From: a virus
Taxonomy: Duplodnaviria > Caudoviricetes
Length of the DNA stretch: 54,180 nucleotides
IMG/VR virus record: IMGVR_UViG_3300047563_000085
Coordinates: 1 to 54,180 of that record
Reading direction: 5' to 3' (one strand)
The translations under genes and the position numbers were made by a program. The notes under the pieces are model-generated. The model was not told the DNA's origin. It was given only the letters and a program-made list of their open reading frames with translations, and ran no database searches. Below, piece by piece: positions 1 to 54,180 of the stretch (the stretch's first letter is position 1; the number at the start of each line of letters is the position of its first letter).

Positions 1-2
1 GA

Positions 3-2414
3 AATGATTACATTTCCATAACAATGCGTTATACCATAATCTGTCTGTGCTGATACCCCAAATGCAGAATCCTCAGAGTGAACAAAGTCCATAGCTCTTG
101 CGTGCGACTCTACCCAATTGTATCTGAATATCTCTCCAGATGCTCTAGATTTATAACTCGATCCGGTAGATCCTGCTCTGTTTTGTCCCAAATAATTACC
201 TTCTACTATTGGAGAAATGCCCTGATTATAAACTCCATGTTCTAGATAGGAATCAACTACACCGTTATCATATATTTTGCAATTTCGTATTGTCACTCGT
301 TTGCACGTTTCTGATAATTCCCCATCTTTAGACTGGGTGAATATACCAAATCCATTGTTAGTAACAACCAGATTCTCAAATAATAAATCTTCGCCGATTA
401 CTACATAAACACCAGCAGCAGATGAATATATCTCAGTACCGTTATAGTACCATGTCTTATAAGTTGATCCGTTTCTTGCTCCTTGCAATTGCAAATTCTT
501 TATTTGTATGAACTTTGGTTGATATATTCCCTTCGCATCTTTTGGTCCTCGTTTAATAACAATTCCACCCAAAGATTCTCCATATTGTGGGAAGTCTGGG
601 TTAAACACATCGAAGTTTCCACCCATATTGCACCCTGGTGCTGTTTCCGCAGCACTAAAATCGAATGTTGGACGATTTCCATTTGCATCAGTAACACCAT
701 TAATAACAATAGGATTGCTGGATGTGCCTGAACCTCGTAGACCAATTTTTGTCTTATATGGAGTAGATTTGTGAAATACGTTCACTGCGTCCCCAGCAAC
801 CAATGCTCCCCAAGGAACTAGGTCTGGTGTCTTATAATCGTATTGTTCTCCGACATTATAGGTATTATTGTCACCAATGAATGGGCGAGTAATTGGATTT
901 GATGGGAAGCTGACCCCGGGTACCGCAGCACCAACCACCACACTAGCAGAAGTTAAGGATACTGTTCCTTTTGCGTTAGACGCAACCACAGAGAAAGATA
1001 TATTCTTACCAATATCGCTAGGCGTCAATGTGTAATACTTTGATGTAGCTCCAGATATATTGACCCCATTAAACTTCCATTGATATGTGAATGTTGGAGA
1101 GAATGTCCAACCACCAGCCGAAGCCAATATAGTTCTGCCAGAAGTTACGCTCAGTGAATCTATAGCGGGTGGGTATTTGTTAGAAGGTAAATCCAATATA
1201 TAAACCTCCGCCGTAGTGGCAGTTAACGTCCCGGCTATATTAGTAGCAGTTACCGAACAATAAATTCTATTACCAATCGATCTAACATTTGTCGAATAAG
1301 TTGACGAATTATTACCAAATGATACTTTATTAGAAAACCATTCAAACGTATAAGAAGTATATAGCGTAGTCGGATAATTGACAGTTAATGTGTTTCCCCA
1401 TGCTCTACTCCCAGTTAATGTTGGTACCGTAACGAATTTTGGAAGTGGGACAACATCAGCAGTCAGTATTGATCTGGTGACAGTAGTACCAGAAGAATTG
1501 CTTGCATATACATTTACATATATCTTACAATATTCGTCCACAGGAAGAATAGTATAAGTGTTACTAGAAGAAACTACAGTTTCTATATCGTTGGAATCTA
1601 CTTTTATAAACTGATAAATGAACGCAGTAGGACTATTTGACCAACTGCCTTTGGATGCAGTTATCGTTTTTCCGACAGCAACCACTCCGGTTATAATCGG
1701 GACAGTTGCATTTCGTGGATATGTAATAGTTGGCGTTACAGTTGTCTGGTTATATTGTAGATTAGATATTCTGGTGTCGATAGCAGCTAGGGAATCATCT
1801 ATAGATGACAACCTACCAGTCAGTCCAACAATATCAGAAATAACATGAGTATGTACAGAATTAGCTTTAGTAGATAAGTCAGAGTTATTTGCTTTTTTCG
1901 CCAACTCAGTATCGGTATATGTCTTTAACGTATATGTGGATAAATCTGCTGAGGTAATAAGACCAGTTAATTGTGTCTTCAAGGCATAATCCGAAAGCAG
2001 TGCCACCAAACCAGATATTTGGTCGGTAGTGTGCGTATGAGTTATATTGGCTTTAGTAATCAATTCTGCGACATTTGCTTTTGTAGCTAACGTTGTTTCT
2101 AGATTGGCAATGTCTGATATACCATGCGTATGTACTAAATTTGCTTTTTGATCCAAAGAAAATTGCAAGTTATTGACGTTGCTGATAGTATGCGCATGGT
2201 CTATTCGTGCTCTCTGTTCTAACTCTGAAGTTAGCGATCTCACTTCTTCTATAGGGTGAGTATGTGGCAATATCCCGGTGTTATTATCCATTTGCGTAGT
2301 GACTGCTGGTGCCAAACTAATCGACGCATCGTATACATTTGCTACCGTCCCATCTGAATTGTAATATAAAAACCCGGTTAACGGTTCAATTCTGGTGTCG
2401 TCTATTATAGGCAT
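3..2414 (-). CDS. Large virion or tail-associated protein, 5' part (runs off window start): His-rich HxH repeats, Ig-like repeats, beta-helix domain; paralog of 5630..10954
   Basis: Not in ORF track. Read manually from ATG at 2414 (MPIIDDTRIEPLTGFLYY...), with GGAG RBS and minus-strand TAAATA at 2441-2446. Shares motifs with the 1774-aa protein (PWGALVAGDAVN, INGVTDANGNRP, VEGNYFG, YKSR..GEIFRYNWVESHARA). Confidence 0.85.
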   Translation of the reverse strand, partial: MPIIDDTRIEPLTGFLYYNSDGTVANVYDASISLAPAVTTQMDNNTGILPHTHPIEEVRSLTSELEQRARIDHAHTISNVNNLQFSLDQKANLVHTHGISDIANLETTLATKANVAELITKANITHTHTTDQISGLVALLSDYALKTQLTGLITSADLSTYTLKTYTDTELAKKANNSDLSTKANSVHTHVISDIVGLTGRLSSIDDSLAAIDTRISNLQYNQTTVTPTITYPRNATVPIITGVVAVGKTITASKGSWSNSPTAFIYQFIKVDSNDIETVVSSSNTYTILPVDEYCKIYVNVYASNSSGTTVTRSILTADVVPLPKFVTVPTLTGSRAWGNTLTVNYPTTLYTSYTFEWFSNKVSFGNNSSTYSTNVRSIGNRIYCSVTATNIAGTLTATTAEVYILDLPSNKYPPAIDSLSVTSGRTILASAGGWTFSPTFTYQWKFNGVNISGATSKYYTLTPSDIGKNISFSVVASNAKGTVSLTSASVVVGAAVPGVSFPSNPITRPFIGDNNTYNVGEQYDYKTPDLVPWGALVAGDAVNVFHKSTPYKTKIGLRGSGTSSNPIVINGVTDANGNRPTFDFSAAETAPGCNMGGNFDVFNPDFPQYGESLGGIVIKRGPKDAKGIYQPKFIQIKNLQLQGARNGSTYKTWYYNGTEIYSSAAGVYVVIGEDLLFENLVVTNNGFGIFTQSKDGELSETCKRVTIRNCKIYDNGVVDSYLEHGVYNQGISPIVEGNYLGQNRAGSTGSSYKSRASGEIFRYNWVESHARAMDFVHSEDSAFGVSAQTDYGITHCYGNVII

Positions 2415-2456
2415 AAACAATTTCTCCATTTATTTTAACTTATTTATTCAATCATA

Positions 2457-4442
2457 ATGTCATCAATATCATCAACCACAAAAGCCTTTTCTATATTAGG
2501 TAAACTAATATATTCCAACGTCGATACTTCGGTATTCACTGAAGTAATTACGAATGCCTGCGATAGCCATATAACCGCAAAACAAACAGTGCCAGTTTCT
2601 GTTACTATGGTTGGATCAAGTATACATATACGAGATTTTGGCACTGGTATCAAACCAGAAAACATAGATTCGGTTTATATGAATTTCTTTGAATCCACAA
2701 AAGAAGAAGATTCTTCAGTATGTGGAAAATTCGGTCTTGGTTCAAAATGCATTTATTATTATTACACTGGTGTGTTTGAAGTAAAAACAGTGGTGGATGG
2801 TTATGAGAGTCATTACAAATTTGAAGGTGGAGATGGAAAGCACCCATCAAAAGAAATATTATATGAAAACATTAGAAGCGATTCTCCGACTGGGGTAGCG
2901 GTATCATTCAAAGTAAAAGATATAAACGCAGTCAAGTGGCATCTAGCTAAATTGGCTACATTTTCCAATGTAGAAATTAACGTTTCTAGTATACTAGATA
3001 AAACCAACTTCTATAAAGAAACCACACCGTCTATATTAAAAGGAACAAAGTGGAAAACATATATACAAACTAGTAATGTCCCAACCGCTCAACATATGCG
3101 TGGGGCAACAATAATACAAAATGGATTGCTGATACAGGCACCAGCAACGTATTCTACAGAAAATTTTATAGTATTTCCATTAGATGATAAAGCGGTTCCA
3201 CTATCTTTAGACAGAACCGAAATAAAATTAGATACGGACGATCTTAAGAAACTAATAGCATCGTTGAATGCCGAATTGAAAGAATACGTAACTCCATTAC
3301 TACTCAGTTCTAGTAAGTATGAATTGCTATCCAAAGCAAAGTCCCTACTAAATCACAACAATTCATATATTGCCAATTTATTGGGTGATACAACCAGTAT
3401 GGGTCGGTCAATACTTCGTGACTTTGAATTTAATAGAAGAGAACTTTTAAGTAAATTCGAATCAACTTCCGAAATAAATGCGGTTTATTATGTCTATGAA
3501 TCTTCCACACGATATTCTAAAATCACCAACGCATATGATGTTCCAAACACATATGACTGTTATAACAAAAGTTGGTATATTCTTCCACCACGATTGTCGA
3601 ACGGAATGAACAAAGTCAAGCATCATATGCTTGCTAATGGAATAAAATCTTCTGGTGTGGTAGTTGCTTCCGATACAACCAACAAAAAAGACTGGTGTCT
3701 TGGCTTCGACAATTATATGTTAGTAGATAAAACATGGAAACATACTGTTGCTCCTACAGTGTCTGCTCCTAAAATAAAAGACGAAGATAGAATACATATA
3801 ACAAAACGAAAAAATGGAGAACGAGATGTTGCGGTCAAGTTGTCAGAATTAAAGCCGGGTATGAAACTTCTTGCTATAGAAGATCGTGCTTATTTTGAAT
3901 TTCTAGATTACGATGAATGTTATTGCACACCTACGTTTTCATCAGCCAAAGACCAGAAAATATTTGATAATTATTTAAAAACAAATAGTATAGAAGTAAC
4001 ATCAACCAAAGATGTTTATGATTATATGGCAGAAATAACATCAACCCCAGAGTTTGATGATTATATGGAAAGACTGTGCGATTCTGCAAAACATATATTG
4101 TCTTATAATTTAAGCAGATTCTTAAACATGCTAGCTCCTTTGGAAAAAAATATAGCTAAACGAAATATATTAACATCGTTGCTATTGAAGCGTAGGTCAG
4201 CATTATCCATTTCTACAACTTCGTATAGCGTAAATTACGACAAAATATGGAATTATGTTCGTACACATACTGACAATTTATATTATGCGTCTTTGGTGGA
4301 AACACTATCTACTGTCGTAAATGTTTCGCACGATATAAAAGATACATACCCCTTGTTGTATCAACTGATCGAGCATGGATCTATACACGAAGTAATGATT
4401 CCTAACCTAATTGATTATATAAACTTAATAGATCAAGAATAA
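2457..4442 (+). CDS. rIIA: rIIA-like protein with N-terminal GHKL/Hsp90-type ATPase domain
   Basis: KAFSILGKLIYSN, EVITNACDSH, IRDFGTGI, FFESTKE, GKFGLGSK motifs are typical of the phage rIIA N-terminus. Confidence 0.8.
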   Translation: MSSISSTTKAFSILGKLIYSNVDTSVFTEVITNACDSHITAKQTVPVSVTMVGSSIHIRDFGTGIKPENIDSVYMNFFESTKEEDSSVCGKFGLGSKCIYYYYTGVFEVKTVVDGYESHYKFEGGDGKHPSKEILYENIRSDSPTGVAVSFKVKDINAVKWHLAKLATFSNVEINVSSILDKTNFYKETTPSILKGTKWKTYIQTSNVPTAQHMRGATIIQNGLLIQAPATYSTENFIVFPLDDKAVPLSLDRTEIKLDTDDLKKLIASLNAELKEYVTPLLLSSSKYELLSKAKSLLNHNNSYIANLLGDTTSMGRSILRDFEFNRRELLSKFESTSEINAVYYVYESSTRYSKITNAYDVPNTYDCYNKSWYILPPRLSNGMNKVKHHMLANGIKSSGVVVASDTTNKKDWCLGFDNYMLVDKTWKHTVAPTVSAPKIKDEDRIHITKRKNGERDVAVKLSELKPGMKLLAIEDRAYFEFLDYDECYCTPTFSSAKDQKIFDNYLKTNSIEVTSTKDVYDYMAEITSTPEFDDYMERLCDSAKHILSYNLSRFLNMLAPLEKNIAKRNILTSLLLKRRSALSISTTSYSVNYDKIWNYVRTHTDNLYYASLVETLSTVVNVSHDIKDTYPLLYQLIEHGSIHEVMIPNLIDYINLIDQE

Positions 4443-4443
4443 C

Positions 4444-4477
4444 AAAAAGCCACTGAGAATATTCTCAGTGGCTTTTT
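4444..4477. terminator. Bidirectional intrinsic terminator (perfect palindrome)
   Basis: AAAAAGCCACTGAGAAT|ATTCTCAGTGGCTTTTT between convergent genes. Confidence 0.85.
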
Positions 4478-4482
4478 TCATT

Positions 4483-5229
4483 TCAACAATCACATTTTGT
4501 CAAAAATACAACATGGCATATCTTCCCAAGATGTTCTATTGGGGAAATTATTACAGAATACTGTTTATTAGAATATAATAATTTACTAGTTGATAATATA
4601 GTGTGGTCAAACGATATTGCATAATATTTCAATATATTACGAGCCTCTTCATTTGTCTCTATTACCGAAAATGACGAATCTAATAAAAATATAGCAGTTG
4701 GATTTGTGTTGGTTACCACATTGTATTTTATCCGCAGTTCTTCCAATTGGTTTTCTAAGGTTATATCCTTGAATAAAAATATATAAGCTTTATCACCGGC
4801 TGATCTTGGACTATGCGTATAATCTGCTCTTATTTTCACATCTGATATTTTTAGCTTTATCAATGAGCACCCATCTATCATATGTTTGATATCAGCATAC
4901 CCATCAGAAATTATAAAATAATCTGATAGGTTAGTATCGATAATAACCGATTCGGTTTTATCAAATAACCTGCATGCGGATGGATTCGTATTTTTTATTT
5001 TGAATTCCGAATCAGTTACCACAATCGCATCTTGTACTAAGTTGCTAGTGGAAAGCAACTGGCGTTCAGTGTCTAAAAATTTCGCTTTTAAGGCATCTGC
5101 TACTTCAACTGCCATTTTGGTAGTTTCTGCAGCGGCGGCCAATAATGCTTGTTGGCTAGCCATAACCAATACATCTTGTCTATTATGCTTGTCTTTTATT
5201 TTCTTTTTGTTCTTGAAAAATGAAAACAT
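4483..5229 (-). CDS. PAS-domain protein (two PAS-like repeats, no output domain)
   Basis: VQDAIVVTDSEFKIKNTNPSACRLF and NPTAIFLLDSSFSVIETNEEARNIL match the PAS N-terminal signature; FLFKDIT is a PAC-end motif. Confidence 0.7.
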   Translation of the reverse strand: MFSFFKNKKKIKDKHNRQDVLVMASQQALLAAAAETTKMAVEVADALKAKFLDTERQLLSTSNLVQDAIVVTDSEFKIKNTNPSACRLFDKTESVIIDTNLSDYFIISDGYADIKHMIDGCSLIKLKISDVKIRADYTHSPRSAGDKAYIFLFKDITLENQLEELRIKYNVVTNTNPTAIFLLDSSFSVIETNEEARNILKYYAISFDHTILSTSKLLYSNKQYSVIISPIEHLGKICHVVFLTKCDC

Positions 5230-5253
5230 GATGTGTACCTCTCTCCTGTATCA

Positions 5254-5508
5254 TTATCGAGAAACTCTATCTTTTATTTGATATAGCACTTGTTTTAGTT
5301 CATTGAATGCCGTAGTCAAATCCATATTTCCTTTATAGTAATTGTCTATTATAACATCTATTCGCTTCTCTCTTTCGGTTGCACTGCCGATCAAGTTATA
5401 CATGATATATCCCATAGCAATTATTATGGCGATCAAAATGGATATAATTGCAGAGGGGCCGCCAGCCAATACAAATCCAAATATTTTCGTAAAAATGTCT
5501 TCTATCAT
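5254..5508 (-). CDS. Small membrane protein (holin-like size)
   Basis: Hydrophobic AIISILIAIIIAMGYIMY then coiled tail; start taken at MIEDIF, after GGAG. Confidence 0.65.
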   Translation of the reverse strand: MIEDIFTKIFGFVLAGGPSAIISILIAIIIAMGYIMYNLIGSATEREKRIDVIIDNYYKGNMDLTTAFNELKQVLYQIKDRVSR

Positions 5509-5629
5509 TTTCGCAATTCTCCATCTATATGATAGCGATATATTTTCGTAATATATCACTTAAATAGTTAAAGTTTTTGCGATAAACATAATCACCACAT
5601 AAATACAGATATACATAAACGGAGAGAAT

Positions 5630-8600
5630 ATGCCTATTATTCAACCACAGGGCACAAGCCTGACAGGAAGTTTAACACAAACTACATCGGTGTCCAATTC
5701 TAATCATACTCATAATATTGGAGATATTGGTGGGCTCATTGGGGTTTTGAATTCAAAATCTGATGTGTCTCATCTACATTCTATAACATCCATAGTAGGG
5801 TTATCACCCGCACTTGCTACAAAAGCGGCATCGGTACATACCCATACTATTTCAGATATATCTGGACTTGGTGCTCATATGAGCACCATGACAGATTCTG
5901 TAGCCACGTTAACACAAACCGTGTCTGGTCTTATTACGTTGACTGGAGACCATACTACACAAATATCACAAATACTATCACAACTAGGATCGAACGCAAG
6001 CTCTAAACCAGTAATAGTTTCAGCCCCAGTTATAACCGGAACTCCTGCATTTGGATCTACTTTGTCAGTATCCACCGGGAACTGGACAAACTCGCCTACC
6101 GGTTTCTTTTATGTGTGGAATAGAAAAAATACTTCTGGGACCGTAACACAAATTGCTGGCGCGACTGCCAGCACTTATACTTTAGTTGCTGCCGATGCGG
6201 GTATGTATATTAGTGCCGATGTTACTTCTGCAAACTCATTAGGTGGAAATTCCCTACCATCCTCTTCCGCGTTTACCACAATAGTGTCCAAACCACCAAC
6301 TATAACAGTTAACCCATCTATATCTGGTACATTTGCTATTCTACAGACTCTAAGTTTGGTTATAGGAACTTGGTCAGACTCTCCATCATTTACATACCAG
6401 TGGTTGAGAAATGGCACGGCTATATCTGGAGCAACTGGGTTATCTTATGCTACACTTTCGTCCGATGCTGGGCAGAAGATAAGTGTTCGCGTAACTGGAA
6501 CTATATCTACCGGTTTTGCTACCGCAGATAGTGCAGAGGTTACTATTGCTGGTGTACCAGTAAATCAAGTATTGCCTACCCTATCGCCTTCAGCTATAAA
6601 CATAGGAACTCCGGTTTCATGTGCCGCTGGTACATGGTCGTTTTTCCCATCGTTCACATATCAGTGGAAAATAAATGGTGTAAGCATACCTAGTGCAACT
6701 TCATCGTCTTATACCACAATCTCTTCTGATTCTACAAAATCCCTAACATGTACTGTTACTGCGACAAATTCTGCTGGAGTTACTAGTGTAGATACTGCAG
6801 CAACTGTTGTTGGTACGGCGACTGATGGTGGAACAATCTACGGTAGTATAAATCGAGCAAATTATGGATTTAATGCAAATATAAATGATTGCTTGCCATT
6901 CCCTGTAGATAATGCATTTAATACAAAAATAAACACGTACCCTATTTCTCCATACAACGCAGCATTCCAAGAGAATTTTGGATGGACTAATTTATACCCC
7001 GACTTTGGTGGACTCATGTCGCCTCAGCCAAATGGAGAAACCGGCATATTATATGGTATACAATATCATGTCGTAGATGGTGCAACTCAACCAATGGTAT
7101 CAGTAACATTTACTACCGAATGGGGTTACAACTTTGGTAGTGAATCAGACAGCGGTCCTATGCCAATCCCATTAGACATTCAAATAGAAGGTGGTATAAA
7201 TGGCTACGATCGTCATATAATTGTTTTAGATAAAACAAATAAAAAAATATATGAGCTATATCGTGTAACCAAAATGGCCAACAACACATTCATGTGTGGA
7301 TCGGCTGCTATATTTGATATGACTACAAATACATGGCGTCCTATTGGGGTAGCCAATGAATGGACCTCGGCATCTGCATCGGGTATGCCTATATATCCTG
7401 GTCTTGTTAGATATGAAGAGGCCATCCTTGGCCCAGGCGGCATAAAGCACGCAATTGGATTCTCTATGAATTATACTCGCGATGCATATATAGCACCAGC
7501 TTCGCATATATCAAGTTCTAATTCCGAACCATTTTACCTACCGATGGGCGCAAGACTTCGTTTAAAATCTTCATTTGTTATAAATGCCGCGTGGCCTACC
7601 GAAGTAAAAGCTATTTTAACTGCCATGAAAGACTATGGTATTATTTGTTCAAATAATGGTTATGATGGTTTCTTTACTGGGGCTGGCGACACTAGATGGA
7701 ACAATGCAAAGATGAACCCCATCTTTGCAGGAATAACATTGGATAGTTTTGAATTAGTAGACACTGGTACTCTATATACTGCTGGCCACATTGCCATTCC
7801 ATATCCACAAGTTCCAACTATAATAAACAACCCATTAATATCTGCTACCCCAAGAGTAAATTCGTGGAGTTCTGTTTCCAATGGAGATTGGACTGGAGAG
7901 GTTTACAAATATATATACCAATGGGAGTTAGAGGGAGTCGCAATTCAAAATGCAAAGTATGCAAGCTATAAGCCAAAAATAGGAGATCTTGGTAAACAAT
8001 TATCAGTAACTGTAACTGGTATAGGACCAGTTGGCCAACTGTCGTTTACCACGCCATCCAAAACTATATTGGCAGAATCGTTTACTTATGTAAAAATGCC
8101 TTCTCCTGCTTTATCTCCACCATCTAGCGGACAGCCATCATCAAACCCTGTTACTTATGCGATGACTGGCGTTAGAACATTCGATATAGGTCCAGGAAAA
8201 ACATATACCACACCAGATACATTCCCTTGGCATACTCTAGTTGCCGGTGATGTGGTTAATATATATTACTCAGCCACTCCATACAATACGTTAATTACTA
8301 TAGATGCATTTGGTACAGAAACTAACCCAGTAATAATAAATGGTGTTACCGATGCTAATGGAAATCGTCCAAAGTTCGATGTGACTGCGGGTTGTTCAAA
8401 TGCGTCAGTATCTGCTCCAATATATTACCCATCTAACCGTTTGTCGTCGGATGGCTGGAGAAGACTTGGTGTTTTTAACTTGGCCATTCGCGGATCGGCC
8501 CAATGGACTAATTATGCTACTGGCTGGTACCCAGAATATATCACGTTTCAAAACTTTGAAGTGTGTGGGGCGAATACATCTACTCCTAACTTGATAACTC

Positions 8601-10954
8601 TACCGGATGGAACTACTGCTCCGTTCTTCAATGGTGCTGCATTTTATTTCCTACAGTCTAGAAATTGCACTATTGAAAATTGCAAGATATATAACAATTC
8701 GTTTGGTGTATATACTCAAGCAAGAACCGGAACCTCGCATATTAACATCAACACTACTATCCGAAATAGTCACTTTGAATTGAATGGTATCGTTGATTCT
8801 TATTATGAACATAATTGTTATGTTCAAGGCATGACCCCAGTTGTTGAAGGCAATTATTTTGGTAGATTGAAGTCTGGTGCAGGTGGATCAGCATATAAAT
8901 CTAGAACAGTTGGTGAAGTATTTCGTTATAATTGGTGTGAGTCACATGCAAGAGCAGTTGACTTAGTTCATTGCGAAGACTGGGCAAGTGTGTCTACTGT
9001 TCAGCCCGATCGCCCATACACTTATGTATATGGAAACGTCATATGTAATCTATCTACTGCTAGCGGATATACTTGGTCACCAGTTCACTTCGGTGGAGAT
9101 AACACTGGTGAGGATAGCGGTTCGAGTTATGAACCACAGCTACGTAGTCCACTTGGTTATAATAAACCCACCGACCCACCAAACAGATATCGTGAAAGAT
9201 TGTTCTTCTACAATAACACTTATGTGACTGGTGGGGCTGGTGGTATGGGTTCTCAATATTTCGACTTGTCATTGATGGGTGGAAATTTGTCACCTAACGA
9301 TAATGGATATGTACATGACAGAACTAAAGTAGATGCATGGAACAATGCATTCTATTCTGGTGATGGTGGTGCAAATAGCTGGGTCCAATATGCCGGTACC
9401 GCGCATTTACACGCTACGAACAATGTAGATGGAACAGTAATCGATCATCCTACTGCACCTGCTTCGTTCGTTGCCGATGCACCGGGTAGACTAGATATAA
9501 TAAAAGAATCTGGTATAACCTATAACTCAAGCGGATTCGCCAACTTTGCCAATTTTGATTATACTCCCACTTCAACATCAACTCTATTGAATAGAAGTAT
9601 AGATGATTTTCAAACTACCTTTTCAGGGTCAAATGCTGGTGGGGTTCAACACTACAATGTAGAATTTATGCCGAAAATTCGATCCAATGGCATGGTTCCT
9701 AGAACCGTTCAAGGATCAGCTATGGACTTGGGAGCATTTGAATATCTGGATAGTACAAAGCCAATATGTTCAAATCGTCCAACAATAACCGGGACTATTA
9801 TTACAACTGGCAATGTTCTGACTTGTTCTACCGGTACATGGAATCTTCCATGCACTTATACTTACCAATGGAAAAAGAATGGGGTTGCCATTTCTGGGGA
9901 GACAAATAATACATACACTACTGTGGTAGCAGACGACACTGCTTCTATTACGTGTGTTGTATACGCGACAAACGCTGGGAATACCGCATTCATTAAGTCT
10001 AACTTGGTTTATATTGGAGCGCGAACAATTATTGTTAATTCAGATTACGCATATGGATCGGCTCCGGGTACTGGTGCCACCAGTGGTACTGGTGGTGGTG
10101 GAACTACACCAACTACCGCCCCTCCATTACAAATGGTTGGTCCAGAGATTATCGGAAATACTCATGTTGGACAAGAAGTATGGGCAATGCCAGGTATATA
10201 TAGAAACGGAGTAGCCTCTATAGAATATACTTGGATGAGAAGTGGAACAGCTATAGCAGGTGCCACCTCTAGACGATATATTCTTACTTCTGCAGACATT
10301 GGATCATTGTTAACCGTATCTGTGAAAATAATAAACACTACTGGTAATATCACAGCAGTATCTCCAATTTTCACAGTAATCGCTACTGCCACTGGTCCTA
10401 TAGACCCTAGTGCAGATGGTGTATATACATTTGACAGACCGGATGGTACAGTATCCACGATATATGGATTTGAAGGAAGCCCGGGAAATTATAAAACTAA
10501 TGGCGAAGCTTTGGTACCGGTTACTGGTACAGGGTCTTACGGTGGTATGTTGAAAGTAACTACTGCAAATAAGGTTTACACCAGAATCGATATTGTTAGT
10601 AAAGCTAGTAGATCTGGCCCATTAGATGCGTGGCTTGCCCAGAGCAATACTGGTACAACTGGTGGGGTAGGAATCCGATATAATGGAACAACTGCTGCAT
10701 TTATTGGATCAAACGTTGGCGAGTACACCGATATACCAAGTTTAATATCTAAATCTTCGGATTCATTTGTAGCAATGACTTGTATAATCGATACTGCAAC
10801 TGGACTGGCATCGGCCAGTGCGGAAGGACAAACGTTCAAACATACCAATGGAACATTCACCTACACGGTTAGTTCTCCAATGAATGGATTTGGATTTATA
10901 CCATCCGGGGCGCCAGAAGCAGATGCTGCTGTTTATATTTTAAGAATTAAGTAA
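5630..10954 (+). CDS. 1774-aa virion or tail-associated protein with HTH(T)IxDI repeats, Ig-like repeats and a pectate-lyase-like beta-helix
   Basis: Repeated P.I.G...G.TL....G.W....F.YQW...G..I.GAT..TY units; TAAATA at 5600-5605 and GGAGA RBS. Confidence 0.8.
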   Translation: MPIIQPQGTSLTGSLTQTTSVSNSNHTHNIGDIGGLIGVLNSKSDVSHLHSITSIVGLSPALATKAASVHTHTISDISGLGAHMSTMTDSVATLTQTVSGLITLTGDHTTQISQILSQLGSNASSKPVIVSAPVITGTPAFGSTLSVSTGNWTNSPTGFFYVWNRKNTSGTVTQIAGATASTYTLVAADAGMYISADVTSANSLGGNSLPSSSAFTTIVSKPPTITVNPSISGTFAILQTLSLVIGTWSDSPSFTYQWLRNGTAISGATGLSYATLSSDAGQKISVRVTGTISTGFATADSAEVTIAGVPVNQVLPTLSPSAINIGTPVSCAAGTWSFFPSFTYQWKINGVSIPSATSSSYTTISSDSTKSLTCTVTATNSAGVTSVDTAATVVGTATDGGTIYGSINRANYGFNANINDCLPFPVDNAFNTKINTYPISPYNAAFQENFGWTNLYPDFGGLMSPQPNGETGILYGIQYHVVDGATQPMVSVTFTTEWGYNFGSESDSGPMPIPLDIQIEGGINGYDRHIIVLDKTNKKIYELYRVTKMANNTFMCGSAAIFDMTTNTWRPIGVANEWTSASASGMPIYPGLVRYEEAILGPGGIKHAIGFSMNYTRDAYIAPASHISSSNSEPFYLPMGARLRLKSSFVINAAWPTEVKAILTAMKDYGIICSNNGYDGFFTGAGDTRWNNAKMNPIFAGITLDSFELVDTGTLYTAGHIAIPYPQVPTIINNPLISATPRVNSWSSVSNGDWTGEVYKYIYQWELEGVAIQNAKYASYKPKIGDLGKQLSVTVTGIGPVGQLSFTTPSKTILAESFTYVKMPSPALSPPSSGQPSSNPVTYAMTGVRTFDIGPGKTYTTPDTFPWHTLVAGDVVNIYYSATPYNTLITIDAFGTETNPVIINGVTDANGNRPKFDVTAGCSNASVSAPIYYPSNRLSSDGWRRLGVFNLAIRGSAQWTNYATGWYPEYITFQNFEVCGANTSTPNLITLPDGTTAPFFNGAAFYFLQSRNCTIENCKIYNNSFGVYTQARTGTSHININTTIRNSHFELNGIVDSYYEHNCYVQGMTPVVEGNYFGRLKSGAGGSAYKSRTVGEVFRYNWCESHARAVDLVHCEDWASVSTVQPDRPYTYVYGNVICNLSTASGYTWSPVHFGGDNTGEDSGSSYEPQLRSPLGYNKPTDPPNRYRERLFFYNNTYVTGGAGGMGSQYFDLSLMGGNLSPNDNGYVHDRTKVDAWNNAFYSGDGGANSWVQYAGTAHLHATNNVDGTVIDHPTAPASFVADAPGRLDIIKESGITYNSSGFANFANFDYTPTSTSTLLNRSIDDFQTTFSGSNAGGVQHYNVEFMPKIRSNGMVPRTVQGSAMDLGAFEYLDSTKPICSNRPTITGTIITTGNVLTCSTGTWNLPCTYTYQWKKNGVAISGETNNTYTTVVADDTASITCVVYATNAGNTAFIKSNLVYIGARTIIVNSDYAYGSAPGTGATSGTGGGGTTPTTAPPLQMVGPEIIGNTHVGQEVWAMPGIYRNGVASIEYTWMRSGTAIAGATSRRYILTSADIGSLLTVSVKIINTTGNITAVSPIFTVIATATGPIDPSADGVYTFDRPDGTVSTIYGFEGSPGNYKTNGEALVPVTGTGSYGGMLKVTTANKVYTRIDIVSKASRSGPLDAWLAQSNTGTTGGVGIRYNGTTAAFIGSNVGEYTDIPSLISKSSDSFVAMTCIIDTATGLASASAEGQTFKHTNGTFTYTVSSPMNGFGFIPSGAPEADAAVYILRIK

Positions 10955-10958
10955 AAAC

Positions 10959-10992
10959 AAAAAGCCATACTCGATATCGAGTATGGCTTTTT
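10959..10992. terminator. Intrinsic terminator (perfect palindrome)
   Basis: AAAAAGCCATACTCGAT|ATCGAGTATGGCTTTTT directly after the stop codon. Confidence 0.85.
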
Positions 10993-11021
10993 TCTTAAAT
11001 AAGATATTTTGAGAGAATACT

Positions 11022-11816
11022 ATGCGACTAAATGAGCAATTATCATATGCAAAAGATACCCTACAATTGGTAAATGCATTAGAAAAAGAAATATATAAAG
11101 AATTAGAACACTTTGGCGGTACTGGCGATGAATTTGTGCAAGATAAAATTCTTGATTGTATGATTGCCGTGTTCGACGATTATCTAGATAATAATGCAAT
11201 AGATTATGTTGAACTGGCTTGCCATTTGAGTAATTCTACCGCTGGGTCGTGGGATGATAACCACACAATAACTTTGACAATAAACCCGATTGGTGGATTG
11301 TGTGCAGATATTGGTCCGACTATAGACGAATGCAAAGAATATGATTCGTTATCATACGACGATTATCTTAAAGAGTTATTTTCTAAACTTATAACAAGAT
11401 TAGTTGGTATATTTTTACACGAGCTACAGCATTCGTTGCAGTCATATAATGCGAACACCGATAAACAAGAAAAAATATTCAGTTATCGCAGCTATACAAA
11501 TAAAAATAAACAAGCATTTTATGATAAAGTAAATGCTGGTGTATTAGATATAGATTATAAGTCTTCTCCTGAAGAAATAGATGCACATGCAGTAGAAGAT
11601 ATAGCTAAAGTAATAGCGAACATGAAAGACTTTGATACTGATGATAAAAAACGATATATAACAAAATGTTTCCAAACTATAGCATCGCTTGGTAAGAAAT
11701 ATATTACCGATAAGATGGTTGGTTCTAACCAAATAGCAATAAAATGTCGCCAAAGATATATGAAGAAAATATATAAAGGTCTAAAAGACTATCTAGACAA
11801 CCATATAGAACAATAA
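11022..11816 (+). CDS. Putative zincin-like metallopeptidase
   Basis: FLHELQH (HExxH) and downstream Y.SSPEEIDA; MRLNE leader; TAAATA at 10996-11001. Confidence 0.6.
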   Translation: MRLNEQLSYAKDTLQLVNALEKEIYKELEHFGGTGDEFVQDKILDCMIAVFDDYLDNNAIDYVELACHLSNSTAGSWDDNHTITLTINPIGGLCADIGPTIDECKEYDSLSYDDYLKELFSKLITRLVGIFLHELQHSLQSYNANTDKQEKIFSYRSYTNKNKQAFYDKVNAGVLDIDYKSSPEEIDAHAVEDIAKVIANMKDFDTDDKKRYITKCFQTIASLGKKYITDKMVGSNQIAIKCRQRYMKKIYKGLKDYLDNHIEQ

Positions 11817-11820
11817 AAGG

Positions 11821-11852
11821 AAAAGCCACTGAAAATATTTTCAGTGGCTTTT
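11821..11852. terminator. Bidirectional terminator (perfect palindrome)
   Basis: AAAAGCCACTGAAAAT|ATTTTCAGTGGCTTTT between convergent genes. Confidence 0.8.
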
Positions 11853-12098
11853 CGCATATTCTATCATTTCTTTCATAGTGCCATAAGCCACCCAATCGTC
11901 CACGCCAGGGTCGAAAACAGAATACAGATTGTCCGGCTCGCCACATATTGTATATCGATTTATCATGACATACCAATCAGTATGGTCTTTGAAAATATAA
12001 GCATTGCCTTTCAACTTTTCAACAAAGGCAATAACGAAATCTTCTGCGCCATAATAATCTATCAACTGATGTATTTCATTTTCCGATTTTATTATCAT
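11841..12098 (-). CDS. Hypothetical protein (MI-start array member)
   Basis: Start taken at MIIKSE by analogy with neighbours. Confidence 0.65.
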   Translation of the reverse strand: MIIKSENEIHQLIDYYGAEDFVIAFVEKLKGNAYIFKDHTDWYVMINRYTICGEPDNLYSVFDPGVDDWVAYGTMKEMIEYAKSH

Positions 12099-12297
12099 AA
12101 CAAAATTTCCTAACATATGATAATGGTTTCCCACCAATGATTATTGAAAACCCACTATACAAATTTGGCTTTTTCGATGCGCAATTGGTGATAACCCATT
12201 TACAATACTCCATATGATTCCCATACCGTTTCCACCCAAGCATTTTTAACAAATATAGTTCGATAAATTTTATATTTTTATCGGTTTTTATTATCAT
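12076..12297 (-). CDS. Hypothetical protein (MI-start array member)
   Basis: MIIKTD start overlaps upstream stop (ATGA). Confidence 0.6.
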   Translation of the reverse strand: MIIKTDKNIKFIELYLLKMLGWKRYGNHMEYCKWVITNCASKKPNLYSGFSIIIGGKPLSYVRKFCYDNKIGK

Positions 12298-12599
12298 GAT
12301 GTTAACAATTCTTCCCACAAAAAACTAATAAGCGTATCTAATGTTTCAAATGAATAGACATCACTAGGCACAATAGAGTAATTCGCGTAGCCATATCTAG
12401 CATACGCCGACCGGTATATCTGGTGCTTGTCGAGCCATATTTCCACATCTTCTAACATATCATCATAGTGAATAAACATTTTATATTTTAATGACAACAT
12501 ATCCAGATATGGTTCGAGTTTTATATGATCACCATCGAATGCATACGCATTCACAAATTTTTTTATTTCTTCGGTATATTTGTTTTGATATATAATCAT
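12294..12599 (-). CDS. Hypothetical protein (MI-start array member)
   Basis: MIIYQN; ATGA overlaps at both ends. Confidence 0.7.
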   Translation of the reverse strand: MIIYQNKYTEEIKKFVNAYAFDGDHIKLEPYLDMLSLKYKMFIHYDDMLEDVEIWLDKHQIYRSAYARYGYANYSIVPSDVYSFETLDTLISFLWEELLTS

Positions 12600-12889
12600 A
12601 GATTAAACTTTTCTTTTACGAGTTCATAAATTTTATTTACTTCTACGATATTAGATTCATATCTAAAATGAGTCACATCTTCTTCAACATATATTGCTAT
12701 TTCATTACTACCGTTGGTTATTGTTATTTTGAATGTGTTTCTAATAAACTTTATAGAAAGCCACGCATCGGATTTTCCTTTCAACATAAGCATTGTTGTT
12801 ATTTTAGACAACTGTGGTACGAGATATTGATATTTTGTATTTTCTAAATTTTCAATCATCAACTCATGAATGATAGTGCAAATTATCAT
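12596..12889 (-). CDS. Hypothetical protein (MI-start array member)
   Basis: MIICTI; ATGA overlap. Confidence 0.7.
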   Translation of the reverse strand: MIICTIIHELMIENLENTKYQYLVPQLSKITTMLMLKGKSDAWLSIKFIRNTFKITITNGSNEIAIYVEEDVTHFRYESNIVEVNKIYELVKEKFNL

Positions 12890-13189
12890 ATCGCCTCTAT
12901 TAATTTTTGTGTTAACTCATCATAATCTACTCTTTTTGCTATTCTATAAAATGAAGAACCGTGTTCCAGATCAATCCCATCACAGTCTGGTATCTTTCAG
13001 CATTATTGTATAAAATGCAGGAAGAACACTAAAGTATACGCAATCCATATTATCAAACCACATATTATACTCTAGTCGCTTCATCATCAAATGAAACAAA
13101 AAAGGCTGCAATAAATCTGGTAGGCACCCATAGATATTTTCTTTTAATGAAATCACTGTGTCGGAATAAGTTGTGCTATAGATTATCAT
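12886..13189 (-). pseudogene. Hypothetical MI-start gene with apparent frameshift near 12995
   Basis: ORF 13189-12980 stops early. A shifted frame (KIPDCDGIDLEHGSSFYRIAKRVDYDELTQKLIEAI*) continues to a TGA overlapping the next ATG, as in the rest of the array. Confidence 0.55.
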
Positions 13190-13493
13190 TTATTGTCTTG
13201 ATTAGTTGTTCGATTGACTCTGATGTATTCTCAAGAATGAATGGTGTTGATTCATCAACTCCAACCAAAACCTCCCCGGTTTCATACCTTATGATATCGA
13301 TTTGGCTATGATGAAATCTATGCTTGTTCGTTATAATTGCGAATACGATTTTACCACGTTCCTTTCTCTGAAAATTTATATAAGAAATGTTATATCTTAA
13401 TCCAAGAAATAGCGATAATTCTTTTAACCATTTGCCATCTTCTGACGAAAACACGAAGTGCTCAATCATTTTATTTATTTTTGGATATATCAT
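13176..13493 (-). CDS. Hypothetical protein (MI-start array member)
   Basis: MIYPKI; ATGA overlap with upstream gene. Confidence 0.7.
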   Translation of the reverse strand: MIYPKINKMIEHFVFSSEDGKWLKELSLFLGLRYNISYINFQRKERGKIVFAIITNKHRFHHSQIDIIRYETGEVLVGVDESTPFILENTSESIEQLIKTINDNL

Positions 13494-13693
13494 ATATCCA
13501 AAAATACTATATTAATGACATCATCTATCCCTACGTCTTTGTATATCACTAGATCATTCGGATGCTCCGAATATTCGGTTATATTAAGGGCACATCCAGT
13601 ATTGATAATACGGCAGCGTATCACTACCTTGATAAGATGATAATCATCAGTAATTTCAAATAATTCAGATGGTAAATTTTGGGTTATAATCAC
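13490..13693 (-). CDS. Hypothetical protein (MI-start array member)
   Basis: GTG start overlapping upstream TGA. Confidence 0.65.
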   Translation of the reverse strand: MIITQNLPSELFEITDDYHLIKVVIRCRIINTGCALNITEYSEHPNDLVIYKDVGIDDVINIVFLDI

Positions 13694-13968
13694 TTTTTAA
13701 ACTTTCCTATGTTTTTTGTTATTTTCGAGAATACTACTGGGTGAAAAATTACAGAAAATGGTATTACCGTCCGGTGGTGTAATAATGTGTTGCATATAAA
13801 ATGTCCATGTTTATTGGCGGGATTGAACCACACGGAGGCAACCTCTAAACCACGCTGGGTGTTAGATATGCTTGTCTTACTATAAAACAAAGTTAAAATA
13901 TTCCAAAATGGTTGGAGTTCTGTTAACTTAGTACATTCTATTTTTAATGGTTTACTATCGACTATCAT
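13690..13968 (-). CDS. Hypothetical protein (MI-start array member)
   Basis: MIVDSK; ATGA overlap. Confidence 0.65.
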   Translation of the reverse strand: MIVDSKPLKIECTKLTELQPFWNILTLFYSKTSISNTQRGLEVASVWFNPANKHGHFICNTLLHHRTVIPFSVIFHPVVFSKITKNIGKFKK

Positions 13969-14243
13969 AATTTGGCCATATTTTTTATTATCATAATAGT
14001 ATCTGTAGAAAGAATATCTTTTGGTAATATATTTGTAAAGTGTCCATTGATGCTATCTACTGTAATCATATATGATTTTTCATATATAAACACACGATCA
14101 CTTATATAAACACATCCGAATCCTTGTGCAGAGCGAAAATACTGCATTTCTTTATTTTTCTGCCTATCAAAAAATATACGCATAATAAAATATAAAGTTT
14201 CAAATTTGTCGTTTGGTTCAATCGGTTCTTGCAGTAGTATCAT
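13965..14243 (-). CDS. Hypothetical protein (MI-start array member)
   Basis: MILLQE; ATGA overlap. Confidence 0.7.
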   Translation of the reverse strand: MILLQEPIEPNDKFETLYFIMRIFFDRQKNKEMQYFRSAQGFGCVYISDRVFIYEKSYMITVDSINGHFTNILPKDILSTDTIMIIKNMAKL

Positions 14244-14485
14244 AACCTTTCTTTTACTTCCTTAAACATTTCTGTGGTTAGCACATCGCTTGGTGCTATT
14301 TGATCACCGTCTATATACCATGAATATCTTCTTTGTACTATGTCTATGTTTCCATACTGAATTCGGTTTGAGAAACTAGATTCCCAAATTTTCCTAGGGT
14401 AAAACACGGACAATATTCTAACAAAGCTTTTTATATCTCCGGGAATATGCCTATAAAATTTTATTTCTTTAATTTGTGTGATCAT
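14240..14485 (-). CDS. Hypothetical protein (first MI-start array member)
   Basis: MITQIK; C-terminus (I.P.DVL.T) resembles that of 13965..14243. Confidence 0.65.
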   Translation of the reverse strand: MITQIKEIKFYRHIPGDIKSFVRILSVFYPRKIWESSFSNRIQYGNIDIVQRRYSWYIDGDQIAPSDVLTTEMFKEVKERL

Positions 14486-14491
14486 ACTATG

Positions 14492-14525
14492 AAAAAAAGG
14501 AATATCACACGATATTCCTTTTTTT
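14492..14525. terminator. Intrinsic terminator after the polymerase-intein fragment
   Basis: AAAAAAAGGAATATC-ACAC-GATATTCCTTTTTTT. Confidence 0.8.
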
Positions 14526-14528
14526 GTT

Positions 14529-14876
14529 TCAGTTCATTGAAATTAGTTTGTCGGTAGTGAGTATTTCTGATGGTTTTATTTCCATTAGATGACCATCGCG
14601 TTCTACCATACAGGAATGATCATTGGTGATAATAATTGTGTTACCATTGCTATCTTCTATCTTCCATTTTGTCTTACTTGTCTTGTGGCGATATATGTAG
14701 TTGAAATCAGACAATACATATTGTTTTGTTTCTGGGTTATACGTATATGTCTTCATTCGGTCATCGCATGCATATTCTTTATCACCAACATTCCATTTTA
14801 TTTGACAGTTATTAAACGCATCATTTATTTTATATGGAATATCGTTGATTATAATCAACGTATTTTCATCAACCGA
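14529..14876 (-). other. Split intein N-fragment (115 aa, Ser1) at the motif C site
   Basis: Starts SVDENTLI after DTD; block B TIIITNDHSCMV; ends EIKPSEILTTDKLISMN* with no C-terminal HN motif. Confidence 0.85.
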
Positions 14877-15257
14877 GTCCGTATCGTTATAAACTATAGA
14901 TTCGCCATAAACATCATAATCTCCAGTTATTTGTTTATTGATTTGGGATGTCATGTGTTTGGTAATACAACGACCAGTAAGGGTTACTGATTGTCCTATT
15001 CGCTTATCGTAAAACTTCATGCTTTCGTTAAGCAACGCACCATACAGTGAGTTTAGAAGAATCTTGGTGGCTTGTTGGCGTTGATTCCAGAACTGAACAT
15101 ATTCTAGATATTCCTCTTTATCTTTTGGGACGATCTTCCCGTCCACAATTTTTAGGTTGTAGTCTAGAAGAATACGTTTCAGTTTTGTTACATCTTTGGT
15201 GGAGAAACAGTCGTGTATCTCTTTATACACGGGGGAGTTAACGATGTCTATAGTCAT
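14529..15257 (-). CDS. gp43: Family B DNA polymerase middle fragment (fingers, motif B, start of motif C) fused to split-intein N-half
   Basis: KILLNSLYG (motif B), GQSVTLTGR and YNDTD (motif C), followed directly by intein sequence. Confidence 0.9.
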   Translation of the reverse strand: MTIDIVNSPVYKEIHDCFSTKDVTKLKRILLDYNLKIVDGKIVPKDKEEYLEYVQFWNQRQQATKILLNSLYGALLNESMKFYDKRIGQSVTLTGRCITKHMTSQINKQITGDYDVYGESIVYNDTDSVDENTLIIINDIPYKINDAFNNCQIKWNVGDKEYACDDRMKTYTYNPETKQYVLSDFNYIYRHKTSKTKWKIEDSNGNTIIITNDHSCMVERDGHLMEIKPSEILTTDKLISMN

Positions 15258-15386
15258 ATGGTAATAATTTGTAAGTGTAGTAGTTATGCATCAATTTTAT
15301 GTTAAAAATGCTTTTGGCGCAAAATTCTATGCTAGACTAGCTGAAACCAAATTTTCATGAAAGGGCAATGATATGAGTTACGCCAC

Positions 15387-16636
15387 ATGATAAATATTAT
15401 TATCAATTTTTCTTTCTATGTCTCATAAAGCCTATAAGTTTCGTATCTATCCCAATAAACAACAAGCTAAAGATATTAATAATACCTTTGGTTGTGTTAG
15501 ATTTCTTTGGAATAAACACGTCTCTGCTTTTTATTCATATTCTAAAGTTGGTCCTAATCCAGTTGTTACTTCTAAATTACTTAAAGATAATCCAGAATAC
15601 ACATGGCTTAATGATGTGTCTGCTGCAGCACTTCAGCAAAAAGATAGAGATTTTATAGAATTCAAAAGACAATATTTCAGTAAGACCCGTAAGTCTAAAT
15701 TAGGCCCACCTAAGTACAAAAAGAAAGGACAACATGATTCTTATAGATTACCTAATAATACAAGGTTTGGATTAGATCAAACTAGGTCCAAAATAAGATT
15801 AGAGAAAATAGGTCATGTCGATATCGTATTAGATAGAACTATACCATCTGATGCTAAGTTCATATCGGTTACTATATCTAAAATAAATACCGAATATTAT
15901 GCATCGGTCTTAGTAGATGAAGAAATTAAACCATTACCTTCTACACATAAACACGTAGGTATTGATTTAGGTTTAATTGATTTATGTACTCTATCCAACG
16001 GACTAGTAATCCATAACCCTAGGTGGTTTCGTAAAAACCAAACGAAACTAGCTAAGGCACAAAAGAAATTAAGTAGAAAAACAAAAGGTAGTAATCGCTA
16101 TCTAAAACAAAAACTAAAAGTAGCTAAAATACACCAATACATAGCAAGATGTCGTAATTGGTATCTACATCAGATATCTACTTACCTAGTAAGAAATTAT
16201 GACACTATATGTATTGAAGACCTCAATATAGCAGGTATGAGAAAGATACTAGGCAAGTCTATTTCGGATGCAGGGCTGGCTACTTTAGTAGCTCAGATAA
16301 AATACAAATGTGATTGGTATGGTAAAACATTCCATCAAGTGAGTAGATATTTTGCATCTAGTAAGATATGTTCGGTATGTGGAAAGAAATCATCATTTGG
16401 TATAGATGTAAGAGAATGGATGTGTGCTTATTGTTGGTCATTTCATGACAGAGATCTAAACGCAGCTATTAACATATTGAACCAAGGAATAAAAGAGCTA
16501 TATAGTATTACTCCGGACGAATTAGCCGGTGAAGGACATGAAGAGGATGTCAGTCTAGTGGTGGGTATTAATCCACTGATAGCAGCTTCGATGAAGTGTC
16601 AAATATCACACAACTATGTGTGACATAAATTATCAT
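15387..16636 (+). mobile_element. Non-autonomous tnpB-only IS200/IS605/IS607-superfamily element; boundaries approximate
   Basis: tnpB with no tnpA; short terminal IR ATGATAA (15387) / TTATCAT (16636); structured 3' end. Confidence 0.55.
15418..16623 (+). CDS. tnpB: TnpB RNA-guided endonuclease
   Basis: KAYKFRIYPN N-terminus; RuvC GIDLG, IEDL and DRDLNAA; CxxC/CxxC Zn ribbon. Confidence 0.95.
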   Translation: MSHKAYKFRIYPNKQQAKDINNTFGCVRFLWNKHVSAFYSYSKVGPNPVVTSKLLKDNPEYTWLNDVSAAALQQKDRDFIEFKRQYFSKTRKSKLGPPKYKKKGQHDSYRLPNNTRFGLDQTRSKIRLEKIGHVDIVLDRTIPSDAKFISVTISKINTEYYASVLVDEEIKPLPSTHKHVGIDLGLIDLCTLSNGLVIHNPRWFRKNQTKLAKAQKKLSRKTKGSNRYLKQKLKVAKIHQYIARCRNWYLHQISTYLVRNYDTICIEDLNIAGMRKILGKSISDAGLATLVAQIKYKCDWYGKTFHQVSRYFASSKICSVCGKKSSFGIDVREWMCAYCWSFHDRDLNAAINILNQGIKELYSITPDELAGEGHEEDVSLVVGINPLIAASMKCQISHNYV

Positions 16637-16655
16637 CGCAAACGCCGAAACAAAG
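16490..16655 (+). ncRNA. Putative omega-RNA overlapping the 3' end of tnpB; boundaries approximate
   Basis: Position is standard for TnpB; paired segments GACATGAAG...CTTCGATGAAGTGTC and terminal hairpin TCACACA-ACTA-TGTGTGA. Confidence 0.5.
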
Positions 16656-16851
16656 ATGATACTTTGGTTTATATTGGATCAAGTCAACAGGTTAATCCAC
16701 CCTCCAGATTATTTCAAGATTGTTATATTGGAAATAAAATTCTTTGCAATAAGGATGTATGTTTCCAAGACAATCTCTTCGATCACAAAGTTTATGGATA
16801 TGCTTCGGTAGAAGTCCCGAAACTAGAGTCTTTATTCTAAAAGGAAATATT

Positions 16852-17805
16852 ATGAAAGAACTGCAAATTGTTGATACTGTTGTATATGGATCACGCAACT
16901 ATGGTACTGAAACTCCAACATCGGATTATGATTACAAGGTAATCTATGTCCCTAGTATGCGTGATATGCTGCTAGGAAAGAAATTCAAAATATTCAAGAA
17001 TAGGTTTGATGCCGATGGTGTCCAGATCAAGGATATCCTTTGTTCCATGCCAGATTGTGGAGCAGAATATGAATACATTCCGTTGCAAACCCTAATCAAG
17101 GATTATACCAAGGGACAAACCTATGCTGCGGAAGTAATGTTTGCATTAATTGCCAATCCTGGTCATAAACTGCATGATTTGGCAAAAGAAGTAGTTGAAT
17201 CCTTCCGAGTGACCGATGTTCTTAGTATGGTTGGATTTGCTAAGAAACAAACGATGGACTATATCAGTCGGGCTCGGCGTCTGGTTGATGTAAAATCTAT
17301 TGTTGAATTTCTCAATACTAAAATTGCATTGGGGAAACCACATGCGAAACTTTGCGAGTTCATTGATGAGGTTCCAGAGAAGTTTCATATCATCATGGAC
17401 AAGGATGTAAAGCCATATCGTGGAATCTATGTCGCTGGTCGCCAATACAGTGAGCGAACTTCTATCTCGGACGTATGCGCATCATTGACTATCATTAGAG
17501 ATGATTATGGGCAGCGAGTAGTAGAAGCAATTGGTTCAGGCAATATCGATTGGAAGTCAATCAGTGCTGCTATTCGTTGTTATGAACAGGCAATAGAACT
17601 GTATCAAACCAACCACATCGAATTTCCACGAAAGAACGCAGAATATCTGTTGGAAGTAAAACAAGGTAAAATTCCGTTTGATGTGGTGAAGCCTGTGTTG
17701 GAAGAATTGGCCGATCGGGTTGATTCTATTGTGGTTGGTGAACCAGGATATACCGAGGAACAGGTTGACGACTTCATTGTAGAGAAGTTGCATGCTTATC
17801 TGTAA
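16852..17805 (+). CDS. Predicted nucleotidyltransferase (pol-beta superfamily, T4 NrdC.11/YcgL-like)
   Basis: YGSRNYGTETPTSDYDYK (GS..YG.....SDxD); DWK...A.R; LLEVKQG. Start after AAGGA RBS. Confidence 0.85.
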   Translation: MKELQIVDTVVYGSRNYGTETPTSDYDYKVIYVPSMRDMLLGKKFKIFKNRFDADGVQIKDILCSMPDCGAEYEYIPLQTLIKDYTKGQTYAAEVMFALIANPGHKLHDLAKEVVESFRVTDVLSMVGFAKKQTMDYISRARRLVDVKSIVEFLNTKIALGKPHAKLCEFIDEVPEKFHIIMDKDVKPYRGIYVAGRQYSERTSISDVCASLTIIRDDYGQRVVEAIGSGNIDWKSISAAIRCYEQAIELYQTNHIEFPRKNAEYLLEVKQGKIPFDVVKPVLEELADRVDSIVVGEPGYTEEQVDDFIVEKLHAYL

Positions 17806-17832
17806 TGTAGTGAAAATGGCACAACCCTAGTC

Positions 17833-17862
17833 TTGACATGGATTAGGCTGTGCCATTATAAT
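17833..17862 (+). promoter_or_regulatory. Sigma70-type promoter inside an inverted repeat
   Basis: TTGACA-18-TATAAT, flanked by AATGGCACA...TGTGCCATT. Confidence 0.7.
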
Positions 17863-17898
17863 TTATGATTCTATTTCAACAACCAAAAGAATCAAGAA

Positions 17899-18381
17899 AT
17901 GCTAACATATACGAGATACTATGGAGATAATCTTGCAAAAGGTTGTCGGCTTATTCTGGAGCATGAGTGTCATGGGGTTCCATCGTGGGCAAAAGGAATG
18001 GACATTCCTAAAAAGTTATTTTTAGAAACATGCGCGCAGGGGTCACTAATGACTTCATATTCTTTGTTATTTTTAAAAGATATAAAACCAGAAGATACCA
18101 TGATGATAAAATGTCATGATAAAAACTATGAAAACAAACTACAAGAAATCATTATCGTAACCGCGGATGACAATACCTATGTTGCGGCTGGAATGTTATC
18201 TATAGTGATGGATAATAATAGCAATACCCCAAGTTATCTTCAAGTATTCACAAAAACCGGGTATCGTAACCAAGGCATTGCATCAAAAGTAATATCTGTC
18301 TTTTCAGAATATAATTCTATTTCCAACCATCATTTCAAAGGATCTAAAGTATGTCCGAAATCCGAATTAGTGAACCATTGA
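17899..18381 (+). CDS. Putative GNAT acetyltransferase
   Basis: LQVFTKTGYRNQGIASKV (acetyl-CoA motif A). Confidence 0.65.
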   Translation: MLTYTRYYGDNLAKGCRLILEHECHGVPSWAKGMDIPKKLFLETCAQGSLMTSYSLLFLKDIKPEDTMMIKCHDKNYENKLQEIIIVTADDNTYVAAGMLSIVMDNNSNTPSYLQVFTKTGYRNQGIASKVISVFSEYNSISNHHFKGSKVCPKSELVNH

Positions 18382-18986
18382 CCAGTATTGATCATAGGCT
18401 GGCCGCATGCCATCTTATATTAGAAAAGAAACTACACTATCCACTTCCAGAACCACTTCCAGAACAACGTTCGTGGTATTCTTCTCTGGCTGACATTTCA
18501 ACCAGAGTAACCACAGAAAACGATTTAGATGACCTATTTGATGCAGTAATGCTTGTTCATGATGGTGAAGAAATTGTTGGTATTGGTGTGGTCGGAACAT
18601 GGAAGAATTCCTATCATTTTCAATCCTTTATTAAACCGGACTATAGAAGCCAAGGTTTGACTATACGGATGATGAAGTCATTTAAACAAGCAAATCTTAT
18701 CCCAGAAGGCTGTTTGTACGATTGGCGAACTCTGAGAATTGGCGCGTCTATTATGGGACGGCCGCAAATTGGTGTAAATCTAGCCGCTCTATATAAAAAC
18801 ACAGAAAACCACAATATTGTCTGTATTAAATACAAATGGTTTATCGACAACGAAGAAGTTAAGGTTGGTGAATATTTCATGGCAACTAGTCAACATTTAG
18901 GCAAAACCTTGGTTTTGTGTTGTGAAGTAATCACGACGACTGGGGTTATATATGACAAGGCGAGCGTCACTATAAAATATGAATAA
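18351..18986 (+). CDS. Putative GNAT acetyltransferase with Ig-like C-terminal module
   Basis: FIKPDYRSQGL motif A; C-terminal YKWFIDNEEV...YFMATSQHLGKTL resembles the Ig repeats of the 1774-aa protein. Confidence 0.55.
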   Translation: MSEIRISEPLTSIDHRLAACHLILEKKLHYPLPEPLPEQRSWYSSLADISTRVTTENDLDDLFDAVMLVHDGEEIVGIGVVGTWKNSYHFQSFIKPDYRSQGLTIRMMKSFKQANLIPEGCLYDWRTLRIGASIMGRPQIGVNLAALYKNTENHNIVCIKYKWFIDNEEVKVGEYFMATSQHLGKTLVLCCEVITTTGVIYDKASVTIKYE

Positions 18987-18988
18987 TG

Positions 18989-19024
18989 AAAAAGCCAATA
19001 ACGAATATTCGTTATTGGCTTTTT
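18989..19024. terminator. Intrinsic terminator (perfect palindrome)
   Basis: AAAAAGCCAATAACGAAT|ATTCGTTATTGGCTTTTT. Confidence 0.85.
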
Positions 19025-19069
19025 GTTTTGTAAATAGGTAATAACATTTACACTATTTGCGAGATATAC

Positions 19070-21103
19070 ATGACAATTTCGATTAAAGATCTTATCTCTT
19101 CTACAATGAGAAATTCTCCTAACTTTTCTGGTTCTCCAAAAGTTGGCGGGGAAAATATTCCTACTATGGGTTCGGATGGAGAACTAAAAATAAATGGCCA
19201 ATCTATAATTGCCAAAACCAGAGAATACAAGCTACCTTCATGTTGGCAACAAGTGGCTGATTACACCAGAGATCTATATACTCAAGATCTAATATACAAT
19301 GGATATGGTTTCACGGTTTTCTCACAAACTGTGGATGAAACCATAATATATATAGACCCAACTGCAACAACGAATGGAGTTGGTACATTCGTAAGTCCAT
19401 ATAATATGTGGCCAGCAACTATACCAAATAATTGTATGATATTGCTGAAAGAATATACTTCTATTACTACAACAAGTATAGTTCTGAGTTCTACCGATAT
19501 TACTATAGGAACATACGATTCTGAATTCGGAGAAAGAGTTATAGAACCAACTAGACTAGCCACAATAATATATGGCGCATCCACAAGTCTGTTTACCTTA
19601 CCGACAATAGGTTCTTTTGTATTATCAGGTGTAAAATTCCATAGTATTTTACCAAACACCAATAACATAATAAAAAACACAAATTCTAATTTAGAATTAA
19701 AAATAGAGTATTGTTTATTCAATTGCATAAGTTCTGTAGTATCTGGATCGATTGTTGGTTGTTTGATCGAAACTAGCGGAAACATATCTGCATTATTTAA
19801 TTCTGTACTACAATGCAATACAGATTTTATAAAGTGTTCAGCTAATGCAAAAATAGCGTGTAACAAAATAATAACAACCGGCAGTAGTGTATTAGCCACT
19901 GGCGTGGGATCTATTGATATACATAACAACTACATAATATCAAAACCAAATACTATTTCAATTATAAACGTCACCACCTCGTCTTCGTGTACAATTAGAA
20001 AAAATTATATCTTTGGTGGAAATTCTGAGGATATTGGCACATCATATTGTGTAAAAGCGGCAGGTTCTGGTGTGTCAACCATAATGTATAATTATATTTG
20101 TAATTCTACTTATGGGATATACTGCACGTCGGCCCAATCAAAAATATACAAAAACATAGTGTGCTCTGAATATGAAAACTACACCGGCATTACTGGTGGG
20201 TCGGTGGTTGGCAATACCGTGGTTCGGCTGAAAGGAAATAATGGCACTGCTATTTCTGCAACAAATCTAGTATCTAATAACATAATAGATTCCAATTCAG
20301 ATTCAACATTTAATATAGGTATAAAAACAAGTATTGGTTTATCACAAACCACACATAACAATATAACTGGTGCGGCCAAATCTGTGGTTAATTCGGTAGA
20401 TACCGAATTAAATATAGTAGCTAGTACAAACACAATTACTAGCTCATATCTTGATTGTAAATTCTACCCGCTATCTAGTTCTCCCGCCCTAACAAATGGG
20501 TTGGTAAATCACATATATGATGCTTATGGAATACGTGGAGCGATATATGATGAATCTGGTGTTGGACTTGCTTTGGATGTATTCTCCCCTACCAATGGAC
20601 TATCTACTTTACAATCCACCATAGATAATAAAGCAGACTTGGCTAGTCCATCTTTTGTTGGATCAGTAATGATAAATGGAAATACACCTCAAGTAACGTT
20701 GTTTAAGGATTTCGGAACAGAATCATTTAAAACTTCCACTGGTGTAGTAACAAATACATTAGGGACATATACCTTACCAAATATTTCTGGTTCTGGATTA
20801 CTTCGTATTACTATGGTATATGTTACTGGTGGGACTGGGTCGAAGACTATTTCTGTAAAACTAAATGGAAATATTGTCACTGAAACCACTACGACTATCG
20901 CAAAAATTTCTAGAATAGAAATAATTTGTGCAAACAATGTTTTACAAACTGGTCAGATATATACAGTGAATACTGATGGAAATACAACAATGACCGCTTC
21001 TTCGGTTGTTACTTCTGGAGTATCGACATTTACGGTTATTGGCACAGGAACTATTTCTGCCGATACTATTTCATTAAAGAGTATGATAATAGAACAGATA
21101 TAA
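19070..21103 (+). CDS. Beta-helix (pectin-lyase-like) tail spike or virion protein
   Basis: IYIDP....NG.GT..SPY motif, N/I/S-rich parallel beta-helix repeats, KADLASPSF fibre motif; TAAATA at 19031. Confidence 0.65.
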   Translation: MTISIKDLISSTMRNSPNFSGSPKVGGENIPTMGSDGELKINGQSIIAKTREYKLPSCWQQVADYTRDLYTQDLIYNGYGFTVFSQTVDETIIYIDPTATTNGVGTFVSPYNMWPATIPNNCMILLKEYTSITTTSIVLSSTDITIGTYDSEFGERVIEPTRLATIIYGASTSLFTLPTIGSFVLSGVKFHSILPNTNNIIKNTNSNLELKIEYCLFNCISSVVSGSIVGCLIETSGNISALFNSVLQCNTDFIKCSANAKIACNKIITTGSSVLATGVGSIDIHNNYIISKPNTISIINVTTSSSCTIRKNYIFGGNSEDIGTSYCVKAAGSGVSTIMYNYICNSTYGIYCTSAQSKIYKNIVCSEYENYTGITGGSVVGNTVVRLKGNNGTAISATNLVSNNIIDSNSDSTFNIGIKTSIGLSQTTHNNITGAAKSVVNSVDTELNIVASTNTITSSYLDCKFYPLSSSPALTNGLVNHIYDAYGIRGAIYDESGVGLALDVFSPTNGLSTLQSTIDNKADLASPSFVGSVMINGNTPQVTLFKDFGTESFKTSTGVVTNTLGTYTLPNISGSGLLRITMVYVTGGTGSKTISVKLNGNIVTETTTTIAKISRIEIICANNVLQTGQIYTVNTDGNTTMTASSVVTSGVSTFTVIGTGTISADTISLKSMIIEQI

Positions 21104-21113
21104 AACACAATTG

Positions 21114-21139
21114 AAAAAGCGCCCTGTGGGGCGCTTTTT
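21114..21139. terminator. Bidirectional terminator
   Basis: AAAAAGCGCCC-TGTG-GGGCGCTTTTT. Confidence 0.8.
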
Positions 21140-21157
21140 GTTTTTGGTTGATTTAGA

Positions 21158-21488
21158 TTACTCTGAATAGCAGTTGAAAGTTCCTTCGGCCACATCATCA
21201 TATGCAGGAGTAGCAATCACAAAGAAATTCCCACGCTCTGCGATTTCTCGCTGGAGCCTAGCGATGATGGATACTACATCCATGTCGTTGAAACAAACCT
21301 GAACCGGCAGTTGACATCCACCCCTCCCTAAAGGAAGGGGTGGATGTCAAATGAGTGATATATCCACTACAATTTGTATCTGGGTGTCCTTCACTGCGAT
21401 GGGTGTATTCTACTTCTATTTTTTCTCCAAGCTTAAGCCGTTTTGCGATTTGTTCGCGAGTCTGAGTTATATGTGGTACACGAGTCAT
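21158..21488 (-). pseudogene. 96-aa hypothetical gene disrupted by a 40-bp palindromic insert
   Basis: Removing 21311-21350 joins ...SGYITH to LPVQVCFNDMDVVSIIARLQREIAERG...CYSE* in one open frame ending before a terminator. Confidence 0.7.
21311..21350. mobile_element. 40-bp palindromic mini-element made of two IS605-type right ends
   Basis: TTGACATCCACCCCT-CCCTAAAGGA-AGGGGTGGATGTCAA; the 3' 16 nt match the right end of the tnpB element at 40043-40058 at 15/16 positions. Confidence 0.7.
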
Positions 21489-21679
21489 TTTGCCATTCTT
21501 TATATGAAGAAGATTAGAAACTTAAGTGGTATAGAGATTCGCCATAGAACTTCAAGAATGCCTCTAAAACAGTTTTAGAGGCCCATAGAAGGCCATAGGA
21601 GCAACCAGAATAACCACCAAGAGGAAGAGCGCCTCTAGAGGCGCTCTGTTCAAACTTTTGCGTAATGAAAACAAACTAA

Positions 21680-21892
21680 TTATACAAACACCACAACTTC
21701 AACCAGTTCAACTCTGTCATATTTGCGATAATCCACACCAGCGCGCATGGATTTTTCAATTTCCGCAAATGCCTCTTCTTTGGAGTGAAAATGCTGGTGC
21801 AGATCAAAGTAACATGAGTGGTAATCGTCATATTGCGGTACTGGTACTTCAACGTCATCGATGAACACAAATTGGTATGCAGAGCGGATCAT
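21680..21892 (-). CDS. Hypothetical protein (early-type cassette)
   Basis: AAGGA RBS, upstream sigma70-like promoter, downstream AGAGCGCC hairpin. Confidence 0.7.
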   Translation of the reverse strand: MIRSAYQFVFIDDVEVPVPQYDDYHSCYFDLHQHFHSKEEAFAEIEKSMRAGVDYRKYDRVELVEVVVFV

Positions 21893-21945
21893 GGTGTATT
21901 CCTTATTAAGTTGCGATTCGTTTTGTTTGCTGAACCGATGAAGTG

Positions 21946-21975
21946 AATTATGGGCCTAATCGGTGATTAGGTCAA
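21946..21975 (-). promoter_or_regulatory. Sigma70-type promoter with palindromic spacer
   Basis: Minus strand TTGACC-17-CATAAT; CCTAATC-ACC-GATTAGG inverted repeat overlaps the spacer. Confidence 0.6.
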
Positions 21976-22142
21976 GAACTATTTGCGATCAAGTTGTATC
22001 AAGATGTAACTGATACAAACTCACTGGCAACTGACATTACACATGCCTCTAGGCAGGCATTAAAAGGCCATGGGAGCCCCTAGAAGACACCACACATCCA
22101 ACCATAGCCAAAATGAAGAAGAGCGCCTTATAGGCGCTCTGT

Positions 22143-22283
22143 TCAATGCTGACCGATGAAGTATCCCACTGCGAATGCTACACCAACCAGCACTGCAGCA
22201 AAACCAATAGCATACATTGCGATCTTGGTTGCGAACTCCAAGATCAATTCTTCGCAGTGCTTTTTCGGAACATGCATACTCAT
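22143..22283 (-). CDS. Small membrane protein
   Basis: GGAAGGA RBS; C-terminal hydrophobic helix IAMYAIGFAAVLVGVAFAVGYFIG. Confidence 0.6.
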   Translation of the reverse strand: MSMHVPKKHCEELILEFATKIAMYAIGFAAVLVGVAFAVGYFIGQH

Positions 22284-22373
22284 GATAACTTTCCTTCCAA
22301 TTAATAGAGGAAAGTATCTTATCACACCACAAACAGAAAAGTCAATCCTAACGATGGACTATTACATATTGTT

Positions 22374-22535
22374 TCAATCGAACCAAGAGACTTCTACTTC
22401 GACAATACAATCATGAATATCCGGGTAGATGGCGATTATATCTTCTACTTCTAATCTATCGGGAAAAATTAGTTCTTTAATATCTTGCCAACCATCATTA
22501 TATTCTAGATATATTTTTGCGACAGTAGTGGTCAT
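22374..22535 (-). CDS. Hypothetical 53-aa protein
   Basis: Manual read MTTTVAKIYLEYNDGW...VSWFD*; ATGA overlap with the gp52 stop. Confidence 0.6.
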   Translation of the reverse strand: MTTTVAKIYLEYNDGWQDIKELIFPDRLEVEDIIAIYPDIHDCIVEVEVSWFD

Positions 22536-23878
22536 TTTAGTTTAGCCAATTGATTTAGCTCATCGATATAAATCTTCTTTATCTTTTTTTCATCTTTGAG
22601 AATAGAGATATATTCATCCATATTTGCAATCAATTCCGCTATCTTTGAAGTTACCTTTACGTATTCTTCAGTAGCCCATTTGTATAATGGCAACGATACT
22701 ATTTTTTGTATCTGGTCTTCTGTTAGTTTTATGCCGGTTGTGAGACTACGAACAACATCCACAATTTCTTCTTTGGTAGTCTTCCCGGTGGTTAGACTGG
22801 TTATCTTACCATCAAAGCAAGCTTTGACGCCTAGCCAATAATTGCACTCGGTATCAGCCAGTTCAAACTTCCGCTTGTAGCGTTCATTATACCATCCAAG
22901 ACGCCATTTGGCATGTTCGCGAATTACGGTTTCGGTATCAGTCTTGCGAATTGAAGTTTGTGACCAATCCAGAACAACTACTCGTTCAGTAATTACTTCA
23001 TGCAATTTAAAGAATTCTATTATTTTATCTGGTGTCCATTCGGCGACTGTTCCTCGTTTAAATCTTACATTGAAAGAAATAACATCGGTACTGTCGTCAG
23101 TATAAGAAACGATCTGGTCATTTTCTTCCATTGAATTTAGACGATCCCTGAATTGTTCGATTGATGTTCCAACTGGAAGTTCTGTTATTTTTATTGTGTT
23201 GTGATTTACAACTTCACCCTTACCATACATTTTCCACTTGTCGTCTTTATCTTCCATTGGGACAATAGTGGTTTCTAGGTACGAATATGTTGGCTTCAGA
23301 TCCGGTAGTGGTTTGTCTTGTAACACTGCCTTGGTTGCTTCTATAAGCTGGCTTAGCGAATGTGGTTGAATATTTGTCCCCCAGCCAACCGCTACTCCGA
23401 AAATACCGTTAAGAAGCAATAGTGGAATAATTGGTAGAAAGTATTCTGGTTCTTTTGTGGAGCCATCATAATTCTCTTTTAGAGGAACCAAATCAATATC
23501 TGGGTATACCAGTAGTTGTGTGGCCTTGTTTGGCTTGACATATGTGTAACGTGGTGCAGAAATACCATCGACTGGTGCGGTGCGCGTTCCAAACGTACCT
23601 ATGCCTTCAATAAGTGGCACATTGTTGATATATGGTGCTGCCAGTTTACCGATTGAGTCTGCGGCGGATGTGTCGCCATGTAGATAAAGATTTGATGAAA
23701 TCATCACGCCAGCTAGTGAGATGGTTTTTATCTTTTCTGTCTGGTTGCGCAGTAACCAGAGTGCTTTTCGTTGTCCATCTTTCAGACCATCTTGAATTTT
23801 TGGTATGGCTCGATTTTCACAAACATAGATTGCGTATTCTTTAGAAGTGTTGCTGATGTAGGTTGAAGAATTTGTCAT
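22532..23878 (-). CDS. gp52: DNA topoisomerase II medium subunit (GyrA/ParC-like)
   Basis: NRAIPKIQDGLKDGQRK, YLHGDTS, active-site SAPRYT, PLLLLNG..GVAVGW.TNI. Confidence 0.95.
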   Translation of the reverse strand: MTNSSTYISNTSKEYAIYVCENRAIPKIQDGLKDGQRKALWLLRNQTEKIKTISLAGVMISSNLYLHGDTSAADSIGKLAAPYINNVPLIEGIGTFGTRTAPVDGISAPRYTYVKPNKATQLLVYPDIDLVPLKENYDGSTKEPEYFLPIIPLLLLNGIFGVAVGWGTNIQPHSLSQLIEATKAVLQDKPLPDLKPTYSYLETTIVPMEDKDDKWKMYGKGEVVNHNTIKITELPVGTSIEQFRDRLNSMEENDQIVSYTDDSTDVISFNVRFKRGTVAEWTPDKIIEFFKLHEVITERVVVLDWSQTSIRKTDTETVIREHAKWRLGWYNERYKRKFELADTECNYWLGVKACFDGKITSLTTGKTTKEEIVDVVRSLTTGIKLTEDQIQKIVSLPLYKWATEEYVKVTSKIAELIANMDEYISILKDEKKIKKIYIDELNQLAKLK

Positions 23879-24481
23879 TTTAATTTTATTGAGTTGGTGT
23901 TGGACACGTATTTACTTGCTGTCGCTATTTTATGTTTTTTTGTCTTTTAGTACAAAACTCTTTATATGTGAATTACAAGGAATTCCACACATTACTATGA
24001 TAGTAATTGCTTAATTAATTTTAAGTTCTTAAAAATTAAATTTGAAGTCTCCCATGAGTTCTAGCTGGTTATGTCTCATTTCTTGTTCTGGCTTGTTCTA
24101 ATTCGTTCTGGATGCCTTGTGGCTTGTGGTGAGATCTGTTTTTTCTATCTGGGTTGGTTCCTTGAGTCTATCAATCCGGGTGTGCATGTGTGGTCCTTCA
24201 TCGGTTTGATTCGTGTTGTTGCAATGGCTCGGGAAGGGCTCTAATCGGCCTGTAGGCGCTTGTAATGGCCTCAGATGGCCTTGGGTGGCTTGTTGGCTCT
24301 TCTATGGCCTTGTAGCTCGTTTAAAGCCTTCGGTGTGCCTGTTGGCTCTATGAATGGCTCTGTTGTAGCTTGCTGTTGTTTATTGCCTAGTTCTCCGCAA
24401 TGGCTTGCCATGAATAGATGAATAATTCCGTTATGGGCGAATGCCCTGCCAGTCCTCGAAAACAAGTTAATTAGAAACAAC

Positions 24482-24747
24482 GAGAAATAGGGCTATGCCC
24501 TATTTCTCTACCGACGGTGATCGAAGCGAAGCGAGATTACCTCGCGAAACTGTCTACCAAACAACTGTTGTGATGAAGTAATGCCTTAGTTCTTGGTTAT
24601 GTCTTCCTCATATGACTCCAGATTGAAATAATTTCATTATTCCTGATTTCTTTTGGTGATTGCTTGTTACGGGATTATATCAACGATGGCGCTAGCGCCA
24701 TCGTGATATTAGCAATTTATTCGCTTCGCTCAAATTGCTAACATCAA
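24482..24747. other. Cluster of DNA hairpins with GCGAAGC mini-hairpins on opposite strands
   Basis: 12-bp stem at 24482-24508; GCGAAGC at 24526-24532 inside GGTGATC/GATTACC; 22-nt palindrome at 24683-24704; GCTTCGC at 24723-24729 inside a long stem. Confidence 0.7.
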
Positions 24748-24873
24748 AATAATTTAATTGGTGATAGTTTGTGCTTTAGGTCTGTATCTGATTTCTTTAT
24801 TTCTTTGAAAATTATTTTTGATTTAATGAATTAGTTCTGTTAGGTGAGTTCTTCTTTAGGTGGATGATCTCTC

Positions 24874-24901
24874 TTGACAAGGGAAAGTTGTCTTATATAA
24901 A
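24874..24901 (+). promoter_or_regulatory. Possible sigma70-type promoter facing the repeat array
   Basis: TTGACA-16-TATAAA. Confidence 0.4.
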
Positions 24902-25046
24902 GCTTATAATAGGTGTAGTTCCCCCCGTGTGCCCCTGCCTGACTCAATTCATGCCTCAAATTGGTGCAGAAATGGCATCTTCGAGGGGAAAAGAGAAGAA
25001 ATTCCCCCCGAGTTGCCTCCTACGGACAGAATTTACCCCTGAAGTG

Positions 25047-25715
25047 GCTCTTCTTATAGCAGATTTTACCCTGTTCCCCTTGGCGGCCGTCTTTCTTATA
25101 GCAAAAATTCCCCCGTTCCCCTTGGGCGGTGCTCTTCTTATAGCGGAATTTACCCTGTTCCCCTAGATCTGTCCTTCTTAGATGGACAAGTTCCCCTTGG
25201 GACGGCATGCCCGTATCATACCAGAAACAAGAAGTCAAGAGGTAGATGACCAATTTTTACAACTTGTTACAAGAATGACCCAAGATCGCCTTCTTAGTAG
25301 CAAATTTTCCCTGTTCTGGCACTCTTCTTGTAGCAGATTTTCCACTAGTCGCCTTCTTAGTAGCAAAATTTCCCTCTTCGGTTGCTCTCTTAGTAGCAGA
25401 TTTTCCCCATGTGCGAAGTAGGGACATTGGTGGACTTTCTCGCAATCAACCAGAATGCTCTTCTTAGTAGCAAATTTTCCCTGTTGTCAAGAGTGGTTGC
25501 CTCTGGTTACAACTTGGGCTCTTCTTAGTAGCGGAAGTTCCCTCTTCGGGTGCTCTCTTAGTAGCAAATTTTCCCTGTTTGTCAAGTACGTCCCAGAACT
25601 GTTACAAGTCGTTACGCCTGCGACGCTCTCTTAGTAGCAGAAGTTCCCTGTTTGTCAATCTTGGTGGCAACCGGTTAACACTTGGGTGCGCTCTTCTTAG
25701 TAGCAAATTTTCCCC
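25047..25715 (+). repeat. Array of 12 (plus 1-2 degenerate) ~25-bp direct repeats; iteron-like
   Basis: Approximate consensus GCTC(T)TCTTA(G)TAGCRRAWTTTCCC; TAGC cores at 25057, 25099, 25141, 25298, 25331, 25361, 25394, 25468, 25529, 25562, 25635, 25701. Confidence 0.9.
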
Positions 25716-25896
25716 ACATTGCGGTGGTGGACATTGCTGGTCAATATACTTGGAAGTTGTGCGCCCGCCCGTGCGTAAATATCACAACAACCAAAATGCT
25801 GCAATATTGTTATGCGATATTTTTAAAAATATTGCAATATTAGAATACAATAAATACAATAGTACCATACCAAAATAATACAGTGAGAATTAGAAA

Positions 25897-27570
25897 ATGT
25901 CTTGGAAAAAACACCTGCGCACCGTCGTCATTCAGCAACAGCCACAACACAAGGATACTTCTGTCGCATCCATAGTCAATACCGAAGGAAATTTTCATCA
26001 ATATTATAAAGGTCATCCAAACAGGTTTCAACGATATCGTCAATATGACGAAATGGATAGAGACAGTATAGTGAATACCTCACTCGATATTATTGCTGAC
26101 TTCTGTACACAAAGTGAACAACATACCATAGAAACATTCTTTGTGGATTTTGACGCATCCATGCCAGATGGAGAAATAAAAATAATTAACCGATTGTTGA
26201 AACAATGGACAAAGCTGAATAACTTCACAAATCGTCTATGGAACATTTTTAGAGATGTAATACAAAAAGGTGATGAAATATTTGTAGTGCATCCGGAAAC
26301 TTCAGAATGGCTTTGGATAGATCCATATTGTGTAGAGCAATGCGAGTTCGATCCATCCGAACACAACAAAATAACTTATTATCATATAAAAGGACTATCG
26401 CCAGTTCTAGCCGCAAAGGTTGGAGCAAATGCACAAAATACACCATCATATGGTTATTCTACTGGTTTGGGAAATGCTTCGACTATAGCAAAACAATTCC
26501 AACTTGCAGATATAGCAACCCCAGTATATGGAGCTGCTGGCGCAGATAATACGATATACCGGGTAGATTCTAAATTTGTTGTGCATTTGACTACAAATAA
26601 TGGTATGGACGCAATGTGGCCTTTCGGAAAATCAATGCTTGAATCCGTTTATCAAACCTATAAGCAAAAACAGCTTATAGAAGACGCAGTAATCATTTAC
26701 CGAGTCCAATACGCCCCAGTCCGTAGAGTTTTCAATATTGATGTTGGTAATATGAAACCGGTAGAAGCAAATTCCTATATAGAACGCTACAAAAACGAAA
26801 ATCATCAAAAACGAACCATGGGAAAAAATGGTTCTCTGATAGATGCTGCCTATAATCCATTATCAATGTTGGAAGATTATTATTTTGCAAAAAGTGCAGA
26901 TAGTCGAGGATCTTCGGTAGAGTTATTGCAAGGTGGTGATCAAGTAGGAGAAATATCAGACTTGAGTTATTGGGATAAAAAGCTAAGGGATGGTATAGGA
27001 ATACCAAGTACCTATATGCCGGGAGTAGATGCCCAAGGAACCTACAATGATGGAAAAGTAGGCGCGGCAGTAGTACAAGAATTTTTATTCAATAAACAAT
27101 GTCTGAGAATTCAAAATTCTCTCATAGACCAATTTGATATAGAGTTTAAAAAATTCTTAGAAAAATCTGGTATCACCGTAGATCATGAAGGATTCTCTAT
27201 AAAATTCAATCCTCCACAAAACTTCCAAAAATATCGTCAGATCGCATTGGATACTGATCAAGCCGCAGTATATTCGCAGATCGCCGAAAACACATTCATG
27301 TCCGAAAGATTCAAACTAATCAAGTATCTTGGTTGGACACAAGAAGATATACAAGAAAATCAAAGAATGTGGATGGAAGAAAATCCAGACAAAGTCAAAA
27401 AAGCTACTGGTTCTGCACCAACTTCAGATGAACCTGGGTTGGAAGATGTCGGCATAAATGAAGACAATCTAGATGATGGATCTGATGCTGGTGGCGAAGA
27501 TATGGGCGGATTAGGGACAGAAGACAGTTCCGGGTTATCACCAGACATGTCTGATATGGGCACAGAATAA
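25897..27570 (+). CDS. gp20: Portal vertex protein
   Basis: YDEMDRD, Q..LIEDAVIIYRVQYAPVRRVFNIDVGNM, SMLEDYYF, RGS.VE.L.GG motifs. Confidence 0.95.
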   Translation: MSWKKHLRTVVIQQQPQHKDTSVASIVNTEGNFHQYYKGHPNRFQRYRQYDEMDRDSIVNTSLDIIADFCTQSEQHTIETFFVDFDASMPDGEIKIINRLLKQWTKLNNFTNRLWNIFRDVIQKGDEIFVVHPETSEWLWIDPYCVEQCEFDPSEHNKITYYHIKGLSPVLAAKVGANAQNTPSYGYSTGLGNASTIAKQFQLADIATPVYGAAGADNTIYRVDSKFVVHLTTNNGMDAMWPFGKSMLESVYQTYKQKQLIEDAVIIYRVQYAPVRRVFNIDVGNMKPVEANSYIERYKNENHQKRTMGKNGSLIDAAYNPLSMLEDYYFAKSADSRGSSVELLQGGDQVGEISDLSYWDKKLRDGIGIPSTYMPGVDAQGTYNDGKVGAAVVQEFLFNKQCLRIQNSLIDQFDIEFKKFLEKSGITVDHEGFSIKFNPPQNFQKYRQIALDTDQAAVYSQIAENTFMSERFKLIKYLGWTQEDIQENQRMWMEENPDKVKKATGSAPTSDEPGLEDVGINEDNLDDGSDAGGEDMGGLGTEDSSGLSPDMSDMGTE

Positions 27571-27594
27571 ATCTATGTATGGAAGAATAAAATT

Positions 27595-27816
27595 ATGAAA
27601 ATACATGAACTTTTTGAACCAATGCAATTTGGAGTTTATGAACCAAATTCAGATTCACTAAATAAAGCAGCACCAACTGATAAAGTTAAAAAGAAAATTT
27701 ATTTGAAGGATCTCAATAAATTGAAAAAACTTCGCTCATATCGGCAACTGGAATACGTAAAGCAACAAGATATAGTTGCAGTTATGTATTCCAAAGCTGA
27801 CGACAGCGGAATGTAA
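27595..27816 (+). CDS. Small head-module protein
   Basis: Between portal and gp67-like gene; L.DLNKLKK.R...E...MY pattern. Confidence 0.75.
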   Translation: MKIHELFEPMQFGVYEPNSDSLNKAAPTDKVKKKIYLKDLNKLKKLRSYRQLEYVKQQDIVAVMYSKADDSGM

Positions 27817-27936
27817 ATTTAACATATGCAGTACGATTTTTTGTATGAATTGTCAAATTATAAAAACTAGTTTTTTGATAAATAAAATCATACAACCAAA
27901 CAAAACCCCACTCTCTTATCTGGAGTATTAAATTTT

Positions 27937-28656
27937 ATGAAAAACCTATTGGAAAAAGCGATCTACGCAGAACTAAACAAAGACCCAATGGCTGACACAC
28001 TACTACGTCAGTTTGTTATTAGTCGTTGTGCCCAAATCAATGAAGCTCTACGCAAAGGCAAAGAATTCGTTCTAGAAGACCTCGATGGTCCTGTTATCCC
28101 TGATCTAGAAATAACTCAAGAAGAACTACTAATCGACACACCAGTATCTGATGAAGATACTGACGATGGTGATTTCGTTCTAGATGACGGTTTCAATGTC
28201 GATGCCGATAATTCTGGTGATGTATCCCCAGAGGAAGAAGCCGCTGCAATGGAACACCTACGCGCCGCTATCGACGAACTAGAAGCCATGTTTGCCGAAG
28301 ATGATACCGATGTTGAAGAAGTAAAGCCATCTGTTGCCGAAAGCCGCCGTGCTCGCAAGGTTCGCGAATCAACTATCGTTACCCGCAAGCCAGACGCAAC
28401 TATCACTGTTGAATTTGAAGATGATGATTCTACAGCAGCCACCGTAACTGCCGACCCAGTTGCAGATATGGGCGAAGACGAAGGCACTGTAGTTTCTACA
28501 GATGGCGACGACACCGATGACCTAGGTCTTGATCTAGAAGACGGCGAAGAAGGTACAACTGTTCGCACAGTCGAATCCCGTCGTGCAGCCGCCCGCGCTC
28601 GCGTTATCGAAGGTCGCAAGGCTCGCGCAGCCAAGGTCACCGCCAAGAAAAAGTAA
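27937..28656 (+). CDS. Acidic prohead core-like protein with basic C-terminus
   Basis: Position of T4 gp67/68; very D/E-rich; codon usage like the capsid gene. Confidence 0.7.
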   Translation: MKNLLEKAIYAELNKDPMADTLLRQFVISRCAQINEALRKGKEFVLEDLDGPVIPDLEITQEELLIDTPVSDEDTDDGDFVLDDGFNVDADNSGDVSPEEEAAAMEHLRAAIDELEAMFAEDDTDVEEVKPSVAESRRARKVRESTIVTRKPDATITVEFEDDDSTAATVTADPVADMGEDEGTVVSTDGDDTDDLGLDLEDGEEGTTVRTVESRRAAARARVIEGRKARAAKVTAKKK

Positions 28657-28680
28657 TTTAACCTATAGAGGCTCAATAAA

Positions 28681-29319
28681 ATGAGACAATCAATAACCGA
28701 GAATCTAAACTATTCTCAAGCACAACTCATCGTAGAAGCCGCTCAAACACCTGAATCCAACGGTCTAAAACCATTATACATGCAAGGTATATTCATCCAA
28801 GGTGGTGTCACAAACCACAATGGTCGAATATACCCTATAGAAGAAATTCGCAAAGCAGTTGATAAAATCAACGGTATTATCCAAGGCGGAGAAGATGTTC
28901 TAGGCGAATGTGACCACCCAGAAGAACTATCTACTGCTCTACGCAGAGTAAGCCACAATATCGTAAGAATGTGGATGGATGGTCCTAATGGTATGGGAAA
29001 ACTACGCATACTACCAACCCCAGACGGTCATATTATTCGAGCCCTGCTTGAATCTGGTATCCGCCTAGGCGTTTCTAGTCGTGGTCAAGGTGAAGTCGAT
29101 AGTCGTGGTTATGTATCAGATTTTGATATTGAAACCGTAGATATCGTAGGTAAGCCATCTGCACAAAAGGCATATCCAAAAGTTGTCCATGAAGCTAAAA
29201 ATAGCAAACGTGGCCCTATCGTAGAAGATCTAGCAGAAAACTATGAATTCGACGATAAAGCAAAACTTTATTTGAAGGCCGAACTTAAATCTTGGATAAA
29301 TAGTCTGAGTAAGAAATAA
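28681..29319 (+). CDS. gp21: Prohead protease
   Basis: LYMQGIFIQG...NGRIYP, LGECDHP, RVSH, LGVSSRG.G, TVDIVGKPSA..AYP. Confidence 0.95.
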   Translation: MRQSITENLNYSQAQLIVEAAQTPESNGLKPLYMQGIFIQGGVTNHNGRIYPIEEIRKAVDKINGIIQGGEDVLGECDHPEELSTALRRVSHNIVRMWMDGPNGMGKLRILPTPDGHIIRALLESGIRLGVSSRGQGEVDSRGYVSDFDIETVDIVGKPSAQKAYPKVVHEAKNSKRGPIVEDLAENYEFDDKAKLYLKAELKSWINSLSKK

Positions 29320-29336
29320 TCGAGGAATACGGAAAC

Positions 29337-30764
29337 ATGAATATTTTCACAAAATTACAAGAAGCCGGCATCCTCAGTGAGCAAGACCAACATGACCTTG
29401 AAGTAGAACTATCAAATGTCATAGCAGAATCAAAGGCAGCCGCCAAAGACCAAGTTCGTGCCGAATACGCCCTACGAATGAATTCAGAAAAGGCCGCCCT
29501 AGTAGAAGCACTGGACAAAAAGCTTACTGACGAAATCACCAGCGCCATAGCTAACACCCAAGCCGAACAAACTAAACTACAAGAATCTATTGCATATGAC
29601 GCCGCAAAACTTCAATATCTAACCGCATATTCAACAATTCGCGAAGATCAAACCAAAAAGTTTGCAGAAGTTGTAGAAGGTATCAAACAAAAATTTGATA
29701 ACACCCTTGTAGAAGAAATGGACGAACTTGCAACTGATAAGCAGAACCTAGTCAAATCCCGTAAGGCATTTGATTCTGCAATATCAGAAAGCCAAGAAAC
29801 CTATAAGACAAAACTAAAAGAACAAATGACTAAACTACGTCACTTTGTTATAGAAAATCTAGAACACGAAACCGACCAACTTTCTGCTCAACGCTCAAAG
29901 CTAATCGAACAAAAACGTGTAATGGCTAAGAAGTTTGTCGAACTAAAAGAGCACCAAGAACTAGTAATGGAAGCCAAGCTAAACAGCGTAGATCGATTCA
30001 TCACCGAATCACTAGCTCGCGAACTAGGCGAATTCCAAGAAGATCGCCAGGCTCTAATCGAAGCCCGAGTTCAATTTGCAGCTACTGCAAATAAGAAACT
30101 CAAAGAAACACAAACCAAGTTTGTAAAAGATTCAGCAGCCCAACTAAATTCCAAGATCTCCGGTTTCCTTCAACAAGAAATGGAAAGCCTCAAGGAAGAT
30201 ATTGCGATTGCCCGCGAAAATGAACTAGGTCGTAAGATTTACGAAGCCCTTGCTGGCGAAGTCAAAAAGAACTATGTATCCGATCATACTGAAGTTATTC
30301 AGCTAAAGCAATCACTTGCCGAAGCTAATCAAGCAGCAAACGAATACAAAGTCAAAATGATTTCTGCAAAGAAAGAAACCGAGCAAGCAATCAATAAGTC
30401 CAAGATGGTAATGGAATCTGCAAAACGTGAACAAAAAATAACTTCACTAACTGCCCCACTATCCGGAGAACGTAAACGTATCATGCGCGAAATGCTATCC
30501 TCAGTCAAGACTGAGAAACTAGACGAAGCATTTGATAAATATATCGTATCAGTAATCGGCACACCAGTTTCTAATCAAACAAATCAGTCAAAGAAGGTAA
30601 CTTCCGCCACTGTATTAGCAGAATCTGCACCAAAATTGATAAATACTAAGACAGTGGAAACTGGTAATCGCGTAGTTGCCCAACCAATTCCCACACCAAC
30701 CGAAATATTTGAAGATTTTGAACTACAAAATCTAGTCAAACTCTCCGGTATTAAATCCAAATAA
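29337..30764 (+). CDS. gp22: Prohead scaffold (core) protein
   Basis: Long coiled coil between protease and capsid genes; REN..GRKIYEA motif. Confidence 0.85.
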   Translation: MNIFTKLQEAGILSEQDQHDLEVELSNVIAESKAAAKDQVRAEYALRMNSEKAALVEALDKKLTDEITSAIANTQAEQTKLQESIAYDAAKLQYLTAYSTIREDQTKKFAEVVEGIKQKFDNTLVEEMDELATDKQNLVKSRKAFDSAISESQETYKTKLKEQMTKLRHFVIENLEHETDQLSAQRSKLIEQKRVMAKKFVELKEHQELVMEAKLNSVDRFITESLARELGEFQEDRQALIEARVQFAATANKKLKETQTKFVKDSAAQLNSKISGFLQQEMESLKEDIAIARENELGRKIYEALAGEVKKNYVSDHTEVIQLKQSLAEANQAANEYKVKMISAKKETEQAINKSKMVMESAKREQKITSLTAPLSGERKRIMREMLSSVKTEKLDEAFDKYIVSVIGTPVSNQTNQSKKVTSATVLAESAPKLINTKTVETGNRVVAQPIPTPTEIFEDFELQNLVKLSGIKSK

Positions 30765-30782
30765 TTTTTAGGAATTCATAAA

Positions 30783-31985
30783 ATGAAAAATCTTTTCGAA
30801 GCAAAATGGAACGAAGCTAAGACACTTCTAACCGAAGGTAAAGACCTTGTAACCAACCAAGACGGTTCATACAACGCTACCAAGAAATCTAACATGGCTA
30901 TCATGCTAGAAAACACCCGCCGTAATCTACTAAAGGAATCTGACGCCACTGTTACTCAGTCAAGCAACATTGATTCAATCAACAAGATTATTCTTCCTGT
31001 TATGCGTCGTGTCATGCCAACAGTTATCGCCAATGAAATCATGGGCGTTCAAGCTATGACTGGCCCAATCTCACAGATCAATACCTTCCGCGTCAAGTAT
31101 GCCGAAGCATTTGCTGGTGTTACTGCTGGTTCAGAAGCTCTATCACCTTACTCAATCGCTAAGGCTTACACCGGTAACGGTGACATTCTAGCCCCAGGTG
31201 CTGCCGCTACTTCAGTCCTAGAAGGTACTCTAGGTAAGCGTCTATCCGCCGAAATGGTTCGTACAACTGTTACCGCCAAGTCACGTAAGCTAGGCGCTCG
31301 TTGGACTATCGAATCAGCACAAGATGCCAAGAACGAATATGGTGTCGATATCGAAAGCGAACTTCTAAACATGATCGCTTCAGAAATGGTAGCTGAAATT
31401 GACCAAGAAATGCTAGGTAACCTACGCGGTATCGCTGGTACCCCAACCATGACTTTCGACATGAGTGCAGTAACTGGTTCACCAACTTTCGTTGGTGATG
31501 TCCATGCCTCACTAGCTACTATGGTAAACTACGGTGCTAACCAAATCGCTTCACGCACTCGTCGTCAAGCTGGTAACTGGATTGTTCTAAGCCCAACCGC
31601 GCTAACTATCCTACAATCAGCCAAGACTTCAGGTTTTGCTCGCACTACCGAAGGCACCTTTGAAGCCCCAGTAAACACCAAGTTCGTCGGTGTTCTAAAC
31701 GGCGCTCAGAAGGTTTATGTTGACCAATATGCTGATGCTGCTACCCCAGTTCTAGTCGGTCTAAAGGCAAGTGATAGCGAAGCCGCCGCTTACTACTGCC
31801 CATATATCCCACTACAGTCAACTGGTACCATGACTGATCCAAATACTGGTGAACTAGTTGCTGGTTTCATGACCCGTTATGGCTATGTCGCCCTAACTGC
31901 TGATCCTGCCAACAAGTCATTCCAAAACTCGAAGGATTTTCTCTATAGTCTGGGAATAGATGCAACTAAGCTAGTTTGGATGTAA
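30783..31985 (+). CDS. gp23: Major capsid protein
   Basis: LPVMRRVMP..IANEIMGVQAMTGP, AKSRKLGARWTIESAQD, EIDQE, YYCPYIPL, FMTRYG. Confidence 0.97.
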   Translation: MKNLFEAKWNEAKTLLTEGKDLVTNQDGSYNATKKSNMAIMLENTRRNLLKESDATVTQSSNIDSINKIILPVMRRVMPTVIANEIMGVQAMTGPISQINTFRVKYAEAFAGVTAGSEALSPYSIAKAYTGNGDILAPGAAATSVLEGTLGKRLSAEMVRTTVTAKSRKLGARWTIESAQDAKNEYGVDIESELLNMIASEMVAEIDQEMLGNLRGIAGTPTMTFDMSAVTGSPTFVGDVHASLATMVNYGANQIASRTRRQAGNWIVLSPTALTILQSAKTSGFARTTEGTFEAPVNTKFVGVLNGAQKVYVDQYADAATPVLVGLKASDSEAAAYYCPYIPLQSTGTMTDPNTGELVAGFMTRYGYVALTADPANKSFQNSKDFLYSLGIDATKLVWM

Positions 31986-32086
31986 ATTAGCAGAACTTAG
32001 ACGATTATAGCGTATATTACAAAAGTTGGTATAACAATACCAACTTTTTAAGTAATAACACATAATACCTCTTTTTTACTGAAATT

Positions 32087-32127
32087 AAAAAAGCTCCTAA
32101 GAACTTTAAGTTCTTAGGAGCTTTTTT
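32087..32127. terminator. Terminator after the capsid gene (20-bp arms, 1-nt centre)
   Basis: AAAAAAGCTCCTAAGAACTT-T-AAGTTCTTAGGAGCTTTTTT; a second hairpin lies near 32021-32048. Confidence 0.85.
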
Positions 32128-32210
32128 ATTGTCTGGTAAATAGTTCATCGTCATCGAAATTACCACATTTAATTGACGAAAAATCTAACCCTAACCTAAC
32201 AGTGATATTT

Positions 32211-33011
32211 ATGAAAATCAAAAACTTAAACGAAGAAAAATCAGAAGCAGCTAGAGAAATTGCAAATGGAAAATCTGGCTATGCCTATGCCAAATTCATG
32301 AACTGGATATATTCTGAAGCACTGAATGGTCTATATACATTACAACAAATAAACGAATCATTAGGTGTGGAAGATTTCTATGATCATTATTCTACTTTTG
32401 ATTTAAATCAAAACACAATACCCTCATCGGAATTATTTCAAGCCTACAAGTCAAGATGTAAGCTGGTTGAAAGAGTAGCTAATATTGGAGTCCAGCCAGA
32501 GCAAATAGTATTTGATGAGTCAAGAGATAGACTAATCCATACCTTTAACCATGTGGATGTCTATGCTGGGAATGTTTTCGATAACACTATGTCGTATTTT
32601 ATTTTCCCATCCAATGACACTTCTAAAGTGGCTATTGCATTTTTGAATATTGATATGACCGAATCCGAGTTTTGTGGAAAATCCGCACATCGGGTTAAGG
32701 GAGTTTGGATAGATAATATATATCGCGGAAAAGGATATGCGGCGATGTTATATCAGACGCCAACCAGAATACAGAATATTCCATTGGTTTGTGATAATTG
32801 GCTATCTTCGGATGGTGTGGTGAATTTACAACGTTTAACAAAGATGGGAATATTCGATGTTTCTTATTATGACAAAATAACAAATTCATTGTCAGATCAA
32901 CCACCAGATGATATTTGGACAACAAAAGAAAATCCATACCGGATTATACTGGAATCGTATGAAGATGATAATCGGGTTGATGTTTATTTTAATTCTACTG
33001 TTTTTTCTTAA
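32211..33011 (+). CDS. Putative GNAT-fold protein, late
   Basis: VKGVWIDNIYRGKGYAAMLY; L..D..LS.DG; TAAATA at 32137. Confidence 0.6.
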   Translation: MKIKNLNEEKSEAAREIANGKSGYAYAKFMNWIYSEALNGLYTLQQINESLGVEDFYDHYSTFDLNQNTIPSSELFQAYKSRCKLVERVANIGVQPEQIVFDESRDRLIHTFNHVDVYAGNVFDNTMSYFIFPSNDTSKVAIAFLNIDMTESEFCGKSAHRVKGVWIDNIYRGKGYAAMLYQTPTRIQNIPLVCDNWLSSDGVVNLQRLTKMGIFDVSYYDKITNSLSDQPPDDIWTTKENPYRIILESYEDDNRVDVYFNSTVFS

Positions 33012-33012
33012 T

Positions 33013-33111
33013 AGTTTTGACATAAAAGCAAAAACTCTTATAATTCACTTAACAAATCAACAAACCCTTTTAACCTATAAGGACTAATAAAATTATGACT
33101 GAACAAGTTAC
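33013..33111 (+). repeat. ~100-bp promoter/RBS/start cassette, copy 1
   Basis: TTGACA-16-TATAAT, AAGGA RBS, ATGACTGAACAAGTTAC; near-identical to 47358-47457. Confidence 0.9.
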
Positions 33112-33520
33112 ACCACTAGAACAACAACCTACCGAAGTTGCACAAATAGCACAACCTGAAGAAGTAGTTGATAGACAACGCACCTCTTATGAACAATATA
33201 TTTCAGATATGGAAATTGGAATGCCAAATCCTCGTCTATATAACAATGGAAAACTGCCATTTAATAGATTTCAATTTGCATTTATTAAAGATTTTGTAAA
33301 TTGTGTACTAAACATTTCTTCGGATCAAACAATCGCGGTACCATATACATATATTGATAAGATTTCAAAAATGAATATTCCGAGGAATGAGCACCATCAT
33401 ATGAATGGGCTTAGGCGGTTAGCCGAAAATTTAGATAAACGTTACCCATCTTATAATTTTGCTGGGGTAGTGAGCGCCATATCGCAAATTGATGTTTCTA
33501 AAAAACATATTTTGAAATGA
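33095..33520 (+). CDS. Hypothetical protein (MTEQVT start)
   Basis: Strong promoter and RBS. Confidence 0.8.
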   Translation: MTEQVTPLEQQPTEVAQIAQPEEVVDRQRTSYEQYISDMEIGMPNPRLYNNGKLPFNRFQFAFIKDFVNCVLNISSDQTIAVPYTYIDKISKMNIPRNEHHHMNGLRRLAENLDKRYPSYNFAGVVSAISQIDVSKKHILK

Positions 33521-33872
33521 TGGCATATATCCAAGATATAGTTAAAGAAAACGAATCAAAAGCTGTGCTATTTTACAAACGTCTGAAAATGTTTTCAGAC
33601 ATAGTAACCGCAGACAATACAGATATGCTAGACAATATATTTGTATATAACTCTTCGGCTACTTTAGAAGATACCGCACCAGTAAAAACTTCTATATTTG
33701 ATTTCTAAAATATGGAAGAAGATCGCAACATATACTACCTCTAAATGTTGGTAGTGCAACTGAAAACGAAGCATTAGAGATTATTGAAGATTTTAGACAC
33801 AGAGTTCATCTACTTTCTATATTAAAAAAGAAAGATGATGGTTCTGACGATAGCATTTCTTCTGCTGAATAA
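33517..33872 (+). pseudogene. Hypothetical gene with apparent frameshift near 33703
   Basis: ORF stops at 33708; shifted frame LKYGRRSQHILPLNVG...SSAE* runs to the terminator. Confidence 0.55.
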
Positions 33873-33876
33873 TTGA

Positions 33877-33906
33877 AAAACCCACAACAGTTGTTGTGGG
33901 TTTTTT
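33877..33906. terminator. Intrinsic terminator
   Basis: AAAAACCCACAACA-GT-TGTTGTGGGTTTTT. Confidence 0.8.
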
Positions 33907-34026
33907 CGTTTAAAATAGAATACGTTCATAACAAATATACAATATCATAATACGAGATGTATGGTTTGTATTTTCATTTCATTATATCATCAGTACCTAA
34001 GCACCGGGGTCATTCCGTATTATTGT

Positions 34027-34845
34027 TTATTGTGGAACCACATATATTTTTCCAACCATTTGGTTGAAAATTTTGTCCATTCCTTTATTAATAGTATATT
34101 GTAAGTCCTCTTTTAGCATCTTGGCGTCATGTTCGCTAATTTTATTATCACCACCTACAAAACCGGATATATCTGATACCTTTGCGTGTCCATACCAAAT
34201 CCAAGTAGCCACCAATTCTGCTATGAATTCATCTTCGTTTGGGATCTTATTATTTCTACCAGAAGATGCGTCCACCAATTTGTTATATATTGATATTGTG
34301 GTTTCATAAGAAAATTTGTACATCGGTAACCAATCGCTTATAGTTGTTAATATAGATGTAGACAAATTATAGTAATCTTCCATATCAGCATGCTCACTTA
34401 ACATATGTGCTATTTTATGAGCTAACACCCAACCTGTTAGGGGAATGGCTTTTGTAGAACCGACAAAACCATTAACATCCCGGTTGCCACTAAAAATAAA
34501 AGATATTTCTCGTTTATTAGATTTTATATCAGACAAGAGTAATTTATACTGTTGAATTATTTCTGGCTTTTTATTGCTGTACATTTTTATTTGCTTATCG
34601 AGATCACCATATGATATTCTCCCACCAGCAAACATCGAATGTGCGACAAAATAACAACCAATATTTTGTTTTGTGTTCTTGAATACATTGCCTGTTCGTA
34701 TTGGGTGTTTTTCTGATTGAATAAGCTCTTTATCTTTCTTATTAGGAAACGCAGAAAATAAACTATTATTTTCAAAATCACCATATCTACCATAATTGGT
34801 CATTGCCATTTCATTGATGGCTTGTATTAAATCTTTTAATTTCAT
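34027..34845 (-). CDS. Hypothetical late protein, paralog of 35869..36717
   Basis: PLTGWVLAHKIAH and EFIAELVATWI motifs; minus-strand TAAATA at 34875-34880. Confidence 0.8.
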   Translation of the reverse strand: MKLKDLIQAINEMAMTNYGRYGDFENNSLFSAFPNKKDKELIQSEKHPIRTGNVFKNTKQNIGCYFVAHSMFAGGRISYGDLDKQIKMYSNKKPEIIQQYKLLLSDIKSNKREISFIFSGNRDVNGFVGSTKAIPLTGWVLAHKIAHMLSEHADMEDYYNLSTSILTTISDWLPMYKFSYETTISIYNKLVDASSGRNNKIPNEDEFIAELVATWIWYGHAKVSDISGFVGGDNKISEHDAKMLKEDLQYTINKGMDKIFNQMVGKIYVVPQ

Positions 34846-34931
34846 GAGTAAGATTATCCTATAACGCTATGACATATTTATTGAATCAAGGTATCAAACT
34901 AAATAAAAATATCAATAGGAGCGTAGTAATC

Positions 34932-35390
34932 ATGAGACTGTACGAATTCACAAGAACTATTTTATTTCATGGGTCTGGATATTTGAACAAAACACTACAA
35001 CCTGGTTTTAATTACACAGGTGAACTAGTACAATGGGACAAAACAGAAAGCAATAAATTTTTATACCTATCCCGTGATGAAAATGAAGCCGTACTAAACG
35101 GACTTTGTGGAGCATTATCTATAAATCATGACATAGACCAGTTCTCGTTTTCAGATGATGATAATATATTGAAGATAACCACGCCAGATTCTTCCCTCAC
35201 TGCAGATATGGTATATTCTTCCAAGGTATGGCTATATAGAATATTAAAAACCAAAGACATAAAAATAGTCGGAAATGATTATAATGGTTCCACAACAGAA
35301 TATAAAACCGATAAGGTAATAAATTACATAGACGTGGTGTTGGTTAAAGATCCGACTTGTGGTAAAGAACTAAAGATAATATATAAATGA
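34932..35390 (+). CDS. Hypothetical late protein, possible ADP-ribosyltransferase-like fold
   Basis: LFHGS...FLYLS pattern (weak); MRLYEF leader; TAAATA at 34900. Confidence 0.55.
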   Translation: MRLYEFTRTILFHGSGYLNKTLQPGFNYTGELVQWDKTESNKFLYLSRDENEAVLNGLCGALSINHDIDQFSFSDDDNILKITTPDSSLTADMVYSSKVWLYRILKTKDIKIVGNDYNGSTTEYKTDKVINYIDVVLVKDPTCGKELKIIYK

Positions 35391-35424
35391 AAAAAGCCCT
35401 TAAACATATGTTTAAGGGCTTTTT
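35391..35424. terminator. Bidirectional terminator (perfect palindrome)
   Basis: AAAAAGCCCTTAAACAT|ATGTTTAAGGGCTTTTT. Confidence 0.85.
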
Positions 35425-35425
35425 G

Positions 35426-35746
35426 TTATTCTACTATGAACTGTGCCAATTCGGTAACGGTCATAGATCTTATTCGGTCCAATGTAAAATATGTAGAATC
35501 GGCTTCTCGTTTTGCGTTTTCTGCAAATCGTGCTTTGTCTATTTCCGCAAACCTTTCGGCTTGGCTTTCTATATTCCAATCGCGCAAGCTGGAATGGCTA
35601 CTCAGTAATTGTCGAATTGCTTCATTCAGTGTCATTTCGGCATCGTCTCTTTTAAGTAGGGCACTCATATATTTTATGATTTGCACTTTTGGATCGTGAT
35701 GTTCTGAAATTATTTGGTTTAGTATGTCTTTTGTTTCTGTGGTCAT
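35426..35746 (-). CDS. Hypothetical protein
   Basis: 106-aa helical-looking ORF ending at the shared terminator. Confidence 0.7.
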   Translation of the reverse strand: MTTETKDILNQIISEHHDPKVQIIKYMSALLKRDDAEMTLNEAIRQLLSSHSSLRDWNIESQAERFAEIDKARFAENAKREADSTYFTLDRIRSMTVTELAQFIVE

Positions 35747-35868
35747 AATATTGTAAAGGTAGTTGAAAGATAATATCTTCTCACGCCTATGCTACTTTGT
35801 AAATATTTATGGTTGCTTCTGGTTGATAATTCTAAATAAACGATTACAGATAATACGTGGGAATTATT

Positions 35869-36717
35869 ATGAGATTAAAAGATATACTACAAGAAATGAA
35901 AGCCATTCAATCAATGCAAGAGATGGCATTGAAGAACACAGGTCTGGTAGGAGATTTCACAAAAGATGGGTCATTTAAAGGACCAGACCGAAAGATTCAT
36001 CTTGGGAAGAATAGAGTATCACAACTACAGAACTTCTTCAAGAATACAGAGATCGACTTCAATATTGTGTTTTTCAATTCTCCTATATATAGTGGATACT
36101 CCGGATTGTGTTTTTCAACAGAACAAGACCTTATTGATTTTCTCAAATATCGCATGCGCGCATCGGATGATGAAGTTTTTAAAACTATAAATTCATTTTC
36201 CACTGGTGAGATCAATATGTTAGTAACAAACAACGAAGGGAATTTATCGGTTCCATTATCTCCATGGATTGTTGCCCACAGAATTTCGCATGCCCTTTCG
36301 ACTGAATATACTGAGTATGAATACAATTTCAAAGATGTATTTGTGAAGACTATTATTGAAATGATGAATGCGGTATTTGACTCGAACCAGACAGATTACC
36401 AATTGGCTATAGATGATAGCAATGCAGTATGGTATCACCATGCCGCGCATACATTTGGAACAATGCGTTCAGCTACAACCAAAAAGATTGTAGAAGGTGG
36501 TGGGTCAGAATTCTTTCATGAATTGTTTGCACAATACATATACAATGGTAAAGTTATTTTCAAACATTCTGGGTTCTCAGATATAAATGATGGAATATTC
36601 GATCTAAAAGTAAAAGATAACATCGATGACGCCGTATTGATAAATGCTGAACATACTATCGCACATATGTTCAAAGAAGCATTAGTAGAAGCCAAAGGAA
36701 ATTATTATGTATTATGA
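35869..36717 (+). CDS. Hypothetical late protein, paralog of 34027..34845
   Basis: PLSPWIVAHRISH and EFFHELFAQYI motifs; TAAATA at 35833. Confidence 0.8.
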   Translation: MRLKDILQEMKAIQSMQEMALKNTGLVGDFTKDGSFKGPDRKIHLGKNRVSQLQNFFKNTEIDFNIVFFNSPIYSGYSGLCFSTEQDLIDFLKYRMRASDDEVFKTINSFSTGEINMLVTNNEGNLSVPLSPWIVAHRISHALSTEYTEYEYNFKDVFVKTIIEMMNAVFDSNQTDYQLAIDDSNAVWYHHAAHTFGTMRSATTKKIVEGGGSEFFHELFAQYIYNGKVIFKHSGFSDINDGIFDLKVKDNIDDAVLINAEHTIAHMFKEALVEAKGNYYVL

Positions 36718-37479
36718 AACCCTAAATGAACTAACTGGATATAGACAATTTGAAGAATTAACTCTTCAGCAATACCTACAAAACTTAGTAGATAAACACA
36801 AAATCAAAATAGCCAAGGGGAATTTTTCTGTAGTCCTTATACCAGAAGATAAGCCATATTTTATAAAATATGGTCCAACGACAAAGGTTTCGATACATGG
36901 ATAGACTATTGTTCTAAGAATCAAGGGAAATATTCATTCATACCTAAAATATATGGTAAAGTAAAAACACTACCACACTTGTTTATTCGTGGGGATGAAT
37001 ATCGAGATACAATACTAAAGATAGCAAAAATAGAAAAATTAAATTATTGTTTATCTATGGAAGTAGATTATCATGTCATTGGTACAACCGAAATAAGAAC
37101 CGCAGATTTTGTTTATTGTTTTCGCAATAAATTAAATAAAGACAATATCGATTTGGATAACGGCGATGTCAACTTAAAAGAGATGTTTGAATATGCTCCT
37201 AAAATTTTACATAGTCTTAAGAGAACTAGTGGATGCTCTTATGATATAAAACTTGATAATTTCTCTATGAGAAATAATGGAGATGTTGTTATTACTGATC
37301 CGTTTTGGCATATGGACTTCAACCCAGAATTCACAATGCCAGGAATGATGGATAACATTGATTTTATTAGTGGGAATGGTGATAACAAACCACAACCAAA
37401 ATCAAAATTGGTAGTTGGTAAAAGTGGAAAGACACACACTGGGTCTAATCAACAAGCCCTATCAAACATTATCTTATAA
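36707..37479 (+). pseudogene. Ser/Thr protein-kinase-like gene split by an apparent frameshift near 36865
   Basis: IAKGNFSVV...YFIK in one frame; IWSNDKGFDTWIDYC...IPKIYGK...IEKL...YDIKLDNFSMR...VITDPF in the -1 frame. Confidence 0.65.
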
Positions 37480-37972
37480 TTGGAAAAAATATGTAGATAG
37501 TAATTATACGGACAATATAATATCCAATGCATATTCTAGAACCGAAGCTCATAATTTTGTGGAATCTGTTATAGATTACTTTGATAATAAAATCACCATA
37601 GATTTCAATGATAAACTATATAAGTCTTTACAAAGTTATTTGTTACATATATTGCGCAGGTGCCCAGATGCGTTTAGTAAACTAATGAACAAATATTATG
37701 GGCCTTTCCCCAAAATATTGACAACCATTAACTTAAGTTCATATTCATTGGATACAGTAGATATGCTGTTAACCCGGTTTATTACAAAGTTTGCTCCATT
37801 ATTAGAGATAGACGAACTATTGACAGAATTAGATATATACACGTATGCACTATACGCTGAAGACAAAAATCATTGCGAAGAGTATATCAAGCAATATGTA
37901 GAAATTCTAACAACAGATTCTTCATGGAAAAATAAACCACAATCTTTGGAAATAGACAAAATAAAAAGATAA
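37415..37972 (+). CDS. Hypothetical protein (start uncertain; may continue the kinase gene)
   Basis: 185-codon open frame overlapping the kinase 3' end, no clear RBS. Confidence 0.55.
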   Translation: MVKVERHTLGLINKPYQTLSYNWKKYVDSNYTDNIISNAYSRTEAHNFVESVIDYFDNKITIDFNDKLYKSLQSYLLHILRRCPDAFSKLMNKYYGPFPKILTTINLSSYSLDTVDMLLTRFITKFAPLLEIDELLTELDIYTYALYAEDKNHCEEYIKQYVEILTTDSSWKNKPQSLEIDKIKR

Positions 37973-38000
37973 TAAATAATACAATTAATGGAGTATTGTA

Positions 38001-38804
38001 ATGACACCTAAACAAACAATCAAACTTCTTGAAACAGAATTCAAGAACAAAGTAGATATAGTAACCTCACCAACTTTTAAAGATAAGTCGGTTGAAGACA
38101 AAATTGCAGAATTGGCAAAGATGTACAAAGCTGGTCAAAATATTCAGCGAATGCTAAATGATGGCAAGGGGCTTACCACAGACGAAATTAAACAATATCG
38201 TGGCCGTGTTCTAACTGGTTTTAAGAAACTAAAGGCAATAATCAATTCTATTTCATCAGAACTATCAGCAGAAGAAGATGCAGTTTCTATGGTTAAAGCT
38301 AAAGCATCAAGCCCAGTTTCTGAATCAGTAGAAACTTCAAGATCGATCATTGCTGGTAATGAGAAAACTGCTAAAGAATTGGTGGATAATTTCGGAAGAA
38401 TGTTTGATGCTGCATCCGATGATGAGTTATACCGATCAGGCCCAAGAATAACTATCAAAGATGTTGTAGAAAAAATACAAAATATCAACATGACTGGCGA
38501 TAGGACATATGGTCTTACTCAAACATATGATTATGAGGATCTAGTCGAATTATCTCTATTGGATTGGGGAATCGATATTTCTAAACCAAAGGATCTCGAA
38601 GCAAAAATTCTATCTGATCTCAATGGTGAATATGGGCGAGGAGAACCTAAATTTATGGATTCAGATACTTTACATAAATGCTGGCGCTGTTTCCCGACTA
38701 TGGCCGATAATTGCGAACAAGTTCTGGCTTATGTTAAGAAAGAAAAAATAAAATCTAGAAGCCATCCATCATCATTATATTATCGTGGCCCAAAAGTCTC
38801 GTAA
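38001..38804 (+). CDS. Hypothetical late protein; N-domain shared with 40212..41399
   Basis: KS..DK...L..M.KAG and R.L.GFK.L motifs shared; TAAATA at 37973 and GGAG RBS. Confidence 0.8.
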   Translation: MTPKQTIKLLETEFKNKVDIVTSPTFKDKSVEDKIAELAKMYKAGQNIQRMLNDGKGLTTDEIKQYRGRVLTGFKKLKAIINSISSELSAEEDAVSMVKAKASSPVSESVETSRSIIAGNEKTAKELVDNFGRMFDAASDDELYRSGPRITIKDVVEKIQNINMTGDRTYGLTQTYDYEDLVELSLLDWGIDISKPKDLEAKILSDLNGEYGRGEPKFMDSDTLHKCWRCFPTMADNCEQVLAYVKKEKIKSRSHPSSLYYRGPKVS

Positions 38805-38887
38805 TCCAAAGAGAATTATGTAAAGTCTTATAAGACAGAATTCACCGGTCCAGATGGAATCCAGAGTGAGCGTATTCAAAACTTTAC

Positions 38888-40058
38888 CGGGTTGGAGCGG
38901 AAAGCCACTGGGTTTAGCCCGTGGTCTGAGCGACTATTCTACTCATATAATATATATACATAAATATATCTATGACTAATCCTATTACTAAAACCCTACA
39001 GCTACGTATCAAAGATAAGCATGATTCTTATCTATCTGCTATGGCGAAAGAAATAAACATAGTCTGGAATTTCATTAACTCCACCTCCACTAAAGCATGG
39101 AAAGATAACCATGACTGGATATCAGCTTATGATTTACAAAAATTAACTGCTGGCTATTCCTCACTAGATGACGTTAAAATAGGTGCTGCCTCAGTCCAAC
39201 AAGTATGCAAAGAACACGAAATAAGACGTAATCAATTCAAGAAATATAAACTCAGGTATAGGTCATCTAATCCCAAATCAGCTAAGAAATCCCTTGGTTG
39301 GATACCATTCAAAACAGGTGGTATCTCATACAAATCAGGTCAAATTAAGTTCTTAGGAAAATATTATAGCCTATGGGATAGCTATGGCTTATCTAGCTAT
39401 ACTTTAAGGTCTGGTTCTTTCACTCAAGATTCAAGAGGTAGGTGGTATATCAATATCACAGTAGAAGTAATACCTACTAAATCAACGGGTACTTCTGTAG
39501 TAGGTATTGATTTAGGTCTAAAAACTACTGCTACTTGTTCCGATGGTAATAAATTAGAAGGTAGGGTATATAGGAAATACGAACCTAAATTAGCTAAAGC
39601 ACAACGAGCTAATAAAAAGAAAGAAGTAAAAAATATACATGCCAAAATAAAGAATACTAGAAAAGATATGTATCATAAATTCACTACCGAGTTAGTGAAA
39701 AATAATGCTGCTATCTATGTAGGCAATGTATCTACTAAGGCGATGATCAAGTTGAGTGCTAAATCAACTTATGATGCGGCTTGGTATCTATTCAAATCGA
39801 TGTTGTTATATAAAAGCCATTGGGCTGGCATCGATTATGAAGTAATAAATGAACAATATACAACCCAAACTTGTTCTAGCTGTGGAGTAATTCCACATAG
39901 CAGTCCGAAAGGTAGAACTGGTTTGAGAATAAGGCGATGGGAATGCTGTGACTGTGGTGTTATGCACGACAGAGATGTAAATTCAGCATTAAACATAGCC
40001 GCGCTCGGACATGGGCGTCTCGTAGGAGGAATCCCCTTAACTAAGGGGTAGATGTCAA
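38888..40058 (+). mobile_element. tnpB-only IS605-group element with IS608-type ends
   Basis: TTAC target at 38884-38887; left end AAAG plus hairpin CCACTGGGTTTAGCCCGTGG; right end GAAT plus hairpin CCCCTTAACTAAGGGG ending GATGTCAA. Confidence 0.85.
38972..40051 (+). CDS. tnpB: TnpB endonuclease (RuvC-II variant)
   Basis: KTLQLRIKDKH, GSFTQDSRGRWYIN, GIDLGLK, INEQYTTQTCSSCG, HDRDVNSA. Confidence 0.93.
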   Translation: MTNPITKTLQLRIKDKHDSYLSAMAKEINIVWNFINSTSTKAWKDNHDWISAYDLQKLTAGYSSLDDVKIGAASVQQVCKEHEIRRNQFKKYKLRYRSSNPKSAKKSLGWIPFKTGGISYKSGQIKFLGKYYSLWDSYGLSSYTLRSGSFTQDSRGRWYINITVEVIPTKSTGTSVVGIDLGLKTTATCSDGNKLEGRVYRKYEPKLAKAQRANKKKEVKNIHAKIKNTRKDMYHKFTTELVKNNAAIYVGNVSTKAMIKLSAKSTYDAAWYLFKSMLLYKSHWAGIDYEVINEQYTTQTCSSCGVIPHSSPKGRTGLRIRRWECCDCGVMHDRDVNSALNIAALGHGRLVGGIPLTKG

Positions 40059-40131
40059 AAATACTCGCTCGTTTAAGTTAGGCATATCCTAATATAGACT
40101 ACAAAGTAGCACTACCAAAAATATAAAATGA

Positions 40132-40162
40132 AAAAAGCCAATGATATTATCATTGGCTTTTT
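40132..40162. terminator. Intrinsic terminator (1-nt centre)
   Basis: AAAAAGCCAATGATA-T-TATCATTGGCTTTTT. Confidence 0.8.
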
Positions 40163-40211
40163 GTTTAATAAATACTTCATAATATTCGCTCAACTTGGAG
40201 ATATACCTATC

Positions 40212-41399
40212 ATGAATTTAAAAGAAGAAATAATAATGTTGGAACAAAACTTTTCCAAATCAATATCAGAGGCTTTATCTGCCGATATGTCAGTTATACC
40301 ATCTATTGTTCCTCCGCAATATGGAGATCAAAAGGCATATGCCAATAAGTCGTTTGATGAAAAGACCAGAGCATTATCTGATATGTTTCGCGCAGGACGT
40401 TATCTACGCAACGCAATTGTCGCCAATGATGATGGTAAAGGTGGAAAACTATTTGAACCTGCTATTAGACAAAGATTGGAAATGCGTATCATGAATGGTT
40501 TTAAACAACTATATAAACTTATTGACGAACTTACTAAGGAAGTCGAACAAGAAGAAGGAAAAGCCACTGTAGATATGCGCAAATCAATTCGCAAAAATAC
40601 AGAAGTTCAATCTAGAAAATATGTAGCGGCGAACGACTCATATGGTAATGATACTAACACCAAGGAAACAGTAACCGAAGCATATTTCAATCAAGACATG
40701 AAAAAAGAAATGGAACCAGAGATTAAAAAGCTTATGGCTAAGTATGGTCTGGATGGCAGACTAGGCGTTCGACATAATTCTACGGTGGTTCTAAATGTTA
40801 GAAAGGGCAATATAGATTTTGAAAACGATTATGATACCGAAAAGGTGTGGAACGGAAATAAAACTAACCCATGGGGCGGATATCTGCAGGTTTCCAAATA
40901 TCATATCGATTCTACTTGGAAGAAAGGTTCTAAAGCGCAAAAATTCCTTGAAGAAGCATATGCGATACTTGATAAAAATAACTATGACCGTAGTGATTCC
41001 CAAAGAGATCATTTTGATGTCGGACATCACACCGATGTAAATATTGGAGCATGGAACAAACCATATGTATATACTGGTGTTAAGAAATCCACCGTAGCAA
41101 AACCCATAGCTAAAAAATCAACCAAACCACAAGACAAATTTCTATTGATGATTGCCGACAAGTTTGGCGAACTATCGGAATATCTAGAAGATTCTATCAA
41201 AGACACTTTCCTTGACGAAGTGCATACTAAGGTAGAACAGAATCAGTATATTGCAATAGCTACATTGATCAATGAAGTCGAACATTGTGCGGACGTTAAT
41301 GAATTCTATAATCATTTAGAAAAAGAAAATAAAACTCTTGCTAATACACTAGATGAACAGACCATGAATATGGTAATTGGTTTGGCTAAGAAGCTATAA
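40212..41399 (+). CDS. Multidomain late protein with probable LPD29-like polyvalent-protein domain
   Basis: NYDRSDSQRDHFDVGHH..VNIG.W.KPY resembles LPD29 (from memory). Start after GGAG, TAAATA at 40169. Confidence 0.65.
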   Translation: MNLKEEIIMLEQNFSKSISEALSADMSVIPSIVPPQYGDQKAYANKSFDEKTRALSDMFRAGRYLRNAIVANDDGKGGKLFEPAIRQRLEMRIMNGFKQLYKLIDELTKEVEQEEGKATVDMRKSIRKNTEVQSRKYVAANDSYGNDTNTKETVTEAYFNQDMKKEMEPEIKKLMAKYGLDGRLGVRHNSTVVLNVRKGNIDFENDYDTEKVWNGNKTNPWGGYLQVSKYHIDSTWKKGSKAQKFLEEAYAILDKNNYDRSDSQRDHFDVGHHTDVNIGAWNKPYVYTGVKKSTVAKPIAKKSTKPQDKFLLMIADKFGELSEYLEDSIKDTFLDEVHTKVEQNQYIAIATLINEVEHCADVNEFYNHLEKENKTLANTLDEQTMNMVIGLAKKL

Positions 41400-41554
41400 T
41401 GGCTTATTATCCATATAGTGTTATGGATGGAAAAACTGTTGAAGAAATAATACAGTTTTTCCAAACACAACCAAAAGATAACATTGTGGAAACACACAAT
41501 AATACATTTGAAGTAATCGATCTGAATGAACTGGAAGGTTCTTTTGGGTTTTGA
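41399..41554 (+). CDS. Hypothetical 51-aa protein
   Basis: Manual read MAYYPYSVMDG...GSFGF*; TAATG overlap with the upstream stop. Confidence 0.5.
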   Translation: MAYYPYSVMDGKTVEEIIQFFQTQPKDNIVETHNNTFEVIDLNELEGSFGF

Positions 41555-41566
41555 AAAAGGAATAAT

Positions 41567-43003
41567 ATGAAAACAATAAAAAGTAAAACCAAAAAAGTAG
41601 TAAATGAAATCAAAATGTCAGTGCCTTCGCTTTAAGCGAAGGCACTGACCACTGGCGCCAAGGTAGGTATCGAATTCGAGCTAATATCCAGAAGTATGAT
41701 TTTTCAGGTAGAACCAGATGAATACGACGAAAGTAACTGGTCCACCGAAATCAATTATTCGGACATGAATTCGATAACCAGTATGTCTGGTGTAGAGGAA
41801 TGTTTTGACCTTACTAGGTCAGAACAATCTAGATTGGAATCTAGAATAGAAAAGTGGATAGACAGTAACAAAGACGAAAAAGTTTATGATTTTTTAAAAA
41901 CACTAGACTTCGATGTATTTTTTGAAAAAGCCAAAGAACTATCCATATACGACGACGATAATGACGATAATGAAGATATAATACATCAAGCCAAGAAAGA
42001 TTTTAGTAATGAAACCGGCGGCTATCATGAATTGGCCGAGGCGATAAAAGACGACGATAATGAGTTCTATAAACAGCTTGACGAATGGCCTCCGGGCGAA
42101 AGTGATTTTTTTGAAGAAATATGCAATAATGACGCCAGGGAATTGCACGAGGAATATCCAGATTTTGCAGTAAACGATAATTTTGTAGAACGGACATGGG
42201 AACCTCAAACCTCCGGTGAGAATGATTATAGTGAAGTATATAGAGCCTTGCGGAGATACGTTAATGGTGCCTCTGCGTGGGTGATAGAAGAGGATGGTAG
42301 TCTAGGCGAGAATGGTGTTGAAATAATATCTCCTCCTATAGATATTGCGGATATCGAATCGACTATAGAGGATATGCGAACCTTTGCCGAAGATGAAGAT
42401 TTCACGACTAATGATGATTGTGGATTGCATATCAACGTATCTGTACCAAATTTCTCCCATAGCAATTTAGATTATCTCAAGTTATGTCTATTAGTAGGAG
42501 ATCAACACGTATTGGAAAAGTTTGGTAGAGACACGAACACGTATTGCAAATCCTCTCTTGGAAAGATCCGTGATGTATTTTCGGCCGACTATATAGGACA
42601 ATTTGCAAAGTCTAAAATTATAGACCATCTACATAATACTCTAAGCACGCAATCCGCTATTAAATTTTCTGACCTACGCACCCTTGCATTTGGAATAACT
42701 GCAAAATATTCATCTATTGGGATTAAAGATAATCGGATTGAATTCCGCTCAGTAGGTGGAGACTGGCTATCGAGAGATCCGACCGATGTATTGGAAATGG
42801 TATATAGATTCACATATTGCTTATATGCGGCATGCAATCCACAAGTAGAAAAGAAAGAATATGCTAAGAAACTATATAAGTTTTTAGGACAATTCTCTTC
42901 GGATACTTCTGCGCCCATGTTATCTAGTTTGGTGATATCTGGGGAGATGAACGCAAAGGAAGCAATTGCGAAAATAAAAGCAAAATCTAGCATAACTACG
43001 TAA
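41567..43003 (+). CDS. Putative amidoligase (COOH-NH2 ligase), copy 1, with in-frame TAA at codon 23
   Basis: AAGGA RBS and ATG at 41567; GIEFEL, EEDGSL, GVEIISPP, CGLHINVS, KYSSI, IEFRS motifs; TAA at 41633-41635. Confidence 0.8.
41617..41649. repeat. Perfect 16-bp inverted repeat with 1-nt centre (T of the TAA)
   Basis: GTCAGTGCCTTCGCTT-T-AAGCGAAGGCACTGAC. Confidence 0.95.
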
Positions 43004-43018
43004 TAAAAAAGGAATAAT

Positions 43019-44434
43019 ATGAAAACAAGAAAATCAAAGTCTCACAAAACTACATTAAGTGAAATCAAAATGTCAGTGCCTTCGCTTTAAGCGAAGGCAC
43101 TGACCACTGGCGCCAAGGTAGGTATCGAGTTCGAGCTGATCTCCGGTCGTATGACATTTGTGAATGACGAACCAGACCCAGATGATGATTCTAATTATAC
43201 AGAACAACCACAATATCACCGTATGTCTTTAGAAAGTATGGATGATGTATCCACTTATTTTGAATTAACTAGAAATCAAGCAAGACAACTCCAATTCCGA
43301 TTGGACGATTGGCTAAAAACTGATAGGAGATTTGGAATTGCTGCGCTTTTAAAGTTTGATGAATATTTTGAAGTTGGGCAATACCTTGATCTATATACCG
43401 AAGATGATAGTGAAATTGCTGAAGCCGACCTCGATGAGGGAGATAAAAACAAAAACTATAATCTCGTCTTCGATCATCTCATGGAAGATAATGACGATTA
43501 TGAGCAATATGTTGGCAATTTGCCAACCGAAGACGGATTTTTTCATGTTGAATACAGATCGGACCCAGAACAATTTCACGACGAAATGGGATGCAGTGTT
43601 AAATCTGAGTATATAGAGCTAGAGCGGATGGACGATCATCAGTATAGTTCTACACCAAACTACTCTGAATTATATGGGGTATTTTATAAGTATATCGATG
43701 AGCGTGGATGGACTATCGAACCAGATGGGTCACTTGGCGTCGAAGGGGTAGAAATAATATCCCCACCTATAGATATTGCGGATATCGAATCGACTATAGT
43801 CAAAATGCGAGATTTCGCAGAACAAGAAGATTTCACGACCAATGATAATTGTGGCTTACATATCAATGTCTCTGTTCCTAATTTCTCACATGATAATCTA
43901 GACTATCTAAAACTATGTCTACTGGTTGGCGATCAACACGTATTGGAAAAGTTTGGTAGAGACACGAACAAATATTGTAGATCATCATTGGATAAAACAA
44001 AAGCCGCATTTTCTCAAAATTCAACTGATGCAAAAACAGAACTTACCACTAGAATAGCACGACATCTACAATCAACATTAGAGGCCCAAGCCACTATTAA
44101 GTTTGGGATTCTTACAAGATTGGTTGGTGGCTTAACTAACAAATATTCATCTATTGGTATTAAAGATAATCGGATTGAATTCCGCTCAGTAGGTGGAGAC
44201 TGGCTATCGAGAGATCCTAATGATGTATTAGAAATGGTATATCGTTTCACATATTGTTTATATGCTGCATGCAATCCACAAGTAGAAAAGAAAGAATATG
44301 CGAAAAAACTATATAAGTTCCTACAAGCACAAACAGAAGAGAAGACTGCGCCCATGTTATCTAGTTTAGTGATATCTGGGGAGATGAACGCAAAGGAAGC
44401 ACTTGCGAAAATAAAAGCAAAATCTGTGGCGTAA
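43019..44434 (+). CDS. Putative amidoligase, copy 2, with in-frame TAA at codon 24
   Basis: Same RBS and motif set as copy 1; TAA at 43088-43090. Confidence 0.8.
43072..43104. repeat. Second identical 33-nt inverted repeat
   Basis: GTCAGTGCCTTCGCTT-T-AAGCGAAGGCACTGAC. Confidence 0.95.
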
Positions 44435-44519
44435 CAATATTTTACAATTTCACAACAACTTTTTAGTTGTGTTTTCTCAATTTCTGTACTACAATTCATC
44501 CATTGAATCAACAACCCGG

Positions 44520-44705
44520 ATGTTACCACAAATGCTCAAATCGAAAACCACCTACAAAGTCGTTGTGCAGTCTCTCTTTGGAAACAACAAGGAATTCGCC
44601 TATGATTCCGAAACCGATGCCCTGTATCGGTACTGCCGCACAAAGACCCCTTGGTTTGGTAGTGTGAAAATGTTCCGAAACAATGAAGTGAAAATGAAGA
44701 AGTAA
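44520..44705 (+). CDS. Hypothetical small protein (start uncertain)
   Basis: Open frame followed by a terminator. Confidence 0.55.
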   Translation: MLPQMLKSKTTYKVVVQSLFGNNKEFAYDSETDALYRYCRTKTPWFGSVKMFRNNEVKMKK

Positions 44706-44728
44706 ACAAACCTCATTTCTGGGTTTGT

Positions 44729-44764
44729 ATAGAAAAAGGACACCCGAGGGTGTCCTTTTTCTAT
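44729..44764. terminator. Bidirectional terminator
   Basis: ATAGAAAAAGGACACC-CGAG-GGTGTCCTTTTTCTAT. Confidence 0.8.
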
Positions 44765-44800
44765 TATCAATCAATTCTTAAGAATTAGATTCTTATCGAA

Positions 44801-46639
44801 TTATAGATATTCAACAACAACAGTACCAGCACCAACAGTAGCGCCCGCAACGAATACCTTGATATCAGTTGGAGTAGCGTATAGCTTGCCGATTTCTACA
44901 GTGTAGATACCAGCGGCTTCTGCATCTAGGTCAGCGTTAGCAACTAGGTCAGCGGCGGCACCAGTGATACCAACAGTAACAGTAGCGCCAGCAGTGTAGG
45001 CAGAACCAACATATACCTTGATGCGATGTACGAAACCAGTTACTGAACCAACTAGAGTTTCAGCAGCAGTACCGAAAGCCTTGTAAACAGCGTGAGCTAG
45101 GTTAGGAATGGTAACAGCAGCGATAGCAGTGTCAACATATGACTTGTTGGCAGCATCGGAACCGGCAACTGGAGCCCCAACGTTGTTGATAGTAGCACCA
45201 TTTACGTCTAGAGCACCACCAGCTACGCTGATTTGTGTACCAGAAATAGTGACTGAACCAACAGTTAGAGCAGTACCGTCAGTGCTTAGTGAAACGTTAG
45301 CAGCAGACTTTAGAAGACCAGTAGCATCAGCAAAAACAAGCTTCTGTGCAGTTAGACCCTTATCATAGATGTTGGCGAATGATGAAGCACCATTAGCGTC
45401 ACGGGCTACGATAGTAGAAGCAGTTTCAGCAGCAGTAGAATCAAGAGTTAGTGTCTCGGTGCCTTGGACATAGGAAAGACCTAGACCAACAACATTTAGA
45501 GCAGTTTTCTTGGCTTCTAGAATGTCTAGACGACCATCAATGGCGACTTCAGCAGCAGTTGCACGAGTTACTCCAGCAGCTAGGTCAGTAGCTAGACCAG
45601 CAATCTGAGTAGTATGGGTGCCAACAGTAGTCTGAAGGGTAGTAACTGAAGTTTGAAGAGCAGTAACCGAAGTCTGTAGGGCGGCTTCAGCAGCAGTTGC
45701 ACGAGTTACTTCAGCAGCTAGGTCAGTAGTTAGACCAGCGATCTGAGTAGTGTGAGTAGCTACAGTAGTTTGAAGAGCAGTAACAGAAGTCTGTAGCGCG
45801 GCTTCGGCAGCAGTGGCGCGAGTCACTTCGGCAGCAGTAGCACGAGTTGTTTCTACAGCGATAGCAGTAGTCATTTGACCAACAGTAGCAGCGTCAGTAG
45901 CAACTACGCCATCAGCAACGCCAGTGATCTTAGCACCAGACATTTGGACTTCGCCTGAACCGTTTGGATCAAGGATGATTGGACCATTGGTGTTGGTTGA
46001 AGAAATGGTGTTACCGTCGATAGTGATGTTACCGAAAACATTACCAGCAGCAGCAATTAGTTCACCATTAGCGCCGACCTTTACAGTCTTGCCGGCTTCA
46101 GCAGCAGCAAAAGCAGTAACAGTACCGGAAACAGTTACATTACCACCAACGTTTAGCCCGACTAGAGTGCCGACGGAAGTTAGTGAAGAATTGACTACGG
46201 CGCCACCTAGAGTGGTGCTTGATAGTACGTCAACGCCATTGATGCGATAAGCCTTGCCTAGGGCTAGGTCTAGGGATTCAGATGACTTCCACTCACCACC
46301 ACCAGCAGCATCCCAAAGTAGGGTCTTGTCGGTAGTACCCATTAGGGTTATACCACCACCAGCAGCAGTAGTATCAGTGGCAGTACCACTTGATAGTACG
46401 CCTAGCTGAATGTTCTTGTCTTCTACTTTGATGATTTCTGTTTGTAGTTCGGTAGTGCCACCTTGAACGGTTAGGTCACCAGAAACTACTAGGTTCTTAG
46501 CCTTTATGTCAACGAAATCGTTGTCTTGTGCGTTACGGAAATGGAAGGCTGAACCATTCATTACAACGCGGGAACCATTCTTGCCAAATTGTACGTCATT
46601 ACCAACGCCAACGATACCAAAGTTCTTAATATTACTCAT
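44801..46639 (-). CDS. Fibre-like virion protein with coiled-coil AEVTRATAAE repeats
   Basis: GDLTVQG.T.....I.VEDK, DAATVGQ and DAANKSYVD neck-like motifs; codon usage like the capsid gene; minus-strand TAAATA at 46698-46703. Confidence 0.8.
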   Translation of the reverse strand: MSNIKNFGIVGVGNDVQFGKNGSRVVMNGSAFHFRNAQDNDFVDIKAKNLVVSGDLTVQGGTTELQTEIIKVEDKNIQLGVLSSGTATDTTAAGGGITLMGTTDKTLLWDAAGGGEWKSSESLDLALGKAYRINGVDVLSSTTLGGAVVNSSLTSVGTLVGLNVGGNVTVSGTVTAFAAAEAGKTVKVGANGELIAAAGNVFGNITIDGNTISSTNTNGPIILDPNGSGEVQMSGAKITGVADGVVATDAATVGQMTTAIAVETTRATAAEVTRATAAEAALQTSVTALQTTVATHTTQIAGLTTDLAAEVTRATAAEAALQTSVTALQTSVTTLQTTVGTHTTQIAGLATDLAAGVTRATAAEVAIDGRLDILEAKKTALNVVGLGLSYVQGTETLTLDSTAAETASTIVARDANGASSFANIYDKGLTAQKLVFADATGLLKSAANVSLSTDGTALTVGSVTISGTQISVAGGALDVNGATINNVGAPVAGSDAANKSYVDTAIAAVTIPNLAHAVYKAFGTAAETLVGSVTGFVHRIKVYVGSAYTAGATVTVGITGAAADLVANADLDAEAAGIYTVEIGKLYATPTDIKVFVAGATVGAGTVVVEYL

Positions 46640-46738
46640 ATTTTATGACCTCTATATTAGATTTCAATTGCAACCACACTGTGTGGTTGCATACTACTAT
46701 TTATGGTTAACCGCCATTAAAATAAACCCACCATTATT

Positions 46739-47323
46739 ATGCAAAAAATAAAATACATTGCTGGTGGCGACACACTTATATTAAACAGTGATGGCGCCCC
46801 AATATCAATAATACCGAATCTTTCCACATTATCTTGGGACGATGCCATTATGAAAGTGATGTCTGGCAAGGTAGATGTTCTGGCGACATACGACCAAGTA
46901 GTTCGTTCAGAAAATACAGAAATGAATATACCTGCTGTGGTAATATCTAGAAAATGGTGTGCGAATCCAAGAACAATTAGTTTTTGTCCAAAATTTGTTT
47001 TTCTTAGAGATGAATACCAATGTCAATATTGTGGAAATATATTCCACCCAGACCTATTGACTATGGATCATTACATACCGAAATTGAACGGTGGTCCGAA
47101 AACTTTTGACAATATAGTTTCTGCATGTGCTCCTTGCAATTCTAAAAAAGGACACCAACTACAACAACCACTAAATAAACCATACACCCCGACATATTAT
47201 GACTTGGTGAACAAACGAAGAAAAAATCCAATTATAGTAAATCATGATTCTTGGAATTTTTATTTGGGATGGAATGCCTCGCTAGTTAAAATCCAGAATT
47301 GGGTTTGCCAAACCAAGTATTGA
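46739..47323 (+). CDS. HNH endonuclease (McrA-like)
   Basis: VFLRDEYQCQYCG, TMDHYIP..GG...FDNIVSACAPCNSKKG. Confidence 0.9.
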   Translation: MQKIKYIAGGDTLILNSDGAPISIIPNLSTLSWDDAIMKVMSGKVDVLATYDQVVRSENTEMNIPAVVISRKWCANPRTISFCPKFVFLRDEYQCQYCGNIFHPDLLTMDHYIPKLNGGPKTFDNIVSACAPCNSKKGHQLQQPLNKPYTPTYYDLVNKRRKNPIIVNHDSWNFYLGWNASLVKIQNWVCQTKY

Positions 47324-47357
47324 ATATGTTCACTAAGAATTGGAAAACATATCTTAG

Positions 47358-47457
47358 AGTTTTGACATAAAAGCAAAATACTCTTACAATTCATTTATCA
47401 AATCAACAAACCCTTTTAACCTATAAGGACTAATAAAATTATGACTGAACAAGTTAC
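47358..47457 (+). repeat. ~100-bp promoter/RBS/start cassette, copy 2
   Basis: TTGACA-17-TACAAT; near-identical to 33013-33111. Confidence 0.9.
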
Positions 47458-47761
47458 CTCAACCGAAACCCAAACCGAAACTGTCGCTACTGCTACACTT
47501 TCCCATGCCGACCTACAAAATGCGGTTGCGATTATCGATCATGCTGCAAAAGAAGGCGCATTCAAGGGCTGGGGCGATATGTATGCTGCCCGTGTAGTTC
47601 GCGACAAGCTATTCGCCTTTGTAGAAGCCAATCGTCCTGCTGTAGAGACCGCAACTGCTGCCGAAGCAGAAGCCGCAGCAAAGGCTGAAAATGATGCCGT
47701 AGTTGCGGAAGTTGGCCCATCGGCATCAAAGGGCAAGCTCAAGACTGTCCGTAAGGGCTAA
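47441..47761 (+). CDS. Hypothetical protein (MTEQVT start)
   Basis: Strong promoter and RBS; LS..DL.NAV.IID.A...GAF pattern. Confidence 0.85.
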   Translation: MTEQVTSTETQTETVATATLSHADLQNAVAIIDHAAKEGAFKGWGDMYAARVVRDKLFAFVEANRPAVETATAAEAEAAAKAENDAVVAEVGPSASKGKLKTVRKG

Positions 47762-47767
47762 GTAAAC

Positions 47768-47795
47768 TAGGATTGGGGTATATACCCCAATCCTA
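47768..47795. terminator. Perfect palindrome after the stop codon
   Basis: TAGGATTGGGGTAT|ATACCCCAATCCTA; weak U-tract. Confidence 0.6.
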
Positions 47796-47838
47796 AACTC
47801 ATTTAAATAATCAACCAATATAATCGAGAAATACAATT

Positions 47839-48438
47839 ATGCGAATCAACAAACATTATGGCCGCCTAGTAAGTACACAATCACCAGTCGTTGTTCTATT
47901 CATGGAACTAGCGGATGAACCAGACAATTGTCTATATGTGGATTGGAATATTATCAACACCGCATTCCAATCAGAACTTGCACAAATAGCAACTAGTGAT
48001 CAAGGCCAAGCAGCATATGATCTTGGTCCTATCCTAGCTAATGTCAAGATGGATCAAAACAAGAATCTACTTCAGGTTCTTCATGAACATCGACTAATTA
48101 GTAAGACTAGTCATGTTAATGTGGAAATGCAAAGTTCATATGACACCTACATGAATCTGGCTACTATAGTTTCTGCAGTCCGCGACATCCGGAATACAGA
48201 ACAAGCAGAAACTAAGGTAGAAGCAAACGTAGAATACAAAGTTGTTACTGCCCCAACTTCAACCGTAACTAACGTAGAAGCGGGTACTCCATTCCGCGAA
48301 CCAGTTGTACAAACTCAAAACGTTGTACACCTTGAGCAAAAAGTAGAAGCAATGGCCGATCAAATGGCGCAAATGCAAGCTATGATGGCTCAACTAGTGA
48401 ATACACTAACTGCACCAAAAACTGTAGTAAGTGAATAA
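47839..48438 (+). CDS. Hypothetical protein
   Basis: 199-aa ORF; TAAATA at 47804. Confidence 0.8.
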   Translation: MRINKHYGRLVSTQSPVVVLFMELADEPDNCLYVDWNIINTAFQSELAQIATSDQGQAAYDLGPILANVKMDQNKNLLQVLHEHRLISKTSHVNVEMQSSYDTYMNLATIVSAVRDIRNTEQAETKVEANVEYKVVTAPTSTVTNVEAGTPFREPVVQTQNVVHLEQKVEAMADQMAQMQAMMAQLVNTLTAPKTVVSE

Positions 48439-48441
48439 ATG

Positions 48442-48475
48442 AAAAACAGGACAGAAATATTTCTGTCCTGTTTTT
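48442..48475. terminator. Terminator (perfect palindrome)
   Basis: AAAAACAGGACAGAAAT|ATTTCTGTCCTGTTTTT. Confidence 0.85.
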
Positions 48476-48534
48476 TTATTATAGGTCTTATACCTAACTA
48501 AGATCTATAATCCACACTTATTGGAGCAACAATC

Positions 48535-48774
48535 ATGCCTCGCAGAATAACAAATATCATAGATGATATAGACATAATGCTTATACCAACCAAATATATT
48601 ATCTCGGTTGATATAAAGCTGTTAGGAGCGGCGTATCCAATCCACCTGTCTGGTGAAGAGTTTGACGATATCAGAAAAACAAAAGAAGATTTTATTCAAC
48701 ACATATCCGGTAGGTTGAACATAGGTTTATTTCAAAAAGATGTGGAGAAATACTCAACCTATTCTTACGAATAA
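48535..48774 (+). CDS. Hypothetical protein
   Basis: GGAG RBS; first gene of the DHFR run. Confidence 0.7.
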   Translation: MPRRITNIIDDIDIMLIPTKYIISVDIKLLGAAYPIHLSGEEFDDIRKTKEDFIQHISGRLNIGLFQKDVEKYSTYSYE

Positions 48775-48776
48775 TT

Positions 48777-49262
48777 ATGAAAAAATATAAAGATTTACAA
48801 ATAAGTGCAATATGCGCCATAGATGACGATAATGGTATAGGGAAAGACAATTCGATACCTTGGTATAATCCATCAGATTTGAGATTTTTTAAGTCATTTA
48901 CGATAAACAAAATAGTAGTGATGGGAAAGAACACTTGGATATCTTTACCAAAGAAACCATTACCACAAAGAATCAATGTAGTAATATCATCTAGTGCAGA
49001 TTTCGCAATCACACCAGACAAAATATTTTCAAATCTGGATTTGGCACTGTCTAGTTTGCATTCAGAACATCCAAAAAAAGAAATAGTAATAATTGGTGGA
49101 TCTCAACTATATAAATCGGCAGAACCATATATTGACGAATTTGTAATAACGCATGTGACCGGATCACACGATTGTGATACTTTTCTAAATGTGGATTTTT
49201 CAAAATACAGTTCTTCACCAATGAGGTTTGAAGACCTAAATATCACATCCTATAAGAAGTGA
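48777..49262 (+). CDS. frd: Dihydrofolate reductase
   Basis: GIGKDNSIPW..PSDLRFFK, VMGKNTW.SLP.KPLPQRIN, IIGG.QLY, CDTF. Confidence 0.97.
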   Translation: MKKYKDLQISAICAIDDDNGIGKDNSIPWYNPSDLRFFKSFTINKIVVMGKNTWISLPKKPLPQRINVVISSSADFAITPDKIFSNLDLALSSLHSEHPKKEIVIIGGSQLYKSAEPYIDEFVITHVTGSHDCDTFLNVDFSKYSSSPMRFEDLNITSYKK

Positions 49263-49268
49263 TCAATT

Positions 49269-49634
49269 ATGGCTGTTATATTTTCTGGTTTTAGCACAAA
49301 AGCTTCAAATTCAAATTTTAAATTGTATGATGAGGCTTTAATTCGACAAGATTTAATGAATCATTTTATGACTAAGAAAGGTGAACGAATACTACGTCCA
49401 AAGTTCGGATGTGATATTCACAAATACGTATTTCAACAGGCAACCGCTTCTACAAAAAACGGAATAATGCTTGCTGCAAAAGAAGTATTTGACTCAGACC
49501 GGCGAGTAGAAGTCAATGATATCGAGGTTACACATACCAACAATCTTATTGTGGTATCTGCACTTTTAAAATTAAAAGTAATAGATTCCGAAATGCAATT
49601 CATAATAAACTTTAATGAAAAAGAAGTGTTTTGA
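49269..49634 (+). CDS. gp25: Baseplate wedge protein (GPW/gp25 family)
   Basis: D..LIRQDL.NHF.TKKGER..RP.FGC.I...VF...D.RV. Confidence 0.9.
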   Translation: MAVIFSGFSTKASNSNFKLYDEALIRQDLMNHFMTKKGERILRPKFGCDIHKYVFQQATASTKNGIMLAAKEVFDSDRRVEVNDIEVTHTNNLIVVSALLKLKVIDSEMQFIINFNEKEVF

Positions 49635-49783
49635 TGAAAAGCAATTACTACAATAATTTAAAACAAATTATAGAAGAAGATTCTAAGGAAACACAAGCAA
49701 TGATTGTTTCCTGTAGAAAAACAAAAGAAAAACTAATTCAGAAATATAAATTCGTAAAACCAAAACCACAACCACAACAATGA
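49634..49783 (+). CDS. Hypothetical 49-aa protein
   Basis: TGATG overlap with the gp25 stop; ends at a terminator. Confidence 0.45.
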   Translation: MKSNYYNNLKQIIEEDSKETQAMIVSCRKTKEKLIQKYKFVKPKPQPQQ

Positions 49784-49820
49784 AAAAAGCCCACTAAGAA
49801 TATTCTTAGTGGGCTTTTTT
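49783..49820. terminator. Bidirectional terminator (perfect palindrome)
   Basis: AAAAAAGCCCACTAAGAAT|ATTCTTAGTGGGCTTTTTT. Confidence 0.85.
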
Positions 49821-49821
49821 A

Positions 49822-50118
49822 TTATCCTAAAATTTTATGTAGTCGTTCCGGAGTTGGCATCCGTATTGTCATCCCGGCTACTAAATCTCTAGTTGAGTCT
49901 CTAACCGTATCTATATTACAAATAGTTATTACCCACCAATATGCTGGGGTGTCATATAATGTTTCACTTAATATGGTTGGTCTATATTCGGTTTCTGAAG
50001 TCACTACCACAAACATGTCTGACTTATCTTCTGGTATATATCGCGGTTGCATTGGCCGCAAATACCAATTTGTTTGTTTAGTAGAAAAATACGGCGAGTT
50101 TGCTTTATATTCTGCCAT
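49822..50118 (-). CDS. Baseplate protein, gp53/LysM-like
   Basis: YRP..LS..LY.TP.YWWVI...N...AG..IR.P. Confidence 0.8.
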   Translation of the reverse strand: MAEYKANSPYFSTKQTNWYLRPMQPRYIPEDKSDMFVVVTSETEYRPTILSETLYDTPAYWWVITICNIDTVRDSTRDLVAGMTIRMPTPERLHKILG

Positions 50119-51387
50119 TTATATCCATCCTTTAGATTTGCGCATTAGTTCGCCTGTTCTGAATTCATCTAAATTGAATTCTTCTCGTAGTCGTCTAGGA
50201 GTATTTTGAACAGTCAAATCTAATACCAATGTTAATTTTTTCGGAACCTTAGTCACATATCCTTGGCCATCTACGACATCTATCATATCAAGGTCATTTT
50301 CAAATGTAAAATTATACCCAGCAACAATTACTGGTAGGTGATCATACATATATTTTCCATAACCAGATAGATTCATCATTGGTGGCGGAAGTCCAGCCTT
50401 CGCAGTATCTTTTTTACCAAAATGGCTTTTTGTTAATACTGTCATGAAGTGCCTTACTGCCAACATATATTCGGCATCATACTGTGTTTCTACTATCAAG
50501 TCACCAGTTATGTTTATCTTTGTAGACCCAGTGGTTTTATATGAGTAATAATCTTGATTGCTACTAACCAATTGCATCTGCGCATATTCAGCAGTTTGTG
50601 ACTCGGTTATGGTTGGCGTATATGGAAATACTATACCTTGAGTCGCATGTAATATAGTAAGAATATTGTTGAACTTATCTGGGTATCCATATATTGCATT
50701 TTCTTTTCCGCGTGGAGCAAATAGCCTTACTTTCGTATCTTGTTTAATTGAGAATGAATAATTATTTTTTCTTAATGTTTCACGCTCTTTTTCTATATCA
50801 GCAATGGTATTTGATTTTTGCGCAAATGGACTTTGAAATGTTTCAGTAGATGGCAATCCAAGCTCGGCCTCCAACGATTTTATCGCATCGACTTTCCCAT
50901 ATGGAGAAGTATCGGCAGCATTGAATACATCGTTGTTTATGGACTGTTCTACTTGCTCTATAGCAAATTCATTTGCGGATTGGGTAGAATATTCATTAGC
51001 TGGTAGATCCGTAACTGATATTTTTGCTGGATTATCTATACTTGATATTACAACGTCTGCCGGAGCAGTGTACGAATCTGGTGTGGTTGATGATTGTACC
51101 CCAGTTTGCAATGGTCTCCCGGTTATTACAGGATTAGCAGATTCTTGTTGATACGTAGTTACTACTGACCCATCTGCATTTTCTACAGTGACTGGTGTGA
51201 CTGGCTTACTATCTTCCCAATTATTCAATACATATTTTTTAAATTCAGTATCTCCTAGTTTTTCTTGCAAGGTTGCCAAACTAGCCATATCAATTGGTGC
51301 AGGGCCTACAAAATCAGAAGACTTCGTAGGATCAATCGTTACCTTAGCAGTTGTTCCAAATATTTTCAAATCACCAAATAGTCCCAT
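50119..51387 (-). CDS. Putative baseplate or tail-tube-initiator-like protein
   Basis: GIVFPYTPTI, AG.PPP...LSGYG.YM....PV motifs; adjacent to the gp53-like gene. Confidence 0.65.
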   Translation of the reverse strand: MGLFGDLKIFGTTAKVTIDPTKSSDFVGPAPIDMASLATLQEKLGDTEFKKYVLNNWEDSKPVTPVTVENADGSVVTTYQQESANPVITGRPLQTGVQSSTTPDSYTAPADVVISSIDNPAKISVTDLPANEYSTQSANEFAIEQVEQSINNDVFNAADTSPYGKVDAIKSLEAELGLPSTETFQSPFAQKSNTIADIEKERETLRKNNYSFSIKQDTKVRLFAPRGKENAIYGYPDKFNNILTILHATQGIVFPYTPTITESQTAEYAQMQLVSSNQDYYSYKTTGSTKINITGDLIVETQYDAEYMLAVRHFMTVLTKSHFGKKDTAKAGLPPPMMNLSGYGKYMYDHLPVIVAGYNFTFENDLDMIDVVDGQGYVTKVPKKLTLVLDLTVQNTPRRLREEFNLDEFRTGELMRKSKGWI

Positions 51388-51403
51388 GATATTTTCTCAT
51401 TAG

Positions 51404-51421
51404 TAAATACTTTTATATTTA
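51404..51421. promoter_or_regulatory. Pair of oppositely oriented late-type promoters
   Basis: TAAATA at 51404-51409 (+) and TATTTA at 51416-51421 (-) between divergent structural genes. Confidence 0.6.
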
Positions 51422-51440
51422 GACTAAACTACGGAATTTT

Positions 51441-53000
51441 ATGCCATATACAGTATCTACAAAATTAGGAAGTGCTTACTTAGAATCGTTTGCGATAGCG
51501 GATGGCACAACCAATACTACTTCTACTTCTATACCTTTAATTGGTTCGTCAGCCCCTCCGGGATATGCTAAGGACATTGCCAAATCTCTAGTAACTATTC
51601 TAAGTAATGGGGCTTCCAATCTTATAGATAGACCAACCAATGCACTTATTGGACAAGAATGGTTTGACTTCTCAAATAAAACAATGATGGTTTATACTGG
51701 GGCATCCACTGGTTGGAAAAACATGCTAACCGAAGGTTCTACCAATCTTATTATAACTCCAACACAAGGTGGACTTGGATTTGCCCCTACATCGGCGAGT
51801 GCTGGGTATGTAGTAAGAGTAAATTCTTCTGGGTCTGGTTATGAATTGGCTCCGGGTTCATTTGTTAGAACAGATGCATCTTCTTCTCCGCTGGCTGATA
51901 ATACACATAGTATAGGATCATCTACTGCAAAATATAAAGAAATATTCGCAACTACATTCAATGGAAATGCACTTACTTCAAGTAAATTAGCAACTGTTCG
52001 GGCAATAACCCTAACCGGTGATATTGCCGGAACTGTAAACTTTGATGGCTCTGGTAATGTTAGTATGCCAACTACTCTAGTTGGTGGGCAACTATCTGCT
52101 TATATAAGACGAACTGGAGACACTATGGACCCGAATTGTCCATTGGTTGGTGGAATAGGGGTAAGTGGTGGATTTATATTTCCACAGAATGCATATGGTG
52201 GTTCTGGTGATTCTGCAGGTATGCAATTGGTGCAACGCGGCGGAGAAGATACTGTATTGAGTATCTTCAATCGAAATGACCCATTAGATTCTATACAATT
52301 CAATAGTGGTTATTTTGAATTTTATGGAATGTCTGCGGATGGGGTCAATAGTTCTCTGAGAATGTTATTGACTAAGGATGGGCGGCTTGGTATAAACACA
52401 ACTGACCCAGCTACAGAGTTAGATGTCAATGGTGGAGTAAAAGCAATTACTGTACTCGCCAACAATGCGACAATAACCTCTCTAGGATTTACCAATGCGG
52501 CGGGCACTGGTGGTCTTACGATCGATGGTAATATATTTGCAAAAACTAGAATAGACACTCCTACCGCAAGTGTTACCAATTTTACGGCCACTAATCTAGT
52601 ATCATCCACATCCACTACATTGAATGGGACAACCAGAATAGAAGGAAACCCCACAGTAACTGGTACCTTATATGCAGGTGATGTGAGTGTTAGTGCTTCT
52701 GATAAAAAGTTAAAAACAAATATACAACCAATACAAGATGCATTGGGCATGTTGAAGAAATTTACTGGGCACACTTATGACTTTGATTTGGAAAAATGCG
52801 CAGAATATGGATTTGTTCCTACGAAAACACATGAGCATGGCCTAATAGCCCAAGAAGTAATATCTGCCCTACCGGATGCGGAAATAAACAATGGCCAGTA
52901 TTTGAATTACCGTGACCGACCGGTGCTGGCTTTAGTGGTTTCTGCAATAAATCAATTAGATATGAAATTGGAAGAAATAAAGAAAACTTTAGGAATATAA
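51441..53000 (+). CDS. Tail fibre protein with C-terminal intramolecular chaperone (peptidase S74)
   Basis: R.I.LTGD..G.V.FDGS.NV repeat, LGINTTDP..ELDVNG, SDKKLKTNI, GLIAQEV. Confidence 0.9.
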   Translation: MPYTVSTKLGSAYLESFAIADGTTNTTSTSIPLIGSSAPPGYAKDIAKSLVTILSNGASNLIDRPTNALIGQEWFDFSNKTMMVYTGASTGWKNMLTEGSTNLIITPTQGGLGFAPTSASAGYVVRVNSSGSGYELAPGSFVRTDASSSPLADNTHSIGSSTAKYKEIFATTFNGNALTSSKLATVRAITLTGDIAGTVNFDGSGNVSMPTTLVGGQLSAYIRRTGDTMDPNCPLVGGIGVSGGFIFPQNAYGGSGDSAGMQLVQRGGEDTVLSIFNRNDPLDSIQFNSGYFEFYGMSADGVNSSLRMLLTKDGRLGINTTDPATELDVNGGVKAITVLANNATITSLGFTNAAGTGGLTIDGNIFAKTRIDTPTASVTNFTATNLVSSTSTTLNGTTRIEGNPTVTGTLYAGDVSVSASDKKLKTNIQPIQDALGMLKKFTGHTYDFDLEKCAEYGFVPTKTHEHGLIAQEVISALPDAEINNGQYLNYRDRPVLALVVSAINQLDMKLEEIKKTLGI

Positions 53001-53001
53001 T

Positions 53002-54180
53002 ATGGCATTATCTACAAAAACGGCAGGAGAAACTATTTCTGCATTAAATGACTTATCTAAAATTGGATATGGAACTGATGGAAAAATACTACTATCGAAT
53101 TACAGCACAGCAAATGCCAATTCTAAGTTTTTACACCAAACTACAAATACTACTTGCGATACCACATTCCTCAAAGAAGGAAATAACAGTATAAACCAAG
53201 TATCTGCAAAAAGCGCAATGAATCAAATAAGTATGAAAAATTTATTTGGTTTGCGAAATAAAATGTGGTGTGGTATGGTTCCAGATGAACAAAATGTAGC
53301 TGCTGGCCCGGGTGATAAATTTTCAGGAACAAATGTGAATTGTGTGGAAATACCCGCAGGAGTTTCAGTAATTGATACCTTTTTGGTTGGTGGTGGTGGT
53401 GGTGCTGGTGGGAGAGATTCCGATATGCACGGCGGAGCTGGTGGTTCTGGGTGTGTTGTTTCTACGCTGTGTGACCTTACTCCATTTGGTAATTTGGACA
53501 AGCCACGTAAAATAATTACAGTTGCTGGTGGCGGTGGATATTTTGGCAGTACCGGCACTAACACCGGAGGACTCCCGGGTAGTGGATTGGCTATGGTTGA
53601 TCAAGATCCTGGGGCAGGTTGGGGAGAAATGCAAAACGTGTGTGTTACTTTTCCATATAGTCACCAAACAGATGCTAGATTGGGATTACATGGATGGTCT
53701 ATAGATGGTTATGTGGAATTTAACATAATTCTATACTTCTATGGCGATTTGGCTAAAAAACAAAATTACTACTTTAAAGGCCGAGCAGATAATTTGGCAA
53801 AAGTATTTGATGTTACCGTGCCAGCAAATGCAACTAAACTTAACGCTGGCGATGTTACGAATCCTATTTTATCGGTAGATATAACCGATGCTAAAGTTAA
53901 TACTATGACCAGATGGGTAGTTGAAGGAAATGGACCCAATGTATCATCAAATATTAGGGTATTGCGTGTTCTATTAGCAAACATCCACGGTAATAGCCCA
54001 ACCCACTTTGCATTTAAGCTTTATGATGACTCTGGTAATGAGGTGTGGAATACCCGCAAACGTGATGGTATTGGTTTCCTGAATTTTCCACATCAAGGCG
54101 GAAGAGGTGGAACTTCTGGCAGACGAGGAACATCTGGTGGTGGTGGTGGTGGTGGTGCATCTTTTGTTGCCATAGAATCC
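53002..54180 (+). CDS. Glycine-rich tail-associated protein, 5' part (runs off window end)
   Basis: Not in ORF track; ATG at 53002 after AGGA; IPAGV..I...LVGGGGGAGG and GGGGGGAS motifs. Confidence 0.8.
   Translation, partial: MALSTKTAGETISALNDLSKIGYGTDGKILLSNYSTANANSKFLHQTTNTTCDTTFLKEGNNSINQVSAKSAMNQISMKNLFGLRNKMWCGMVPDEQNVAAGPGDKFSGTNVNCVEIPAGVSVIDTFLVGGGGGAGGRDSDMHGGAGGSGCVVSTLCDLTPFGNLDKPRKIITVAGGGGYFGSTGTNTGGLPGSGLAMVDQDPGAGWGEMQNVCVTFPYSHQTDARLGLHGWSIDGYVEFNIILYFYGDLAKKQNYYFKGRADNLAKVFDVTVPANATKLNAGDVTNPILSVDITDAKVNTMTRWVVEGNGPNVSSNIRVLRVLLANIHGNSPTHFAFKLYDDSGNEVWNTRKRDGIGFLNFPHQGGRGGTSGRRGTSGGGGGGGASFVAIES

Follow-up and report, generated by a model that had tools for sequence, protein, structure and literature searches.

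A stop codon at the centre of a perfect palindrome in two tandem amidoligase genes of a jumbo phage

The window, a stretch of 54,180 nucleotides from a virus of the Caudoviricetes (IMG/VR record IMGVR_UViG_3300047563_000085), is a jumbo-phage fragment of about 14% of the genome and holds two tandem Amidoligase_2 genes (Table 1). In each, a Shine-Dalgarno-like AAGGA and an ATG open a short leader that runs into an in-frame TAA, after which the same frame continues through a further coding segment into the ORF that was called. Read through, either gene stays open to its normal end, the TAA being the sole internal stop. The GIEFE motif lies 3' of this TAA and 5' of the called start in both copies (41666-41680 in copy 1), and since the called ORFs begin downstream of it, both lack it; the sequence-only reading was right in placing the conserved GxExE strand after the stop but ahead of the next Met. 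TAA is also the commonest true stop in the window, ending 29 of the 54 ORFs of at least 100 aa, both amidoligase genes included, and no tRNA was found in the window; an alternative genetic code is ruled out on these two grounds. Frameshifting is likewise ruled out, as homology stays in one frame across the stop.

Table 1 Features of the tandem amidoligase genes and their palindromes, in window coordinates
Feature	Position	Strand	Remarks
Shine-Dalgarno-like AAGGA and ATG, copy 1	41557..41569 (AAGGA 41557-41561, ATG 41567)	+	Sequence read; ATG, TAA 41633 and the ORF called from 41696 share one frame
AAGGA and ATG, copy 2	43009..43021 (AAGGA 43009-43013, ATG 43019)	+	Sequence read
Leader, copy 1	41567..41635	+	22 codons (MKTIKSKTKKVVNEIKMSVPSL) up to TAA
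Leader, copy 2	43019..43090	+	23 codons (MKTRKSKSHKTTLSEIKMSVPSL) up to TAA
Longest exact paralogue block, 69 nt	41605..41673, second copy 43060-43128	+	
Palindrome, copy 1	41617..41649	.	16-nt arms, 1-nt centre
Centre T, copy 1	41633	+	First base of in-frame TAA; Lys here in relative P0008
Palindrome, copy 2	43072..43104	.	Identical to copy 1
Centre T, copy 2	43088	+	First base of TAA
Intrinsic-terminator-like site	41607..41649, likewise 43062-43104	-	Palindrome and ATTTTGATTT; consensus scan
Post-stop in-frame coding segment, copy 1	41636..41695	+	AKALTTGAKVGIEFELISRS, with invariant ExE strand; ATG/GTG/TTG absent
Post-stop in-frame coding segment, copy 2	43091..43150	+	GIEFE at 43121-43135
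Called ORF, copy 1	41696..43003	+	435 aa, Amidoligase_2 without first strand; PF12224 30.9 bits, cut-off 22
Called ORF, copy 2	43151..44434	+	427 aa, Amidoligase_2; PF12224 32.9 bits

In both genes the stop codon sits at the centre of a perfect 33-nt palindrome, GTCAGTGCCTTCGCTT-T-AAGCGAAGGCACTGAC, as had been read from the sequence. The arms of 16 nt are 100% complementary and 1 nt apart, so that the only mismatch between the 33-mer and its minus strand is the centre base; none of 100 dinucleotide shuffles gave any match. This unpaired T is the first base of the TAA, in frame with the upstream ATG, and its complement would turn TAA into AAA (Lys). Both palindromes fall within codons 17-28 of their gene. 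A scan of the whole window for odd-centred palindromes on the gene strand with a centre stop removable by complementing (arms of at least 8, at least 15 open codons before and at least 60 after) returned these two only. Folded as RNA, the copy 1 palindrome gives a stem of 15 bp capped by a 3-nt loop, and its 146-nt context has an MFE of -33.9 kcal/mol (z -4.5). On the minus strand both copies resemble an intrinsic terminator by consensus, with 15 pairs, 9 of them G-C, followed by the T-rich tail ATTTTGATTT; this tail is T-rich because it is the complement of conserved NEIKM codons.

Read through with X at the stop, both genes exceed the cut-off of PF12224 (Amidoligase_2), a family of glutamine-synthetase-like carboxylate-amine ligases. 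The two glutamates of the ExE strand, E43 and E45, show no variation across 30 homologues, and in P0008, an intact relative, the Pfam profile match begins at KVGIEFE. A structure predicted for P0008, rather than for the window genes, has a pLDDT of 74.3, and its strand 39-48 falls within a block whose mean pLDDT is 96. Its best structural matches in the PDB are glutamine synthetases, with a probability of 1.0 but TM scores of only 0.3-0.38; P0008 is thus predicted to adopt a glutamine-synthetase-like fold. Searching the PDB by sequence gave no useful match.

The evidence that the T is real consists of contigs from 24 listed runs, which drop minority variants that raw reads would keep; none of these is an RNA run. 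Contigs from X1 and X3, which belong to two studies, cover 41300-41634 and, for copy 2, 42935-43089 with 0 differences to the window, and they join the T to the copy-specific base 41604 in copy 1 and to copy 2's own left flank. The class T>A is absent from the change lists of both, and no mixture of T and A within a single population appears in the contigs. The stop is therefore genuine in both copies, and misassembly does not explain the T in either. An earlier caveat held that an assembler with k<=33 cannot tell the T and A versions apart; it does not stand, since words of at least 18 letters, spanning the centre and one base past the arm, separate the two. Breaks in the Logan contigs fall on the edges of the 69-nt paralogue repeat rather than on the palindrome centre. 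In run X6, from a third study, a contig of the copy 2 left flank matches in 81 of 81 letters, ends its match one base before the centre and has 2 letters over; a more divergent copy 1 left-flank contig stops matching at the same point, also with 2 letters over. Because the X1 and X3 contigs run on, 2 letters beyond the X6 matching end, X6 probably carries another letter at the centre. For X4 and X6, differences at 41633 and 43088 may be among 56 that fall beyond those listed.

A relative with lysine at this position does exist. P0008, which reads NEIKMSVPSLKAKALTTGAKVGIEFE, has SVPSLKAKALT where the window genes have the stop. It was the only protein with an intact palindrome-coded N-terminus among 5.8 billion clusters, where near lengths gave P0008 alone and shorter ones none. 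Relatives are colinear with the window genes and have Lys at the stop position. Six distinct genes of more distant homologues also lack a stop at this point; the Leu is followed by K, R or A, and they contain no palindrome longer than 7 bp. From these alignments the intact Lys state (AAA) is ancestral, and it still exists in relatives. In the palindrome clade, 7 of 8 proteins begin at the downstream Met, which implies a stop upstream; the five that lie outside the window are known from protein alone. In the gene tree P0008 is sister to P0006 and P0007 (support 99/100) within the stop-state clade, and the starred branches cannot be reconciled with fewer than 2 state changes. The palindrome as an inserted element is ruled out: G[IM]EFE lies 16 residues from the Met in 7 of 8 homologues, whether or not they have the palindrome. 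No close relatives were recovered as DNA in phage records by megablast, or in viral_contigs by protein, by alignment or by the 21-nt core of the palindrome; a metagenome scan for them gave only homologues at 25-38% identity, tblastn against GenBank phages only matches at 23-34% (the jumbo phages Atu_ph07 and RsoM2USA and one uncultured phage record), and blastn with the 70-nt block no match.

Both sides of the stop still evolve under coding constraint. In the segment from stop to Met, the list of substitutions in relatives has 5 synonymous and 1 nonsynonymous; the catalytic part (42232-42781) has 11 and 3, respectively, and the list overall 16 and 16. The leaders of copy 1 and copy 2 differ by a 3-nt, in-frame indel and by a switch of serine codon between AGT and TCA, and both differences fit coding constraint. 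ORFs of about 430 aa remain intact in each of three diverged lineages, with identities of 55-73% between and 85-94% within them. Besides the 69-nt block, the paralogues share exact blocks of 59, 40, 35, 34, 33, 23 and 22 nt; they are mosaics of such blocks, and P0003 and P0122 look like recombinants of copy 1 and copy 2. Given this mosaic structure, a single mutation transferred by recombination could account for the two changes on the tree.

The palindrome shares its 21-nt core, exactly, with an unnamed family of intergenic hairpins in Bacteroidota genomes, built of the stem GCCTTCGCT / AGCGAAGGC and a 3-nt loop. There are 50 exact core matches in genome_contigs, with 2-24 copies in each genome counted. 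The family is multi-copy and patchy in distribution; 45 of the 50 copies lie outside ORFs of at least 80 aa, mostly 7-60 nt past gene ends, whereas the phage copies are intragenic. Among locus pairs with homologous flanks, 5 of 8 differ by T/A at the hairpin centre, under a search pattern in which that base had to be A or T. These differences reflect at least 3 events that arose independently among 5 groups; with A and T exchanged in the background at 0.5-10% per site, this excess has an estimated p of ~5e-4. The outer stems of orthologous hairpins show two clean compensatory double changes. None of 11 asymmetric 3-nt loops was inverted between orthologous bacterial hairpins, where ~3 would be expected at the rate of loops with a W centre. 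The hairpin has no Rfam family, and a literature search with both arm sequences gave unrelated primer matches only. A TnpB gene, sought as a host link, was absent from 5 hairpin-bearing genomes, the exact core was found in 0 of 80 family relatives of G002, and no transposase of the hairpin-moving kind is linked to the phage copies.

We propose that the palindrome templates a reversible A/T hotspot that toggles the codon between Lys and stop, with both copies now off, and we consider the chances of this evenly balanced. Translation would start at the strong upstream ATG and end after 22 or 23 codons, so that the invariant first strand (GIEFE) would not be made. During replication or strand exchange, a strand could pair across the arms with the same-sense strand and copy the centre as its complement, which would leave this base prone to reversible change between A and T; gene conversion across the 69-nt shared block would keep both paralogues in one state. 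Owing to the one-base spacer, such a flip has the same sequence outcome as a plain T-to-A transversion. The suggestion that a flip needs no dedicated invertase is in keeping with the window, in which no match to Resolvase (PF00239) or Phage_integrase (PF00589) was found over its ~14% of the genome, and with template switching as described (PMC8794818). For the flip itself the evidence is indirect and points both ways: the changes on the tree, the X6 mismatch and the bacterial T/A excess speak for it, and the uninverted asymmetric loops and the stop state implied in 7 of 8 clade proteins against it; a free-running switch would be expected to give a more even mix. We further hypothesise a selected on/off switch, a recombinase-free 'one-base inverton', in which a host-type hairpin was taken into the 5' coding region with its unpaired base as base 1 of a Lys codon, gene conversion keeps the paralogues in step and populations hedge the making of the enzyme; this more specific proposal we regard as doubtful.

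Other accounts of the locus explain parts of the same evidence. It is very improbable that the true base is A and that the T arose from assembly or library chemistry at the palindrome. The T and A versions are mutual reverse complements, the stretch is common to two copies and contigs break at the shared block, as such an error would have it; yet the T is linked to unique flanking bases in separately built contigs of two studies, the breaks lie at the repeat edges, words of at least 18 letters resolve the centre, and truncated proteins occur in JGI, ENA and Logan sources alike. Plain inactivation, which we take to be distinctly unlikely, would have an AAA-to-TAA nonsense mutation arise in the shared block, reach the second copy through gene conversion and then spread, with the genes now decaying and the palindrome centre a coincidence. 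The identical 69-nt block, the mosaic paralogues, the recombinant look of P0003 and P0122 and the dominance of the stop state would all agree with this history. It sits poorly with the three diverged lineages that retain their ORFs, with the prevalence of synonymous changes in the catalytic part and the post-stop segment, with the preserved leader frame and ribosome-binding site, and with a tree that forces at least 2 changes. Moreover, by our estimate roughly a hundred sites could yield a stop by a single change, so that a stop would fall on the one unpaired base by chance about 1 time in 100, an unlikely coincidence unless its cause is linked to the palindrome.

A fixed and tolerated stop is also unlikely in our assessment. 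Here the palindrome would be kept for another role, as an antisense terminator or a host-factor site, and the T allele would yield low levels of enzyme, either because a near-cognate tRNA reads through UAA or because translation reinitiates at an in-frame CTG (41645). Such an account would accommodate a stop in 7 of 8 clade members whose ORFs are nonetheless intact and constrained, and the match of the core to a Bacteroidota intergenic hairpin points towards a role at the level of the nucleic acid. The terminator-like consensus of both copies on the minus strand and the failure of asymmetric loops to invert in bacteria (0/11) also speak for this account. Nevertheless, TAA is the commonest true stop in a window that has no tRNA, and here it is followed by G, an efficient termination context. 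No ATG, GTG or TTG lies between the stop and the Met. Structures known to promote readthrough lie downstream of a stop, and a stop at the hairpin apex, with no structure downstream, provides none of that kind. The conserved NEIKM codons by themselves dictate the T-rich tail, and P0008 and the X6 mismatch are left unexplained. With colinear relatives, Lys at the stop position, no coding gap and TAA as a normal stop, the locus does not have the features of a readthrough or bypass site.

The proposed templated A/T hotspot has partial counterparts elsewhere. In plastids, 'minute inversions' are inversions of a hairpin loop, and Ripley's work on T4 reportedly dealt with template-switch mutation at quasi-palindromes. 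Template switching in replication is a described mutational process that inverts hairpin loops and perfects stems (PMC8794818, PMC7202029, PMC8604942). In this process the arms template a change in the spacer and stay perfect, no recombinase is needed and coding sequence is also affected, as we propose for the phage; it is described as a source of mutation rather than a means of toggling a stop codon, and the phage spacer is one base. Invertons and intragenic invertons likewise have inverted repeats flanking a segment that, once inverted, recodes a gene or adds a premature stop, reversibly in principle, but they are enzyme-mediated and span tens to hundreds of bp (PMC10028968). At 1 nt, the phage segment is too short for any site-specific recombinase to turn, and the window has no Resolvase or Phage_integrase match; the site does not fit a recombinase-driven inverton. 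Simple-sequence-repeat contingency loci share a hypermutable site in frame, a gene turned on and off and genomes often sampled in the off state, but they change repeat number by slipped-strand events, as reviewed in 2025 (PMC11868660). The phage site has no repeat tract and its frame is constant.

In gene 60 of phage T4, too, a stop lies in a hairpin inside the gene and the product continues past it; there the hairpin lies on the 3' side of the take-off codon, the ribosome passes over a coding gap and the take-off and landing codons match. In contrast, the relatives of the phage amidoligases are colinear with Lys at the stop, and hence no such gap exists. Repetitive extragenic palindromes and terminator hairpins form a further class, and Rickettsia palindromic elements lie inside genes. 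The phage core resembles the former in coming from a multi-copy, patchy hairpin family that is mostly found past gene ends in bacteria; the phage copies, however, are intragenic and add no length, no transposase is linked to them and the family has no Rfam entry.

Known routes of phase variation are repeat slippage, recombinase-driven inversion and methylation. In the 2025 review of the field, the words palindrome, hairpin and template are absent (PMC11868660). If our proposal is true, complementing of a centre base would be a fourth route with no enzyme of its own, and one that inverton finders and repeat scans would both overlook. Genes annotated as truncated or with a late Met may then be reversible off states, and genome scans could target stops at palindrome centres. 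Even if the stop is an ordinary nonsense mutation, the locus is a useful warning, as the catalytic strand of both genes lies outside the annotated ORFs. The match of the core to a multi-copy Bacteroidota hairpin family is a lead to the host, and the bacterial family offers a second system for measuring the flip rate. If the 'one-base inverton' is true, this hairpin family would serve Bacteroidota genomes in general as a source of rapid, templated one-base changes.

The window belongs to a 54,180-bp viral record with an estimated completeness of 14%; it carries virion and tail-fibre genes, and its distant protein relatives occur in jumbo phages of Agrobacterium and Ralstonia. Two tandem genes, copy 1 and copy 2, match the Pfam family Amidoligase_2, and in both an early in-frame TAA is followed by the same frame, without a further stop, up to the normal end. 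As the sequence-only reading had described, the first base of this TAA is the sole unpaired base of a perfect 33-nt palindrome at both sites, and the palindrome has no other site in the window. Shuffles of the window yielded no match. Among the window's genes, no others combine a stop placed at the centre of a palindrome with a frame that is open before and after it. A minus-strand ORF of 30 codons (43065-43157), which encodes the same peptide, SVPSLKAKALT, is a mirror effect of the palindrome and was rejected as a gene.

Features of the phage window and substitutions in bacterial hairpins
Feature	Position or loci	Strand	Remarks
Amidoligase starts	ATG 41567, ATG 43019	+	each behind AAGGA
In-frame TAA	41633-41635, 43088-43090	+	after 22 or 23 codons
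TnpB-like gene	38972-40048	+	PF01385 OrfB_IS605 and PF07282 Cas12f1-like TNB; phrog_506 'transposase'
HNH endonuclease gene	46739-47320	+	adjoins tail-fibre-like gene
Intergenic terminator-like hairpins of phage	4444-4477, 10959-10992, 11820-11853, 18989-19024, 32086-32128, 35391-35424, 40132-40162, 48442-48475, 49783-49820		
Compensatory double substitutions	L095/L121 and L098/L109 (orthologous loci of genomes G091 and G090)		G-C to A-T and G-C to T-A; flanks 96% and 87% identical

The ORFs called downstream of the stop lack the GIEFE strand, in which both Glu residues are invariant among 30 homologues (conservation of E21, M24 and L29 in the same set is 90% or higher), and the Pfam profile itself starts at KVGIEFE, in agreement with the earlier proposal that the short ORFs miss the GxExE strand. 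In the structural model of the related protein P0008, a helix (26-34) and a strand (39-48) lie within a block of mean pLDDT 96, and the best PDB folds for the model are glutamine synthetases. Activity of the as-called ORFs is very unlikely.

The nearest relatives form four lineages (P0002, P0122 and P0003; P0005 and P0004; P0006 and P0007; P0008). Of the eight, seven begin at the Met downstream of the stop position, which implies, from the protein starts, an upstream stop in each. P0008 alone reads ...NEIKMSVPSLKAKALTTGAKVGIEFELISGSMTF, with Lys at the position of the window's TAA, and two targeted protein searches yielded no second protein with such an N-terminus; the next relative, P0009, reads NEIKMTTTALKTKALSTGAKVGIEFE. 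The stop position is open in six distinct distant homologue genes from metagenome loci, which share the motif E-I-x-M-S-P-x-x-L followed by K, R or A, and G[IM]EFE follows at a distance of 16 residues in seven of the eight sequences formed by these six, P0008 and P0009. The sequence-only reading had proposed a check of homologues for the repeat and for both alleles: the Lys form is present in P0008, and the distant homologues have no inverted repeat longer than 7 bp. Together with the nearly constant spacing, this indicates that the palindrome arose in place, without a change in length, in one sub-clade.

Several features of the relatives lie outside the palindrome itself. The variable acidic insert found in the other relatives is also missing from P0008 (~95 alignment columns; 349 aa vs 426-435), and the gap sits between two similar motifs, EPDP and SDPE. 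P0003 and P0122 have a copy 1-like N-terminal half and a copy 2-like C-terminal half, and are either natural recombinants fusing both paralogues or assembly chimeras across the block that these share. The distant homologue locus L003 likewise holds two tandem amidoligase paralogues (476-2400 and 2404 onward), with intact N-termini in both.

To establish the centre base, contigs of four sequencing runs (X1, X3, X4 and X6; 24 runs were found, as contigs only) were compared with the window. X1 and X3, from two different studies, each have one contig over 41300-41634 and another over 42935-43089, with 0 differences and no T>A in their change lists. These contigs join the centre T to the copy-specific base immediately left of the shared block, and its orientation is therefore anchored. 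The contig breaks (41634/41644 and 43089/43099), which mark the edges of a 69-nt stretch identical between the paralogues (41605-41673), are expected where a repeat exceeds the assembler's word, which is 31 letters in Logan. The source sample may come from one of the two studies behind X1 and X3. The same truncated proteins recur across JGI, ENA and Logan sources, and an artefactual T, the caveat raised by the sequence-only reading, is thus highly improbable. An X4 contig near 41601-41689 has the conserved block with different flanks on both sides and a short leader (MTRQINEIKMSVPSL...), and lacks a Met beyond the block; it represents either a third type of paralogue or a relative.

In a maximum-likelihood tree, P0008 is sister to P0006 and P0007 (support 99/100) and nested in the stop-state clade, a topology whose well-supported branches require two or more changes of state, although recombination could mimic these, since the paralogues are mosaics. 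In X6, which belongs to a third study, the match of two left-flank contigs ends one base short of the centre, with two letters remaining in each; one fits the copy 2 leader in 81/81 letters, and the other resembles copy 1 with more divergence. Their X1 and X3 counterparts match two letters further, which points to another letter at the centre of both copies in X6. The proposed toggle is partly supported: the sequence states are observed, whereas the flip, its rate and its direction are what we infer from them.

The amidoligase genes are not decaying. For relatives in X4 and X6, the listed substitutions divide into 5 synonymous vs 1 non-synonymous between stop and Met, 11 vs 3 across the catalytic part (42232-42781) and 16 vs 16 in total; a 3-nt indel and a switched serine codon distinguish the leaders of the two copies, and three lineages with mutual identities of 55-73% retain ORFs of ~430 aa. 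A changed genetic code is excluded, because TAA is the main stop codon of the phage and the window has no tRNA. One alternative is a fixed stop that is tolerated, in which case the hairpin would act as an antisense terminator or as a site for a host factor, and some enzyme would still be produced at a low level. Another is a plain nonsense mutation that conversion has spread. Both account for the dominance of the stop state better than a free-running switch would, and this dominance is also compatible with a contingency locus mostly sampled off; the minus strand of the palindrome is moreover terminator-like by consensus match, as an antisense role would have it. We regard the fixed stop as unlikely and the nonsense mutation as slightly less likely still.

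In the switch that we propose, same-sense strands would pair across the palindrome with a single T-T or A-A mismatch, and a nascent strand could switch template in one arm, copy the centre and return in the other, turning T into A or A into T with nothing else altered. No dedicated enzyme would be needed, as had been suggested, and the lack of a Resolvase or Phage_integrase match in the window is consistent with this. The process is that of template switching, as published for quasi-palindromes and loop inversions (PMC7202029, PMC8794818, PMC8604942). Gene conversion over the 69-nt block could move the centre base between paralogues, which would account for the two copies having the same state within each run: T in X1 and X3, another letter in X6. 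The intergenic terminator-like hairpins of the phage keep perfect palindromy across the loop; most read AAAAAGCC...GGCTTTTT, and the centre measures 0 or 1 nt. As RNA hairpin function needs no palindromy through the loop, this hints at a DNA-level process perfecting palindromes.

A search of the species-genome collection, with only A or T permitted at the centre, gave 50 exact matches to the 21-nt core of the palindrome. Carriers are nearly all Bacteroidota (Cytophagales, Sphingobacteriales, Emticicia, Arcicella, Runella), with 2 to 24 copies per counted genome at up to 1-2 mismatches; 80 further genomes of one carrier's family lack the core. Most copies (45/50) lie outside ORFs, mainly 7-60 nt past the ends of unrelated genes, and their perfect arms span 10-26 nt. 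The hairpins (L017-L066; genomes G001-G005 and G086-G091) share the stem GCCTTCGCT / AGCGAAGGC, a variable 3-nt loop and an outer stem that varies yet stays paired, and Rfam holds no family for them. The TnpB-like gene, which precedes the phage amidoligase genes by 1.5 kb, was not found in five hairpin-bearing bacterial genomes.

Eight pairs of bacterial loci have homologous flanks, and in five the centre is T vs A (one such pair is 97% identical over 594 nt); to explain these differences, three or more independent events are needed across five groups. In those alignments the per-site rate of A-T exchange is 0.5-10%, and we estimate the excess at the centre at p ~5e-4. Among 11 orthologous hairpins with asymmetric 3-nt loops, from two pairs of related genomes, none has an inverted loop, and one differs by two point changes. 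Two orthologous pairs carry double changes in the outer stem that compensate each other cleanly, as would be expected from templated correction and equally from selection for pairing. The bacterial loci therefore support an increased T/A exchange at the centre when the form is perfect, and are not proof of inversion. The bacterial-type stem, present base for base in phage coding sequence, could be a templated patch of host DNA or reflect selection by a stem-binding factor or terminator use.

The template-switch mutational process itself is already known, and repeat-based contingency loci are a known kind of switch. Inverted-repeat switches are also known, but these are enzyme-driven and much larger (PMC10028968). 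A term search of a 2025 review of phase variation gave no mention of palindromes, hairpins or templates, and the one literature collection searched yielded no paper on a one-base, recombinase-free stop-codon toggle. If true, such a toggle would be new among these switches.
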